Of a stretch of 64,000 nucleotides of DNA, positions 1 to 64,000 are shown in pieces (the first letter of the stretch is position 1; every line of letters starts with the position of its first letter). Both the position numbers and the translations under genes were made by a program. Below the pieces are notes generated by a model, which searched no databases, was not told the origin of the DNA, and saw only the letters and a list, made by a program, of their open reading frames with translations. The DNA comes from Balamuthia mandrillaris (taxonomy: Eukaryota). The stretch covers positions 124,001 to 188,000 of the forward strand of contig JAVKOQ020000057.1 of assembly GCA_031835245.2 (NCBI GenBank). Reading direction: 5' to 3'.

Positions 1-1435
1 TGGATATGATTAGAGAACAAGGAAAGTGGGAGAACAGAGCAAGAAAAGACAAGACCATATATTGGTCTGGTGCTGACGTGCCAAACGGAGATAGGATTGT
101 AACGAGAGAGCTGGTGACGGATGAAGAACTCTCCTTCTTCTTGTTTGACCGACTATAAACAATTACAAGAAACATGTCAGCTCTTAAAAGAAACGCTAAC
201 AACGAAGGAAACGTAGAAACAAACAGAAAAACTGCAAGGAACAAAAAAAAACTGAGAGAGAGAGAGAGAGAAAAAACCTGAGAAGAAGTAGGAGAAGAAG
301 AAAGAGGAGGATGCCACTGAAGCAAAGAAACATTGTCAGCCTCCTCTCTCTTCTTGTCGAGCAAGAACAAGTCCCCACCAGCCACCGCCACAAAGTGGTG
401 CGAGGAATGGGGCAGCCACTTCACCAGCTTCACTGTCTCGTCTATCATGTTCTTCTGGTTGAAGAGGTGAGCAGCAGACTTTTTCTTTGTGGTTGGGCTG
501 TTTGTTGTCGGTGTTGTTGTCGCCGTAACAAAAGGCAAACTTTTGAGGTAAATGACGTTGTTGGAGGAAGAAGAAGAAGAAGAGGAAGAAGAAGCGGAAG
601 AGGTTGGTCTGGTGCAAGCGAGAAGCTCCAAGCGGTTGCGACCGACACGAACGTCATAGCTGACAACGGAGCTCGCGCTGAACACACTTCTCATAGGTTT
701 TATCGGCGTTGCTGGTGCACGTGACGAAGAAGAAGAAGAAGCAGTTTGTTGCGGTTGCTGGCGTGAAGAGGCGGACAGATCGTACGGATAGAACAGAAGA
801 GCGTCGTACGTATTGAAGCTAAAAAGAAAAGGAGTCGAAGCAGAAGAAGAAGAAGAAGAAGAAGCAGCAGCAGCAGCAGCAACTTCTTGTCTGTCTGTTC
901 CTTCCTCTGATGGTCGCAGAGAAGCACTTGAGCTTGTTATTTTTTGAGGAGAAGAAAGAGGAGAGAAGGAAGGAGGAGAGAACGGAGGAGGGGAGGAAAG
1001 CGGAGAGAATGAAGGAGGGGAGGAAAAAGGAGAGAAAGAAGGAGGAGAGAAAGAACGCTGCGGAAAGAGCAGCGGCAGCGTTTTCGAAGATGATGAAGAA
1101 GTCGAGGAAGCGGAAGCAGCGGCGGAATCAGAGGAGCAAGTAGGGTGAGGAAAAAACAGGATCGTGGAAGACTCTTGTGGAGGAGGTCTTCTACTGCCAG
1201 GCAAAAAGGAAGCAGCGGAGGCGGACGCGCTTTTGATGGAAGAAGAAGAAGAACTCTCCCCTCCGTTTTCTAAATTGGTTTTGGGCGAGGGCGAAGTGGA
1301 AGCAGAAGAAGAAGAAGAACATTGATTCCGCGTGAGGTAGCGGTACTCGCCATCGGAAACGAGGGTGTAGACCCCCTCCGGCGCTTTGAAGGTGGGGCGG
1401 ATGGCTTGTAGCGTGCTGTCGCTTCTTCCTCGCAT
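1..1435 (-). CDS. WDR20/DMWD/CreC-like WD40 protein, 3' part runs off the window start
   Basis: Not in the ORF track. Manual translation from ATG 1435 gives MRGRSDSTLQAIRPTFKAPEGVYTLVSDG, resembling the WDR20-family N-terminal F-x-(T/A)-(R/P)-EG-x-Y-x-L motif. Ser-rich inserts follow, then propeller-like segments (VVSYDVRVGRNRLELLACT, VKLVKWLPHSSHHFVAVAGGDLFLLDK). Confidence 0.6.
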   Translation of the reverse strand, partial: MRGRSDSTLQAIRPTFKAPEGVYTLVSDGEYRYLTRNQCSSSSSASTSPSPKTNLENGGESSSSSSIKSASASAASFLPGSRRPPPQESSTILFFPHPTCSSDSAAASASSTSSSSSKTLPLLFPQRSFSPPSFSPFSSPPSFSPLSSPPPFSPPSFSPLSSPQKITSSSASLRPSEEGTDRQEVAAAAAASSSSSSSASTPFLFSFNTYDALLFYPYDLSASSRQQPQQTASSSSSSRAPATPIKPMRSVFSASSVVSYDVRVGRNRLELLACTRPTSSASSSSSSSSSSNNVIYLKSLPFVTATTTPTTNSPTTKKKSAAHLFNQKNMIDETVKLVKWLPHSSHHFVAVAGGDLFLLDKKREEADNVSLLQWHPPLSSSPTSSQVFSLSLSLSFFLFLAVFLFVSTFPSLLAFLLRADMFLVIVYSRSNKKKESSSSVTSSLVTILSPFGTSAPDQYMVLSFLALFSHFPCSLIIS

Positions 1436-1763
1436 CCGTCCTTTCATCTTCTTTGCTACTTTTTTGTTCGTTCAAAATAATCCATGACGACATGAAAAAA
1501 TGTTTAACTATCTCCTGTCCTGGCTCTTATCCTCTCCTTTGTCTTCCTCACCTGTCCTGGCTTCTGTCCTAGCTCCTAGCTGTCGACAACATTTAAGGCT
1601 TTAAATGTCGTGTCGTCCCGAAATTAAGCGTGAGAGGCAGAAAGAGGTGGGTTTTTGCGGGATTCTCTGCTAAAATCAGCTTCAACGCTGCTTTGCGTGA
1701 GTTTCCCTGCTACTGTTGCAAGTTTATTTTTTCAACTTTTCTATCGACAAACACGAACGAAAG

Positions 1764-2288
1764 ATGCGCGACCGCAAAGCCTACGATCGAGAGCGCTACC
1801 TTCAAAAGAAAAAAGAGAGGGAGGAGAAGAAAGCAGAGGAAAGGCGCCTGCAAGAGGCGAAGGAAATTCGACGGAAGAGGGCGGCTGAGGCTCAACGGCG
1901 GTATCAAGCTAGAAAAAAAGTAGAACGCGAGAAAGAAAAAGAACAAGAATCAAAGAAAGAAGCAGAGGCTCTGCGAAAAAAGCGGCTTCGACAGGAGCAA
2001 AACAAACGCTACTACGCAAAGAAGAAGCGAGCTAAGTTGGTTGCACACCAGACCCAAGGTACCTCCACACTCTCATTGTTCTCCTCAGCCCTTGCTTATG
2101 CATCTGCTGATCTCCTTGATAGTCTTCGCGCCCACCTCCTCGCCGTCCTCTTCACTGACCCCTTTGCCGACCTCTTTGCTGACCTCCATGCCATCCTCCT
2201 TGCCGACCTCTTCGCCGACCTCCTTGCCGACCTCTTCGCCGACCTCCTTGCCGACCTCTTCGCTGACCGACCAAATAAGCCCCCGTAA
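1764..2288 (+). CDS. Hypothetical K/R/E-rich coiled-coil protein with C-terminal LFADLLAD repeats
   Basis: Intronless ORF from ATG 1764 (MRDRKAYDRERYLQKKKERE...) ending in a 12-bp tandem repeat. Confidence 0.4.
   Translation: MRDRKAYDRERYLQKKKEREEKKAEERRLQEAKEIRRKRAAEAQRRYQARKKVEREKEKEQESKKEAEALRKKRLRQEQNKRYYAKKKRAKLVAHQTQGTSTLSLFSSALAYASADLLDSLRAHLLAVLFTDPFADLFADLHAILLADLFADLLADLFADLLADLFADRPNKPP
2134..2270. repeat. Degenerate 12-bp tandem repeat (GCCGACCTCYTY)n
   Basis: Directly visible: gccgacctcttc gccgacctcctt gccgacctcttc ... Confidence 0.9.
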
Positions 2289-2315
2289 GGAGGAAACCCT
2301 CTCTGTGGCACAGCA

Positions 2316-3801
2316 ATGAGCGGAGACGCAACCACCACCATCTGCCATCTGCCCCATGAGCTGCTCTGCTACATCCTCAACGAGCTGCTCCCGGAGGGTT
2401 TGGCTGGCCTTGTGGCCCAAGTGTGCCGTCGCTGGCGAGAGTGCGTCCCGCCCGACAAAAGAAACCTCTTGGCCGCCAGAACCATTCTCGCCCTCACCAG
2501 CACCATCAAGTAGTTCGAAGGCGACGAACAAGAAAACGCTCTTCTCTGGAAGTGGGCAACGGAACGTGGTTTGTTGAGGACCTCGAAGAAGCTCTTCGTG
2601 ATCGCTGCCGCCACAGGTCGCCTGGACGTCCTCCATGCCCTTACCCCGAGCCATCAACCCTGGTATCAGTTGGAACCCCCTCGCTACACAGCGGCAACAA
2701 AGGAGGCAGCCAAAGGGGGTCACCTTCACGTCCTGCAGTGGCTCTTCCAACGCGCGCAAAGCTGGCAACGAACAGGCTTTGTCAAGGATACATGTCACGC
2801 TGCGGCCATCGCTGGCCACACCCACATCCTCAAATGGGTGGCCCACACGCCCCTGCTCCATGGGCCTGGTGACGCACTAAGCGGCCAAATCGTTGAAGCA
2901 GCGGCTCTTGGAGGCCAGTTGGAAACACTCAAGTGGATGAAGGAAGAAATAGATAAAGAGGCAGCCAAAGAAGAAACAGGAAGAGAGCAACTTGAATATT
3001 ATACTGAATGTGTGTTTCGTGCAGCTGCTGCCGGAGGACACCTTCACTTGCTTCGTTGGGTAGTAACGGAGCTAGGCTTTGCTCCCAAAGGAGATCCATA
3101 CATCTACTACCGGGCAGCCAGCGGAGGAAGACTAGATGTGCTACAGTGGTTGCACGACGACTTGGGCATTCACTATGACGGTTCCAAGTATGCTTGCTAC
3201 CAGGCTGCCACAGCGGGTCACTTGGACGCTTTGCGATGGCTGCTGGTGCGTGGGGGTAAGTTGGATGAGACTCTGTCTGCCTTCGCTGCCAAAGCAGGCC
3301 ATCTGCGTGTACTACAATGGCTGTTCGAGCAGGGCTGCCCCTGGAATGACTCTGCGGTAGGAGACGTGGTAGGTAGAGGACACACTGACGTGCTACGTTG
3401 GTTGTACCAGCGACAAGGAGGAGAGGCCCTGGCTAAAGCCGACAGCTCCGCCAGCCTTTGTACAAGGGCTGCAAGCAATGGCCAGCTGGAGACTCTCAAG
3501 TTCCTTCGTCTGGAGGTACAGCCGCAGTGTGCGTGGGGCGTCGAGACCAGCAGAGCTGTCGTTGCGTGTCCTCGAGTTGCCAACAAAAAAAGCCATGGCT
3601 TTGCTCCGTTGGATGCGTGAGGAGGCCGACCCCCCTTGTCCTTGGGATGAGAGGACCAGCCAGGAGGCGGTCCAAAAAGAAAGGTGGAAGCTGTTACGGT
3701 GGATGTGTTGGGAGGCACAGCCACCATGTCCGGCCAGCCAGAGGACTTTGCGAAGACTGCGTATTCATGAGAAAGAGAAGGGTGCTGCAAGGAATGTGTG
3801 A
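2316..3801 (+). pseudogene. F-box plus giant-virus-type ankyrin-repeat gene with an in-frame stop and a frameshift
   Basis: F-box (ICHLPHELLCYIL...VCRRWREC) is in the same frame as AAxxGHLxxLxW / GCPW repeats. TAG at 2511-2513 interrupts it, and a frameshift at the A-run near 3585 leads to the PCPWDERTSQEAV tail. No introns. Confidence 0.75.
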
Positions 3802-3847
3802 TCGGTTATTTTAAAAAAAGAACAAACAAACAAAACAAACAACAGGG

Positions 3848-4923
3848 TCACCCAGTAAAGTATTCCATCCTTCCAGCAAACTCACGGATTTGGTCGGTTG
3901 CAGGACCGTCAAAGGCTTGAGAGCTGGGGTAGTAGAAGCCTGCACACAAGGAAAGATGAGGTCCTGCCAGCACAACGTCCCCAACTTTGTTCTTTGGGTT
4001 TGTCTCGATGTAAGATATTCCGCGTGTACAGCTGGTGTGGATGTAGAGCGCTGTGGTGCTGCCGTTGGCGAGTTTTATGTTGAGCGGTTGAGGAAAGGTC
4101 AGACACTCGGTGCCTCTCTCTGAGGAGAAGCTCACCGGTTTCTCTATGGTCATCAAAGGTTGGTGAAAAAGAAAGCAGGGAAGAAACGACGTGATAAGAG
4201 ACGAACCAAAGACAGGAACCCAGCCTTTCTCCGAACTCTCGTGGCGCTGTAGTCCCTCTGGGTGATAGTATACTTGCACACGAAGCGGCTGGGACCAGTA
4301 GGTCTTTGTGAAGAAGGAAAGGCGGGTCAGGGTCACGTCGGCATGGGCTATGATGTCGAAGGCCAGGCCGTAATGGTCTCTATCCTTGTGGGCCTTTTCG
4401 TTGATGCTGATGTGTTTCATGTAGAAGGTCTTGCAAGGCGAAGAACAGAAACGAGATTAGAATAACAAAGAAACGAGAACCACGAAAGCGAAAGAGAAAT
4501 ACGAAGAGGAGAGGACAAAAACCTGAACGAGAAGAGAGGGTTAGGAAGAGAATGACGGAAGAGGAGAGCTAGCCAAAAACACGGTAACCAAACCTGCAAA
4601 AAAGCCTTCTTCCAGGGAGCAGAAGGCTCATAATGTAATCCCTTCTCAAGAGAAATCCCAGCCTCGCTCAACAACTGCGGAAAGAGGGATGAGGAAGGGC
4701 ATGGTGGCGCTGCTGTCTCTTCCCCTTCTTCCTGTTGGGGCTCCTCCTTGGCAACCACCCGCTCGTTCCACCACTTCTCAAAGCAGCGGTACCAAAAGGC
4801 GGGATCTTGGCTGGCGTTCTGCCAGGACTGGCATACAAGGCCGCAAGACGTGGCCACTTGCTTGGGCGGCAGCAACTCAAACACCAGCTGCAGCACCTCC
4901 GACGGCACTTGCTGGATGGACAT
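3848..4923 (-). CDS. F-box protein (at least 2 exons)
   Basis: MSIQQVPSEVLQLVFELLPPKQVATSCGLVCQSWQNASQDPAFW is an F-box; a second exon at about 3848-4420 encodes a globular C-terminal domain. Confidence 0.8.
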
Positions 4924-4992
4924 TCTGGTTCCTGCTTCTTTCAAGCTTTTTTTCGGCTGCTAGCCATCATGACGACGCGCAAAATACTTCAC

Positions 4993-5028
<36 letters not shown>

Positions 5029-5033
5029 ACAGG

Positions 5034-5074
<41 letters not shown>

Positions 5075-5225
5075 AACGCCTCGAATACCAAGTGAAGGAG
5101 TACCTCCAAAGGAACATGAGAGACGAGGAGAGAGAAAAGGACTGCACCGTGTTTGTTTTTTTGCTTTTTCTTTTTTTGTGTGTGTGTGTGTGTGTGTATT
5201 ATGTTTTTTGCGGAACAACTGCTTT

Positions 5226-7014
5226 TTACTCAGGGTTGGAGGAAGAAGAGGAAGGAGTGCTGCTCGTTGGGGAAGGCGTTAGCGACAGGGCGGAAGAGGG
5301 TGGAACGTACAGGTCATCCCCGCCAGAAAGCGAAAGATTCTCCATGCCAGTTGTTGCCAACTCTTCCGCTCCGCCTCCTTCCATCAGCAGGGGGGAGGAG
5401 GATGAGGAGGAAACGTCAGAGTCTTTGCGGAAAAGGTCAGAAAGAGAGGAATACGATGAAGCAGCAGAGGAGGACGCAGAGGCCAAAGAACGAGGAATAG
5501 AGGAAGCAAAAGTGGGTGAAGTTGAGTCAGTGTTGTTTGTTGTGGTTGAAGCGTCCGACGTTGAAGAAGAAGATTCGTTCTTGCTTCTGTATTCAAAGGT
5601 TGTGTTCAGTTTGTATAGGAGGTGGTTGCCAAAGCCGACGGGCTCGTAGGCGCGCGGCCGCTCTTGTGTGATGCACGCCGGAAGGGGTTCTACCAGCGTC
5701 TCAAAATTGGGCTCGAAGAAGAATGGAATGGAGTATCTTTTGTTTGTTGGTCAGAAAGAGAAAAAACAAACAAACAAACAAACAAACAAACAAACAAACA
5801 AACAAACAAACAAACAAACAAACAAACAAACAAACAAACAAACAAACAAACAAACAAACAAACAAACAAACGTACCTGTCTTTGCCTGAGATATTGACGA
5901 CACGATGGGGAGTGGCCTTATAGATGCCATTCGTCCATCGCTCCATCATGTCTCCCAAGTTCACCAAAAGCGAGTTCTTGATGGGAGTAGCGTTGACCCA
6001 CTCACCAGCCCTATTCATGACCTGCAATCCCTCAGCATCCTGGCTGAGGATGGTAACGCAGCCATAGTCGGTGTGGACACCGCAACCGATTTGGTTGGGG
6101 TTGAAGTCGTGCGCTTGTGGGTTTTGTGGAGGATAGTGTAATAAACGCAGCAAGGACATTCCTGGTGTGAACTGTAACAGAGAGAGAGAGAGAGAGAGAG
6201 AACAGAAAGGATAATATGAGTGAAAGACGAACGAGAGAGGAAGGAAACAAAGCAAAGACAAACCATATCATGAAAGTAAAACTCGTTATCGAGACTAAGA
6301 TCAATGGCAAAGGCATGGAGTAACGTCTTGCCCAGTGCCTCTATTTCCCTAAAGTACTCCTCCATTACTTCCTTGAAGCCCTCCATACGCTCGGGCCATT
6401 GGTTCTTGCCGTGAAGGGGCTTGAATTGCCCTTTCTCATCGGCTTCGTCGTCGTGGCCAATGTCTATGCCTTCTTTTAGGTCTCCTCCACCAGCCTCGCG
6501 GGTGGAGACGTCGGTGATCTCTTCCATGTAGGAGAAGTAGCCACGGTGGATGTCCGGGTGGTTCTTCATGGCTACCTTCTGTTTCTCTGCTGGGTCAAGC
6601 TCGAAGAAGAGCTTGGTCTGCTCGTAGACGCGCTCCTACACCGTATATATAGTTTGTGTTTGGACGGATTACAGTGAGCTCACAAAGCACAACACAGAGT
6701 AACAAAGGCATGGAAAAGAAGAAAAGGGAAGAATAGAGAATCCAAAAGTGGAGCAAATAAAGTGGAAAAAAAAATCAAAACGTAACATCTATAAAGTGGT
6801 GCAAAAAAAATAGAGAAAAAAAACGGAACCATACCAAAAGTTCTTTGGACAATCTGTGGCCCTTGATGTAAAAGAAACCCACGTTGCGACACGCATCACC
6901 GATCTCCTTGGCTGCCTTCCTGCTCTTCTCAATATTGCCCTGGTACATAGGCTCCAGGTCGATGACCGGAATGGCCTCGAAAGCACCCCGTTGGGCGTCC
7001 TCTTGTTTATCCAT
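5226..7014 (-). CDS. 2-oxoglutarate/Fe(II) dioxygenase (IPNS-like, DIOX_N + 2OG-FeII_Oxy) with Ser-rich tail
   Basis: IPVIDL...ACRNVGFFYIKGH; DLKEG; GKNQWP; LLRLLHYPP; HTDYGCVTIL; VNLGDMMERWTNGIYKATPHRV; RYSIPFFFEPN. Confidence 0.93.
5764..5871. repeat. (AAAC)n microsatellite in an intron
   Basis: Perfect tetranucleotide array. Confidence 0.97.
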
Positions 7015-7125
7015 CCTGTGGCTTCTTCACACAACACCAAAAAAAAAAAAAAATAAAGCAAAGCCTTGGTCTACTGTTTTTTTTTTTTTGCTAATCCACT
7101 GAGTCGAAGCACCACAGAACCCAAA

Positions 7126-7156
<31 letters not shown>

Positions 7157-7614
7157 GATACAATAGACTCCGCACTACACAAATCGTAGCAAGAAGGGCA
7201 GGACTTCTCGAAGAAACCAAAAAAAAGCGGTTAAATGTTTTTTTTTTTTTTCGAATTCTTCGCTTATTTAGGTTAGGGTTTTTTTGGAACTGGGTGAAAT
7301 TCGAATTGCTAGGGTTTTGGGGGACTTTTCGGTTATCGGCAGAGAATTTAAAACTCGAGGGGTGATGCCGTTAATTAACCTCACCCAGAATTTCGTTGAC
7401 ATTTCAACCTGTTTTTCCTTTGCAGAGATATTAAGAATATTTTTCCGAAATTCCGTTGGAAATTAGTGCACCAACAAGGTGAAAGTGAAAAAAAAAAACG
7501 AAAGTGTAGCGAAGAAGAAGGAGACACGCAACACAACAAACAGCACGACACGACGCAAACGGTGGCCGAGTAACGACGACAACGACAAACAGACCAGCTC
7601 CCCCAACTTAAGCG

Positions 7615-8680
7615 ATGGGAAAGGACTATTATAAGATACTGGGAGTGGCCCGCTCCGCTACGGAGGAGGAGCTGAAGAAGGCCTACCGCAAGCAAGCCCT
7701 CAAATGGCACCCTGACAGAAACCAGGACAACAAAGCCAAAGCGGAGGAGATGTTCAAGGAGGTCAGCGAGGCCTACGAGGTGCTCAGCGACCCAAAGAAG
7801 AAGGAAATCTACGACCGTTACGGCGAGGAAGGGCTGAAAGGAGGGATGGGCGGCCCTGACGGCGGGGGCTTCGGCGGAGGCACCTCCTTCCACTTCACCC
7901 CTGGCCGTGCCGAAGACATCTTTGCCCAATTCTTTGGCAGCATGGGGGGAGGAGGCATGGGTGGCTTCAGCATGTTTGGCGACTTTGATGACTTGGGTGG
8001 CTTGGGCGGAGGCATGGGTGGCATGGGCGGTATGGGAGGCAGAAGGAGGGGCGCTGGCAGGCCCAAGAAGGAGCGTGCCATTGAAAAGGACTTTAACTGC
8101 AGCCTGGAGGAGCTCCTTACTGGCTGCACTAAACGCATGAAGATCACCAAATCCATTCAGAGCGACAGTGGGCAGGTGAGGCAGGAGGAGAAGATCCTGG
8201 AGATCCAGGTGAAGCCTGGGTGGAAGGCTGGTACCAAGATAACGTTCCCCGAGGAGGGAGACCAACGACCTGGCGTAGTTCCCGCCGACATCATCTTCAG
8301 GCTTCAAGAAAAGCCTCACCCCGTTTTCAGAAGGGATGGCATGAACCTCATCTACACAGCTGACATATCGTTGAAGGAAGCTCTGACAGGGTGCGAACTG
8401 GTCATACCGAGTTTGGATGGACGGCAGTTGAGGTTGCCCGTTCGAGAGGTCATTACTCCCTCCACAAAGAAGGTTCGTGTTCCATCTTTCTTGTAACTTT
8501 GTTGTTTCCTGGGACCGCTTTCTGACCGTGCTTTTGTGTGTGTTTTAGTTCATCCCCAACGAAGGCTTGCCCGATCAGAAACGCCCCTCACAGCGGGGTC
8601 AAATCGTGGTGGAGTTTCGAGTGCGGTTCCCTTCTTCGCTAACGGAGGAGCAAAAAAGAAAGCTGAAGGAGATCTTGTAA
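7615..8680 (+). CDS. Class B J-domain co-chaperone (DNAJB1/4/Sis1-like)
   Basis: J domain with HPD, G/F region, C-terminal [12 protein letters not shown]. One intron at about 8474-8549; last exon FIPNEGLP...LKEIL*. Confidence 0.95.
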
Positions 8681-8764
8681 AAAAAAAAAAGGGGGGGCCG
8701 AAAGAATGCAGCAACCGGAAACAACAGAACCAAATCAAAAAAAAAAATTGTTGTGCGGATGAGA

Positions 8765-8869
8765 TGACGTCACCTATTTAAGTCGACAACCCGATTTCGG
8801 GTAAAAGATCATGTCGACACGCCTTTATAAGGAAAATGTTATACATTGTTGCAATTATTATTTGTCGAC
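8765..8869. promoter_or_regulatory. Cluster of TGACGTCA plus three GTCGAC sites upstream of the WH2 gene
   Basis: TGACGTCA at 8765; GTCGAC at 8782, 8813 and 8864. Confidence 0.5.
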
Positions 8870-9032
8870 CACTTCATTTTCGTCCGCCAAACGAAGAAAG
8901 ACACAATTTATTATTTGTTTTTTTGTTTGTTGTTTCTTTTCTTATTTTTTAAAAAAATAAGAGAGAGAGGAAAACAAATCTTTCTCTTTCTCAATACAGG
9001 TACGAAATGGCCTTCTTCTCCTCTTTCTTCTT

Positions 9033-9077
<45 letters not shown>

Positions 9078-9184
9078 TTTTTTCTTGTTCCTTTGTCGTT
9101 TGATTTCGCTACTCGTTTTTTTTTGTTTCTTTAGTTTGATTAGCTTACTTGCTGCACGAATAAAAAGAGTATCAACAACACAAC

Positions 9185-10270
9185 ATGTCTGAAGAGGAAG
9201 CTCAGACGATAGCCGAGACCGACGGCGGTGATGACGAACCGCAACAAGACACAGCCCAGGAAGAGGCAGAGGACTATGAAGATGACCTCAACCTGGAAGA
9301 GCGCGTGGTAGAGCTCGAGTCCCTTTTGGAGCTCGAACGGGAGAAAGTGGCCCTACTGGAGGCCAAGGTGGAGGAGCTGGAAGCCAAGCTGGCCGCTGCT
9401 ACGGCAGGCGGCGCCTCCCTGGACGGCCCTCCTCCTTTGCCGGTCGGTGGGGCTCCTCCTCCACCTCCTGGCGGTGCTCCTCCTCCACCTCCAGGTGGCG
9501 CTCCACCACCACCCCCTGGCGGAGGTCCTCCTCCTCCCCCAGGTGGTGGCGGTCCCCCTCCTCCACCCATCATGAAGGTCACAACCGCTGGTGGCGGTGG
9601 AGGTGGCGGCAGAGGCGCTCTCTTGGCTCAGATCAACGGCTTTGGCAAGGCCAAGCTCAAAAAGGCAGCCACCAACGACCGAAGCGATGCCAGAGCCGCT
9701 GCTGAGTCCTCCAAACCGGCTGCCGGTGGTGGAGGTGGCGGTGGCGGTGCTCCTAGCATTGCCATGATGGCTGCCATGCAGCGCAACAAACTCAACACAG
9801 TGACTGGTAAGAGGACAAAGTCCGGCAGGATCTCCCGAGAAGAGGCCGAGAAGAACAGGCAAGCCGCCAGTCCTGTCAACAGCCTTTTGGGTCAACTGAA
9901 GAAGACGCCCGGTCCAGCTGCTTCTTCTCAACCCTCCACAGAGTCAGACAGCTCCGCGCCCGCCATCGACTTTAGGAGCGGCTTGAAGAAGACCTCTCCT
10001 CCTCCTTCCTCTGGTACTTCTCCCGCTTCGGAGGACAGCGCTGCGGTGGACTTTAGAGGCGGTCTCAAGAAGGCCTCCCCTCCTCCCTCTCCGGCTTCTA
10101 ACGACTCTAACGATGGCGCCAGCCCGGCTGTGCTCAACTTCAAGGCCCAGCTGAAAACGCCGCAAGGGGGTGACCGTACGGCTTCTGGCAGGATGGCCAA
10201 GCCCAAGCAAGCCACCGGCGGTGCCGTCCAGAAAGACTTCCGCTCTGCTCTCAAAAAGACTGGGTCGTAA
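9185..10270 (+). CDS. Polyproline/WH2 actin-regulatory protein (WIP/verprolin-like) with DFRxxLKK repeats
   Basis: Coiled coil, (GGAPPPPP)n, WH2 RGALLAQINGFGKAKLKKAATNDRS, then IDFRSGLKKT, VDFRGGLKKA and KDFRSALKKT. Confidence 0.88.
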   Translation: MSEEEAQTIAETDGGDDEPQQDTAQEEAEDYEDDLNLEERVVELESLLELEREKVALLEAKVEELEAKLAAATAGGASLDGPPPLPVGGAPPPPPGGAPPPPPGGAPPPPPGGGPPPPPGGGGPPPPPIMKVTTAGGGGGGGRGALLAQINGFGKAKLKKAATNDRSDARAAAESSKPAAGGGGGGGGAPSIAMMAAMQRNKLNTVTGKRTKSGRISREEAEKNRQAASPVNSLLGQLKKTPGPAASSQPSTESDSSAPAIDFRSGLKKTSPPPSSGTSPASEDSAAVDFRGGLKKASPPPSPASNDSNDGASPAVLNFKAQLKTPQGGDRTASGRMAKPKQATGGAVQKDFRSALKKTGS

Positions 10271-10485
10271 TAATGTTTTTGTTGAAGAAAGAATGCCCTA
10301 TGCTTTTTGTGTTTTGTGTTTTCTTGTTCATTTTTTCTTTCTTTCTTTCATTTGGAAGAAACCAATAATTGGAAATATTTTCGAAAAACCAAAAAAAAGT
10401 ACAGAAATATTTGTGTATTTTGATAATTCTCGTTTGTTATCGCAATTTTTGTCGATATTTTTGGAGCATTGGGCAAGCTTGGGTG

Positions 10486-11084
10486 TCACAAAGCGTTCCA
10501 CTTGCTGTTGAGGCTTGCTGCTTTGTGTGGTTGTGCTTGTGGGTTGTACGCGTAGTTCTGAGGAGGCAGATGGGAAAGGGATGAGGAAGGGGTGAAGTTC
10601 ATGTTGTGTTGCTGTTGAAAGGCCCCGGTAACGGTGTGGAACGTAACCAACGGGGATACTTCTGTGCTGTAGTGGTTTCCTCGACGTAGGGGAGAGGAGT
10701 GGCGAGGAACTTGAATGACAACAGCTCTCGGACGATGAAACTGTTGACAGGCAAGCCCAACGCAGCAACAAAAGATTAGAAGCAGTCCTAGAGGGATAAA
10801 GACGATGAGGGCGATGGCTGCGATGACGCAGATTATCACCAGCGTGGCTACTTCGTCGTGGTGATCTTCTGACTGGTCATGGTCGTGACGGTGGTTGTTT
10901 TCATCGCCTTCCTTAGCGGAATCTATAGAGACTAAATGAAAAATATGAGGGCCACTGTGCCAACGGAATCAAAGGTTGGAGTAAGGAACGAGGAAAGAAG
11001 ACCTTCTGCATTGGTGACACATATAAGCCCAAATAGTAGCAGGGAAAACAACAACGCAGCGCACGGGGTTGTCGTTGTTTTCAT
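10486..11084 (-). CDS. Small single-pass membrane protein
   Basis: Signal-like MKTTTTPCAALLFSLLLFGLICVTNA, TM helix followed by CCC, Pro/Gln/Tyr-rich tail. Confidence 0.6.
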
Positions 11085-11247
11085 TCTTTTTCTCTCTTCT
11101 CTAACCAAAGGACGCCATCCAATCGAATATCAAAAATCGAAATGCCAAACCAACCGAAATTCAAAACGCCGATTATGTAAAGAATGTGAATATATTTCAT
11201 ACCTTGCATTCCTTTCATGACTGTGACGAAAAGAAAAGAGAGAAGAG

Positions 11248-13462
11248 ATGCTTCGCCACTCGCTGGGTCGGTGCCTCTCTTGTCTGCGCCTGCTCTTCCC
11301 CGGCAAGAAAGTCGAAGAACGCACCCGCTTCTACCACTGGTGGGCGCTCCTCCTCCTCATCGCCGTCAACCTCCTCCGCGAGGCCGATCAATGGGCTCTC
11401 CCAACGTTACAGGCCTCTGGCCTGCAATGCAGCTCCTGCCCTTCCTCTCCCTCCGCCGCGGAGGACGTGGCTTGGTACCGAAACTGCCAGGAGCAATGCC
11501 TCTCCCTCAGCGACGTGCAGATGGGTTTTCTCTCGGGTCCTGCCTTCACGCTGAGCTCCGTGCTGGCCAGCATTCCGTTGGGTTGGTTGGCTGACCTCGA
11601 CACGAGGGTACACAGGGTCTGGCTTTTGTTCGGAGGCGTGTTGGTCTGGAGCGGGGCCACCGTGGCTGCTGCTTTTGCGGGAGGCTTTTGGGGGTTGGCT
11701 TTGTCCCGGGTCTTGTTGGGACTTGGTGGGGTATGTTATTTGTTGTTGTTTTGCGAACAAAGAGAATGCTGCTGATACTCGTGTAATGGACAGGCCACGG
11801 TGAATCCAACTGCTTATTCTCTGCTCGCTGATTACTTTCATCCGCAGTATCGGGCTTTCATACTAGCTCTCTTCAGCGCTACCATTTATTTAGGTCTTTC
11901 TTGTTCTTGTTCCTGCTTATCCTTCACCATTTTCTTCTTTTTGTTCTTTTCTTTCTTCTTCTCCTTCTTGCTTCTTGCTTCTTGTTATTCTTGTTCTTCT
12001 TGCTTCTTATGCTTTTTCTTCTCCTTCTTTTTCTTCTTCTTATCTTCAACTTTCTTTCTGCTCCTACTAATGGTTGCTATAATAAAAACAATAACAGGAG
12101 AGCTAGTAGGACTGGTAACAGGTTTCATCAGTCAAGCACATAGCTGGCGGTTAGCGTTCTTGTTGTTGGGTGTTCCTGGCTTCTTCTGTGCCTTTATTCT
12201 TGGCTTGACTCTTCGAGAGCCCGTTCGTGGCTTGAGTGAACGCTGGGCCAAAGAAGAACGACCAACAAGTGTAGCAACAAAAGAAGAAGGTGAACACGAG
12301 GCGGAACAGAAACGAAGAACAACAAAGAAAAAAAGGCATAAGAAGAGGTTGATAACAACGGACATAAAGGAAGAAGAAAGAGCGATTTTGGCAACGGAAA
12401 CTACTTTGTTGACCGCAACAGTAGCATCAGCGGATGCTGGAGCAGAAGAAGACAGAGGAAAGAGCTATTCTTTCCTGAAACGGTTCTTGTTTTTGTTGCA
12501 GCTCCCCGCCTTCGTTGGACTTTGTTGTGCAGGTACCGATATCAATTTTTCTCTCTGTGTTTGTTCATTTTGTTTATGTTCTTTCTCCTTGTAACATAAT
12601 AACAATGACCAGCTGCAATAAGGAACCTGGGAGGATATGCGCTGGGGGGATGGTTACAAGTGTTTTTGGTGCGTGTGCACGGATTGAAGCCTGCTGACTT
12701 TGCCACATGGCTCATTGTCATCATTCCAGTTGGTGCGTTCTTCCTTTGCCTTTGTTTTATTATCATTAGTTAACGATTTCCGAAAAAAAACCTATCTTCT
12801 TTCGTTTAGGAGGAGGGCTTGGGGCAACTATAGGAGGATTTCTGGCTGATAGATGGTTTAAGGTCTTTACTTCTTCTTCATCGACCTCGTCTGTCTCTCT
12901 GCTCTAATGTACGTATATACAACAACCGCAGGTGGATCACAGAGGCAAAGCATGGTTGATAGCCTGCAGCCAAGCCTTTGCTGCTCCACTCATTGCCGGG
13001 TTCTTGTTGGTGGAACCTACGGTACTTGCGTTCGCGTTCTTGTTCGCTTCCTTCATCTTTGCAGAGATGTGGTATGGCCCTTCCACTGCCATCGTTCAAG
13101 ACTTGCTACCTCCTTCCATACGCGGACTAGGTTTGTGTTTATTTCTTCACTCCCGAGTTCGTTATGATATTCACGCTTTTTCTTTTGTTTTGTACCAACA
13201 GGAACTGCTATTTATTTTATTGTAACATCGCTTGGCGCTTTAGCTCCACTTATTGTTGGAGCTCTGAACAATTTTTTCAATGACGGTGCTCCTTTCTCTT
13301 ATCAATCTTCATCAAGTAAGTTCATTCACTTCTCTTTTGTTCCATACGTTCATATCTCATGCTCTGTTTTCTTTCTTTCTCTGTGGTCGTTGCTCTTTGT
13401 GTTACTCTACTCTTCCTCTTTCTTTCTCTTTTGGTAATCCTTTCTCATGTTCTCTTCCTCTT

Positions 13463-13509
<47 letters not shown>

Positions 13510-13873
13510 GTCTCTGTCTCTTCTCTTAAAATCAACATCAGCATCACAGGAAGAGCAAGGTGAAGATACGGTGTTGGACCCAACTTATTCGATGTTGATG
13601 ATGGTGGCTGGAATGTATGTGCTAAGCGTGCCAGGTTTCTTTCTCGTCTCGGCCTTCATCAAGCATCATCGAGAAAGAGCGTGGGGTCTTCTACAGAAAG
13701 AGAGCTTGCGAGATATAATCAACGAAAAGGAAAGGAATGACTTCTTCTTCGAATACGTTGGAGTTAATGAAGAAGGAAGGATAAGAAATGCACAATCACA
13801 AAGAGGAGATGATGAAGAAGCAGACGATGAAAAGGACGATACAACAACAATGGAGGAGGAAGAAGAGAAATGA
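11248..13873 (+). CDS. MFS transporter, Spinster-like (multi-exon)
   Basis: LSDVQMGFLSGPAF...IPLGWLAD; SLLADYFHPQYRA; WRLAFLLLGVPG...LREPVRG; STAIVQDLLPPSIRG. Confidence 0.9.
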
Positions 13874-13976
13874 GAGAGCAGCATAAGAATACGTTAAACA
13901 ATTAAGTTTTTGTGCAGAACAAAAACGTATAAATAATGGGAGTAGGATAAATAGCGATAGTCCTCCAACACAGGTG

Positions 13977-14576
13977 CTAAAACCAGTATTGTGGATACCG
14001 ACCGCTTCGCGGAAGATTGTTGGTGATGAGCGCCACTATTGACATTAAAATGGCACCACCAGCCGCTAATGGAATAAACAAGAAGCCTTCATCCTGGAAC
14101 GCTTCCGAGCCTAAATAAACCGAGAGGGAAACAAAAACAAACGGTTTTGGTAAATAAGAAAGAAGAAAGAAGAAAAAAGCAACTTACCAACGATAGGAAT
14201 AATCGCAGTAGCTGCAGCAGGCGGATGCAGCGTGTTGGTCATTTGCATGTTGACGATAGCCAACGCCACAGAAATGGCACCTATCACCATGCGTGAGTCC
14301 TCCGAAGTTACCGCCTGGTTCAGCACCACGCCTATAAAGGCTGACAGTGTGTGACCTCCTATCACGTTTCGTGGTTGAGCTAATGGACTCTGCAGGGAGG
14401 AAGAAGAAGGGAAGAATAAGGCAGGGTGAAGAAGAACAATATGGGCAAAAACGTTTCGAAAACGATACCGCAGGAGCTCCGTAGAGAAGTGCAGCAGAAG
14501 CACAGTAGCTCAGCAGAAAAAAGCCAAGATCTTGATCTGTGAAGAAATACCTTTCCAGCACAGCTATCTTTATGTT

Positions 14577-14617
<41 letters not shown>

Positions 14618-15375
14618 AAGAGAAGAAACAAGCAAAGAAGAGAGATGGGGGTTGGTGTTTCTTATGGTGTTGGAAAAAGCGTGATACTTACAATGAGGAT
14701 GCCACAGAAAGCACCCAAGAAACTCCACGCCATCGTCCAAACGGAGAGAGGCAGCTGCGGTCCTGCTATCAGCCCATTCTTTCCTTTCATCTTCACCAGA
14801 AATGGGAGCGGATACTCTAACTTTGGTTATTTTTTTTCCGAAGACAAGAAAGAAGCAATAATAAGATGACGAAGAAGAAGCAAGAAGAAGCAAGAAGAAG
14901 AAGAAGAAGAACAAGAACAAGAAGAAGAAGAAGAAGAAGAAGAAGAAGAAGAACAAGAACAGGAAGAACAAGAACAAGAAGAACAAGAACAAGAAGGACA
15001 CAAAGAAAAGGAAACATAAAAGAAATAACATACGCGATAGTCATAGTTTTTAGGAGATGGAAACAAAGCAGCGGAGCACTCTCGGAACCTATCTGTGACC
15101 CTGTTCCACGCTCTTCGCGTCTTCCCCTCCACGTTTTTAGTGCCTTGCTCCTCCGCCCCAGGCAGCACTCTCTCCATCGCCCCACCCGGCAGCTGCACTA
15201 TTTCTCCGCCGTCCTCGTCGTTGCTGCCGCTGTTGTGGGCGCGGATGCCTCCCATCTCCATCATCTCCAACCCCTCGTCCTCCTCCTCCTCCTCCTCCTC
15301 CTTCTGCTCTGCCGCCGCCCTGCTTTCCTCCGGTTCTTCCGCCTCCGCCTCTACCACTGCTCCTTCCTGCGCCAT
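13977..15375 (-). CDS. HPP family membrane protein, copy 1
   Basis: SYCASAALLYGAP, SPLAQPRNVIGGH, TNTLHPPAAATAII, C-terminus NNLPRSGRYPQYWF*. Confidence 0.92.
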
Positions 15376-15845
15376 GCGTGCTCTGCTCTGCTCTGCTCTC
15401 TCTCTCTCTCTCTCTGCGCTGCTTCTCTCTCTGTGTGGGCTTCAGTGCTATTTAATTGTCGACAAAAGAGGCCAAAAACTGCAGAGGGGCAGCTGTAAAC
15501 GCGCACAAAAGCTGCAGGACGGAGAATTTTTGTTGAATTCGTTTCCATTTTTGGACTTTTCCGATATAAAACCTTTATTTATCATTATTATTATAGGCAT
15601 ATTTCGCTTGCGGTGCGAGAGACCGCTTGGTGAGGGGAAACCTTTTTTCAAATTGTTCCTGGAGGAAGGAACATTTCGTGTAAGCACAAGGCTCATTCGA
15701 ACTCTTGTAACACAATTAAGTTGAATGAGTCGGTTTTTAATAAGATTTGAAAAAAAAAAACAATGGATTCAAGAAGTTCTCTTCTTTGTTTCTTGTTTTT
15801 GTTTTTTGTTTTGTTTGTTGAAACGTTGGAGGGTTTTGACTTGTT

Positions 15846-15880
<35 letters not shown>

Positions 15881-15942
15881 AAACATGATGTTTGTTATCA
15901 AGACAAGCGAGAGAGGTGAGAATAAATCACCACTGCCATTGG

Positions 15943-16432
15943 CTACCACCAATAGAGAGGGTAGGAGGTGCGGCGCGATATGTTTCCGGTGATGAGGGCA
16001 ACCAGCAACATGAGGAGAGCTCCCCCCGTGGCTAGCAGCACGTACAAAAACCCTTCATCTCTTATTCTGTCTGAGCCTTTTGTTTGTTTGTTTGTTAGTT
16101 TGCATAAAGGTTGGTGTGTTCAGAAGGAATACAGACAACACAACATAAAAGAAACCAAAACCACAAACAGTTAGAAACAGAAACAAACGAACGAACCTAC
16201 AATGGGAATGATAACAGTGGTGGCACCAGGCGGATGCAGCGTGTTGGTCAACTGCATCACGGCGATGGACAACCCTACGGACATGGAGGCTACCACCACG
16301 CGAGAGGTTTCGGAGTAAGCAAACTTGCTGAGAAGGACTCCCAGGATGGCTGATATGAAGTGTCCTCCTATCAAGTTACGAGGTTGAGAAAGCGGACCCT
16401 TTGTATTTAGTTTGTGTTAATGGTCGCTTAAA

Positions 16433-16471
<39 letters not shown>

Positions 16472-17372
16472 CAGAGGCAGGGACAGCGACAGAGACAGAG
16501 ACAGAGACAGAGGCAGAGACAGAGAGACAGAGACAGAGACAGAGAGACAGAGAACGGAAGAAGAGAAGAAGCAAACGAAAATAAAAGAGCGAGGAGAAAG
16601 AAGAGGAGAATAAAATACATGAGGAGCGCCATAAATAAGTGCAGCAGAAGCACAGTAGCTCATAATAAAAAAGGTAAGATCCCTTTCTTCGAAAATGAAA
16701 CGGTCCAACATGGATATCTGTTCGTTGAAATAGAAGAGAGAACACGAGCAGGCGAGAACGCGAGAAGTGAGAAGGGAAGAGCAGCAAAGAAGAGAAACAA
16801 AGAAGAGGACACAAGCTAACGTACCACGAGGATGCCGCAAAAAGCACCAACAAAACTCAGCACAATGGTAGAGAGAGGCAAAGGGAGCTTTGGACCGGCG
16901 CTGAAGCCACGTTCTCCCTTCATCTTGGCAAAAAACGTTCTCAGGTTATACTCCATCTTTTGTTTTTGATTTTAAACCGAAAAATTAATAAGAAAAAGAA
17001 GAAAGACGAAATAAGATGAAAGCGAAAACGAACGCAACGGTCTTGCTGCGCGGGAGGAGGAAACAAGGCCGCAAAGTAAGCCACTATCCAGCCCTTGGCG
17101 GAGTGCCACCACTCTCTCGTGTTCCGCTTGAGCCACCACCGCTCCTCATAGCTCAGAATTTCCGGGTCGTAAGGCACCTTTTTCTCCTCCGCCAGTTCTT
17201 CCGGCCGGCTCGGTGGTTCTTGCGGACCAGGTCCCGAGGGATCATCCCCTCCAGGCGGCTCGCATTCCATCATCAAGATGAACTTTTGGTCTTCCTCTTC
17301 ATCGCCCACCACCGGCGTCCTTTCGGTTGGTTGTTGCGCCGACATGACCTCCTCCTCTGCCTTCTTCCCCAT
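15943..17372 (-). CDS. HPP family membrane protein, copy 2
   Basis: SYCASAALIYGAP, PLSQPRNLIGGH, TNTLHPPGATTVII, C-terminus GNISRRTSYPLYWW*. Confidence 0.92.
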
Positions 17373-17558
17373 TTATTTTTTGTTTGTAACAGCTTTAAGG
17401 TTCAGGTGGGGTCCTTTATTAGCGAAATTTTTGACACGTGCTGGTGAATTTACTTTCCAAATTAAGATGTAATGACATCACACTTTACCAAAAATACTTA
17501 ACACGACGTCAGCTTATTTCCTTTTTCGAAAGAAGGTGCTGCAGGTTTTTTTTTGTCT

Positions 17559-20722
<3,164 letters not shown>

Positions 20723-21436
20723 GCCATGCACATTTTCTTCCTCTTTTTCTTTTCTTTTCTTTTTTATATTTTTTTTAAATAATTTTTTTTGCTGAAGGCT
20801 GACGTCAGCGTTGTAATTTTCAGTTTGCGGCGAATTTTCATTTTTCCCCGGTTGCTGAGCAACTTAGATCTAAGGTTACCTAAAATAGGTAAGTCCACAT
20901 CTGGCGGAGATCTGAAGTCGCCTTTTTTCCTTTTCGCAAGAATGCGAAGGGTGGTACAAAAGAAAGCTCCGGCCTCACAATCTTGTTATTGTCTTTGGCC
21001 TCTCTGCGTTTGCTTCCAACCTCGCTTGATGTTACTTGTACTTCTGCGAGGAAACAATCCTATCCCCGAGCTCTCCCAGGTTTTTACCCAGGTGTCCGGG
21101 TTCGAAGATTCCTGGCTCTAAACTCCAGAGCTTCTGCTTTATATTATAACCTACAACAAGCTGCGTTACCCCACCGAGCTCTCTATGGAACCTAACCTCC
21201 TCCCAACTCCGCTTCTTCGTCCAGAAGGCCCGTCGAAACCCAAGCGAGAAGCAAAAGGTACTGAAACGTTTCAGAGATGTCCAGCGACATGTTTTCAACA
21301 TTTGAACTTATTTTCCAACCAAAGATGCTTTATACAACGTTCAACGGAGGCGTACCATGTTGGTTCGTTTCCGTCCTCCTGGGTTTCTTATTTACCACAT
21401 TCATAACCTTATCTTATACAACAATTATCAACTTGG

Positions 21437-24058
21437 TTAAACTGTAACGTCTGTCGGCATCTTTCTGGAGTTTGATGAAGAGCTCATTTTGCTCTTTTTC
21501 GTTCTCTTCTTAATGGAGATCGGTGGTTTCTCCGAGGATCGTTTCAGCTTGGACGTGGAAGAAGATAGAGTTTGTTGGTAGACTTTTAGCCATTCTCTGT
21601 TGGCGAAAGTGCAGAAGAGTAACAGTCCTTTGAGGAATAAACGGTTTGTGAGTACCATAAAAAGAAAGCGAGTAAGAGAAAGAGTGAGTGAGAGGAAGAA
21701 CAAAAAGATAACACAGAAGAGGAAGAAGAATCATAACGAAAAGAACTCTAAACGGTAACAAACCTAGAGCAGAGACGCCAATCGCTCTCAACACCACCAA
21801 CGGATAGCTGGTAACGTCCTCATCCAACTTACAATCGTCCGACCCCTCTTTCCCAAATATCCAAGGAAACATCATGCAAGCGAAGTATCTGTCATAGGCC
21901 TTCTCCACTTCCTCCTTGGAGCTCTGGACTTTGATGGAATAGGCAAACAGGAAGCAGTACACCAAGAGAAAGACCACCACGAACATGGCCACCCGCAAGT
22001 TGTTCAGAAGCAGCTCCAAGCGACCGGTTTGGAAGCTAATGAAGGATATCTTGATGATGCAGACGAGGAAGCAGAGCGTGCCGATGCTGAGGCACACACT
22101 CACTGGAACCACCCAAAACGACCAGAACATGGCTTCTCCTCCTGCATACGAACTCACGAAGCAACTACATAACGAACAAGTTTAGACAGAGCCAAGTGGT
22201 TAGGCAAGTGAGAGGAAAACTTACAAAGTATCAGCAGAGGTGAAGGCGATGCTGTCGGTGGCAGCAGGGATGAGGGCGAACAAAGCGGCCAAGCCCCAAG
22301 CCAGCACATGAAACACCAACTGAAGTTTCAAGTCTAAGTTGTCTTTCCATCTTTCCGGAATGTAGTCTCTCCACATCAACTGAAAGAGCATATTTACAGC
22401 AATAAGAAACCACCTTTTGCGTTCAAGAACAAAAGCTGGAGTGTTAATAGAAAAACGAGAGGTCTTAGCTAACACGTTGGATCGTTACCAAAAGGTTGCA
22501 GCTAGTATGCCAAACATCAACAGGAAACCTTTGTTGAAGGAACGACGGTGTTAAAACAAAAGCATAAATAAAACAAACGTCACACAAACCTTGAAATGTG
22601 CACAAAGATGTTTTTACATAGAGTTCAGCTGCGTTATCCAACGTAACGAGATGCCTGTTGAACTCGGACTCAAACGTGATGACGGCCTCGTCGCACCAAA
22701 CCTCTTCTTCTCCTATCATGTGGGCAAGACACAATGCTCCGGCAGCTATGTTGGCGGAGATGGCCACCATGATCACCAGATTGGCCGGGAACTGGCGCTG
22801 GTGTTTGTGCAACGAGGTCGTGATGATCATTACACATGTTGCAACCTGTATATAAAGAAGGTTAAAAGACAGCAGTGAACATGACGCTGAACGTGAATTG
22901 AGTGGAGGACAGAGAGAGGAAGAAGAAGAAGAAGAAGAACAAGAAGAAGAAGAAGAACAAGAACAAGAACAAGAACAGAAACAAGATCATGAAGCAGAAG
23001 AAGAACAAGAACAGGATTTATGATACCAAAGAGAACCACGCCAGCACAGCCTGCACTGTCTTCACAGCACCATACTGCTCCTCCGTCAAAGTCGGCAGTG
23101 GACATTCGAATCCACATCTGCCATCGTCAGATGTGACCAACGGCAGTTGGCAAGCAAACACTGCGTTACCTCCTCTAGGGTCAGAGCATTCCAAAGTTAT
23201 GGAGGAATGCTTGTCAGCCCCCTCCCTAAAGTAAGCAGCCGAGACGTTGTACGAGGGCTCCTTCCAGAAGCTCGTATAGTTGGTCCAGACGTCTCTTTCG
23301 GAACAGGTTAGGTTGTACCCCATTTGAGGCTCTGGCAGGATCAATGCTATGCCTATCGGTAACCCGTTTTGAAGGATCCTTCCGCATGTCTCCACTTGTT
23401 GTTTTATCATGCGAAGGGGGAGAAGGAGGAAAAAACCAAACGAGAGGAGGAGTAAAACAAAGATGTTAAGAACCACGAGGAGCCGCGAAGAGTCGAACAA
23501 GAAGAAAGATTACTTACTGTAGGAGCTACACACAGACAGGCATGGTTGTATTGGCCAGGGAACAGGCTCTGAAGAGAAGAAGACATAAGCACAAAGTACA
23601 AAAAAAAGAAGAGGTAAGAAGGAGGTATTCAGCTTTTTACCCTCTTCTAGAATGAGACACGGCCGAAAGGTCGTAACGCAAGCAGCGTATATGGCGGCTT
23701 GTATGCACTCCTTCGTTTCAACGGTGTCGATGGAGGCGGCGTTGGTCATGCTGGTCGCTCGTGCAGCCAGGTAGTTCCATGTCAAGTCTCCTTGCACGTA
23801 TATAGGCGTTCCCTCTTTTTTTTATTATTATTTTTGTGAGGCATAAACTCAAAATACGTTTGAGAAACAGAAGAAGGAGCAGCAGAAAACCAAACCTGAA
23901 TACCCCAACACGTCCACACAAGCCCCAACGTCGGCTGAAACAAAAGGCACGCAGCTGGGCTCTTGAATATTGTCAGTCCAAGTCCCGGCCCTCGCTTCCA
24001 GACCGGCCATCGCCAACACAACAACAACCGGCACCAACGCCACCAGGGAAACCTTCAT
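21437..24058 (-). CDS. Frizzled/Smoothened-like GPCR (Dictyostelium Fsl type)
   Basis: Signal peptide, Cys-rich extracellular domain, CxxPLV...CGFECPLP linker, 7TM segments with FPANLVIM and FHVLAWG. Confidence 0.8.
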
Positions 24059-24647
24059 CCTTTGTTGGTGCTGCAAGTTGTTTTGTTATGGCTTCGCCCC
24101 AACAAGAGTCTGTGAACTACACCGAAGAAGAATTGTTGTGGTTGTTGACAATCTCTGCCAGGATGAGAGAGACGAAAACTATTCGATGAAAAAAGCTGCT
24201 TTATTAAACGATGTAACGCGATAAACAAATGTATCTTTTACATCCAGCTTTTTTTTCCTTTTTATCGGTTGTTTTCTGCAAGTTTTCTCTTCAGGATGGG
24301 CTAACCGCAACGCGGTGTAAAAGAAGAAAGGGATCTATTATTGCATTAAACGGTTTGCCGGAAGCAGTACTGCTATAATGAATGCTTCCATGCGCCAGGG
24401 TTGATCAACTCTATTTTTTTTGGTTTGTTGTCATGACCACTTGGGTTCGTCTGTTTAGGCGGGGTGTTACAACAACCTTACACCCGGCCTCCGTTTCGTT
24501 GCACGACTGAGATTCATTCAAGGAACATTTTTTTTAAACAATAATAGTTTCGCGACGACATGATGATATGCTCATTCATGTCGTCCCAGAAATAAATTTT
24601 TCCTGGAAAACGAAAATCTATTTGTGCCGACAAACGAAAAGAAAAAG

Positions 24648-25007
24648 ATGAAGCAAAGAGGACAGCCGGCGTTGGTGCGTTCCATTTCCGTGTTGGCGTT
24701 CTGCTCCGCCCGGAGGGCTCCTTCCGCCTCGGTGTCTACTGCATCGGCGACCCTATGGAACCCATGCCGGAGATGGAGGGAGGGCTCTCGCACCCATAGC
24801 CTTTCCTCCCGATCTCCTTCTCTCCTCCTCCCGAGGCCTCGCTCCGATGAACTGCAGCAACAACGCGCCTTCTCCTTCTCTTTTTCACAACTGCATGCAA
24901 GAAGAACGCTCTGCTCCAGAACCAGCCCCTCGGATAACACCGCCGCTGCTCCGGGCTCTCCCTCGTCAAATGATTCTTCCTCCCCTTCCGTACTCTTTCT
25001 CTCTGTT

Positions 25008-25045
<38 letters not shown>

Positions 25046-25566
25046 CTTCTTTCACTGACTCATGCAAACAAAAAAAGACGCCAGTAGCTTCCTTCAAGCC
25101 AAAGCTTCTGATGCACTACACCTGTCGCGTCTGCAACACGCGCGAGGCCAAGAGCTTCTACCGGCAGAGCTACGAGCGCGGCGTGGTGATCATCCGCTGC
25201 TCCTCCTGCCGCAGCCTCCACCTCATCGCGGACAACTTGAATTGGTTCGGCAGAGGGAGGAACGTGGAGGAGATCCTCATGGAGCAAAGAGGGGAGAAGG
25301 TGACCTGGGCCTCCTCTTCGGATTCTTCGAAGGAGCAGGTAGAAGCCGCGTTGCTTGCTCATCAGCAAACGCTAGCAAAGTATGAGAATGAAGGCAAGAA
25401 AGAGGGAGAGGAAGGGAAGGAAGATAAAGAAAGGTTTATGGAGAATGCAACGTTGCAAGAGGAGGGAAAGAAAGAGGGAGATGTGGACATCGAGACGTCG
25501 GATGAAGTCATTACAGTAACTCCTAAAGCATCGGCATCCACCACACAAACAAGCAACAAGCAATGA
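24648..25566 (+). CDS. DNLZ: Mitochondrial DNL-type zinc finger (Zim17/Hep1)
   Basis: R/S-rich presequence; YTCRVCNTR...SYERGVVIIRCSSCRSLHLIADNLNWF. Confidence 0.93.
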
Positions 25567-25574
25567 TGAGCTCA

Positions 25575-27103
25575 TCATTCCGGTCCTTTTGTCTCTTTCT
25601 CTTTCTCTTTCTGTTCCTCTGCTTTGTTGTTGAAAACGTTCATTTCGGTGTATTCGCCTTCATCATCGTCACGAATGGTCCATTTCATGGCTTGATAGTC
25701 ATCCTCTCGTTCTTTCTCTTTCTCAGAGTGTTTGTTCGTCCTGTTCATTCTCTGGTCCTCAACATGTTCTTTTCTTTCATTCCCTTCTTCTTTCTTCTCT
25801 GCTGATGATGAAGCAGTTGGCACTGCTGAACGTTGTTGTTTGGAAGCCTGACTTCTTTTCCACAGCTTCCACGTGGCTTCGTACCAACTGTTGAAAATGG
25901 AACTGTTCTTCACTCCAAAGAAGTGATGTAACTGAAGCAGAGCCAAACCGCAATGAGCATGGTTAGTCCAAAACAAGGAAACAAAACGACCAGTAAAGAG
26001 ATGAGAGAACGAGAGAGAGAGAGAGAGAGAGAGAAGAGTACGGTATTGTCAGCAGCATAAATACGAATACAGTCTGGTATAGCTTGTTGCTTGTTGCCCT
26101 TCTTAACAGTCGTTGTCTCTGATTGCGCTTCTGAAGTTGCAGGTTCTGCTTCCTCTTCTTCTTTCTCTTTTTCTTCTTCTGCTTCTTCTTTCTCTTTCTC
26201 TTCTTCTTCTTCTTCTTCTTCTTCATCTTCTTCATGTTTTTCTTCTTTCTTCAGTACCATAGGTGATGGAGAAGACGGAGCTAGCTTGAACAGAGGAGGA
26301 GCATTTTCAAAGTTACTGATGGCTTTGTCTATATGCACAATGTTGCGAAACGGTATTATCACCTGTGTGTTTTTTTGAAGGTTGGAAGAACAGACAATAG
26401 AAGATGTAGCTTTACAAACAAAGAACTTACTTTGAGTCGTTTGTTGTGTCCTCCACAAAAGGATAGATAATGCTCAGAGAGGTAGCAAAGCCCATGTATG
26501 CCCATGTTACCGCTCAAGATGACACAACCAAACACTGCTCATCGTAAAGCCATGAGAACGAGAGCACGAAAAACAACAAGCTGAAAACGAAAATGAAAAC
26601 AGGATGATGAAAAAGAAGGAGAAGAAGAACAACAACAAGCAAGAACAACAAGCAATAACAAGTTACCTCCATAGAGAGTCTCCTCAGGAGGCAATTGAAA
26701 AGTGTTCTGAAAGGCCTTCCTCACTTTGCGGCTCTGGGCATGAGGGGCCGGCGCCTCCGCAAACAGGTCGCTCTCCACCGTCTCCACCAAGCTCCAGAAC
26801 GAGTACTCCACCTGGTCGGCCAGGTCTTCCACCGCTCCAAGCAAACTGTCCCACCAACTGTCCGTGCGTTCTGCAACCAAACAAAAAACGATCAGCTCAT
26901 GGGATGACATTTTTGGCAAACAAAACAAAGGGACCAATACGTTTGAGCACTATGCCAGAGGAGGAAGAATAGGTAGCGGTAGGACGTCCACCAGACTTGC
27001 CAGCAGCAGCGGCAGAAGGCGTGGGCGCAGCCCTCTCCTCGCCCCCAGAGGAACTTGCACCGCTACCGCCAGGGTCCTCCACCGCCTCCGCCTCTCTCTT
27101 CAT
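25575..27103 (-). CDS. GRAM-domain protein
   Basis: FQNTFQLPPEETLY, GHTWALLPLSIIYPF region, VIIPFRNIVHIDKA, IRIYAADNT...HHFFG; multi-exon. Confidence 0.7.
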
Positions 27104-27869
27104 TTCCACTCTTCTTTTGTTTTCGTTGGAAAAAGAGCAAACCGAAAATCGTTCTGCGCCGACCGAAATTTACGACTTTTTTGAGATAATTTGTCGACAT
27201 GCGGTACCCTCTCATTCTTATCATTCATAACATTCCTATCATTCTCCTCATTATTTTCATGCTTCTCATGCTTCTCATTCTCTATTCCATCCTTCGATAT
27301 CGAAGCTCCGTCTCTTCAATCCCTCGCCCGATGCAAAGCTGCTGAGGAAGATGGCTTTGGAGGCCTCTCGCCACTGTCCTCTCTCCTTGAGTCGCTCACG
27401 CTGGAACACAGGCAAACGCAGGAACAGCTGCTGGCGCGACGGCTTGCTGCTCGCTTTGGCCTGAGCCCTCCTCCGCCTATTGTGGATTTCATCTTTCATT
27501 TTCCTTGCCTTCGGCATCTTCATATCATTCGGTACACCTTTCTCTCTTCTTTTTTTCCTGTTTTTCTTCTTCCTGGACGACATCTCACACATCATGATTA
27601 CAGCGAAGGAACATTAATAACGCCTTTAGAAACCCATCAACGCACTTTACGCCGGCTATGCGTTACAGAGAGTGACTGACATGGCGATCTTCGCGACCTC
27701 TGTAGTTATTTGGAGTCAAGAGGAGAACGAGATAGAGCTTTGCAGGATGAAAAGGTGAAGCAGAAGGAGCAGTTTTAAATACAGGTCTTCTCTAACCACT
27801 GTTGAAAGAGGGAAAGAACAAAGCAGAGTAACAAATCAAAAACAAATATAATACTTTACGAAACTTTAT

Positions 27870-30183
27870 CTAAAGCGAATCCTCAACCCCTTCTCCCTTC
27901 AACTTCTTGGCCACCCTCTTTCTTTCCTTCCTCCTCTTGTGAGAAGCGTAGAACACCCCAGCCACGCTCACCAGCACAACAATCAAAACTGCAGTTCCAA
28001 TGGAGACGCCGATGATGATGTCCAACGGTGAATCTTCATCATCTCCTTCTGCCGAAGAACCCAAAATAACTGTGTATAGAGTGCCTCCTTGTTCGTCCTC
28101 GTTGTTGGTCTTTTCCACCTCGGCGGAGACGTAAAGGATATCATCTTCAGTTGTGGTCAGAGTCATAGAAGAGGAGTGGCGTTGCCAAAAATCCTCATTG
28201 CTGACTTGTCTTGTTGGATGACGAGGAAGAGATGCAGAAGAAGGAGAGCTGAAGCCAAGAAAAGCCACCTTGTTGTTATGTTGAAGCAAATCTGGAAAGT
28301 CCTTGCTTGGACCCAAACGAAATCTCAACGCTATCACCTGCCTTGCTTCTTCTTCTCCACCATCTTCATTCACTTCTTCAGTCCAACTACTGCTATCATC
28401 TTCGTCTTCGACGTTACCGAAAAGAAGTTGCAATTGAACTACTTCAGAGATGACTTCCATGTCTCCGGGAACGTTGGGGCGGTCCTCTTCCTTCACAGGC
28501 TTGACCTGCAACCAGACAGCCTGCTTCTGATCTTTCACTTCCACCACCAGCACTTCATCCAATGTCCGCTTATCGAACACTGTCACATTGTTGCTTGCTC
28601 CTTCATCACTGGGAGGAGGAAGCACCACCAACACTTCTCCCACACAACTCGTTGTAGCTACGGAATCACATTCCTCTGTGGAAGGGTTTGTCGGTGGTTG
28701 TGTTGGCTCTCTGCATTCGCTGCCGTCTCTGACTTTGCCCGCTGGACAATAACAGTCACATCGTTGAAGGATGGCCATTATGTTCAGCGCAGGAGATGGG
28801 CAAGAAGAAGGGCAAGTACATTGCCACTTCAAGCACAATCCGCCTACGATGCCGTCATCGCAACGCTCTCCATCGTTCACAATAGCATCTCCACAAAAGA
28901 AAGACGAGATGGCGCAGATGGAACCGAAGGAGTTCGTTTGTGCGGAGAGCTGAACGGAGAACAAGGAGGCGGTTTGTGGTGTGACAGCATTGCTGGTGGG
29001 CAAAACGTGCCACGATTCACTTTCCTCAAGTACTGCAAGTTGAAGCATGTTCGCAAACTTTAACACAAAAAAGTAAGCGCTGTTTTCAAAGGAACGAAAA
29101 GTAGAACATAAGGTGTTACCGTTTGCTGCGAGAACCGAAACTCCAAGTTGATGGATGCAAACGACTGGCCAGGTGGAAGATTTAATGCTTCTGAGGCGAA
29201 GAAATGAAAACAAGGACCGACAATCCGATACGATGCTCCCTCGTAGATAAAAGGGTTTTCCGGCCGAATAAGTGTATAAGATACTGGCCCAACGTTGATG
29301 GTTGTGTTGGCGGATAGCATCGTTTTATCAACTGTTACTTGGCCAGATGTACGGGCACCATTCCAATCCTTAAGGGGTAATATCTGCAAAACGCAACGGT
29401 TGGCAAAGGCTTAGAAGAATGTGAGAGAACATAAAGAAAGAGAAAAGGGAAGTACCATAAAATCCTCGTTATGATGGACGTAACCAGAGATAGGAGCGGT
29501 CTTAATGGTGATCAAAGGCAGAGGGCAGTGTGCCAAGGCGGAAGCACAGCTGGAATCCCAACATACTACCTTTCCAGAACCACATGCCGGTGGCTTTCCA
29601 CAACTCTGAACAACATGAAAAGTTGGGTATGAAACACAGAGATGAAGCAAAGGATGAGGTACAAACTGGAGAACATTTCAGGTTCCAACACATTTGTGTG
29701 TCTGGCGGACAGAGAGTTGATCCTTGGAATGAATTACAGTTGCTTCTACAAACTCCATCGGGACATATCACTTCTCCTTCGGTACAAGAAACGGTCGTTC
29801 CACAATCTGACAGCGAAGCTGCACATGTGCCGTCCCAACATCTGGTTGAAAAACAGTCAACAAAAGAGTACCAAAAAAAGCATCTAATAGACCAAGGACA
29901 TACCTCACAGGGTATCGCCATGAACAAGTGGAGGAAGGACAATCATTCCAATTATCTTTGCAAGAGCCATCACAACACGTTAACTTGCTTGAAGGACAAG
30001 GGGCTGTCATTTTGTCCATGCATTCGGAGCAAGAAGAGCCGCTTTCGCCATTAAAGCATAGCATCTGGTTAGGTGTTGATGTTGTAAGAGTATCACAATT
30101 GTTTGGGTCTTCCGTGCAAAACTCGGAGGAACATCTGTTTCAACCACAAACAAAACATGAAATAAACTTATAGGAAGACAGAG

Positions 30184-30231
<48 letters not shown>

Positions 30232-31545
30232 GGAAATCATAGAATAGAAGTGTACCGATAGGGTTGGGAAGGAGGACAGGTAAGCGGAGGTGTGATAACA
30301 GGACATCCGGAAGGATAGTTGCATACCAAGCGAAGTTCCCCAAATTCCTCGGCAGCTGTTAATTCCCCAGCCATGTTAGGACGGGTGATAGAACGAAATG
30401 ATATGGAAAGAACGCACCTGCAACATAGACTCGTCGTCTCCCGGAATGAACGAAGAGTGCATTCAACCCATTTCCGTCATAATAAAACTCCTCCACACGA
30501 GGGCTCAAATCATCATCCGTCTCGAAACATAGTGTGTGGGCAACCTCATTAGGACCGTTCTCAGTTTGACCAGATACTGTCCAAAAGCACTTTCTCTCCT
30601 CATCCGCAAACATCTCGTGAAAGCGAACACCAAACAACGATGGGCCTGTAGGCTGAACAGTATCCCATTGACTGGTGTTGAGGGTAAAGCGAAGGACTTG
30701 ATTGGTTTCTCCCAGATTGGCTGTTTCTCCTCCGTAGAAGAAGAGAAAGTTACCAAGCTTCGTACCAGCGACAAATGCAGCTTCAACTCCCGGAGAATCT
30801 CCTTTGGAAGTCCATGCCTGGGTTGCTATGTGTATAATTTGGGTGGTTATTTTACCTGAAAACAAAATTGGAGCAAATGATATCATGAACGCAAAGGAAG
30901 AAACCAACTTGGGTTGTATTCATACAAGTCCCTTCGATAGCTGGGACCAAAGCCCCCAAACACATAAAGCTTGCCATTGGCAGTAACAAGTGTGGTAGCT
31001 CTTCTTCTGAGATCAGTTGGGGCGTTTGGCAGCTGGGTCCATTCGTGCGTGTTCGTGTCTTTGATTGTGTTAGTTGAAGTGAATGAACTGGCGTTCAAAA
31101 GAGAAAAAAAATACAATACCAAAAACGTGGACATTATTTGTATTGGTGGATGCGGAGTTATGGCCATTCACGTTGTAGATAAGGTTCCCAAAGATGGACG
31201 TTCCAGCCCCCATTCTTATAGTAAAAGTTGGAAATGCTCCAGTGGCGTTTACAGTTCTTATTGCCATGGTATCTTTTGTTCGTGGGTGAGTGTTGGGGAA
31301 TGGGAACAGGAAACAGGAAACAGAAACGTACTCAAGTCAACAACGTTGATCGAACAAATTTCGTCCCCTCCGCCAACGAACCAACCTTCGTTGGAGGACG
31401 GTTTGAAGTTGGCGGTGACTGGAAGAAAAAGAGGAGGCAGGGAGGCCAACGGCACCAGGGTGAGGGTCTGCCCCGCCTCTGTCATGCCACCTCCCATTAA
31501 AAGCAACGCAGTGTGGAGCAACCAAAAGGTCGAGAACAGCTGCAT
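27870..31545 (-). CDS. Large type I membrane protein: Kelch propeller, Cys-rich repeats, TM
   Basis: Signal MQLFSTFWLLHTALLLMGG; Kelch motifs LYVFGG and LFFYGG; CWDGTCA/CPDGVC/CCDGSC repeats; CGDAIVNDGERCDDG; TM IIIGVSIGTAVLIVVLV with basic tail. Confidence 0.8.
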
Positions 31546-32134
31546 GCTTTCTTTGCTCTGTTTTTTTTTTCCTTCTTGTGTGGTAACGAAGGAGCATAGT
31601 ATTACAGTAAAGGCCAAGCAATACAGATTCGGCCAAATAAACCAGTTTGGGTGTTCATTTTTAAACTGCTGATGAACTTAAGGGTGCGAAGCGAGTGCGG
31701 TTGGCCTACGGATAACGATTGTCCAAAATCAATTCCGCCAGTTAATTGCGTTAGAAGTTGGACACATTTTGGTTTTCACGGAGGGTAAGCTTACCGGGTC
31801 GGAGCATTCACCTCAAACAGTAACAGCAATCACGCTGGTTGCAGTTGGAGTCCTTTGCCACTTTAATCCTGGAGCACGTTTTGAATTTGCGAAAAGTGAC
31901 GGTTTTCGGGGCGGCCACTAAAGTGGTCGGCAATCTTGATCAGCTTAAATTTCATTTTTTGCAGGAAAACAAGACGTTATTTGCTCTTGTCCCCCGTCTC
32001 GTGGCGGCCACTTTTTTGTAGACATTTTTGTCGACAGGAAATTCGAAAGGAAGAGATCAGAAATTTCGTCGGAAAGAAAAGTCAAACCCACATAAAAAAA
32101 AAGTAGCGACGAAGAGGATCACCAAGTTTGACGG

Positions 32135-33118
32135 ATGCAACGTGCGGAGGAGGAGGAGGAGGGGGAGCGCAGCGATGATCAAGGGCAACAAACACCGAGC
32201 GGTGGTACGCGTCCGAGTAGTACCGCAAAAACAGTAGCAAGGAGGGAGGAAGATGCCATGCCAGCGGCCCCCGCTGCGGCACGGCAACAACAACGACGGT
32301 TGGTTGCTGGCAGACGAAGCCGCAAGCAGAGGAAGAGGAGGAGGATACAGGAGAGAGTGGCCAGAGAGCAACAAACACAAAGCAGCATCTGTCTGCGCGT
32401 AGAACTAACGGCAGACAACAAAAGACAAAGAATCGATGACAGGGATGAAAACGACGAGTACAGAGAGTGTTGCCTCAGCAGCACTTCAACGCGGCAATAT
32501 CAGGCTTCTCCTTGTTGCTTTGCGCGTGTTCCCCCTGCAAAGAACGTATTCTCAAAGCTGTTGCGCAGAGAGATCGCCTCTTCCTGTTGTGCCAGCTGGA
32601 GGAGGACCAACGCAGAGAAGTTGTTCTTGCTGCAACGGTTTTCTCGCTACGCCCTGCGCCATGAGTTTGATCTGTTCACTTTGTCCAATGTTTTTGACCC
32701 CGTTTTGGATGATGACTATGCCGCGCAGCAACGAAATGAGATTGTGGAGCTGGTCAGTGTTCGGCACCTGACCTTTGCCGTCACGCGATATGGAACTTGT
32801 TTTGTGGTTAATTTTGGTATGAGCTTTTCTTTGTTGTTCGTGTCCTTTTCTTCTTGTTTTGTTCTCGTGGATTATCTTCTTGTTCTTCTTCTTCGTCTGC
32901 TTCTTCCTGTTTCTTCTCTTTGACTATGCTCCCATTACAGCCAACAGACGACTTTTGTACGAGTTAAACGATCCCTCCTCGTCGGAGCGTATTCGGACGA
33001 TCTTTTGGAACAAACTGACTCAATCCTTGGTCCTTGTATCCGTGACTATACCTGAAGAGCCATCCACGCTTCGATGTCGTGCAATTCCTTTTGTGTACAT
33101 TCTCTCCTCTGTTGCGTT

Positions 33119-33179
<61 letters not shown>

Positions 33180-34536
33180 ATTGTCTAACTATACTCTCAT
33201 TAAAAATAAAAAGGCATATTAGCCGAAGTAACCTGGCGGAGAGTGTTCCTTTGTTTACTTCGGAGAATATAACTCCACCCGGCTTTATAGAGTTTGATCA
33301 TATCAACGACATTGCTCTCACATTCTCTCCTTCACAAGGGTTCATTCTGCCTTTTATCTTCTTTTCGTCTTCGTTCTCTCCTCGCCGTTTGTTTTCCTTC
33401 TCTCTTACTTGAATTTTATTTCATTACAATTCAAGCAGACGGTACAAAGTATGGGAGATGAAAGAATATACACCGCTATTTAGCATAGACGCAAACGGAG
33501 TTAATGAAGTTCGCATGAGGTACTCACCGCTCTTTTCTTACTACAGATATTAGCAACTGTCGCTTACATGGATCGCTTTTCAGTACTGGTTGTTTTTTAA
33601 TCATTCGTGATCATTGTTACAGTCAGCAAAAGCTTACAGTAGATATTTTGTCTTTACCTGATGGAAGTGTTAGTTTCTCATTTCTTACCTTCATTCTTGT
33701 GATTTCCTTTCTTCTCACTTTTCTTTGTGCCAGCTTTTACGAACGATTCTTCTTAAAGTACATAACAAGAAGGAAGTTGAGTTCATAGAGCTTGTTCACG
33801 AAAAGCTATTAGTAAAAACTCGAGGACATAACTTACAGATAGTAGATGTGCGCATGTACTTCACCTTTTGAAAACCCTTTTTGCTCTTATGCAATTGTTG
33901 ATATTTATAATAAGATTAAAACGTTGGACACCCGGGAAGTGATTGATACCAGACATCTCAATGCCTCCTCTTTCATCTTCTTACATTCCAAAAGACTCTT
34001 CCTCATTTGCTATATGGGCTTGATAACGGTGTGGAACTTTGAAGGCAGTTTTGTTTCCAGGTTTTTTCTTTTCCTTATTTTCATCGTTTCATTGGTTTTA
34101 ACATGTTTTTCCTTCCCTCCTTTTATTTTTTCACTTGAAAGATTGGACGATCACTTGCTGCTGGACGAGCAAGCGCATACTTTGTGTATAACTGAACATC
34201 AGGACTGTATTATTTCGTATTGCGCAGGCGACGACTTTTTTAAAGAAGGTAACAAACGCCTGAACGTAAAACTGTGCTTTTATATTCTCTCTTATGCTGA
34301 GCTTTCCTTCTTCAAAAAACAAAACAAAAGGATCGATAAACGTTTCGGACGTGGCAACCGGAAAATGTATGGCCAAGATGGAAGCTTGTTGTGAGATATC
34401 CGCAATGACTCCTCCGGATGCCGAGACGGTGCAAACGCGAGCTCTCACCGGGGTCACCGCTCTGTTCTACAACGAGGAACGAAGCGAGATCGTCACAGGA
34501 AACAAGCTCGGTTTGTTGCACTTGTGGACCAACTGA
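32135..34536 (+). CDS. Conserved WD40-like beta-propeller protein (family known from plants and protists)
   Basis: KLLRREI, IRTIFWNK, PGFIEFD, YKVWEMKEY, C-terminus VTALFYNEERSEIVTGNKLGLLHLWTN*; many short introns. Confidence 0.8.
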
Positions 34537-34888
34537 AAACAAAGAGTGCAATATTTATGTTTATTTGTAGACAATTTTTCACAATAGTCCCAGATATTTG
34601 ACAAACTTATTGCTATTATTGCAATTATTCCAAAAGCTAAAGAAATACTATGAAAACTCGAAAAATTTATCGATTTTTTGGATATTTGCTCGGACTTATT
34701 GCAAATAATTGTCGAATTTTTGTGGCACAGAAATTGTTGCCGTTCTAAATTTGCGTCGACAAAAGAAAAAGGAAAGAAGAAAGAAAAACGTGGAAAAGAG
34801 GAGAAAAGCACAGCTTTTACGTTTTCGTTTTGCTCCTGCTTTGTATTTCTTTTTCTTTTTCTTTTTATTTGTTTTTTTCAAAAGGGCA

Positions 34889-35969
34889 ATGGTGGACCTC
34901 ATTACTTCTTTGCTCCATCGGTTCGGGGACAACTACGAGCTCCCCGTGGCGGTGCTCTCCCTGGCCTTTTGGCACTACGTCTACTCCCTGGATTACAGGA
35001 AGAAAAGGCGGAGCTTGGTGCCCTACGAGCTCTCCCTGCTGCATGCCGTCATCACGTTCCTCCTCGCGGCCATAATCCTCTGGCAAACGAGGGAGTACAG
35101 CTGGGAGCTGCTGCCCAACGAGGCCTGTCCTCTGGCCGTGGTGACCATCATTTTTTCCTGGGCGTACATGCTAAGGGATCTCATCGATGGCTTTATGAAT
35201 GGCACCAGTGAAACCGTTTTTGTGCTCCACCACCTGTTGGTCATTTTTTGCTACAGTTGCTCGTTGCTGGTTGGGGAGTACATCAAGATTACCGTCCTGC
35301 ACTTGTTCCATTCGGAGCTTGGCAACTGTGTGCACCATGCCAAACGAGTGGGATTGCTTGGAGGTACCTTTCTTTCTCTCCTTTCCCTTCTTCTATTCTT
35401 GTTGTATTACTTCTCTGCTTTGTCTCTTCTCCTGCTTCTCCTCTTTTCCATGTTCTTTCTGTTGTTCCCACTTTCTTCTTCTCTCCTCTTGTTCTCCTTC
35501 TCTCTTGTTTCCTCTCTGCTTCTCTCTCTCTCTCTCTTCTCTCGTTGCTCTTCTGCCTGTCTTCTTTCTTCTCTTGGCTCTAGTCCTGTTTCATTCCATG
35601 AGTACTTACAACAAACTACCAATAGGCGGACGCGAGCCAGGCCTCTGGGACTCCCTCTTTGTCCTCCTCAACCGCATCGTGTGGTTCCTCCATTTGGTGC
35701 CAGGCGTCATCCTGTACATGCTCTCCTCCTCCTACACCAACCCCAAGTGGCGGACCGTGGACTACCTGGCCTTCTTCGGGTCGGTCTTCCTCATGTTTGG
35801 CTGCATGTTGTTCATCATCGACCTGATGAAGAAGGTGGTTTCCTCGATGTCGTCCTCCTCGTCGTCGTCTGAAGCGCGCCGGGCAGAGAAGCCTTTGAGC
35901 GGGGGAGAGGACTTCACTGCGGTGCATCGCCATCATCCTCATCATGGAAATGCTGGCTTCCAGTTTTAA
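34889..35969 (+). CDS. TLC (TRAM/LAG1/CLN8) domain membrane protein
   Basis: SLLHAVI, SWAYMLRDL, FVLHHLL, SELGN, FVLLNRIVWF. Confidence 0.75.
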
Positions 35970-36285
35970 AACACAAAAAAAAAAAATAGAAAGAAGAAAA
36001 TAGAAAAGAAAAAGGGAGAAATTTTGGGTGAATAATAATTTAATAATAATAATAATTTTACCAAATAAGAAAAACATTTCAAATATTTCTTAAAAAAGGA
36101 GAAAATTCAAAATAAGTTGTCTTCACGAATGAAATTTTCGACGATTATCCTGCAATTTTTAATTATTATTGGACAACAGCAATAAAAAAAAGGAACGTCA
36201 AAGACAGAAATACAAGAAAGCGGCGAAACGTGGGCGGAGAGGGGAGGAAGAGGCCTACAGCAACAAAGAAACCATAAGCACAAGA

Positions 36286-37311
36286 ATGACACGGTTAGCC
36301 TCAGCAGCTACGAAGACGCGAAGCTTCCAAACGACTTCTTTCGTCCTTGCGACCCTTCTTTTCCTGTCTTTTCTGTCAGCTTTCTCCGCGGTGGCCGAGG
36401 CCTCGGAGGATGAGCCCGCCTCCGCCGTGTTTCCTGACCTGGAGGTCCTCCACCACGACTGCCAGGATGAGGAGGAGGCCAAAGGCGCGTTTAAAGTCGA
36501 TCTGGAAGCCATCTCCTCTGATAACGATGCAATCATTTGGAGCGTAGTAGGTTTGGCGTCGGCCTTGTTATTCTTTTGATTTTTGACCTTTTTTTCTTCT
36601 ATTCTTCTTCTCCTTCTTCTTGTTCTTCTTGTTCTTCTTGCTTCTTGCTTCTTTCTTCGTTCTTCTTGCTTCTTGCTTCTTCCATTCACTTACGTCGTCG
36701 TTTAACACAGTGAATGAAACTGGGGAGGTTGTTGCGGGAGGAAGCAGTTTTGGTGCCTATTATCTGCAAGTGGAGGCGGAGAAACTCACCAACGGCACTT
36801 ATATCATTTGTCAGAGCAACGTCACTCTCACCGACGGATGTGACGGCCCTGAAGTACAGCTGGTTGACCACTTCACCATTGAACTAAGTTCGTTTTGTTC
36901 TTTGTCGTATACCGTCTACTTTCGTCTTTCTTTCTCTTTCTCTCTTGCCTTCTCTCTGGCTCTTTCTCCTTGTTATCTATCCTTTCTGCTCTCTGGTTAC
37001 TTCACCCCTTTTCTTTTCTCCTTTCTGTGCTGAATATTCTCTGTTTCTTTTCGTTTTGTCTAACTGCTCCAAAACAATCAGAAAAATGCACCTCAGATAG
37101 CGATGACGACAAAGCCGGGGTGATTGCTGCGATCGTAGTACCTCTGTGCATTGCACTGCTCATAGTATTGGCTATCATCTTTACAATGAGTGTAAATGCC
37201 CTCATGAAGGTGCGTCAACGTAGAGAGGCCAAGGCCCGTTCCTCAAGGCGACGAGGGGGGGAGGGTTTGTCTCGCAGCAACAGCATGGAGGAAATGGAGA
37301 TGAGTTCTTAA
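36286..37311 (+). CDS. Single-pass membrane protein with signal peptide
   Basis: Hydrophobic N-terminus, Cys-containing ectodomain, TM GVIAAIVVPLCIALLIVLAIIF, basic tail; 3 exons. Confidence 0.7.
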
Positions 37312-37394
37312 AAAGCCTATCACAAGAAGGGAGGCTTCCTTGTAGATAGCTCGCACTGAATCATGTTATTTTCCATTTTTCTCCGTCTCTATCA

Positions 37395-37451
<57 letters not shown>

Positions 37452-37499
37452 CTCCAACAAGCAGAAGGGGTTGCAACCGCCATCGAAACACGTAGAGTG

Positions 37500-37615
37500 G
37501 TGTTGTTGGTGTTTGGTTGGTCATCGGGTTACAAGCATCAGAGAGCATCGAACCTCAGCAGGTCCCTATCGCGCGGCCATGAGTCTAGGCGAGCAATATC
37601 CACATTCAACTTTTA
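37500..37615 (+). pseudogene. Inverted degenerate copy of the 3' end of the adjacent F-box/SPRY gene
   Basis: cgggttacaagcatcagagagcatcgaacc...ggtccctatcgcgcggcc...cacattcaacttt matches the gene's cgggcttacaatcggagagcatcaaac...ggtccctatcgtgctgcc...cacgttcaacttc. Confidence 0.65.
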
Positions 37616-37798
37616 AAAGACCTCTCTTAAACAGAAACACTAGCGGAGGAGAGTTGCTTCTCCCTCCCAACTTTCAACTTCGAGACGAGTTATTTGTACA
37701 ATGGAAGGAGAAGCAGAAGCTGCATTTTTACACTTGCCTCATAAACAAAAACACATGAACGTAGCTCCATGGAAAAAAAACAAAGGTTGAACGCAGAG

Positions 37799-39210
<1,412 letters not shown>

Positions 39211-39338
39211 TTCTTCTCTCAAAGACGTTTATAGATTCACGTCGTCTTCACGTCGACCCTATAGCTGTTTAGCCTTTCATCACATTGCAACAATGATTTC
39301 TTCGCAACGTTATAAGTCTGTTGGTATATTGACTCTTG

Positions 39339-42300
39339 CTAACTATGATCATAATCGTCCATCAAAGGCGTGTGATCATCCCCAGAAAAGTTGACCGCTC
39401 CAGAAAAAGCCTTAAACTCCTCGGTCTTCCTCCGACGCCAGACCACCACCCCAACAATCACGCTCACCACCGCACACAACGCCACACCCACGCTCACCGA
39501 CACCAGCACAATCATCTTCACGTCCAATCTACCGTTGCTATCTTTGGTGCTGTCCACCAAGACTTGCACGTCAGGATCGTACTCCACCTTTTGGCCCATG
39601 GGCAGGCGGATAAACAGCCATTGTCCACCATCTTGGTCGCTCTCCATGGGTTGCAAGGTGGCTTGTGCCGCACGTTCTTGCCCATCCACCATGGAAAGTT
39701 GAAGCAACCCAACAAACAGCTGCGTCTTCTCCGTCCTGAAGTTCGTTCTTGTCACGTTGGCATTGCTGTGGTACGATGATTGTGGTTGTGGGTGCAAGGG
39801 ACCATCCCAACTCGTAACATTCACTTTGACTTCCAGAGCAAGAAAGTCTTCCTCTCCCTGTTCTTTGTTTTGTTGCTTCCCGGATGCGGAGGAAGAAGAG
39901 GAGGAGGAAGGCCAGCCAGTGATCGTCATGTTCCACTTGTTAAATCCAGCACTCACCGTAAAGGTCTTGTTGTTGCCAAAGGTGAAGGTCGTGTCCTTCT
40001 CCACCACCACAAACCGCCACTTCACCTCCACGTCTTCTCCCTTGTCTCCCATCCTCACCCCAAACTCTGCCGTGTTGTTGTCGGGAAAGTTGGCGGTGTA
40101 ACCTGCTTTGGGGAAGGGCAATTCTCTTACCACGTTCCCTTCTCTGTCTCGTTGGGTGATGCTGTGGAAGTGGAAGCCAACGCGAAGGTCTTCTTGCAAG
40201 GAAGAAGCTTGCTTGGGTACTAGTTGAAGGTTTGGAGTGTTGTCTGGAAAGACGCTGGCTGTTGGGGCGTCCGCTGGATTAATGCTTGGACCTTCCTCCG
40301 AAGAGGAAGAGGAAGAAGAAGAAGAAGAACTGCTGTCATCACTTTGGAAGGAGATTTTCACGTTACAACGAAGATGGTCCTTGTTCATGGGAAGCAGCTG
40401 GATTTGGTTGTTCCAATCGGCCACGTTCACCACCATCTCCACGTCCGAACCAGTGCTCTTCACCCTTTCCATCAAGTCAGAAAGCAATGCAACAGTAATG
40501 TTAGCTTGATTGCCCAAGAGATGAACCTCATTCTTGGTCAGAATGGAAACATCCTTCTCTAAAACCACGCCATCCACGGTTACATTCACCGTTAACGTAA
40601 GGTTGTGTTTTGCTTCGGCGAGGGTAGCAACCTCCAATGGGAAGAGAGCAAGGGAGAGGTTGAAGGAGAAAGGAGCCACGTCCTTTGCAGTGACGTTGAC
40701 GAGGCGGTTGGGTTCTAAGAAACCCATGGTGGGAGAAAGAAATACAGCCAAGGGGAGGCCGTTGTACACTGCCGATGTCAACAATGGGTTGGGTGCCTCA
40801 GGCTTGTTGGATAATGCTATCGTCAATTGGCCGTTCTGCACATTCCAATTGATAAACTCTTGCGGCACCCCACGCCAGTCCTCCTGTTGTTAAAAAGGAT
40901 GTTTTAACGAAACGACAAGAACGAAAGACAAAGAAATGACGTTAAGAAGTACCACAACGTCTCCTGTAGCTTTGTCCAAGCGGAGATACCAAAGAACAGG
41001 CATGACTGCTTGACCCATCAAGCTCAAACACTCTCTGCTGGCTCCTAAGTTGTAGGTCACGCTTAACTCGAAAGAAGAGGCGGCAGGAAGCTCCTCCAAG
41101 AAAAACACTTCATGAGGGGCGACGCATGCACTGTGCACCCTCATGACTGAAGGAATCTCCCTTCCGTAGAGAGGATCTTTATCACTGTACATGGCCAATC
41201 CGGCTGGCGATGTGGCGCGGATGGTGCCGTTTGAGAAAACGTTGGTAGAGTCGGTGAAGATCACGCCTGGTGCTCTGGATGGATGCCCGCCTAGTCTGGA
41301 TAAACATAGACATAGTGAAAGGGGAACGAGGTATAGAGTTAGAAGTGGTAAAGAAGTGCAGGAGGAAAAACAAATCAAACATACCTGGAGGCAAGGATAA
41401 GCTGACGGTTTGGAGTCTTGCTAGGCAACTGCTTCTCGGGATCAGCCCAAAAGTTGTGAGCGAGTTGAGTCCAACTGCCCGTCATCTCCTCAAACCCAGC
41501 CGACTGGTGGAACGTCAAGTCGCAGCCTTGTACCTTCCAGCTCCAACTGGGATTGTTGCTGGTCCACCTAGAAAACCCAGCGAACGGCGGTGCCTCGAAC
41601 CAATCGCCACGAAAGCTCGTAGTTCCAGAAGGCAAGGTATCGAGTTGGACTTTGAGACCGTATTGTCCCATCCAGCTCATGTTCTTCATCACAATGTCGA
41701 TGTGAGGGGACGGTGGGTTAAAGGTGCACAGTACGTCTCCGCCAGAAACGAGACTGGACAAAGTAAGGGTTGTGGTTTGAGGAAAGCTGTAGATGTTGAC
41801 GACTGCGTTATTGACTTGCACGTCGCTTAATGTGAAGACGCGCGGCCGGAGACCTCCACCGGTATCCAGCAGTAAGGTTGCCAGCTGTGCAGGAAAGCTA
41901 AAAGTGGTTCCATCTCCGATGAACACCACGTCGCCGTGGGCGTAGAAGGAACCAAAGTTCTTTTGGAAAGTGAAAGCACAGGACCGGACATCAAGCGAGT
42001 AACAGTTGCTGTGGATGATAGTTCTGTCGACCCCTGTTGTTCTGTCGTGAAAGGTGATGTTCTGTGGTGAATGAGAAACGGATAAGCAAATGACCAAACA
42101 GAAGGAAAGAACGAAAGAACGAAGCAACAAGAAAGAAACGGAAAGAAAGACAAGAAAGAAACAACAAAAAGAGAATTGACACGACAAGAAAGAGAACTGG
42201 AAGGGAGAATGAAACCTTAAAAAACAGCTTGCCTTGGTCATTATAAAACACAAAACCGGGGGACTGGTTGGTGTAGAAGACCACCGTGGCCCCGCTCTTT

Positions 42301-42635
42301 GCCTCAAATGAGATCCAGGAGTTGGCAAAGGTCACGCTCTCTCCCAGCAGTTGGTATTCGCCTTCCTCTACGTGAACCAGAAGCTCGCTCCCTGCGGTGT
42401 GGGTCAGCCCCGCAAAGGAAGTAATGCACCCTGGGCAGCTGCCCATCGTCACCTCGACGGGAGCTCCTTCAACCACCACAACCAAGAAGGAGAAAGGGAG
42501 CTATATGAAAAAAAAAGAAGAAGAAGGATGAGAACGGGCGGTGTTGCTGTAAAAGAAGTTTTTTCCAAAAAACAACAAGAGTGGCGAGAGAACAACCAGA
42601 AGAGAAGCAAAGATGAGTACAGCGGCCATCGGCAT
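39339..42635 (-). CDS. Large type I membrane surface protein of unknown function
   Basis: Signal MPMAAVLIFASLL-LPFSFLVVV, beta-rich ectodomain, KWNMTITGWP...VEYDPD motif, TM VSVGVALCAVVSVIVGVVVW followed by RRRK. Confidence 0.75.
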
Positions 42636-42767
42636 CGTTACCAAGCTTTCCCGCGTAGAGCCCTTCGGTGTCTTCTTTTTCGGTTTCGCTACATTACAGG
42701 CCTGCTCTCATTGGGGGGTGGTATTTCATCTGCTGATTTGATCTGCTAGATCATGTAGGAACGCTGC

Positions 42768-44529
42768 TCAAAAGTTGTTCGTGTTGTGCACCATTCGTGA
42801 CATCTGCAACACTTGATCCAGGTCGACACGGTAATACGTATCCGTGAGGTCACGGTTTCCGCCACCAAAGCCTACGAGCAAATGGTGCACCGACTGAAAG
42901 CCAAGAAAAAGAAAAAGACAAAGACGAGCGACAGAACAGAAGGACAAGCAGAAGGAGAAGGAAGCGGAAGCAAAGCAAGTGCATTCCTTCTCCAGGAGAG
43001 GGTTTGGCTGGTCCGGCCTCCTCGCCGCTGCCTCTTCCAAGAAAGACCACAGTGGCGGCCCCACCTCCTTTTGGGTATGCAGCGACAACTGGTCTTCAGA
43101 AGGGGCGTACGTTGTTCCATCATCCGCATACAAGCAGGTATTGGCCATCCCAAGAATACCGATACATAAGATAGACCACATGAACCTCCGAAGGAAAGAC
43201 TTTGGGGTGGAGGAATGGAGGCCAAGCAGGCCAAAGCCCTTTGCAAGGCACTGGCAGATAATAAGGAGAAGCCCACCTCGTTCTCCTCTCCCGAGGGCAT
43301 CGCCAGCTTTGGGGACGAGCTGTTGGTGTGTTGGGACCACAACGACGCCAACAACAAGAAGAAGAACAAGAAGAACAAGAAGAACAAGAACGAGAAGCAT
43401 TGGAACTATTTCAAAAACATCGTACCATAGAAAAAAATAAGACCTTTCTGGTTGTGAGGCTTACGTCTCCTTTCTCCAGGTCCGCGATCATTTTTTGCAG
43501 CAAACAAGACCAGTAGCGGGAGAGCAGCTTGATGGGTTTGTTTGTCTCGCAGATTGTCTTTTGTTTAAAACAATAAGAAAGGCGAGGTGGCATGAGCAGG
43601 GACAAATCATCACCACATTGGCGGAGAGAGTGTGCGTTTTTTTTTTGCTTTATTTTTCTTGTTTACAATATGCAAAGAAGTGGGGAAGAACAGCGGCTGG
43701 GCTGGCGGGAGCGGAAATACCATTTGGGTGAGCTGCAGGAGCAGGACAAAGCGCTGGGAGGACGTGACCGGTCTGGGTTTGCAGGCACGCTTGTGTGGCC
43801 CTCTCCGCACTGCAATGCGGACGGAAACTGTGTGAGTGATTCACAATCGGGAGTCAACCAGCAGGCATACGTACTTCAGGGCTTGTCTGAATTCTTCCAA
43901 AGACTCTGCAGTGACCACAGGGCGAGGGGTGGGGGCGACTAAGGCCCTAGTTAGCACCTCCATTCGCGCATCAAGTGCGTCCAGTTTTGCGTTGGTCCCT
44001 TCTACCGCTGCGTCCAGTTTTACGTTGGTCCCTTCTACCGCTGCCGTTAGCACGTCAAGCTTGCGCTGAATGTCTTGCAAAAGCTGGGAAGGATGGAATG
44101 AGTTGTTGGGCCGAGCAAGTAAACACAACACTGAAAAACTTACGTCGTTTGTGGTCAAGACGTTCTCCACGGCGTCTGCTATGCTGTCGAAAGGGAATCG
44201 GCTGACCTCGTCCGCTACTTCATCCAAGGGAAACTCGGCCACCGTTCTAGCCAATTTCCCCAGCTTTTTGATCCCTAAGGCCGCTCGCTTGTTCTTGTCT
44301 TCAGAGGTCTGCCCCTCGTCTACTTCTTTCTCCTTCTCCCCCTCGCTACGAGGTCGCTTTCTTCCTCCTGCTGTTGTTGGCGCTCTTGCCCCTCCTTCGA
44401 CAGAAAGAAATCAACAAGCCGTTGGACGATCTCCGGCTTGTTCCCTTCGTGGGAGATGCCCACCGCCAGGCACAGCGGCCTCAAAAATTCCAAGGTGGCA
44501 GCACGGAGCTTCGCTTCCGGTATGATCAT
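42768..44529 (-). pseudogene. SAP-domain, NLS and coiled-coil gene (multi-exon) with a frameshift; possibly transposon-associated
   Basis: KLRAATLEFLRPLCLAVGISHEGNKPEIVQRL fits the SAP pattern. A frame change near 44400 is needed to reach GGRKRPR and downstream exons, which have GTAAG...CAG introns; ends MVHNTNNF*. Confidence 0.55.
43976..44041. repeat. 33-bp tandem duplication encoding AVEGTN(V/A)KLDA twice
   Basis: tgcgtccagttttRcgttggtcccttctaccgc occurs twice. Confidence 0.9.
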
Positions 44530-45869
44530 CCTACTACTGTTTTTTTTTTGGCTGCAGAATAAAAAGGCTCGGGCCTTGTTTTAGGAGAGGAAGTCGTTAC
44601 GGGGCCTGCTCGGATCACAAGGATCAGTCGTGTCGTCTTGACAAAAAGGTCGAGCGTTCAGGAACGCTTGATCTACGTGTGTTTTACTGCTTTTGCTGAC
44701 ATAGCCCAGATCAAAAGTGCTGAGGAGGTGCACAAACTGAGAAGTGTTTTATTGAGCTGCAGCTTTTGTGCTCTCAGACTGCAGAGGACGGCGAGTGGGC
44801 TGCAACTTAGCAAAAGAAGCTGTGAAGGGACTAAAGCGGCGCTACGCAGCAAAATTTGGTGGGGAAAAAAAAGGACAACACTTTGCCTTCTCTGCTATTT
44901 TAGCTGGTGGCAATTTCTGTCAACTGCTTTGCTTTAGTGAAGGGATGTGTAATGGAACCTAGGAAGCCATTCTCCCACTTGCTTTATGCTATAGCTTCCT
45001 GGGTTCCACTACACGTCCCTTCTTCCTCCTCACATTGCTTTTGTACTGCCTCTATCCAACAGTTTACATCTACTATAAATCTGTTTCCATTCAACTTGAT
45101 TTTTGGTGTAGGCCTTGGTGAGGAGCTTGGTGAAGAGAAGGTGGCGTTGCTTTCTTTCTGGAGCTGCCTTTTTCACCATGTCTTGGCTTCTTGCATAATT
45201 TTTTCCAAAAATTACACTTTTGTGATATATCACAAAAGACAAATACATGCAGCTGCATTAGTTGACAGAAATTTTTTTCATAAAAACAAGAACAAAAAAT
45301 AAGAAGTGTGTAAAAAGAAAACAATAACAGGAGATGTACCTTGCTGGAAAGTGCATGAACCGTAGTCCTCCATATTTTTGTGCCCATGCATCATGCCTTG
45401 TTCTTCCTTATGGCCGCTGCTTCCAAGGAAAAAATTCATCAAGTCTAAACAGACATGAGAAGAGCTACCAGTTCCACTTCTGATCCAAAGATTGCAGCAC
45501 TTGTGTATCCATTCCACCAGAACAGAGGACTGGGAAAAAACATGATGACCCAACGTTTGTCTGACTGGTCATAGTAGTTGTAATACAGATTGGAGGGAGG
45601 AAGAAGGAATCATGAGAGAGAAGAGCATACCAAATGCCTGACTGGTTGCAAGTATTGTAATGAGAACACAGAGAAAAACCAAATGAAAGAAGAGCTTGAG
45701 CAGGCAAGAACAGAGAAGTTGATCCAGAGATTAGCCAAACATGAATAGAGATTACAAAGGCTTGTTTTGAAAGAGCAAGCAACAATGATCTTCTAAACAG
45801 TGTCAAGAAGCTCTTTGATGCCTATCATATCCTCTACACTTTCTTCAAAACATAGTTGGATCAATGAAT

Positions 45870-47325
45870 AAGCAGGAAAACACTTGAACTAGAGTTAAGA
45901 AGCGAACTTAATGCAATCAACAAAGTGGCAAAAAACGGAATGAAGGTAATGATAAATGACAAGGAAGTGAAAGCAAACCTCTTTTTGACAGTGGACCTTA
46001 AAGCATTGAAGGAGATAAGTGGAATGAACTCCTTTTATGCAAGTAACATGAAGTATTGCTGCTTTTGGTGTTTTGCAAAAAGAAAACATATCAGACAACA
46101 AGTAGTATTCAAAGAAAAAATACAGTTTTGAACAGCAGCAAAAGCAATAAGTCTCTTACCAAACATAAACACAAAAAACTTCAACAAAAGTGGGCAGAGA
46201 TAATAGAAGAAGAAAAACAACATCCAGGCCTCATGATTTAGAAATCAATTGAGCATCTAAAAGCATCAACACAAAAAACATCAGCAAAAAAGCATTGTGG
46301 AATAATGAACAAACCTCTACTTTTCTTTTTACCTGAATAAGTTATTCCTTGTCTTCTTCACTTGGTGATGGGAATTGTGTGAAAGATGTTGAAGAAAACC
46401 ATGGAACTGTTATACCACTCTCCCATAATACCTATCCCTATCTCTCCTTGTATATATATCTCTTTCTTTCATTTTATTAAAGGTCTTTTCCCTACACCTA
46501 TCGAGTTGGTGTCCATTAGGTTGTTTCCCTACTAACCTTATTACAGAACTTGTTGATGAGAAAGATGAAGAACTGCAACAGCTTCTCGTCATAGTATTTG
46601 AAAGCATGGACATACATTTATCTGACAAAGAAGGAATGAATATGAAAGAACAGATAAAGGACAGTCGTTTGAACCAAACTGAGTACTTACACATTTTAGA
46701 GAATTATTAAAAGCTACTTAATTGTTTTGGAAAGTTAGAAGAAGAAGAAGAAGAAGAAGAACAAGAACAAGAAGAACAAGAAAAAGAAGAAGACAAACAA
46801 CAACAGCAGCAAAAGGAAAAAGAAAAGGAACAGGAAGAGAAAAAGATGAAAGAAGAAATACCTGATGAAGAAAGTGACTTTCACATTTTTGAGAGCTTGG
46901 TTCCATTGGTTCTTTGTTTTAACAATGGTGATGGCAATGGTGATGGCAATGGTGATGGTGATGGCAATGGTGATGGTGATGATGATGGCAATGGTGATGG
47001 CAACAGTGACAGTAACAGCAATGATAAAGAGAAAGAGGAAGAGAAAGAAAAGGAGAAGAAAAATAGGAAAAAAGTTAGTCTTAAAGAAAAGCAACAGCAG
47101 GAGCATTCACAATCACAACAAGATTCTACACTAGAAGCATTGAGAAAGATACGGAAAGCATGGCAAATGTTTCATCATACATGTGTATTGGCACTGCAAG
47201 AGAATATTGATATTTCAAGTGATGAATGGGAGAAAGAAGCAGCTCAATTCAAATATGCCTTCTTCAAAGCATGGAGCCCAGAGGACTGGACTACTTATAT
47301 GCATATTTTTGTTACACACAACAGG
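45870..47325 (+). mobile_element. Degenerate RAG1/Transib/Chapaev-type DDE transposase core
   Basis: Colinear motifs: SRKTLELEL; LFLTVDLKALKEISGM...KYCCFWC; GIMNKPL...VIPCLLHLVMGIV; SRLNQTEY; W...WTTYMHIFVTH. Multiple stop codons, truncated at both ends. Confidence 0.72.
46922..47022. repeat. (GATGGCAATGGT)n-like repeat encoding GDGN inside the transposase relic
   Basis: Directly visible. Confidence 0.85.
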
Positions 47326-48329
47326 CCGTCTGCTTCCCTCTTCGAATTCTGCTTTGCTATTCTTTTTTTTTAACAGTGTCGACATGAGAAGCAGTCATTT
47401 ACCAAAGATAGGTAATTGTCTACAAATACGGCTGGATTTTTCTCCTGCCACGTAAGCTTTTCCTCCGCAGTATGACTCTAGATAAAAGAGTGAGCAGGGA
47501 AAGGCGGAGAGGAAACGGAACGAAATGACTACTCCTGCACCCTCTGGCTCCGCCAGCTCAACCGCGAACCAACCCTCCCCTGTTGGCGGCCTCACCGGGT
47601 GGCTTTCGACCCTGTGGCAATTGATCTATCCACCAGCTCAACACAGAATGCTATTGGAACAGCTTGAACGAGCATCCCAGGAGGACGAACAGAGATGGAG
47701 ACAACGGGTAGCAGCCCAGGGATCGGGGCTCTTCCGCTCAGAAAAGTGATGTGATTGGGTCGAAGACGGATGCTCCCTCCTTCGGTTTCTTCACCTCAAA
47801 CATATGTTATCGGTGAAAGTCACAGATAAAAAAAAACAGGAGGTTGAGTTTTTATTTCCGTTCAAAGAACCGCTGAGATTGGACTCGTCAGTAAGCAAAA
47901 CAACACATGTCCTTATCCCTCGAAGCTCGAAGCCACTACTGCATTGGCCGGTCGTTCAGCTAGCTTCACGGGCGAGCCTCGGGTTCCCCCTCATAACTCA
48001 TTTCCGGTAGTCGCTAAACCGTTGAACGATGGCGAATGTGGCAAGTTGGTACCAAAAAATTGCCAAAAAACGCCAAATGCCTGGCGCTCCGTGGCATCAG
48101 CGCCACATAGACAAAAAGTTCATCGCGCAATACGTGGCTTGGCACCGGCGGTGACGTGTGTGGCTTGGTGGAGCTTTGTCCAGGTTTTCGCAGTAGCAGA
48201 AGAAAGAGCCATTTGGGAAAACAAAACAAAACAGACAGACAGACGGAACTGGTGCGAGAAGGAGGGAGGAACAGCGGTGGTGGTCGGCACTCTTGTATGT
48301 AAATAGTGTCCAACACTGAGGAAAGCGTG

Positions 48330-49005
48330 ATGCAAAACGGCAAGCGGCCCCGCCACCGCCCGCTGGGGAGCAGCGAGAGCGACGAGGAGAATCTTAACTT
48401 GGAGTGCTACCCCGAGGGGGAAGAGGAGGAGGAAGAGGAGGAAGCGAAAAAGCAGACCACGACGATCGCAGGGGGAGGTTGCGCCTTCCTGTCCTTCATT
48501 CATGGAGGCTCTAAGCAGGCGCAACAAGCGCTGCGGCTGATGGAAACGGGAACGCTGGACGTTAACGCCAGAGATGAAGCTGGTTGGACACTCCTTCATG
48601 TATGCGCTTTCACGTCTCCTTTTTCTGCTTGAGATTTCAGATTTTCGCTTACGCTGAAACCATAACAGTACGCCAGTTATCAAAAGGATCATGCCTTCGT
48701 TGCCAGCCTGTTGGGGTTAGGAGCTGACCCTAACCTTCGCGACTCTGCTGGATACACTCCACTCATGTATAACTTCTCTCCTTCGTTGTCTCTCTGTTTC
48801 CATGTTTGTGTCTGTCTCTCTCTCTCTGTCTCTCTCTCTCTCTCTCTGTCTCTCTGTCTCTCTGTCTCTCTGTCTCTCTGCTCTCTCTGTCTCTCTGTCT
48901 CTCTGTCTCTCTGTCTCTCTGTCTCTCTGTCTCTCTGTCTCTCTGTCTCTCTCTCTGTCTCTCTGTCTCTCTGTCTCTCTGTCTCTCTGTCTCTCTGTCT
49001 CTCTG

Positions 49006-49073
<68 letters not shown>

Positions 49074-49194
49074 GTCTCTGTCTCTGTCTCTGTCTCTGTC
49101 TCTGTCTCTGTCTCTGTCTCTGTCTCTGTCTCTGTCTCTGTCTCTGTCTCTGTCTCTGTCTCTGTCTCTGTCTCTGTCTCTGTCTCTGTCTCTG

Positions 49195-49230
<36 letters not shown>

Positions 49231-50999
49231 TCTGTCTCTCTCGCTGTCTCTCTCTCTCTGTTGTTGTGACGCAATTCTTGCTTACAATGAATGTTAGGTG
49301 GGCAGCCCAAAACAAAGATAAGAAAACAACATCATTATTGATCGCTCATAACGCAAACCCCTATACTGAGGACTTTTTCGGTTGCAGTCCCATTCAAGTT
49401 GTGCCGAAGGACTCTGCTCTCCATCGCTTGATGATGCGCAGCTCCTTTACTCCACCAACAAAGCAAAGTTCTCTCTCATCTCGCTCTTCTTCACTCTCAT
49501 CGCCTTCTTCTCCCACGTTTTCTTCCTCGCTTTCCCGTTCTTCTTCATCTCCCACTCTTTTGTCTCTCAATGCATCTTCTTCCTCCGCTTCTTCGTCTTC
49601 TTCAAAAACTACACCCCCTGCTGTACCGTCTCCCTCTAGCCTCAAGCAAATCCGAAAACACACCCAAAACTTGTGGAAACTGACGAAAGGCACAATGACC
49701 ACCCAAATCATGATCCTGTTCTTTCAGTTTTGTCTCTGTCTCCTGGTGGAGATCTTCCAGGACGACCTAAAGCGTGCTCTGCAATGGGCGCTCTTCCTGG
49801 CTCCCTTTCGCTTCATCTTCTCTTTTGTCTACAACACCATCTCCAATTTTATACACTTTATCGTATATTTTTTAGGTTGTTACAATCTGGCCGAATATCT
49901 TCACGCCTTGCTTCACGACTCTGTTCTCCCTCTACTCTCCTCTACTTTTACTCGCATGCTGCAAGCCTCTGTCTTTCTTCTCCGGCCACTCTTCATCGTG
50001 TTGAAAGGGCTCATCTTTCCGCTTATCCGCTTCTTGGCTGGTCAACTCGCCTTCTTACTTCGTCCCATCTACCTCCTGATTGCTCCTCGCCTACAGGCAG
50101 CCCTCCAAGTACTCTTTGGCTACCTCTACCTCCTCAGCAAGCCCATTTGGAATGCTCTCTGGAATGTGCTGCAAGCGCAGCTCGAACCGAAGAACATTCT
50201 CCGCAAGTTGGCCTTTCCTTTCGTCATCGTCTTCTCCAAAGTGCAGAGTTATCTCCTCCCAACTAACTTGCTTTATGCGGTGGAGCGGCGCGTGGCCTCC
50301 TTTCTCGGCTTGGAGCCGGATGAGGACCGCATGTCCCGAGAGGAGACCAACAAAAACACCGCGCTCGCCCTCATTATCTCCTTCTCCTTCCTATGTGAGG
50401 CCTTCATTCTTCTCTTTGGCTACATTTGGAAACTTCTCTTCATCGCTCTCCATTTTTATCTCCTATACTTTCCTTTCGATCCGTTTTTACAAACCTCACC
50501 AACTTCTTCTACCACATCTTCTTTACTTGCGAACACAACTACAATTATGACGAAAGAGGAGTGGTGGCACCCGGTTGCAGCCTTGTTGTGGAATTATGCA
50601 CAGGACGAGGATCTGTTCACGTGGAAAGTGGATTTGGATCACCATCACTTTGGCATTTTGGGACTGGTCTTTGCCATTGGGTTGGTCATGGCTTTGGCCT
50701 TTCTCTATGCCGTTGTTTGGCTGTGCTTCATCCTGTTGCAGTCTGTCTGGAGGATGCTGTCTTCTTGTTGTGCTATTGTGCTACGACGAGGAGGAACCAC
50801 GAATACACAAGGAGGCAGAGCAACAACAACGTCAACAAACCGAAGGGACGGAGAAGAAGAGGAACGAGAAGGAGAAGCGGAAGCAGAAGAAAGAAGAAGA
50901 GAGAAAGAGAAAGCTGATGAGCTGATATCAAGCAATGGACTACACCGCGAAGCACGCGGATTGTTTTGGCGACGAGGAGGCAAGAAGCGGAATACTTAA
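48330..50999 (+). CDS. Ankyrin-repeat protein with C-terminal multi-TM region
   Basis: DVNARDEAGWTLLH, GADPNLRDSAGYTPLM, WAAQN...ANPYTEDFFGCSPI, then a Ser-rich linker and several hydrophobic helices. Confidence 0.82.
48810..49260. repeat. Compound (CT)n/(CTCTGT)n/(CTCTCTGT)n microsatellite in an intron
   Basis: Pyrimidine-rich array of about 450 bp. Confidence 0.97.
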
Positions 51000-51063
51000 G
51001 GAAGAAGAGAAGGAGAATAATATGTATAAGTCTTGTATCTCATTTTGCAACATTCTTTTTTCT

Positions 51064-53198
51064 TTATTGACCATTATCAACAGTGATCCGAAAGTGTTCC
51101 TGCGCCTCCTCCAGTTCCTTCTGTCGCCTCTCTTCATCCCACCGCAGCTCCTCCGCCATCAGCTGCACCACACGAGGTAACGCCCGCAACGTGGCTGCGT
51201 TATCCAACAGAGCCAAGCGGATCCGTCTCTCCAAAAAGTCGACAGCGGTCACGCAATACTCGTTACGAATGGCGTGAAGCACTTCCGCCTCCAAGAAAGG
51301 ATAGTTTGGTAGCAACAATAGCGAAGAAGAAGCAGAAGAAGCAGAAGCAGAAGCGATTTCAGCAACTTTCCAGGCTTGATCGCCATAAGCACGATTGAGA
51401 TGCTCGGCCACAGCGTGGAGAAAGGTTTTGTCTTTACCACCAAGCTCTTTCTCAAGAAGCGTTTGGAAGAGGGCCGGGTAGTCCTTTTGGATTCCTTCCA
51501 CGTAGTCAGGATTGTACTCGACCGCTCCCACTAGTTTCAGCTCTTCGGTCACAGGGTTCTCCTTTCCGCTCTGTGCTATCTCTTCATAACGTTTCAATCT
51601 ATCTTCATTCTTGTCCGTCTTGACCTTCTCATTGGCGAGGAGCACGTCGACAACCGCGTGATAAACGATATCCTCGCTCATCTTTCGATACGTGGTCCAC
51701 TTTCCTCCAATAATGGTCATCAACTTGGAGGGACTGGTATAGATGGCATGCTCGCGGCTCATGCTGGCTGTGTCTTTGGCCTCTTCCGCTTTTTTCAAGG
51801 GGCGAATGCCGGACCAAGCGCTGAGAACGTCGGAACGAGAGACCTTTTGGTTAAAGTTCTCGTTGATGTGGCGGAGGATGTAGTCGATCTCCTCCTGTTT
51901 GGGACGAGGATTGTTGGTAATGTTGCAAGGTCCGTCCGTCGTTCCTGCTAATGTTTTGTCTGTCGTTTTGTTGGTTAGTGTTTGGATTGAGTACAGAAAA
52001 TAAGGAAGAGGCAAAGAGACAAAACGTACTGTGCCAAGGCAACAAGAACACAACACGCCTGTCCGAGGTCTTGGTGATGAGCAACCCTTCGGTGGGAGGC
52101 GTGAACCGTCCATCCAACACAATATGCGTGCCAGCGCTGGCTTGCAAAACCCTCTTTCCCGTCGGGTCATCCATCAACCTGATCTCGTCCGCGAAATGGC
52201 CAGCTGCATTGATAACCGCCTTGGCTCTCACCTCAAACCTCCTTCCGGTCAGCTGGTCTTCCACAACCGCTCCGCTCACCACTCTGTCTTTGGCCACCCC
52301 CTTTGCCTCTCCTCCTCCATTCACCGCCACATCGATCTCCTCATGAAGAATATCGACCGCCTTCACTCGGTTGACCGCAACGGCCCCGCGAGAGATGGCC
52401 GTCATGATGAGCGCCAGGTCAAAGCGAGCGTCATCAAACTGACCGTCGTAATAGACCACCGCTCCGTGCAGGCCCTCCGGTTGGATCTGAGGAAAGTGCT
52501 GGAGGGCCTGGCCGCTGGTGAGAAAATAGCTGTTGTGGATGTGCGGATAGGCTATCCAGTCGTAGAGCTTCAGCTGGAGCAGGCTGGGCAGCAGGTCCGA
52601 CCAGGAGTAGATGGGAGTGAGAATGGGGATGGGGTTGGTCAGGTGTGGGGCCTGCTGGAAGAGGTTCCATCGCTCGTGCAAGGCCTCTCTCACCAAGGAG
52701 AATTGGCTGTAGTCCCATCTGTCGATGGCTTTCTTTAAATCTGATGGAAGCAGGAGAGAGAAGTGAAAGGGAAGAAGGAAGGAAGGGTGAGAAGAAGAAG
52801 AAGAACAAGAACAGAACAAGAACAAGAAGAAGCAGAAGAACAAGAACAAGAGGAGAAAGCGTACAACGAACGCCGCCGTGAAGCAATTTAGTGCTACGGC
52901 TGGAGGTGCCAGCGGCAAAGTCGTCCATCTCCACGAGAGCCACTTTGAGGCCGCGCACGGTGGCGTCCAAGGCCGCTCCCGCTCCGGTGGCACCGCCGCC
53001 AACGATCAAGAGGTCAAAGTCCTGCCCGTCCTCGAGCTGCCGCAGCAGGGCCTGGCGGGAGGGCAGCGTGGGCGGGAGGGAGCGTCCCGTGCCGGTGGCG
53101 CCTTTGCTGACGGGGTCGTGAAGGTTCTTCCACGACATATAAGGGAGCATGCCCACTGCCACGAAGATGGCAGCTATCCAAAGCCACTTTTGCTTCAT
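51064..53198 (-). CDS. GPD2: Mitochondrial FAD-dependent glycerol-3-phosphate dehydrogenase
   Basis: [74 protein letters not shown]. Confidence 0.95.
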
Positions 53199-53589
53199 CT
53201 GTATGTGCTGTGTGCTTGTAACGTTTAAACTTTTTTTTTTCTTTATTTGTTAATTCTTTTTTGTTGTTTTTTTAGGTGGATTAAGGATCCAATCACGATC
53301 GTGAAATGGGTGGAAAGTGGAGGGAAAGTTGAAGGAAATGTAATCGAAAGTGTTTGGATTAGTCGACGTAAATTCGCCACGGTTCGACGCCCGGCGCTAG
53401 CGTTTTTTTTTTTGAAAAGAGGATAGACGATCTTTGCGTTACCAGGACAGCTGCATTGTTTTCAATCTCTCACTGATCCAACAAGAGACCGTCTTGTTAG
53501 TCCTACAGACAATGACAAAAGCCCGATCAGTTTTACAACGGTAAACAAACTGAAAGAGTGCACCCTTTCTCTGGTGTTGGTAATGCGGG

Positions 53590-54497
53590 TCAATGAGGAA
53601 AGCCCATCTCTTCATCATCGGTTCCAGAGGTTGAGTGCGCTTCCATCATCAGGCTGGCCAACAGCCGGTTCTCCTCGTCTTGTCGGGATGGCGATGAAGA
53701 CAGCAACGTCGAGTTAAGCGATGCATGTTCTTGAGGGGAAGCAAAAGTTGAAGGAGAAAATGACGATGAAGGAGCAGAAGGAGAAGATAAAACTGAACGC
53801 AAGAGCTCAGTGGCAGAGGTTGATGAAGTGGGAGAAGATGAGAGATGGTGAAGACTCAAGGAAGAAGTAGAAAAAGACCCTGAAGAAGAAGAAGAAGAAG
53901 AACAAGAAGAAAGGATTGAAGAAGGTGATGACAACGAAGAAGTGGAAGCACGCAGTGAAACAGAAGAAGGGGAAGAGGGAGAAGATGAGAAAGCAGAGGC
54001 AGAAGAGGGCAAGGACTCGTTTCCTCGTAGGTAGCCGAGGAGGAAGGCAAATTCTTCTTCACTGAGCACTTTATCTGCAATGGACGCCTGCTGCTGAGCT
54101 CCTTTGTCCGGGGATAGGCTCTCCTCTTTCTGCAATAAAAGGTGTGTAAGCACTCCTTGCATGCAGAAAGGGGGAGGGGAGATGAAAACCTGAACGGCCA
54201 CCCCAAAGGAAGCGTTTGCCAGGACTGCTGAAGTATCAATCGGATGGTCGTTCAGAAGAAAGTCGCCAACATCAGCAGTGTCTAAAGGATAGGGACACTT
54301 TTTTTGTGTGAAAAAAACAAACAAACCCAGTCAGTCCCTCCCCCCTTAACCCACCACCACTACCACCGGCAAAGGGAGGGCGATACCTGAGGACACAGCA
54401 ACACCGCCTCGACAAAGTTGATATGATAGGGACGAAGAGCCACCACACCGCCGCCTTGACATCGCGGGCAAAGCTGTCCTTTGCGCGCCGTTGCCAT
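53590..54497 (-). CDS. Small protein with a USPL1-N-terminal-like C4 zinc motif and Ser-rich tail
   Basis: Spliced translation MATARKGQLCPRCQGGGVVALRPYHINFVEAVLLCPQ|KKCPYPL. Confidence 0.65.
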
Positions 54498-54734
54498 TTT
54501 TTTTTGTGGTCAGGGATGGTTCAGGTCGTCACGGAATCTAATAAGTTCGTCGGCTGAAATTATTACATGACGACACGAATAATTAAAACATGATATCCAG
54601 GCAGCATTCCCTCCTTCTTCCTCCTGCCATCATGCAAGTTGCCGACGCCCTGAGCAAGCCGAAGAGGATGGATGGCAGATGGACGCATGGACGGCACTCC
54701 CTCCTTCTTCCTCATGCCATCATCATCATCGTCA

Positions 54735-55658
54735 TCAGGGTTGGGCAGGTAACCACTGCTCACAGGCCTTCCATAAGCGCAGGAACGAGTCGTCCTTGCC
54801 CATCGCCATGACCCTTTCCCAATAGCTGGTGTCCGCCATCTTGGCCCACTGGAAGAAGGCCATCAGCACAAAATCAGCATAGGAAACCTGCGCTCCCATC
54901 ATGAAAGGTCCTTCTTTCTTGGTTGTCGCCGCTGCAGGGGTCAGCACGTCCGAGTAGATGGCCAGCTCCTGTTCCAACGCCTTCCACAGCGCCTCTTGGT
55001 CCTCCTTCAACCAGTCCTCCACGTCCTTGCCGAACCATTGGCGTCGGGTCCGTCTGAAGTGTTCCGCTCCTCTTTCGTCCAGGAACTTGGCCATCTTGGG
55101 CATCATTAGCGGCAAAGCAGCCGGCACCACACGCTTGGCCGCATGGTGGTTCACCATCTGAGCCAACGGCAATGCGCCAGCCCCTGGAAAGATGGTTGGA
55201 TAGTTACGGGCACCATTGGGGACAGCAGAAGAACCACAAGACGTGAAGGTCTTTTCGAGGTAGAGAGCAACAGGAAACGAGTCCTGTAGGACCACTGCAT
55301 CGTGGCGAATAGCAGGACAGGTATGGGTGCGACCCCGATGGTCGGTGGTCAGAGGCGGCACGCCAAGCTTGGTGAGGGTGGGCGCGATGTCAGGGTAGGA
55401 AAGCCAAGTGGTGGAGTGAGGGATGCCCTTGTAGTTGAGCACCATGCGAATGCGAGTGGTGAAAGGGGACCAGGAGGCCTTTGGCTGTAACGCGCTGTTG
55501 ATGTCAAAGAACTCGATGGAAGGGATTGCTATCTTTGGGGAAGAAGAAGAGGAGGAGGAGGCCAAGCAACGTTGTTGACCGGAACGAAAGAAGCTGTTCC
55601 CCGTGTGCAGAGGTATCCTGACACAAGGAGGGGCCGACCTCATCGCCGCATTGTGCAT
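54735..55658 (-). CDS. Fungal-type (GSTFuA / etherase-like) glutathione S-transferase, intronless
   Basis: IEFFDI...WSPFTTRIRMVLNYKGIPHSTTWLSYPDI, HTCPAI, DSFPVALYLEKTF, GPFMMGAQVSYADF. Confidence 0.88.
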   Translation of the reverse strand: MHNAAMRSAPPCVRIPLHTGNSFFRSGQQRCLASSSSSSSPKIAIPSIEFFDINSALQPKASWSPFTTRIRMVLNYKGIPHSTTWLSYPDIAPTLTKLGVPPLTTDHRGRTHTCPAIRHDAVVLQDSFPVALYLEKTFTSCGSSAVPNGARNYPTIFPGAGALPLAQMVNHHAAKRVVPAALPLMMPKMAKFLDERGAEHFRRTRRQWFGKDVEDWLKEDQEALWKALEQELAIYSDVLTPAAATTKKEGPFMMGAQVSYADFVLMAFFQWAKMADTSYWERVMAMGKDDSFLRLWKACEQWLPAQP

Positions 55659-55792
55659 GGCTTTCTTCTTCCCTGGTGCAAATAGGACCAACAATTTTCG
55701 TGACGACATGATAAATCACCGTGTCGTCATGAATATAATCCCGTGACGACCCGAAGTGTTGCAGAACAAAAAGAAAAAAAGAACACGTGGAG

Positions 55793-56650
55793 ATGGGAAA
55801 GGAGGAAACCAGCGAGGCGGCCCTGCTCTCCGCCCAACGGCAACGAAGGGGCAGCAAGGAGGTGGAGTACATCAACTTCAAGCGGCTGCTCTCTCGCTGC
55901 GAGCATCAGGTCAACGAGTTGCCCAGTACTGCACCTCCTTTGCAGCAGGCACGATTGCAAAAGGTTAACCCTTCCCAGCTTTCTTCTTCTGTGAAGTATG
56001 ATCCTGATCTGATCCAATTCGATTCACTCAAATAGTATTTAGAAGTGCTGACAAAGCAACTTGTGCACTTACAACGTTGTGAGGTGGAGGAGGCTGCTTC
56101 TGAAGAGGCGTCTCCACAAGCTGCAGCTCCTGCTACTACGCTTTTGGTTTCTTCTTCTGCTGATCGTTTGTTGTTGACAAGGAGGACGGACAAGGGGGAA
56201 GTACTCAATGCCGAGGTTCTAAAGTCTTTGGAGAAGAGGCTGCATAACCTTCAACAGGCCATCCACAGAAAGAACCTCCCTCAAGAGGTCGACATGCGTG
56301 CCATGTTGATGGACTTGCCTCTTCAAGCTTCTGCTTCTTCCTCCTCCAGTATTGATGCTGTGACAGCAAGCGCAAGCAGAAAAGAGGAAGAGAGAGAAAG
56401 CAAAGTGGAGTTGACAGCAACTACCAACGAAGAAAAAGAAAAGGAGAAGGAAACAAAAAAGGAGAATGAGAAAGAGAAAGAAGAGGAGACTGAAACAGAG
56501 GACGCGGGTGAATCTGAGGAAGAGAAAGAGGAAGAGAAAGATGGAGTGCAAGCACGGCGGCCAGCATCAGGACCATGGCCTAAGGGCGACGCCGAAGATG
56601 AAGGTGATAGTCTCGCGTCAACTGAGGGAGATGGTCTTCGGTACAGAGGG

Positions 56651-56692
<42 letters not shown>

Positions 56693-57294
56693 ATCTTTCG
56701 TCTCTCCCTTCTCTTTGCTTCTGTCTCACTTCTCTTCCCACCTCTTTGTCAACTCTTCTCCTTTCTGTTAGGAAAGACAAAAGCAAACGACAAGACAACA
56801 AAAAAGGAGGAGTATCTGCCTTCATCTCCTCTCTCAAGTCCAAACATCAACACCAAAAGCATATCGAACGCAAACTACTTCTCGACCAAAACGACGAAGA
56901 CTCTTCCGATGACGAGCTCTTCAAGGAGGAGTTAGACGGTTCCGCCTTCCAAAAGACTAGCGACGGCAGCGCTCTCAACCTGGAAGACCAAGTGGACCTC
57001 TTCGAGAGAGAGCGCGAGCAGTTGACCGGCGACATGGTCTCTATGGTGGGCAAGCTCAAGTACAACAGTTTGCGCGTGGAGGAGATCATTCGCAAGGACA
57101 ACTCCAAGCTGGAGGACCTGGACCACCTGACGGAGCTGAACCTGAAGAACATCAGCGGGGAGAACAAGAGCTTGGCAAAGCACAACAGCGGGGTCTCCTC
57201 GGCGACTTGTTGGTATTGGATCATCCTGTTGTTTGTGGCATTGATTTTCGTGTGGATGATCCTCCTGATGAAGATGTTTCCAAAGAGGAGATAA
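55793..57294 (+). CDS. USE1: ER Qc-SNARE Use1
   Basis: N-terminal INFKRLLSRCE; C-terminal SNARE helix EQLTGDMVSMVGKLKYNS...; TM ending MKMFPKRR. Confidence 0.88.
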
Positions 57295-57375
57295 ACTTTC
57301 AACGAATGTACAGAGAAGCAAAAAAAAAAGTCTGAGAAGAAAAGCTATCCTGAGTACATGATAAATACTTTGTGT

Positions 57376-60300
57376 TTACTGCATAGGCAAAATAGAAACA
57401 CGAAGTCCTGGCAACCAATGCTTGTGCTCATCCCCGTAGTACAAGTAGGCCGAGGAAGAGGGCCCTGTAAACGTTCCTGCCACGCTGGCCACCGCCTCCA
57501 CCCTTACCTCCTTCTGTTCTCCTGGTGCCAATGAACGCCAGTAGAGAACGAGCTCGCGGTTGCCGCCGCGAAGCTCAAAGAAAGAGATCTCTCCGCTTCG
57601 AACGAGTTCCTGCAATTGTTCGTACCGAGGCTCGAGGCCAGCGGGAATGCCGATGCGAGCTAATGCCATTCCGGTTCCTCCTTCTTGGTTCTTGTTGGCG
57701 AGGCGAACTTGGATAAAAGCGGTGTCGCCTTCAGGGAGAACGTGAAGAGGAGAAGGAGAAGAAGTAGAATCTGGAGAGATAAAAGAGGTGGAGAGGGAGA
57801 GTTGACATTGAGAGGAGGAAGGAGGGAGAGGAGAGAGGTGTTGGATGAGAATGGAGTAGGGGATGCCGCTAGAACAGGTCTCGCCATCTGGGTAATAAGA
57901 CAATTCCAACGTGTACTTTTGGTTTGGTTTGACTGGTTGAAGCACATCCTCTAATATTATGTTTTGTAAAGTAAGTCACCCGTCAAGAAAGACAGAAACA
58001 GAGAAGAAAGAGCTAACCAGGGAAGAATAACGGTTCCATCGTCTCCTTAGTAAAATGAAGTCGATGCACTTCCTCGCCATTCACTTTGAGCGCAACAGCA
58101 CCTCCGCAGGGAGAGCCTTTCGCGATGTCATACCTAATTATAGCCTTAAGGGCGAGAATGGTGCCTTGCGTGCTGCCAAACTTGCCATCCTTGCAGCGAG
58201 CCACCAACCACTTCATGCCTTCCTCCACATTCGCGCTGAACTCATCGTCTTCCATCCACACCAACAAAGCTAAACTCTGTTCAAAATCAAAATTAGTTTA
58301 GACTCTAACAAGCAAATAACCTAAAGACAAACCGTTGTTTCAATTAACAAAGAGTCACCGCAAGACATGGTAATAGAGGTCTTGGCGCCCACCACGCTTC
58401 CATCTGATGCATTTTGGTATTTGATGAGAGAGCGGGCCAATGACTTGGCCTCCTCTCTGTGACCCAAGTGGAAGAGAGAGCTAGCCACCAAGGCCAAGAA
58501 ATAAGGGTCTTCGGAAGAGCGAGCAAGTTCTTGCAGCTTATTTAGTTGTGGTCCTAGCAGATCTACTTTTACCCCTGCTGATGTTAATGCCCATACCGCG
58601 TAGGCACTTTTTTGTTTACGTAAATAAGACGAAACAACGAAGCAAGAAGAATGGAGTAAGTGTACTTGGTAATGTCTACTGGAGCGCGGCCGAAAGAGTC
58701 AAGAGCTTGTTCACTTCTTTTAAATCCTCCGTTGTCATCGTCTTTGATGGACAACAGCCATGCCTTTGTTCTCTCTATTAACGCCTGCATCCATAAAAAA
58801 AAGTAAGAAGGATGAAAGAGAGCTGGAAGGGGAGAGAGAGAGAGAGAGAGAGAGAGTAAGAGTTTGGATAGGGTCACGAAACAAACCTCAATGCCAGAAA
58901 GATTAGGCATGACGCTAGCCATCTCGACAAACTCCATGAGGCCATACGCAGAGAGGGCGTCATGTGGTGGCGTACTGCCAAACCATTCAAAGCCGTCCTC
59001 CTTCGTTTCAAAGCCCTGGAGCCTATCATATCCTTTTGATCGGAACGTATAAATATGGCTGAAGCAGAACAGAGACGTAACAAAAAAATAAAGAGTAAAA
59101 CCTTTTTCCAAAATATTAGTAGCTCGCGTGACCAAAGGCGGCGGAACATTGGAGTGCGTTTGGAAGTACTTGAGAGCGAGGATCAAGGGATAGATGGTGG
59201 AGCTGCTCTGTTCGAAGCAGCCATAAGGCTCACGTATGAGCGCCTCCAAAGCTTGCAGCAAGTTGGCTACAGGAGAAGGATAGATGCGAATCGAAGAACG
59301 GAATGATCTAACGTCACGTGGAAGTTCAAACGTTGATGTTGCTGCAGGTGTTGACGAGGAAATTGGCTTGAGCATTCCACCAGCGTGATGAGCTGTTGGA
59401 AAGCCCAATGGAACGACTTTGGCGTATCGTGTGACTTTATCATGATGCGACTGATCAGACATGGCACTCACCGAAATACCAAACGAAAAGGAATCAGGCG
59501 AATTCAACAACTCATTGGAAGAAGACGGTGAGGGTGAAAATGAGGAAGAAGTGGCGTTGCCAATGTCGATTTGAAGGAGCTGACGAGAACGCTGGCCAGA
59601 GTGGACGTTGACAGGAAGAAGATTTGCAGTGGCTCGAGGCATCGTTACAGATACTGGGAATGAAGAGGAAGGTAAAAGAAGAGAGGCCTCTGTCTTCACT
59701 CGAAGCGAGGAAGGGACCTCGTTGGCAATAGTAATGGGCACGATAATAGAGTCGCCTTCACTCACTTCGAATGGAAGTTTTATGTCCGCATAAAATGGTT
59801 TCTATGTGTTTGTATTTTGTTTCTTACATGAGAGAGAGAGAGAGAGACAACAGAAAATTTGTAACTAATACGGACCTTGGATTGGAAGAGGACATCAGTG
59901 CTGTTTATATCAGTTAAAGAAGAGGCCGTATCAAAGTGTAACCCATCGACCTGGATCCTAAAGGTGGTAATAGAATCGCTCAGAGTGAAGTTAAAGGTGT
60001 GCTCTCCAGAAGACATCTTGTTCCATGGCAGCCAATAGAGCGTCTCCGTGAAGTCAGAGCGCTCACTTCAAAATAACAAAGTCAATTGACATTGCCACAA
60101 AAACAAGAACAAAACTAAAAACAAATAAAACTAAACAACAAACCTATTTTGTTCCTTTCGTTGTGTTCTAATGTGGGCAAAAGCGCGTTGTGGATATGAA
60201 ACAACGGTCAGTGGTCGTACGTTGCTCCAACCATCTTCCGCTGCCGTAGTAGTCGTTACCTCGTCTTTTGCTTCCGCCTTTTCTCCTTCGGAAACACTTT

Positions 60301-62707
60301 CCACTGCAAATGCTAGGTTCTGTGCAATGTCAGCATCCTCCTCTAAAGCGCCTCTTCCCATATCTCTCATCGCTGCTCCTACCATAGCATCCATCATCAT
60401 CATTTCAGGAGCTCCTCCAGCCATGCCAAACATAGCCTCTGGCACCGCCTTGAACATCATGCGCCTATGCAGAGACGGAGGGGGTGGAGGCTCGTATCTC
60501 TCCTTTTGAGCAAACAGGCGTTCTGCTCTTGCTCTGTCTCTCTCGAAGAAGGTTACTGGATCCTCGAACACGAACTTTCTCCATCCTTGTGTTCCCAACA
60601 AAAGAGCCAGATTCCGGGATGCATTCTCCTTTCTCGCCACCGTTGTCTCAGCTTCGCGTTCTTCTTTCGATTTGGTCCAATCTATGGTTTCCACAGGAAG
60701 AAACGTGTTGGCATCTCCCAAGCGAGAAACTTCATCTTCCAAATACACCATCGCCGCCATTCGTGGTTGCCTTTGTCGCTTATCCACCATGTTGAGCGCT
60801 GCGTCATCCGTAACAACAACACTAAGAATGGCGTCTCGGGCCAGTCTTCCATTCTCATCTCTCGCCGTCACTTTCACGCTAACGTTCTCTCCCGGTGAGT
60901 AATGGCTCTTGTCGAGAGCTACATCGATGGCAAAGGCCTGTTCTCGCGGTTGTCTGAACAACAGTGTTTCTGCCTTGGCTACCCACCTCTTAACCTGTCG
61001 TTGTTTTTGAGGAATCTCTTTATCCGGGACTGTAAGTTGTTGGAGCTCAAAAGCAGTAACACGAAGGACACCCATGGGAGCAGAGGGCAGAGCAAAGCTG
61101 ATCTGATGCCGGCTATTTTGAGTGAAGCGCAGATAGTATGTAGCCAGCTCTCGCTCCTTTTGGAAGATGGATACTTTAACCTTTTGTGGTTTCTGGTAGA
61201 GTTCTATGACAACACAATAACAGAAATATAAGAAAAGCAAAAGAACAAACAAACACCAAATCCCAAAAAACAAACAAGGTAATTACCACTCGCGTCCCTT
61301 TTCCTGAGCGCAACGTCTACAACAGCGGGCTCCTCGTAGCCCAAAACTTTGTTTTTGGCGGTCAGCACAATGCCATCCTCTTCCACCTTTGGCAGGTCGA
61401 TGAACTTCTCGCGCAGTCCTCCCGGTTTGATCACTCGCAACTTGTAGGACATTCCAGCTTCTGGAACAAAGGAAAATAGCCCTCTGCCTTCATGGTCCGG
61501 GCGAATGCGATCTACTCCGTCAACCGTTTGTACATCATCATTCTCCTTTGACGCGACCACTAGCTCAGCTTCCAAGAGGTCCAAAGGATCGCCGGTGATG
61601 GGATTGGAGACCTGATAGTACACTTGATTGGGCCAGTCTGCCACCAAATATCCGCCTTCTGGATAAAAGTCGACCACGGCTCGTTGCAAGACGAGAGGAA
61701 TGGTCTTGGTTTTGGTTTCCAGCACTCCTCCATCGGAGACCACCGCCGACAGCGTTCCCGTTGGATCTTTTCCATCGTCACTGTTTTGGAAGCTGTCAGG
61801 AAGCTTGAAGGTGAAGCGAAAAGTGCCAGTGGAGGTATCCACTTGGAGTGGCGCTTCCTCGGGGGTAGAATAGACGAGCTGCCCGGAGATGTAAGCGCAA
61901 ATGCTCGCCGTGGCTGCAGAAGGAACGCCTCCTTCCCTTCGTCTCACGCGTCCCACGCCGGTCACAACGTCTCCTGGGCCATACCCTCCATTACCTTCTT
62001 CTTCTTCTCCTTCTCCTTCTCCTTCTGCTATCTTCCCTTCACCGTCGTCCCGCAGAAAGTGGAGGTCAATGTTCAAAGGAGAGGGTCTGTAGTCCCTAAT
62101 GGTGAAGTTGCGCTCCGCAGAGGGCAGCGAGGAGGAGTGGATGCGAAGCCGGTAGTCGCCGCCGGCCGTGCCAGCAGGGATCTGCCACACGTTGGAGTGG
62201 GCTGGCGTGCGGTCCTCGTCGTAATACTGCTGGTGGCGATACCACCGGCGCTCGTCCTCCTCTTCATCCTCCGGCTCAAAGTGCTGTGGGTCAAAGGAGT
62301 GAAGCACAGAGCCTTGGGGAGAGACGATCTCTGCCGTGTAGTAGGCGTCGATGGGCTCCTTGGTGAAGCTATCCAGCGCAAGCACTCGGAAGAACACTTG
62401 CTCGGTTGGTTTGTAGATCGGTTTATCTGTTGTTTGTTGAACAAAAAAAAATGATGAGAAGAAAAGAGAGGAAGGAAGAAAGGACAGGAAGGAAACCTGT
62501 GGAGATGTAGACGGCAGCCCTTTGGAAGCCTTGGTTGGGCGGGTAGAAGAACACCCGTGAGCCGTCCTCCTCCGGGTGGTCGTTGGCCTCGTCCCTGTTC
62601 TGACAAAACGCAATGGTGCTCAGCAGGACGAACATGCCAAAGCCCATGACCAGCCACATCTGCGTCTTCAACGTCATCGTAACCCCAAAACGGCGCAGCA
62701 CCGGCAT
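57376..62707 (-). CDS. Alpha-2-macroglobulin / thioester-containing protein, bacterial-type architecture, multi-exon
   Basis: TDKPIYKP (MG2), FYPEGG, LLLGTQGWRKF, FTETLYW...LSDSITTFRI, thioester EPYGCFEQ, FEWFG...LSAYGLMEF, STQGTILALKA, GMALARIGIPAG, SSAYLYY. Confidence 0.92.
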
Positions 62708-63122
62708 CCCCCTCCCCTTTCCTGCTTCAATATTTTTTTTTCTCTGTTGTTGTTGTTGTGGTTGTTGTGGTCTTCAAACAAATGGAAACGCGTTGGTATA
62801 ACCAAAAACTAACAATGAAATGGAAATGAATGAGTATTTATATATGTTGGAGGGGATCATGGGGTAGGGAGGCCGCCACGTAGAGCGGCAAACAGGCGTG
62901 GCCGAAACTTATTCGTTGGCTTTCTTTTTTCTTCTTGAAAACGGAGGGGCCCTCCGTTTGAAATTTTATTGGTGGAGAAATTTCAAAAATCAAAGAGGTG
63001 GACCTATCGCATGAGGACACGTATGGATCGATCGGATTAAGCCTATAGAAAATCAAAAACGCTGCTATCCGTTGTCACGTGGATTTGTTTTTTTTTTTGT
63101 TTTTTTTTTTTGGCTGCGTGGA

Positions 63123-64000
63123 TTAATGGGAGGTGCTGTAACGTTGGCGCATGTTCAACAACGTTCGTTTCTCTCCCATGCGAAGCAGAACCGCACATAA
63201 CTTTTTCCACTCTGCTTCTCCTCCTCCTCCGGTTTCTTCGTTCTTCTCCCGTTTGTCACATGTAGTCTTGCCTTTCTTCTCCTTCTTGTTGCCTCCTGCT
63301 TCTCGTTCGTTTGCCTTTCGATCCCTTTGCCGACTTTCCAACAACGACAACAGCTTTACATCCTCCTCGTAACTTGTCGTAAACACGTCTTTGCCGAGCA
63401 GCAACTCCGCCAACCGACAGAGAAACCGGTTCGTCTTTGCTTGAGCGTCTTGCAATTGCAACCCATTGCCTTCGTTCTCCTCCTCTCCAGCCATTAGCCG
63501 TTGATGCTTTCTCTCGATGGTGAACTCTCGTGCCGTCAAGAAATAAACGCGCAGCACCGTCAACAGGTTCCAAGAAACCTCTCCTGAAGGCCAAACATAG
63601 AATTCTCTGCAAAAAAGAGAAAAAGTAACGGAGAGAATCAAGCGAGGAAGATACGAGAGTAGAGATTAGAGTAAAGAGAAAAAACAAAGCAGAAGAATAG
63701 AGATAGAACGAAGAAGAGACGAGTACCCGAAGAGAAGACCAGCGTCGGTGAGGGCAGTGTCTTTTTCCTCCTTTAGAGGTATGGAAGATGAGCATAGCCA
63801 TTGCAAAGGGTCATCAAAGGTGTAAACATCTTCCTGATTGTCATTTAGCACAAAACCATACAAGTGCAACAACTGAGTATTGCCATGTTTGCCATAACAT
63901 ATAAATACCTTTATGAAGTACACGAGTTATAAAAGTTGGGAACATTAAAACTAAGTTTAAAAACGTCAACGATACAAAACTTGTTCTCCTTTTTTGAATG
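63123..64000 (-). CDS. SET-domain lysine methyltransferase (Rubisco LSMT/SETD3/SETD6-like), 5' part outside the window
   Basis: VFICYGKHGNTQLLHLYGFV, SWNLLTVLRV, TTSYEEDVKLL, AVLLRMGEKRTL. Confidence 0.85.

What the first reader, a model, noticed from the sequence alone, without database searches (positions are those of the whole stretch)
44900..47320. Sharply bounded CpG-depleted, TpG/CpA-rich island over the transposon: footprint of methylation-driven silencing
Seen: by eye only about a dozen CpGs in roughly 2.4 kb, while flanking genes and promoters are CpG-rich. Several stops are TGA where Arg (CGA) fits, e.g. MGIV*KMLKK at about 46380. Inference: 5mCpG deamination or a RIP-like process is targeted to TEs, implying a TE-directed genome-defence system in this lineage.
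Basis: partly seen in the sequence, partly recalled or inferred. Interest (0 to 1): 0.75.

Follow-up and report, generated by a model that had tools for sequence, protein, structure and literature searches.

The report
CpG-eroded RAG1-like transposon in brain amoeba
A broken jumping gene of the amoeba Balamuthia, whose intact relatives are predicted to fold like the antibody-shuffling enzyme RAG1, has lost most of its CG pairs through C-to-T changes, likely the scar of the DNA-methylation defence already described in the related Acanthamoeba.

Summary
The depletion is real: 11 CpG in 2,421 bp, o/e 0.13, against 0.85 in AT-matched windows. The host is Balamuthia mandrillaris, by a named cluster member. 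The island holds a broken DDE transposase (45355-47322) with a 138-bp LTR-like insert. Its family has 25 predicted proteins in this species; one models as RAG1/Transib (Z 23). Copy comparisons show the CpG bias. In the island, 15 of 33 listed transitions are at CpG, including four TG/CA doublets. Arginine columns vary 6-fold more often in two sister subfamilies. Fungal CpA-type RIP is not supported. Repeat-directed CpG methylation is published for Acanthamoeba, so the defence system is a new member of a known kind. The RAG1-fold family, which I found in no paper on amoebozoans, is the fresher lead.

The parts
44848..47324 (.). CpG-depleted zone (11 CpG)
   Evidence: change-point fit; profile
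42832..47504 (.). Strain-variable repeat cluster that contains the island; absent from one allele in run X11; 44599-47509 absent from one allele in run X2
   Evidence: joints 42831>47513 (36 letters between) and 44598>47510; right edge near 47504 inferred from those 36 letters
42832..44598 (.). Multi-copy sequence of unknown kind, CpG-rich here (o/e 0.77); other copies have lost CpGs
   Evidence: no family found
44599..45193 (.). High-copy repeat piece(s); CpG o/e 0.81 in 44599-44850 and 0.12 in 44851-45193
   Evidence: contig depth 1,100-3,300 against about 21 in X1, loose ends at 45193
44939..45022 (.). Hairpin, 32-nt arms, 4 mismatches, all transitions (1 CpG, 2 CpA, 1 CpT context)
   Evidence: (z -8.8); no Rfam family at gathering score
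45355..47322 (+). Broken RAG1/Transib-fold transposase gene: N-terminal zinc-finger-like part, deletion near 45870 that removes the first catalytic Asp region, second Asp at 45994, CxxC, PCLLH, YxHxxxxH, cut off about 20 codons before the catalytic Glu; frameshifts and stops
   Evidence: tblastn to homologs, E to 3e-27; fold of homolog P0146; contigs of another strain run on at 45868/45875
46129..46131 (+). TGA at a conserved Arg column (7 of 9 homologs)
46380..46382 (+).
46408..46545 (.). 138-bp very high-copy insert with TG...CA ends and a 4-5 bp target duplication; likely a solo LTR
   Evidence: joint 46403>46546 in X11, X12 and one X15 read; loose ends pile at 46408 and 46545; sequence
46729..47065 (+). 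In-frame low-complexity tract (Glu/Gln/Lys and Gly-Asp-Gly-Asn repeats), no CpG
47326..47504 (.). Right part of the repeat cluster; keeps CpG (7 in 187 bp, o/e 0.80)

Best explanation
The island is a broken DNA transposon of a family predicted to have the RAG1/Transib fold, and its CG pairs have been lost by C-to-T changes, likely because the amoeba methylates CpG on repeats and methyl-cytosine deaminates. Shown: the depletion, the broken transposase, the multi-copy family, and the CpG bias of differences between copies. Predicted: the fold (model of an intact relative). Inferred: 5mC as the cause, DNMT1/DNMT3-type enzymes as in Acanthamoeba, and silencing. The sharp edges likely mark junctions between repeat pieces with different exposure times, not the edge of repeat versus host DNA. 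Whether the decay happened at this locus or before the piece arrived is open.
For: (1) o/e 0.13 against 0.85 in AT-matched windows. (2) Island versus copies of another strain: of 39 listed island differences 33 are transitions and 15 of these are at CpG; 4 of 5 adjacent pairs are TG in one copy and CA in the other (0.6-1.2 expected, P 0.003-0.03). Per inferred substrate C, losses in the window copy are 11/32 at CpG against 13/270 elsewhere, odds ratio 10. Adding the 11 revealed CpG sites lifts o/e in the compared 722 bp from 0.19 to at least 0.50. (3) The window copy has A/T where X11 has G/C at 72 places, the reverse at 34 (P 1e-4). (4) 9 of 13 conserved Arg columns are changed in the window copy, 7 to codons one CpG transition from CGN. 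(5) Sister subfamilies: Arg columns variable in 20/48 against 40/618 and 12/54 against 24/677. (6) Neighbouring repeat: 10 of 14 listed C>T/G>A differences hit CpG, 20% expected, P 4e-5. (7) Acanthamoeba has DNMT1 and DNMT3 and CpG-only 5mC on repeats (PMC12344493 section 6; PMC12210455 passages).
Against: No 5mC call and no methyltransferase gene were seen (no genome held). Only 40 of 171 and 40 of 457 difference rows were shown, chosen by the tool. By the plainer null (share of T before G or A after C) the island bias is modest: 11 of 24, 26% expected, P 0.03. The 11/32 rate is inflated because ancestral CpG sites are recognised through the differences. Direction of change is assumed, with no outgroup. 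There is no mutation spectrum for single-copy host DNA as a control. CpA-context losses are 8/112 against 5/158 for CpT+CpC (P 0.16). Repeat DNA on both sides keeps host-level CpG. In Acanthamoeba DNA transposons are not enriched for 5mC overall.
Confidence: 0.8

Rival explanations
1. An active, RIP-like process mutates repeated DNA at CpG (perhaps weakly at CpA) in bursts, rather than slow passive deamination of 5mC.
For: The window copy is lopsidedly decayed (72 against 34). CpA-context changes are slightly raised (8/112 against 5/158); 2 of 4 hairpin mismatches and the Trp and Gln stops are in CpA context.
Against: RIP indices are in the non-RIP range: TpA/ApT 0.69, (CpA+TpG)/(ApC+GpT) 1.56 (thresholds 0.89 and 1.03 recalled). 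His>Tyr 0 of 24 and Cys>Tyr 0 of 20 columns in the young subfamily. Many copies are 99% identical with long open frames. The 5' neighbours of the 11 lost CpGs are mixed (T 4, A 3, C 3, 1 ambiguous; read by hand), so no TpCpG rule. A roughly tenfold CpG excess is what passive deamination gives (recalled).
Confidence: 0.08
2. The low CpG is inherited: the element came from a CpG-poor donor or has AT-rich codon usage, and no local methylation is needed.
For: The island is 37% GC against 48%. The other strain's copy is also below host level (o/e about 0.40 from listed rows). Arg codons in the aligned segments are 12 AGR to 4 CGN.
Against: It does not explain CpG-biased differences that arose between copies inside this species, nor the TG/CA doublets. 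The inferred shared ancestor had o/e of at least 0.50.
Confidence: 0.07
3. CpG is hypermutable genome-wide (general methylation or mutation bias); purifying selection keeps CpG in genes, and the dead transposon shows the neutral equilibrium.
For: No single-copy control spectrum was obtained.
Against: Non-coding, AT-rich windows outside keep o/e 0.85; no other 2.4-kb stretch of the window falls below 0.61.
Confidence: 0.05

Closest known systems
Repressive 5mCpG on repeats in Acanthamoeba castellanii (PMC12344493; PMC12210455)
   Same: Related amoebozoan; CpG context; confined to repeats and non-conserved regions while most genes are unaffected.
   Different: There methylation was measured; here only its mutational trace. 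There LINE and LTR elements are preferred and DNA transposons are not enriched overall; here a DNA transposon family is strongly eroded. 'depletion' did not occur in the first paper's main text and 'deamination' only in its reference list; 'deamination' did not occur in the second.
Transib transposases and RAG1-like (RAG1L) proteins (PMC9435367; PMC10629977)
   Same: Model of P0146 matches RAG1 (Z 23.2, rmsd 3.6, 449 residues), lancelet RAGL (20.7) and HzTransib (19.7), above P element (12.9) and Hermes (8.5); D299, D387, E649, CxxC and two His motifs present in the intact relative.
   Different: 11-15% identity; no sequence-level hit to RAG1/Transib chains; N-terminal C2H2-like fingers (E 3e-4); no Cys-rich tail in P0146; TIRs, 5-bp duplication and RAG2 partner not established; host is an amoebozoan.
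Fungal RIP (recalled)
   Same: Repeat-associated C-to-T transitions that create stops.
   Different: RIP removes CpA/TpG and raises TpA; here CpA/TpG are enriched and TpA/ApT is 0.69.

Membership tests
5mCpG deamination footprint on repeats | CpG depleted after composition correction, TpG/CpA raised | tested here: met
5mCpG deamination footprint on repeats | Differences between copies biased to transitions at CpG | tested here: met
   rows are a tool-chosen subset
5mCpG deamination footprint on repeats | Bias absent from single-copy host DNA | tested here: inconclusive
   host o/e 0.76-0.85, but no host SNP spectrum
5mCpG deamination footprint on repeats | 5mC present on the element | not testable with these tools
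   no modification calls available
5mCpG deamination footprint on repeats | DNMT1/3/5-type enzyme encoded in the genome | not tested
5mCpG deamination footprint on repeats | Transcriptional silence of the element | tested here: inconclusive
   one RNA run, 43 reads, flanks equally thin
Fungal RIP | CpA>TpA preference: high TpA/ApT, low (CpA+TpG)/(ApC+GpT) | tested here: not met
   0.69 and 1.56; His>Tyr 0/24, Cys>Tyr 0/20
Transib/RAG1-like transposon | RAG1-core fold with DDE triad and zinc-binding CxxC...H...H insertion | tested here: met
   for intact relative P0146; the window copy keeps only the second Asp, CxxC and both His motifs
Transib/RAG1-like transposon | Multi-copy, dispersed family | tested here: met
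   25 predicted proteins named B. mandrillaris, on contigs of many different lengths
Transib/RAG1-like transposon | TIRs starting with a CAC heptamer | tested here: inconclusive
   no CAC-type pair at this broken copy; one 12/14 inverted pair (44775/47474) is at chance level; intact copies' DNA not available
Transib/RAG1-like transposon | 5-bp target-site duplication | tested here: inconclusive
   4 of 5 match beside that candidate pair only
RAGL (RAG1L plus RAG2L) | Linked kelch-type RAG2-like gene | not testable with these tools
   this copy is cut before its 3' end; flanks of intact copies not available
Solo LTR | TG...CA ends, 4-6 bp duplication, high copy, empty site | tested here: met
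Solo LTR | Matches the LTR of a full retroelement | not tested
   internal part not identified

The most novel reading that the evidence does not exclude
Balamuthia carries a young, possibly active RAG1-like transposon lineage, new for Amoebozoa and perhaps with a RAG2-like partner, and destroys its copies by a repeat-directed hypermutation of CpG (weakly CpA): a RIP-like defence outside fungi.
Probability: 0.08. Interest if true: 0.8.

Novelty: new member of a known kind. Interest (0 to 1): 0.42.

Why it matters
It would extend repeat-directed CpG methylation from Acanthamoeba to a second amoeba lineage, a human pathogen for which four literature searches found no methylation work, and show that it acts long enough to erase CpGs and break DNA transposons. 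CpG o/e could then be used as a cheap map of repeats in this genome. The family itself matters for RAG origins: a RAG1-fold transposase with near-identical intact copies in an amoebozoan, invisible to Pfam and sequence searches, adds a deep branch between Transib and RAG1L that can be tested for end recognition and for a RAG2 partner.

Tried and rejected
No whole genome is held. Pfam gave no transposase family for the window pieces or 8 homologs; word-indexed search with the first piece found nothing among longer proteins; PDB sequence and profile searches did not reach RAG1/Transib. The top hit (P0126, a beta-helix protein) was dropped as spurious; P0132 was left out of the alignments and P0131 entered only A2. 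Expression: no RNA holder was listed; the one RNA run laid (X15, about 3 in 100 of it read) gave 43 reads, none 99% alike, with near-zero depth on the right flank too, so it says nothing on silencing. X5 covered little (16 contigs). No second copy of any piece lies in the window. 46408-46545 first looked like an intron; rejected because copies lack it as DNA and it is high-copy. A 9-bp direct repeat at 44584 and 47506 was rejected as a target duplication because the X2 joint does not fit it. Rfam: 5 weak matches, none at gathering score. Atlas: only a 0.75 hit for the left ORF 43844-44410, chance level. Earlier findings of the scan: none in 3 look-ups. One search was too loose and listed only mammalian DNMT papers. 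The script stopped half way; the rest was rerun.

Full report
1. Observation. The stretch 44900-47320 has 11 CpG in 2,421 bp, o/e 0.13, with TpG 1.43, CpA 1.30 and GpC 1.09; the whole window has 0.76, 1.08, 1.04 and 0.99. Composition does not explain it. The 23 outside 300-bp windows with GC <= 0.41 pool to o/e 0.85, and removing the insert and the low-complexity tract leaves o/e 0.15, P 5e-12. The lowest equal-sized window elsewhere is 0.61. Change points fall at 44848 and 47324.

2. Host. The window's DnaJ protein shares a 90% cluster with one other member, named Balamuthia mandrillaris. All named transposase homologs carry the same species name. No genome was held, so copies were studied through predicted proteins and through contigs of public runs.

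3. The element. A full-library search with the first piece gave 8 hits; six resemble one family, one was spurious and one weak hit was not used. Expansion gave 7 clusters, and 25 predicted proteins carry the species name (4+14+4+1+1+1). tblastn places the window's gene at 45355-47322 on the + strand in several frames, best E 3e-27. About 190 codons with the first catalytic Asp have no match; contigs of another strain leave the window at 45868 and rejoin at 45875, which points to a deletion there. The gene stops right after YMHIFVTH, about 20 codons before the catalytic Glu of intact relatives, and this is where CpG returns. A 138-bp piece at 46408-46545 has TG...CA ends and a 4-5 bp duplication, is missing from copies in X11 and X12, and has summed contig depth in the tens of thousands (no calibrated copy number). 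It is likely a solo LTR. The model of intact P0146 (mean pLDDT 74, core mostly 85-94) matches RAG1 (Foldseek E 1e-11; Z 23.2, rmsd 3.6, 449 aligned), then lancelet RAGL 20.7, HzTransib 19.7, P element 12.9, Hermes 8.5. Pfam and PDB sequence searches miss this.

4. The surroundings. The island is the inner part of a larger repeat cluster. One X11 contig joins 42831 to 47513 with 36 other letters, and one X2 contig joins 44598 to 47510. The 36 letters end like 47505-47512, so the X11 allele is likely the empty state and the X2 allele a later deletion (inference from 5 shared letters). Inside the cluster, 42832-44598 (o/e 0.77), 44599-44850 (0.81) and 47326-47512 (0.80) keep CpG, while 44851-45193 (0.12), 45194-46407 (0.13) and 47066-47325 (0.11) do not. 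The edges are therefore not the repeat/host border. The right edge is the break of the transposase; the left lies within high-copy pieces that I could not resolve.

5. Mutation spectrum. One search showed 40 of 171 difference rows; 39 lie in the island and one (47665) was dropped as outside. 33 are transitions and 15 of them are at a CpG in one copy or in the inferred ancestor. Four adjacent pairs read TG in one copy and CA in the other, the mark of one CG lost on opposite strands. Of 24 places where the window has T/A and the other copy C/G, 11 are in CpG, 8 CpA, 4 CpT, 1 CpC context. Against the share of TG/CA among T and A sites this is modest (P 0.03); per inferred substrate it is 11/32 against 13/270, though that rate is inflated by how the sites are found. 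Over 45194-48400, X11 differs at 135 places, 106 transitions, 72 with the window on the A/T side and 34 the reverse. At protein level, four copies of one sister subfamily vary at 20 of 48 Arg columns and 40 of 618 others. Fifteen sequences of another vary at 12 of 54 and 24 of 677, with His>Tyr 0 of 24 and Cys>Tyr 0 of 20 (one of the 15 is only 92% identical and may supply many variants). In the window copy 9 of 13 conserved Arg columns are changed, 7 to TGC, CAA, CAG or TGA. In the neighbouring repeat, 31 of the 40 rows shown (of 457) include 14 C>T/G>A, 10 at CpG, where the other copies lost the CpG that the window keeps. Results against: the CpA class is somewhat high (8/112 against 5/158, P 0.16), only 2 of 6 alignable stops are Arg-to-TGA, direction is assumed, and no single-copy control spectrum was available.

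6. Mechanism. Most likely (0.8): repeats are CpG-methylated, 5mC deaminates to T, and a dead copy keeps accumulating TpG/CpA, Arg losses and stops. The depletion and the bias are shown; methylation, the enzyme and silencing are inferred. One RNA run was uninformative. Rivals: RIP-like active mutation (0.08; RIP indices negative), inherited composition alone (0.07), genome-wide CpG mutability (0.05).

7. What is known. PMC12344493 (passages, section 6 in full, and a term search of the one supplementary file held) reports DNMT1 and DNMT3 and CpG-only 5mC on repeats in Acanthamoeba, with DNA transposons not enriched overall. PMC12210455 (passages) reports methylated mobile elements and viral insertions there. 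Searches for Balamuthia with transposable plus methylation, transposon plus repeat, 5mC, and DNMT listed nothing on the subject (listings only). PMC9435367 (whole text) places RAG1L and Transib in animals, fungi, plants, bacteria, a pelagophyte and unnamed 'other primitive eukaryotes'; six amoebozoan names were absent from its supplement text, but figures and picture tables there and in the methylation paper's supplement were not visible and may bear on both novelty claims. PMC10629977 (passages) gives the TIR and 5-bp duplication features and has no word beginning 'amoeb'. Two further searches listed no paper on amoebozoan Transib or RAG1L. The library lacks most subscription papers and Repbase was not searched. 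RIP thresholds and the tenfold CpG rate are recalled.

8. Verdict. The defence system is a new member of a known kind; the RAG1-fold family in an amoebozoan is the more original lead, with Transib membership met by fold but open for ends and duplication. Interest 0.42.

Noticed in passing
P0146 group (14 proteins): Several copies of the RAG1-fold transposase are 99-100% identical with full DDE triads, which suggests recent activity.
   Followed up: partly
window 44939-45022: 32-bp hairpin (z -8.8) in a high-copy repeat; only sub-threshold miRNA-precursor matches; could be a source of small RNA or an element end.
   Followed up: partly
window 46408-46545: 138-bp solo-LTR-like element of very high copy in all strains laid; read also in the RNA run from other loci.
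   Followed up: partly
P0151: A piece of this transposase family is fused in a gene model to a resolvase plus TnpB-like protein, i.e. an IS607/Fanzor-type element (label recalled) inserted in a copy.
   Followed up: no
P0130: An unnamed homolog carries a C-terminal Ulp1 (Peptidase_C48) domain.
   Followed up: no
window 42832-44598: Multi-copy, strain-variable sequence with two minus-strand ORFs (42771-43460, 43844-44410) of no known family; CpG-rich here, eroded in other copies.
   Followed up: partly
window 44775 and 47474: 12/14 inverted pair with a 4-of-5 flanking duplication; possible degenerate ends, but at chance level. An X1 contig joins 45271 to 47403, as a deleted derivative would.
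   Followed up: partly
window 48770-49260: Long CT/CTGT microsatellite tract within an ankyrin-like gene region; lowers local CpG to o/e 0.37-0.55.
   Followed up: no
window 2514-3620: Single long ORF with ankyrin repeats of the type common in giant viruses of amoebae (resemblance recalled; Pfam Ank_4 5e-22).
   Followed up: no

Follow-up and report, generated by a model that had tools for sequence, protein, structure and literature searches.

A dead transposase gene of the RAG1/Transib/Chapaev kind in Balamuthia mandrillaris and its intact relatives

The window, which is the whole 64,000-nucleotide stretch of Balamuthia mandrillaris DNA analysed here, contains a dead transposase relic of the RAG1/Transib/Chapaev (CMCT) kind. 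A sequence-only reading had let the relic start at 45870, whereas the gene begins about 500 bp upstream, near the ATG at 45334, because the segments matched by a protein profile begin at 45349; the zinc fingers occupy 45349-45640. The features are listed below with their profile scores in bits and with matches to related proteins, among which P0045 (KAL6044905.1), P0027 (KAL6048928.1) and P0010 (KAL6066434.1) are subfamily representatives; S4 is another sample that carries a copy of the element.

45206..45333, + strand: 5' non-coding part of the element, its left side cut short; the S4 alignment begins at 45206
45334..45549, + strand: likely start codon and first C2H2-like zinc finger (CxHxxC...H...H), with one stop; 25 bits; tblastn matches to P0045 17-55, P0019 6-68 and P0022 66-128
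45578..45760, + strand: second zinc finger and coiled coil in another frame, with stops; 18 bits; tblastn match to P0045 92-148
45868..45875, + strand: junction where about 140 codons, among them the first catalytic Asp, have been deleted internally, seen from the S4 contigs
45874..46160, + strand: RNase H strand with the second catalytic Asp (45994) and CxxC (46060/46069), a stop at 46129 and a frameshift at 46160; 92 bits; 53% identity to P0045 358-451 (94 residues)
46161..46407, + strand: H-x-G..PL..VIPxLLH segment, with stops at 46239, 46338 and 46380; 65 bits; 51% identity to P0045 476-540
46408..46545, no strand assigned: high-copy insert of 138 bp with TG..CA ends and a 4-bp duplication (46404-46407 / 46546-46549)
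46546..46736, + strand: helical insertion domain up to RLNQTEY, with a stop at 46708; 42 bits; 44% identity to P0027 492-549
46737..47106, + strand: in-frame low-complexity expansion of E/Q/K and G/D/N repeats
47107..47319, + strand: last helices and HxxxxH (47302-47319), the final Glu and 3' end missing; 61 bits; 55% identity to P0045 626-687
Frame of 45760, + strand: LFLTVDLK..YCCFWC, with the Asp at 45994 and the Cys at 46060 and 46069
Frame of 46140, + strand: HCGIMNKPL and VIPCLLHLVMGIV
Frame of 45760 again, + strand: RLNQTEY and WTTYMHIFVTH, ending at 47319

The lesions of the window copy comprise at least eight stops, three frameshifts relative to the S4 copy (near 45563-45575, at 45715 and a one-base shift at 46160), the deletion of about 140 codons, the loss of the final Glu and the 138-bp insert. 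The earlier suggestion that the regions of the first Asp and the final Glu had been lost was borne out: profile positions 146-349 and those beyond 633, which cover these residues, are unmatched in the window, the S4 contigs diverge from it at 45868 and realign at 45875, and the similarity stops at 47319, some 20 residues short of the Glu. By eye, the loose ends of the S4 contigs resemble P0045 residues ~218-224 and 347-355. The DDE and zinc residues left are the second Asp (45994), the CxxC (46060/46069) and the HxxxxH (47302/47317); the window copy cannot make an active enzyme because two of the three catalytic residues are lost. At 45715 the window has 64 bases fewer than the S4 copy, which also carries 57-58 extra letters upstream of 45206 that are absent from the window, and a perfect 22-bp palindrome (45217-45238) lies inside the 5' non-coding part. 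The loop at 46737..47106 is acidic and variable in relatives too, a shorter acidic loop being present in P0010 and P0028.

All the motif strings quoted by the sequence-only reading exist on the + strand, in two frames. Reading through the stops, the route it had proposed, does recover them but is insufficient by itself, as the frameshift at 46160 and the insert at 46408-46545 were overlooked. A profile built from 16 database proteins, none of them from the window, aligns with six collinear segments between 45349 and 47319 (92, 65, 61, 42, 25 and 18 bits; profile positions 5-69, 81-145, 350-463, 444-507, 499-570 and 567-633), compared with a best score of 4.8 bits in ten codon shuffles of the window; of the six, only the first segment (92 bits) is circular, having served as the query by which the family was found. 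A tblastn search of the window with P0045 gave an E value of 8e-38, and no second relic was found elsewhere in the window. A contig of run X1 equals window positions 45164-46433 without a single difference; X1 may be the source sample, and the match therefore shows only that the breaks exist in the data. Five read-through fragments, with stops as X, matched no transposase family in Pfam, a word-indexed homologue search with the first fragment retained none of 345 candidates, and PDB sequence searches with the fragments returned no RAG1 or Transib at E 10.

The insert at 46408-46545 is probably a solo LTR of a very abundant retrotransposon. Its summed depth in X1 is about 29,000 versus 21 (lower in X5), and an X11 contig joins 46403 directly to 46546. 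An intron at 46430-46546 was considered and rejected, given the high copy number of the insert and the existence of this empty site.

Contigs of sample S4 (runs X11 and X12) hold a copy about 92% identical to that of the window, with the deleted part and without the 138-bp insert; X11 and the window differ at 93 of 1113 bases. The depth of this copy in X11 is 74-109 versus 27-59 for the flanking pieces, a hint, and not a count, that S4 may hold several copies. One contig of another sample (X9) joins 44598 to 47510 and lacks the whole 2.9-kb block 44599-47509, which represents either the state before insertion or a later deletion. An X1 contig joining 45271 to 47403, with 27 letters on its short side, is perhaps a deleted derivative.

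Transitions toward A/T in the window number 43 versus 15 in the X11 comparison. Among the 40 differences listed, and on the assumption that S4 lies nearer the ancestral state, CpG cytosines differ more often than others (7/24 versus 17/273, P 0.001), and the observed/expected CpG ratio is 0.16 at 45206-46730 versus 0.76 for the whole window. The C-to-T bias and CpG depletion suggest that the host methylates or otherwise mutates repeats, the decay pattern being compatible with, rather than proof of, CpG methylation.

Upstream of the relic, 44599-45193 is a patchwork of multi-copy repeats (depth 600-4400 in X1), and within it 44939-45022 form a strong hairpin (arms of 28 bp, z -8.2), perhaps a MITE, whose Rfam matches lie far under the threshold. 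The - strand at 43600-44580 carries a multi-copy gene that points away from the relic and shows 33-bp coiled-coil repeats and a weak match to the SAP domain (E 0.012); it probably lies outside the element, because the X9 contig without the relic still has it. Elsewhere in the window, a thioester-protein/alpha-2-macroglobulin-like gene with MG2 and TED domains occupies 58584-62619 on the - strand, while 14164-14643 and 16173-16795 form a 70% identical tandem duplicate, the second copy overlapping a weak HPP transmembrane match.

Around the relic, no terminal inverted repeat or target duplication was found above chance. A scan for CA..TG ends, which together with a 2-5 bp target duplication mark the CMCT clade, covered 3843 pairs, of which the best agreed at 11 of 13 positions without a duplication and equalled shuffled sequence; this copy has apparently lost both ends. 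A 9-bp direct repeat at 44584 and 47506 was discarded as a target duplication, since the X9 junction does not collapse the repeat. With this copy truncated, the kelch and PHD Pfam domains of a linked RAG2-like gene were absent from the 20 window ORFs, and the PHD pattern from all six frames. No RNA data set was listed as containing the sequence. The available text of the respective sources gives 5-bp duplications and RSS-like ends as hallmarks of Transib (PMC1131882), CAC ends with 3-4 bp duplications as those of Chapaev (PMC4079192), and the Chapa domain as a further Chapaev trait (PMC4411706; 10.64898/2026.01.24.700457).

Intact relatives were retrieved from protein databases. An unindexed phmmer search with the first fragment against 1.84 billion representatives returned nine proteins, eight of them with the same motifs; P0006, the top row, proved to be a protein of beta-helix repeats and was set aside, and P0012, a weak and distant row, was excluded from the profile alignment (A3) and from the tree. 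Cluster look-ups and two further searches raised the relatives named Balamuthia mandrillaris to 26, in several clusters, and added unnamed environmental ones. The intact copies that had been recommended for search do exist, as 14 of the 26 named relatives keep all six motifs (KxxxDG, DLK, CxWC, LH, HxxxxH and SNFxIE) and hence the full D-D-E set. The subfamily representatives P0027, P0010 and P0045 are 41-50% identical to each other, and the window fragment groups with P0045 in the tree (support 85/98) on a long branch. NCBI labels the relatives as hypothetical, trichohyalin-like or channel proteins. Their N-terminus consists of two CxHxxC..H..H fingers with a weak GLI/WT1 match (E 0.003), followed by a coiled coil. 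None of the 16 aligned members matches a Pfam transposase family. The viral contigs and prokaryote genomes searched contained no relatives, and one distant metagenome locus (L001) showed 26% identity. Two relatives have unusual architectures: the environmental protein P0009 ends in an Ulp1 (C48) protease domain, and in the Balamuthia model P0031 a transposase tail is joined to serine-recombinase/IS200-IS605-type sequence, likely through a nested insertion.

In one cluster, eight members close to full length, found on eight contigs that differ in length, share 98-100% identity, and many fragmentary copies occur on different contigs besides. Some of these near-identical database entries could be duplicates from assembly, and the case for mobility rests on copy number and presence differences because no ends or target duplication were found. 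The relatives likely form a recently mobile, multi-copy transposon family.

An AlphaFold2 model of intact P0027, built from a 16-row alignment, has a mean pLDDT of 69.5, with values mostly of 80-90 over residues 270-640; P0027 is 41% identical to P0045, whose subfamily is nearest to the window. Among 48,161 chains compared with VIA, the best match was RAG1 (Z 22.3, 419 aligned residues, rmsd 4.4, 15% identity), followed by BbRAG1L (20.9), HzTransib (14.1, rmsd 8.0), the P element (11.8) and, after helical bundles, Hermes (7.9). Foldseek ranked the same model against RAG1 (E 2e-11), HzTransib (9e-9) and the P element (0.02). The fold lists held no Chapaev, CACTA, Plavaka or ESTA structure, so the ranking does not speak against those families. 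Atlas language-model features, whose thresholds are not calibrated for parts of proteins, placed an unnamed eukaryote cluster and RAG1 clusters at 0.96, clusters with 12-16% DUF1280 members at 0.94-0.95, CACTA at 0.89 and Plavaka at 0.88. The intact relatives are thus predicted to fold like the RAG1 core, with a split RNase H domain and a zinc-binding helical insertion. Predicted fold and language-model features uphold the earlier view of a RAG-related (CMCT) DDE transposase relic in a non-animal eukaryote. The proposed check against RAG1, Transib and CMC transposases was positive by these two approaches and negative by sequence profiles, neither Pfam nor PDB searches (L001 and the profiles A3 and A4 included) yielding such a transposase, the latter at E 10.

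The observations are best explained, with a probability of roughly 0.6, by a broken transposase gene whose intact relatives combine a D-D-E triad and zinc ligands with a RAG1-core-like predicted fold, likely move by cut and paste, and represent an unclassified amoeba branch of CMCT. The family is new, its clade known, and the clade-level reading right; the label 'unclassified' is in part a default one. Intact copies would bind their own ends, likely by the two N-terminal C2H2-like fingers, would cut by nick and hairpin, and would reinsert elsewhere as a single-gene cut-and-paste system with no RAG2-like partner. This putative RAG1/Transib-like mode of action is drawn by analogy from RAG, BbRAGL and HzTransib, whose DNA cleavage proceeds through nick and hairpin according to the accessible part of PMC10629977. 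The window copy would have inserted, decayed with C-to-T bias and CpG loss, shed the first Asp as well as the 3' end that bore the Glu, and acquired the solo LTR.

Several other readings were weighed against this one. The relic could derive from a true Transib of Subgroup I, or from an orphan RAG1-like transposase, near the line leading to RAG1, which we regard as rather unlikely. By motif, the P0027 triad is D299, D387 and E649, with 262 residues from the second Asp to the Glu and 25 from the first His to the Glu, close to the values of about 254 and 25 in mouse RAG1, and the zinc-domain insert of the Balamuthia family is longer than that of insect Transib. RAG1 and BbRAG1L exceed HzTransib by 7-8 Z units, but the HzTransib entry is an apo crystal form (rmsd 8.0), which may depress its Z. 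RAG1 clusters come first among the named Atlas matches, and PMC9435367 describes RAG1L and Subgroup I Transib as having a long insert in the zinc domain, whereas identity to RAG1 is 11-16%, under the 26% mean between RAG1L and Transib cores (PMC9435367). Simple patterns for GRP[RK], CCGHC and RING are absent from all nine relatives compared, and SxxCxxC at the core zinc ligands, a Transib trait in the available text of PMC1131882, occurs in one of the nine (P0030) and is absent in the window. The six frames of the window contain no PHD-like pattern, and no ends were found. A divergent Chapaev transposase is improbable. DUF1280 corresponds to Chapaev, and a tree of RNase H domains places it with RAG1, as stated in the accessible text of PMC3985635, and Atlas clusters with 12-16% DUF1280 members reach 0.94-0.95, but DUF1280 proteins are a minority of those clusters and DUF1280 is unmatched in 16 of 16 members at E 1, as are Transposase_21, DUF1258 and Plavaka in all 16. 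The CxxC, LH and HxxxxH trio, called characteristic of Chapaev in the part of PMC4079192 available, is present; the Chapa domain, sought with three simple patterns adapted from the accessible text of PMC1131882, is absent from all 16, the N-terminus carrying GLI/WT1-like fingers (E 0.003) instead.

A domesticated host nuclease gene family, with the relic an ordinary, non-mobile pseudogene, would agree with the failure to find ends and with transposition being unobserved, but it is very unlikely in view of the many copies, near-identical or fragmentary, that are spread over different contigs (an IS200/IS605-type annotation is fused to one of them), the lack of the locus in one X9 contig, and the repeat-like CpG depletion (0.16 versus 0.76). 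An origin of the motifs by chance in intergenic DNA of low complexity might be argued from the fragments, which retrieved nothing in Pfam, the PDB or the first homologue search; this is already refuted by the tblastn match to P0045 (E 8e-38) and by the six collinear segments, against at most 4.8 bits in shuffles. A further proposal goes beyond the preferred reading of an unclassified CMCT branch and is rather unlikely: Balamuthia and some environmental protists might harbour a recently active, RAG2-free lineage beside RAG1-like and Subgroup I Transib elements, in which tandem C2H2 fingers read the ends, replacing the nonamer-binding and CCGHC modules. If this is true, Amoebozoa would have no earlier example in the literature searched, and near-identical intact copies would be at hand for study.

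The special bearing on V(D)J ancestry claimed at the outset was not supported. CxxC and HxxxxH are common to the whole CMCT clade, which is defined with C(2)C and H(3-4)H between the second Asp and the Glu (PMC12730594), RAG-specific marks are absent, ends were not found, and a complete protist transposon with RAG1L and RAG2L is already published, from Aureococcus. Fragments of RAG1L have also been published from further unicellular eukaryotes, and proteins resembling Transib from fungi, plants and bacteria (PMC9435367). In its available text, a broad DDE survey counts just 35 Transib transposases and terms amoebae minor hosts (10.1101/2021.09.26.461848), and that of the Balamuthia genome preprint states that many transposon fragments await annotation (10.1101/2025.02.25.640156). 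The literature searched, with Repbase, most subscription papers and supplementary figures outside its scope, held no report of the relic's family in Balamuthia or Amoebozoa, and none of six amoeba names occurs in the text supplement of PMC9435367, whose figure of species with RAG1L fragments lay outside the search. As DNA the locus is dead, and what makes it useful is that it leads to a transposase family present in many copies, unseen by Pfam and mislabelled at NCBI, whose intact near-identical copies would allow the ends and the target duplication to be defined. Defined ends would add an amoebozoan branch to the Transib-Chapaev-RAG1 tree, and the account of RAG origins would change only if that branch proved close to RAG1L.

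Compared with known systems, the best predicted-fold match is to the RAG1 core and BbRAG1L (6dbi, 4wwx, 6b40), over P0027 residues ~205-665, and the likeness extends to the D-D-E triad with CxxC and HxxxxH between the second Asp and the Glu. At 11-16% identity, however, the Balamuthia family is without RING, NZD/Chapa, GRPR/K and CCGHC patterns, carries a pair of C2H2-like fingers and a coiled coil ahead of the core, and shows no RAG2-like gene in the window. AanRAGL of the alga Aureococcus is likewise a RAG-related transposase in a unicellular eukaryote, but it has RAG2L, asymmetric RSS-like ends and 5-bp duplications (PMC9435367), none of which was seen for the Balamuthia relic. Chapaev (DUF1280) and the other CMCT families (EnSpm/CACTA, Mirage, Plavaka, ESTA and Lanisha; PMC12730594) share the CxxC, LH and HxxxxH motifs and Atlas values of 0.88-0.95, whereas the Balamuthia family has no Pfam match to DUF1280, Transposase_21 or Plavaka and no Chapa domain. 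Transib (HzTransib, 6pqn; Subgroups I and II of PMC9435367) resembles the Balamuthia family in its RAG1-type fold (Z 14.1, Foldseek E 9e-9) and, as far as the window shows, in being a single gene without RAG2, but lacks the extra N-terminal fingers, and its CAC ends and 5-bp duplication were not found for the relic. The closest counterparts remain the Balamuthia proteins KAL6044905.1, KAL6048928.1 and KAL6066434.1 and their clusters, which belong to different subfamilies and are intact or nearly so where the window copy is broken, and which have the same parts in the same order, with 51-55% identity between the window and P0045 in three core segments.
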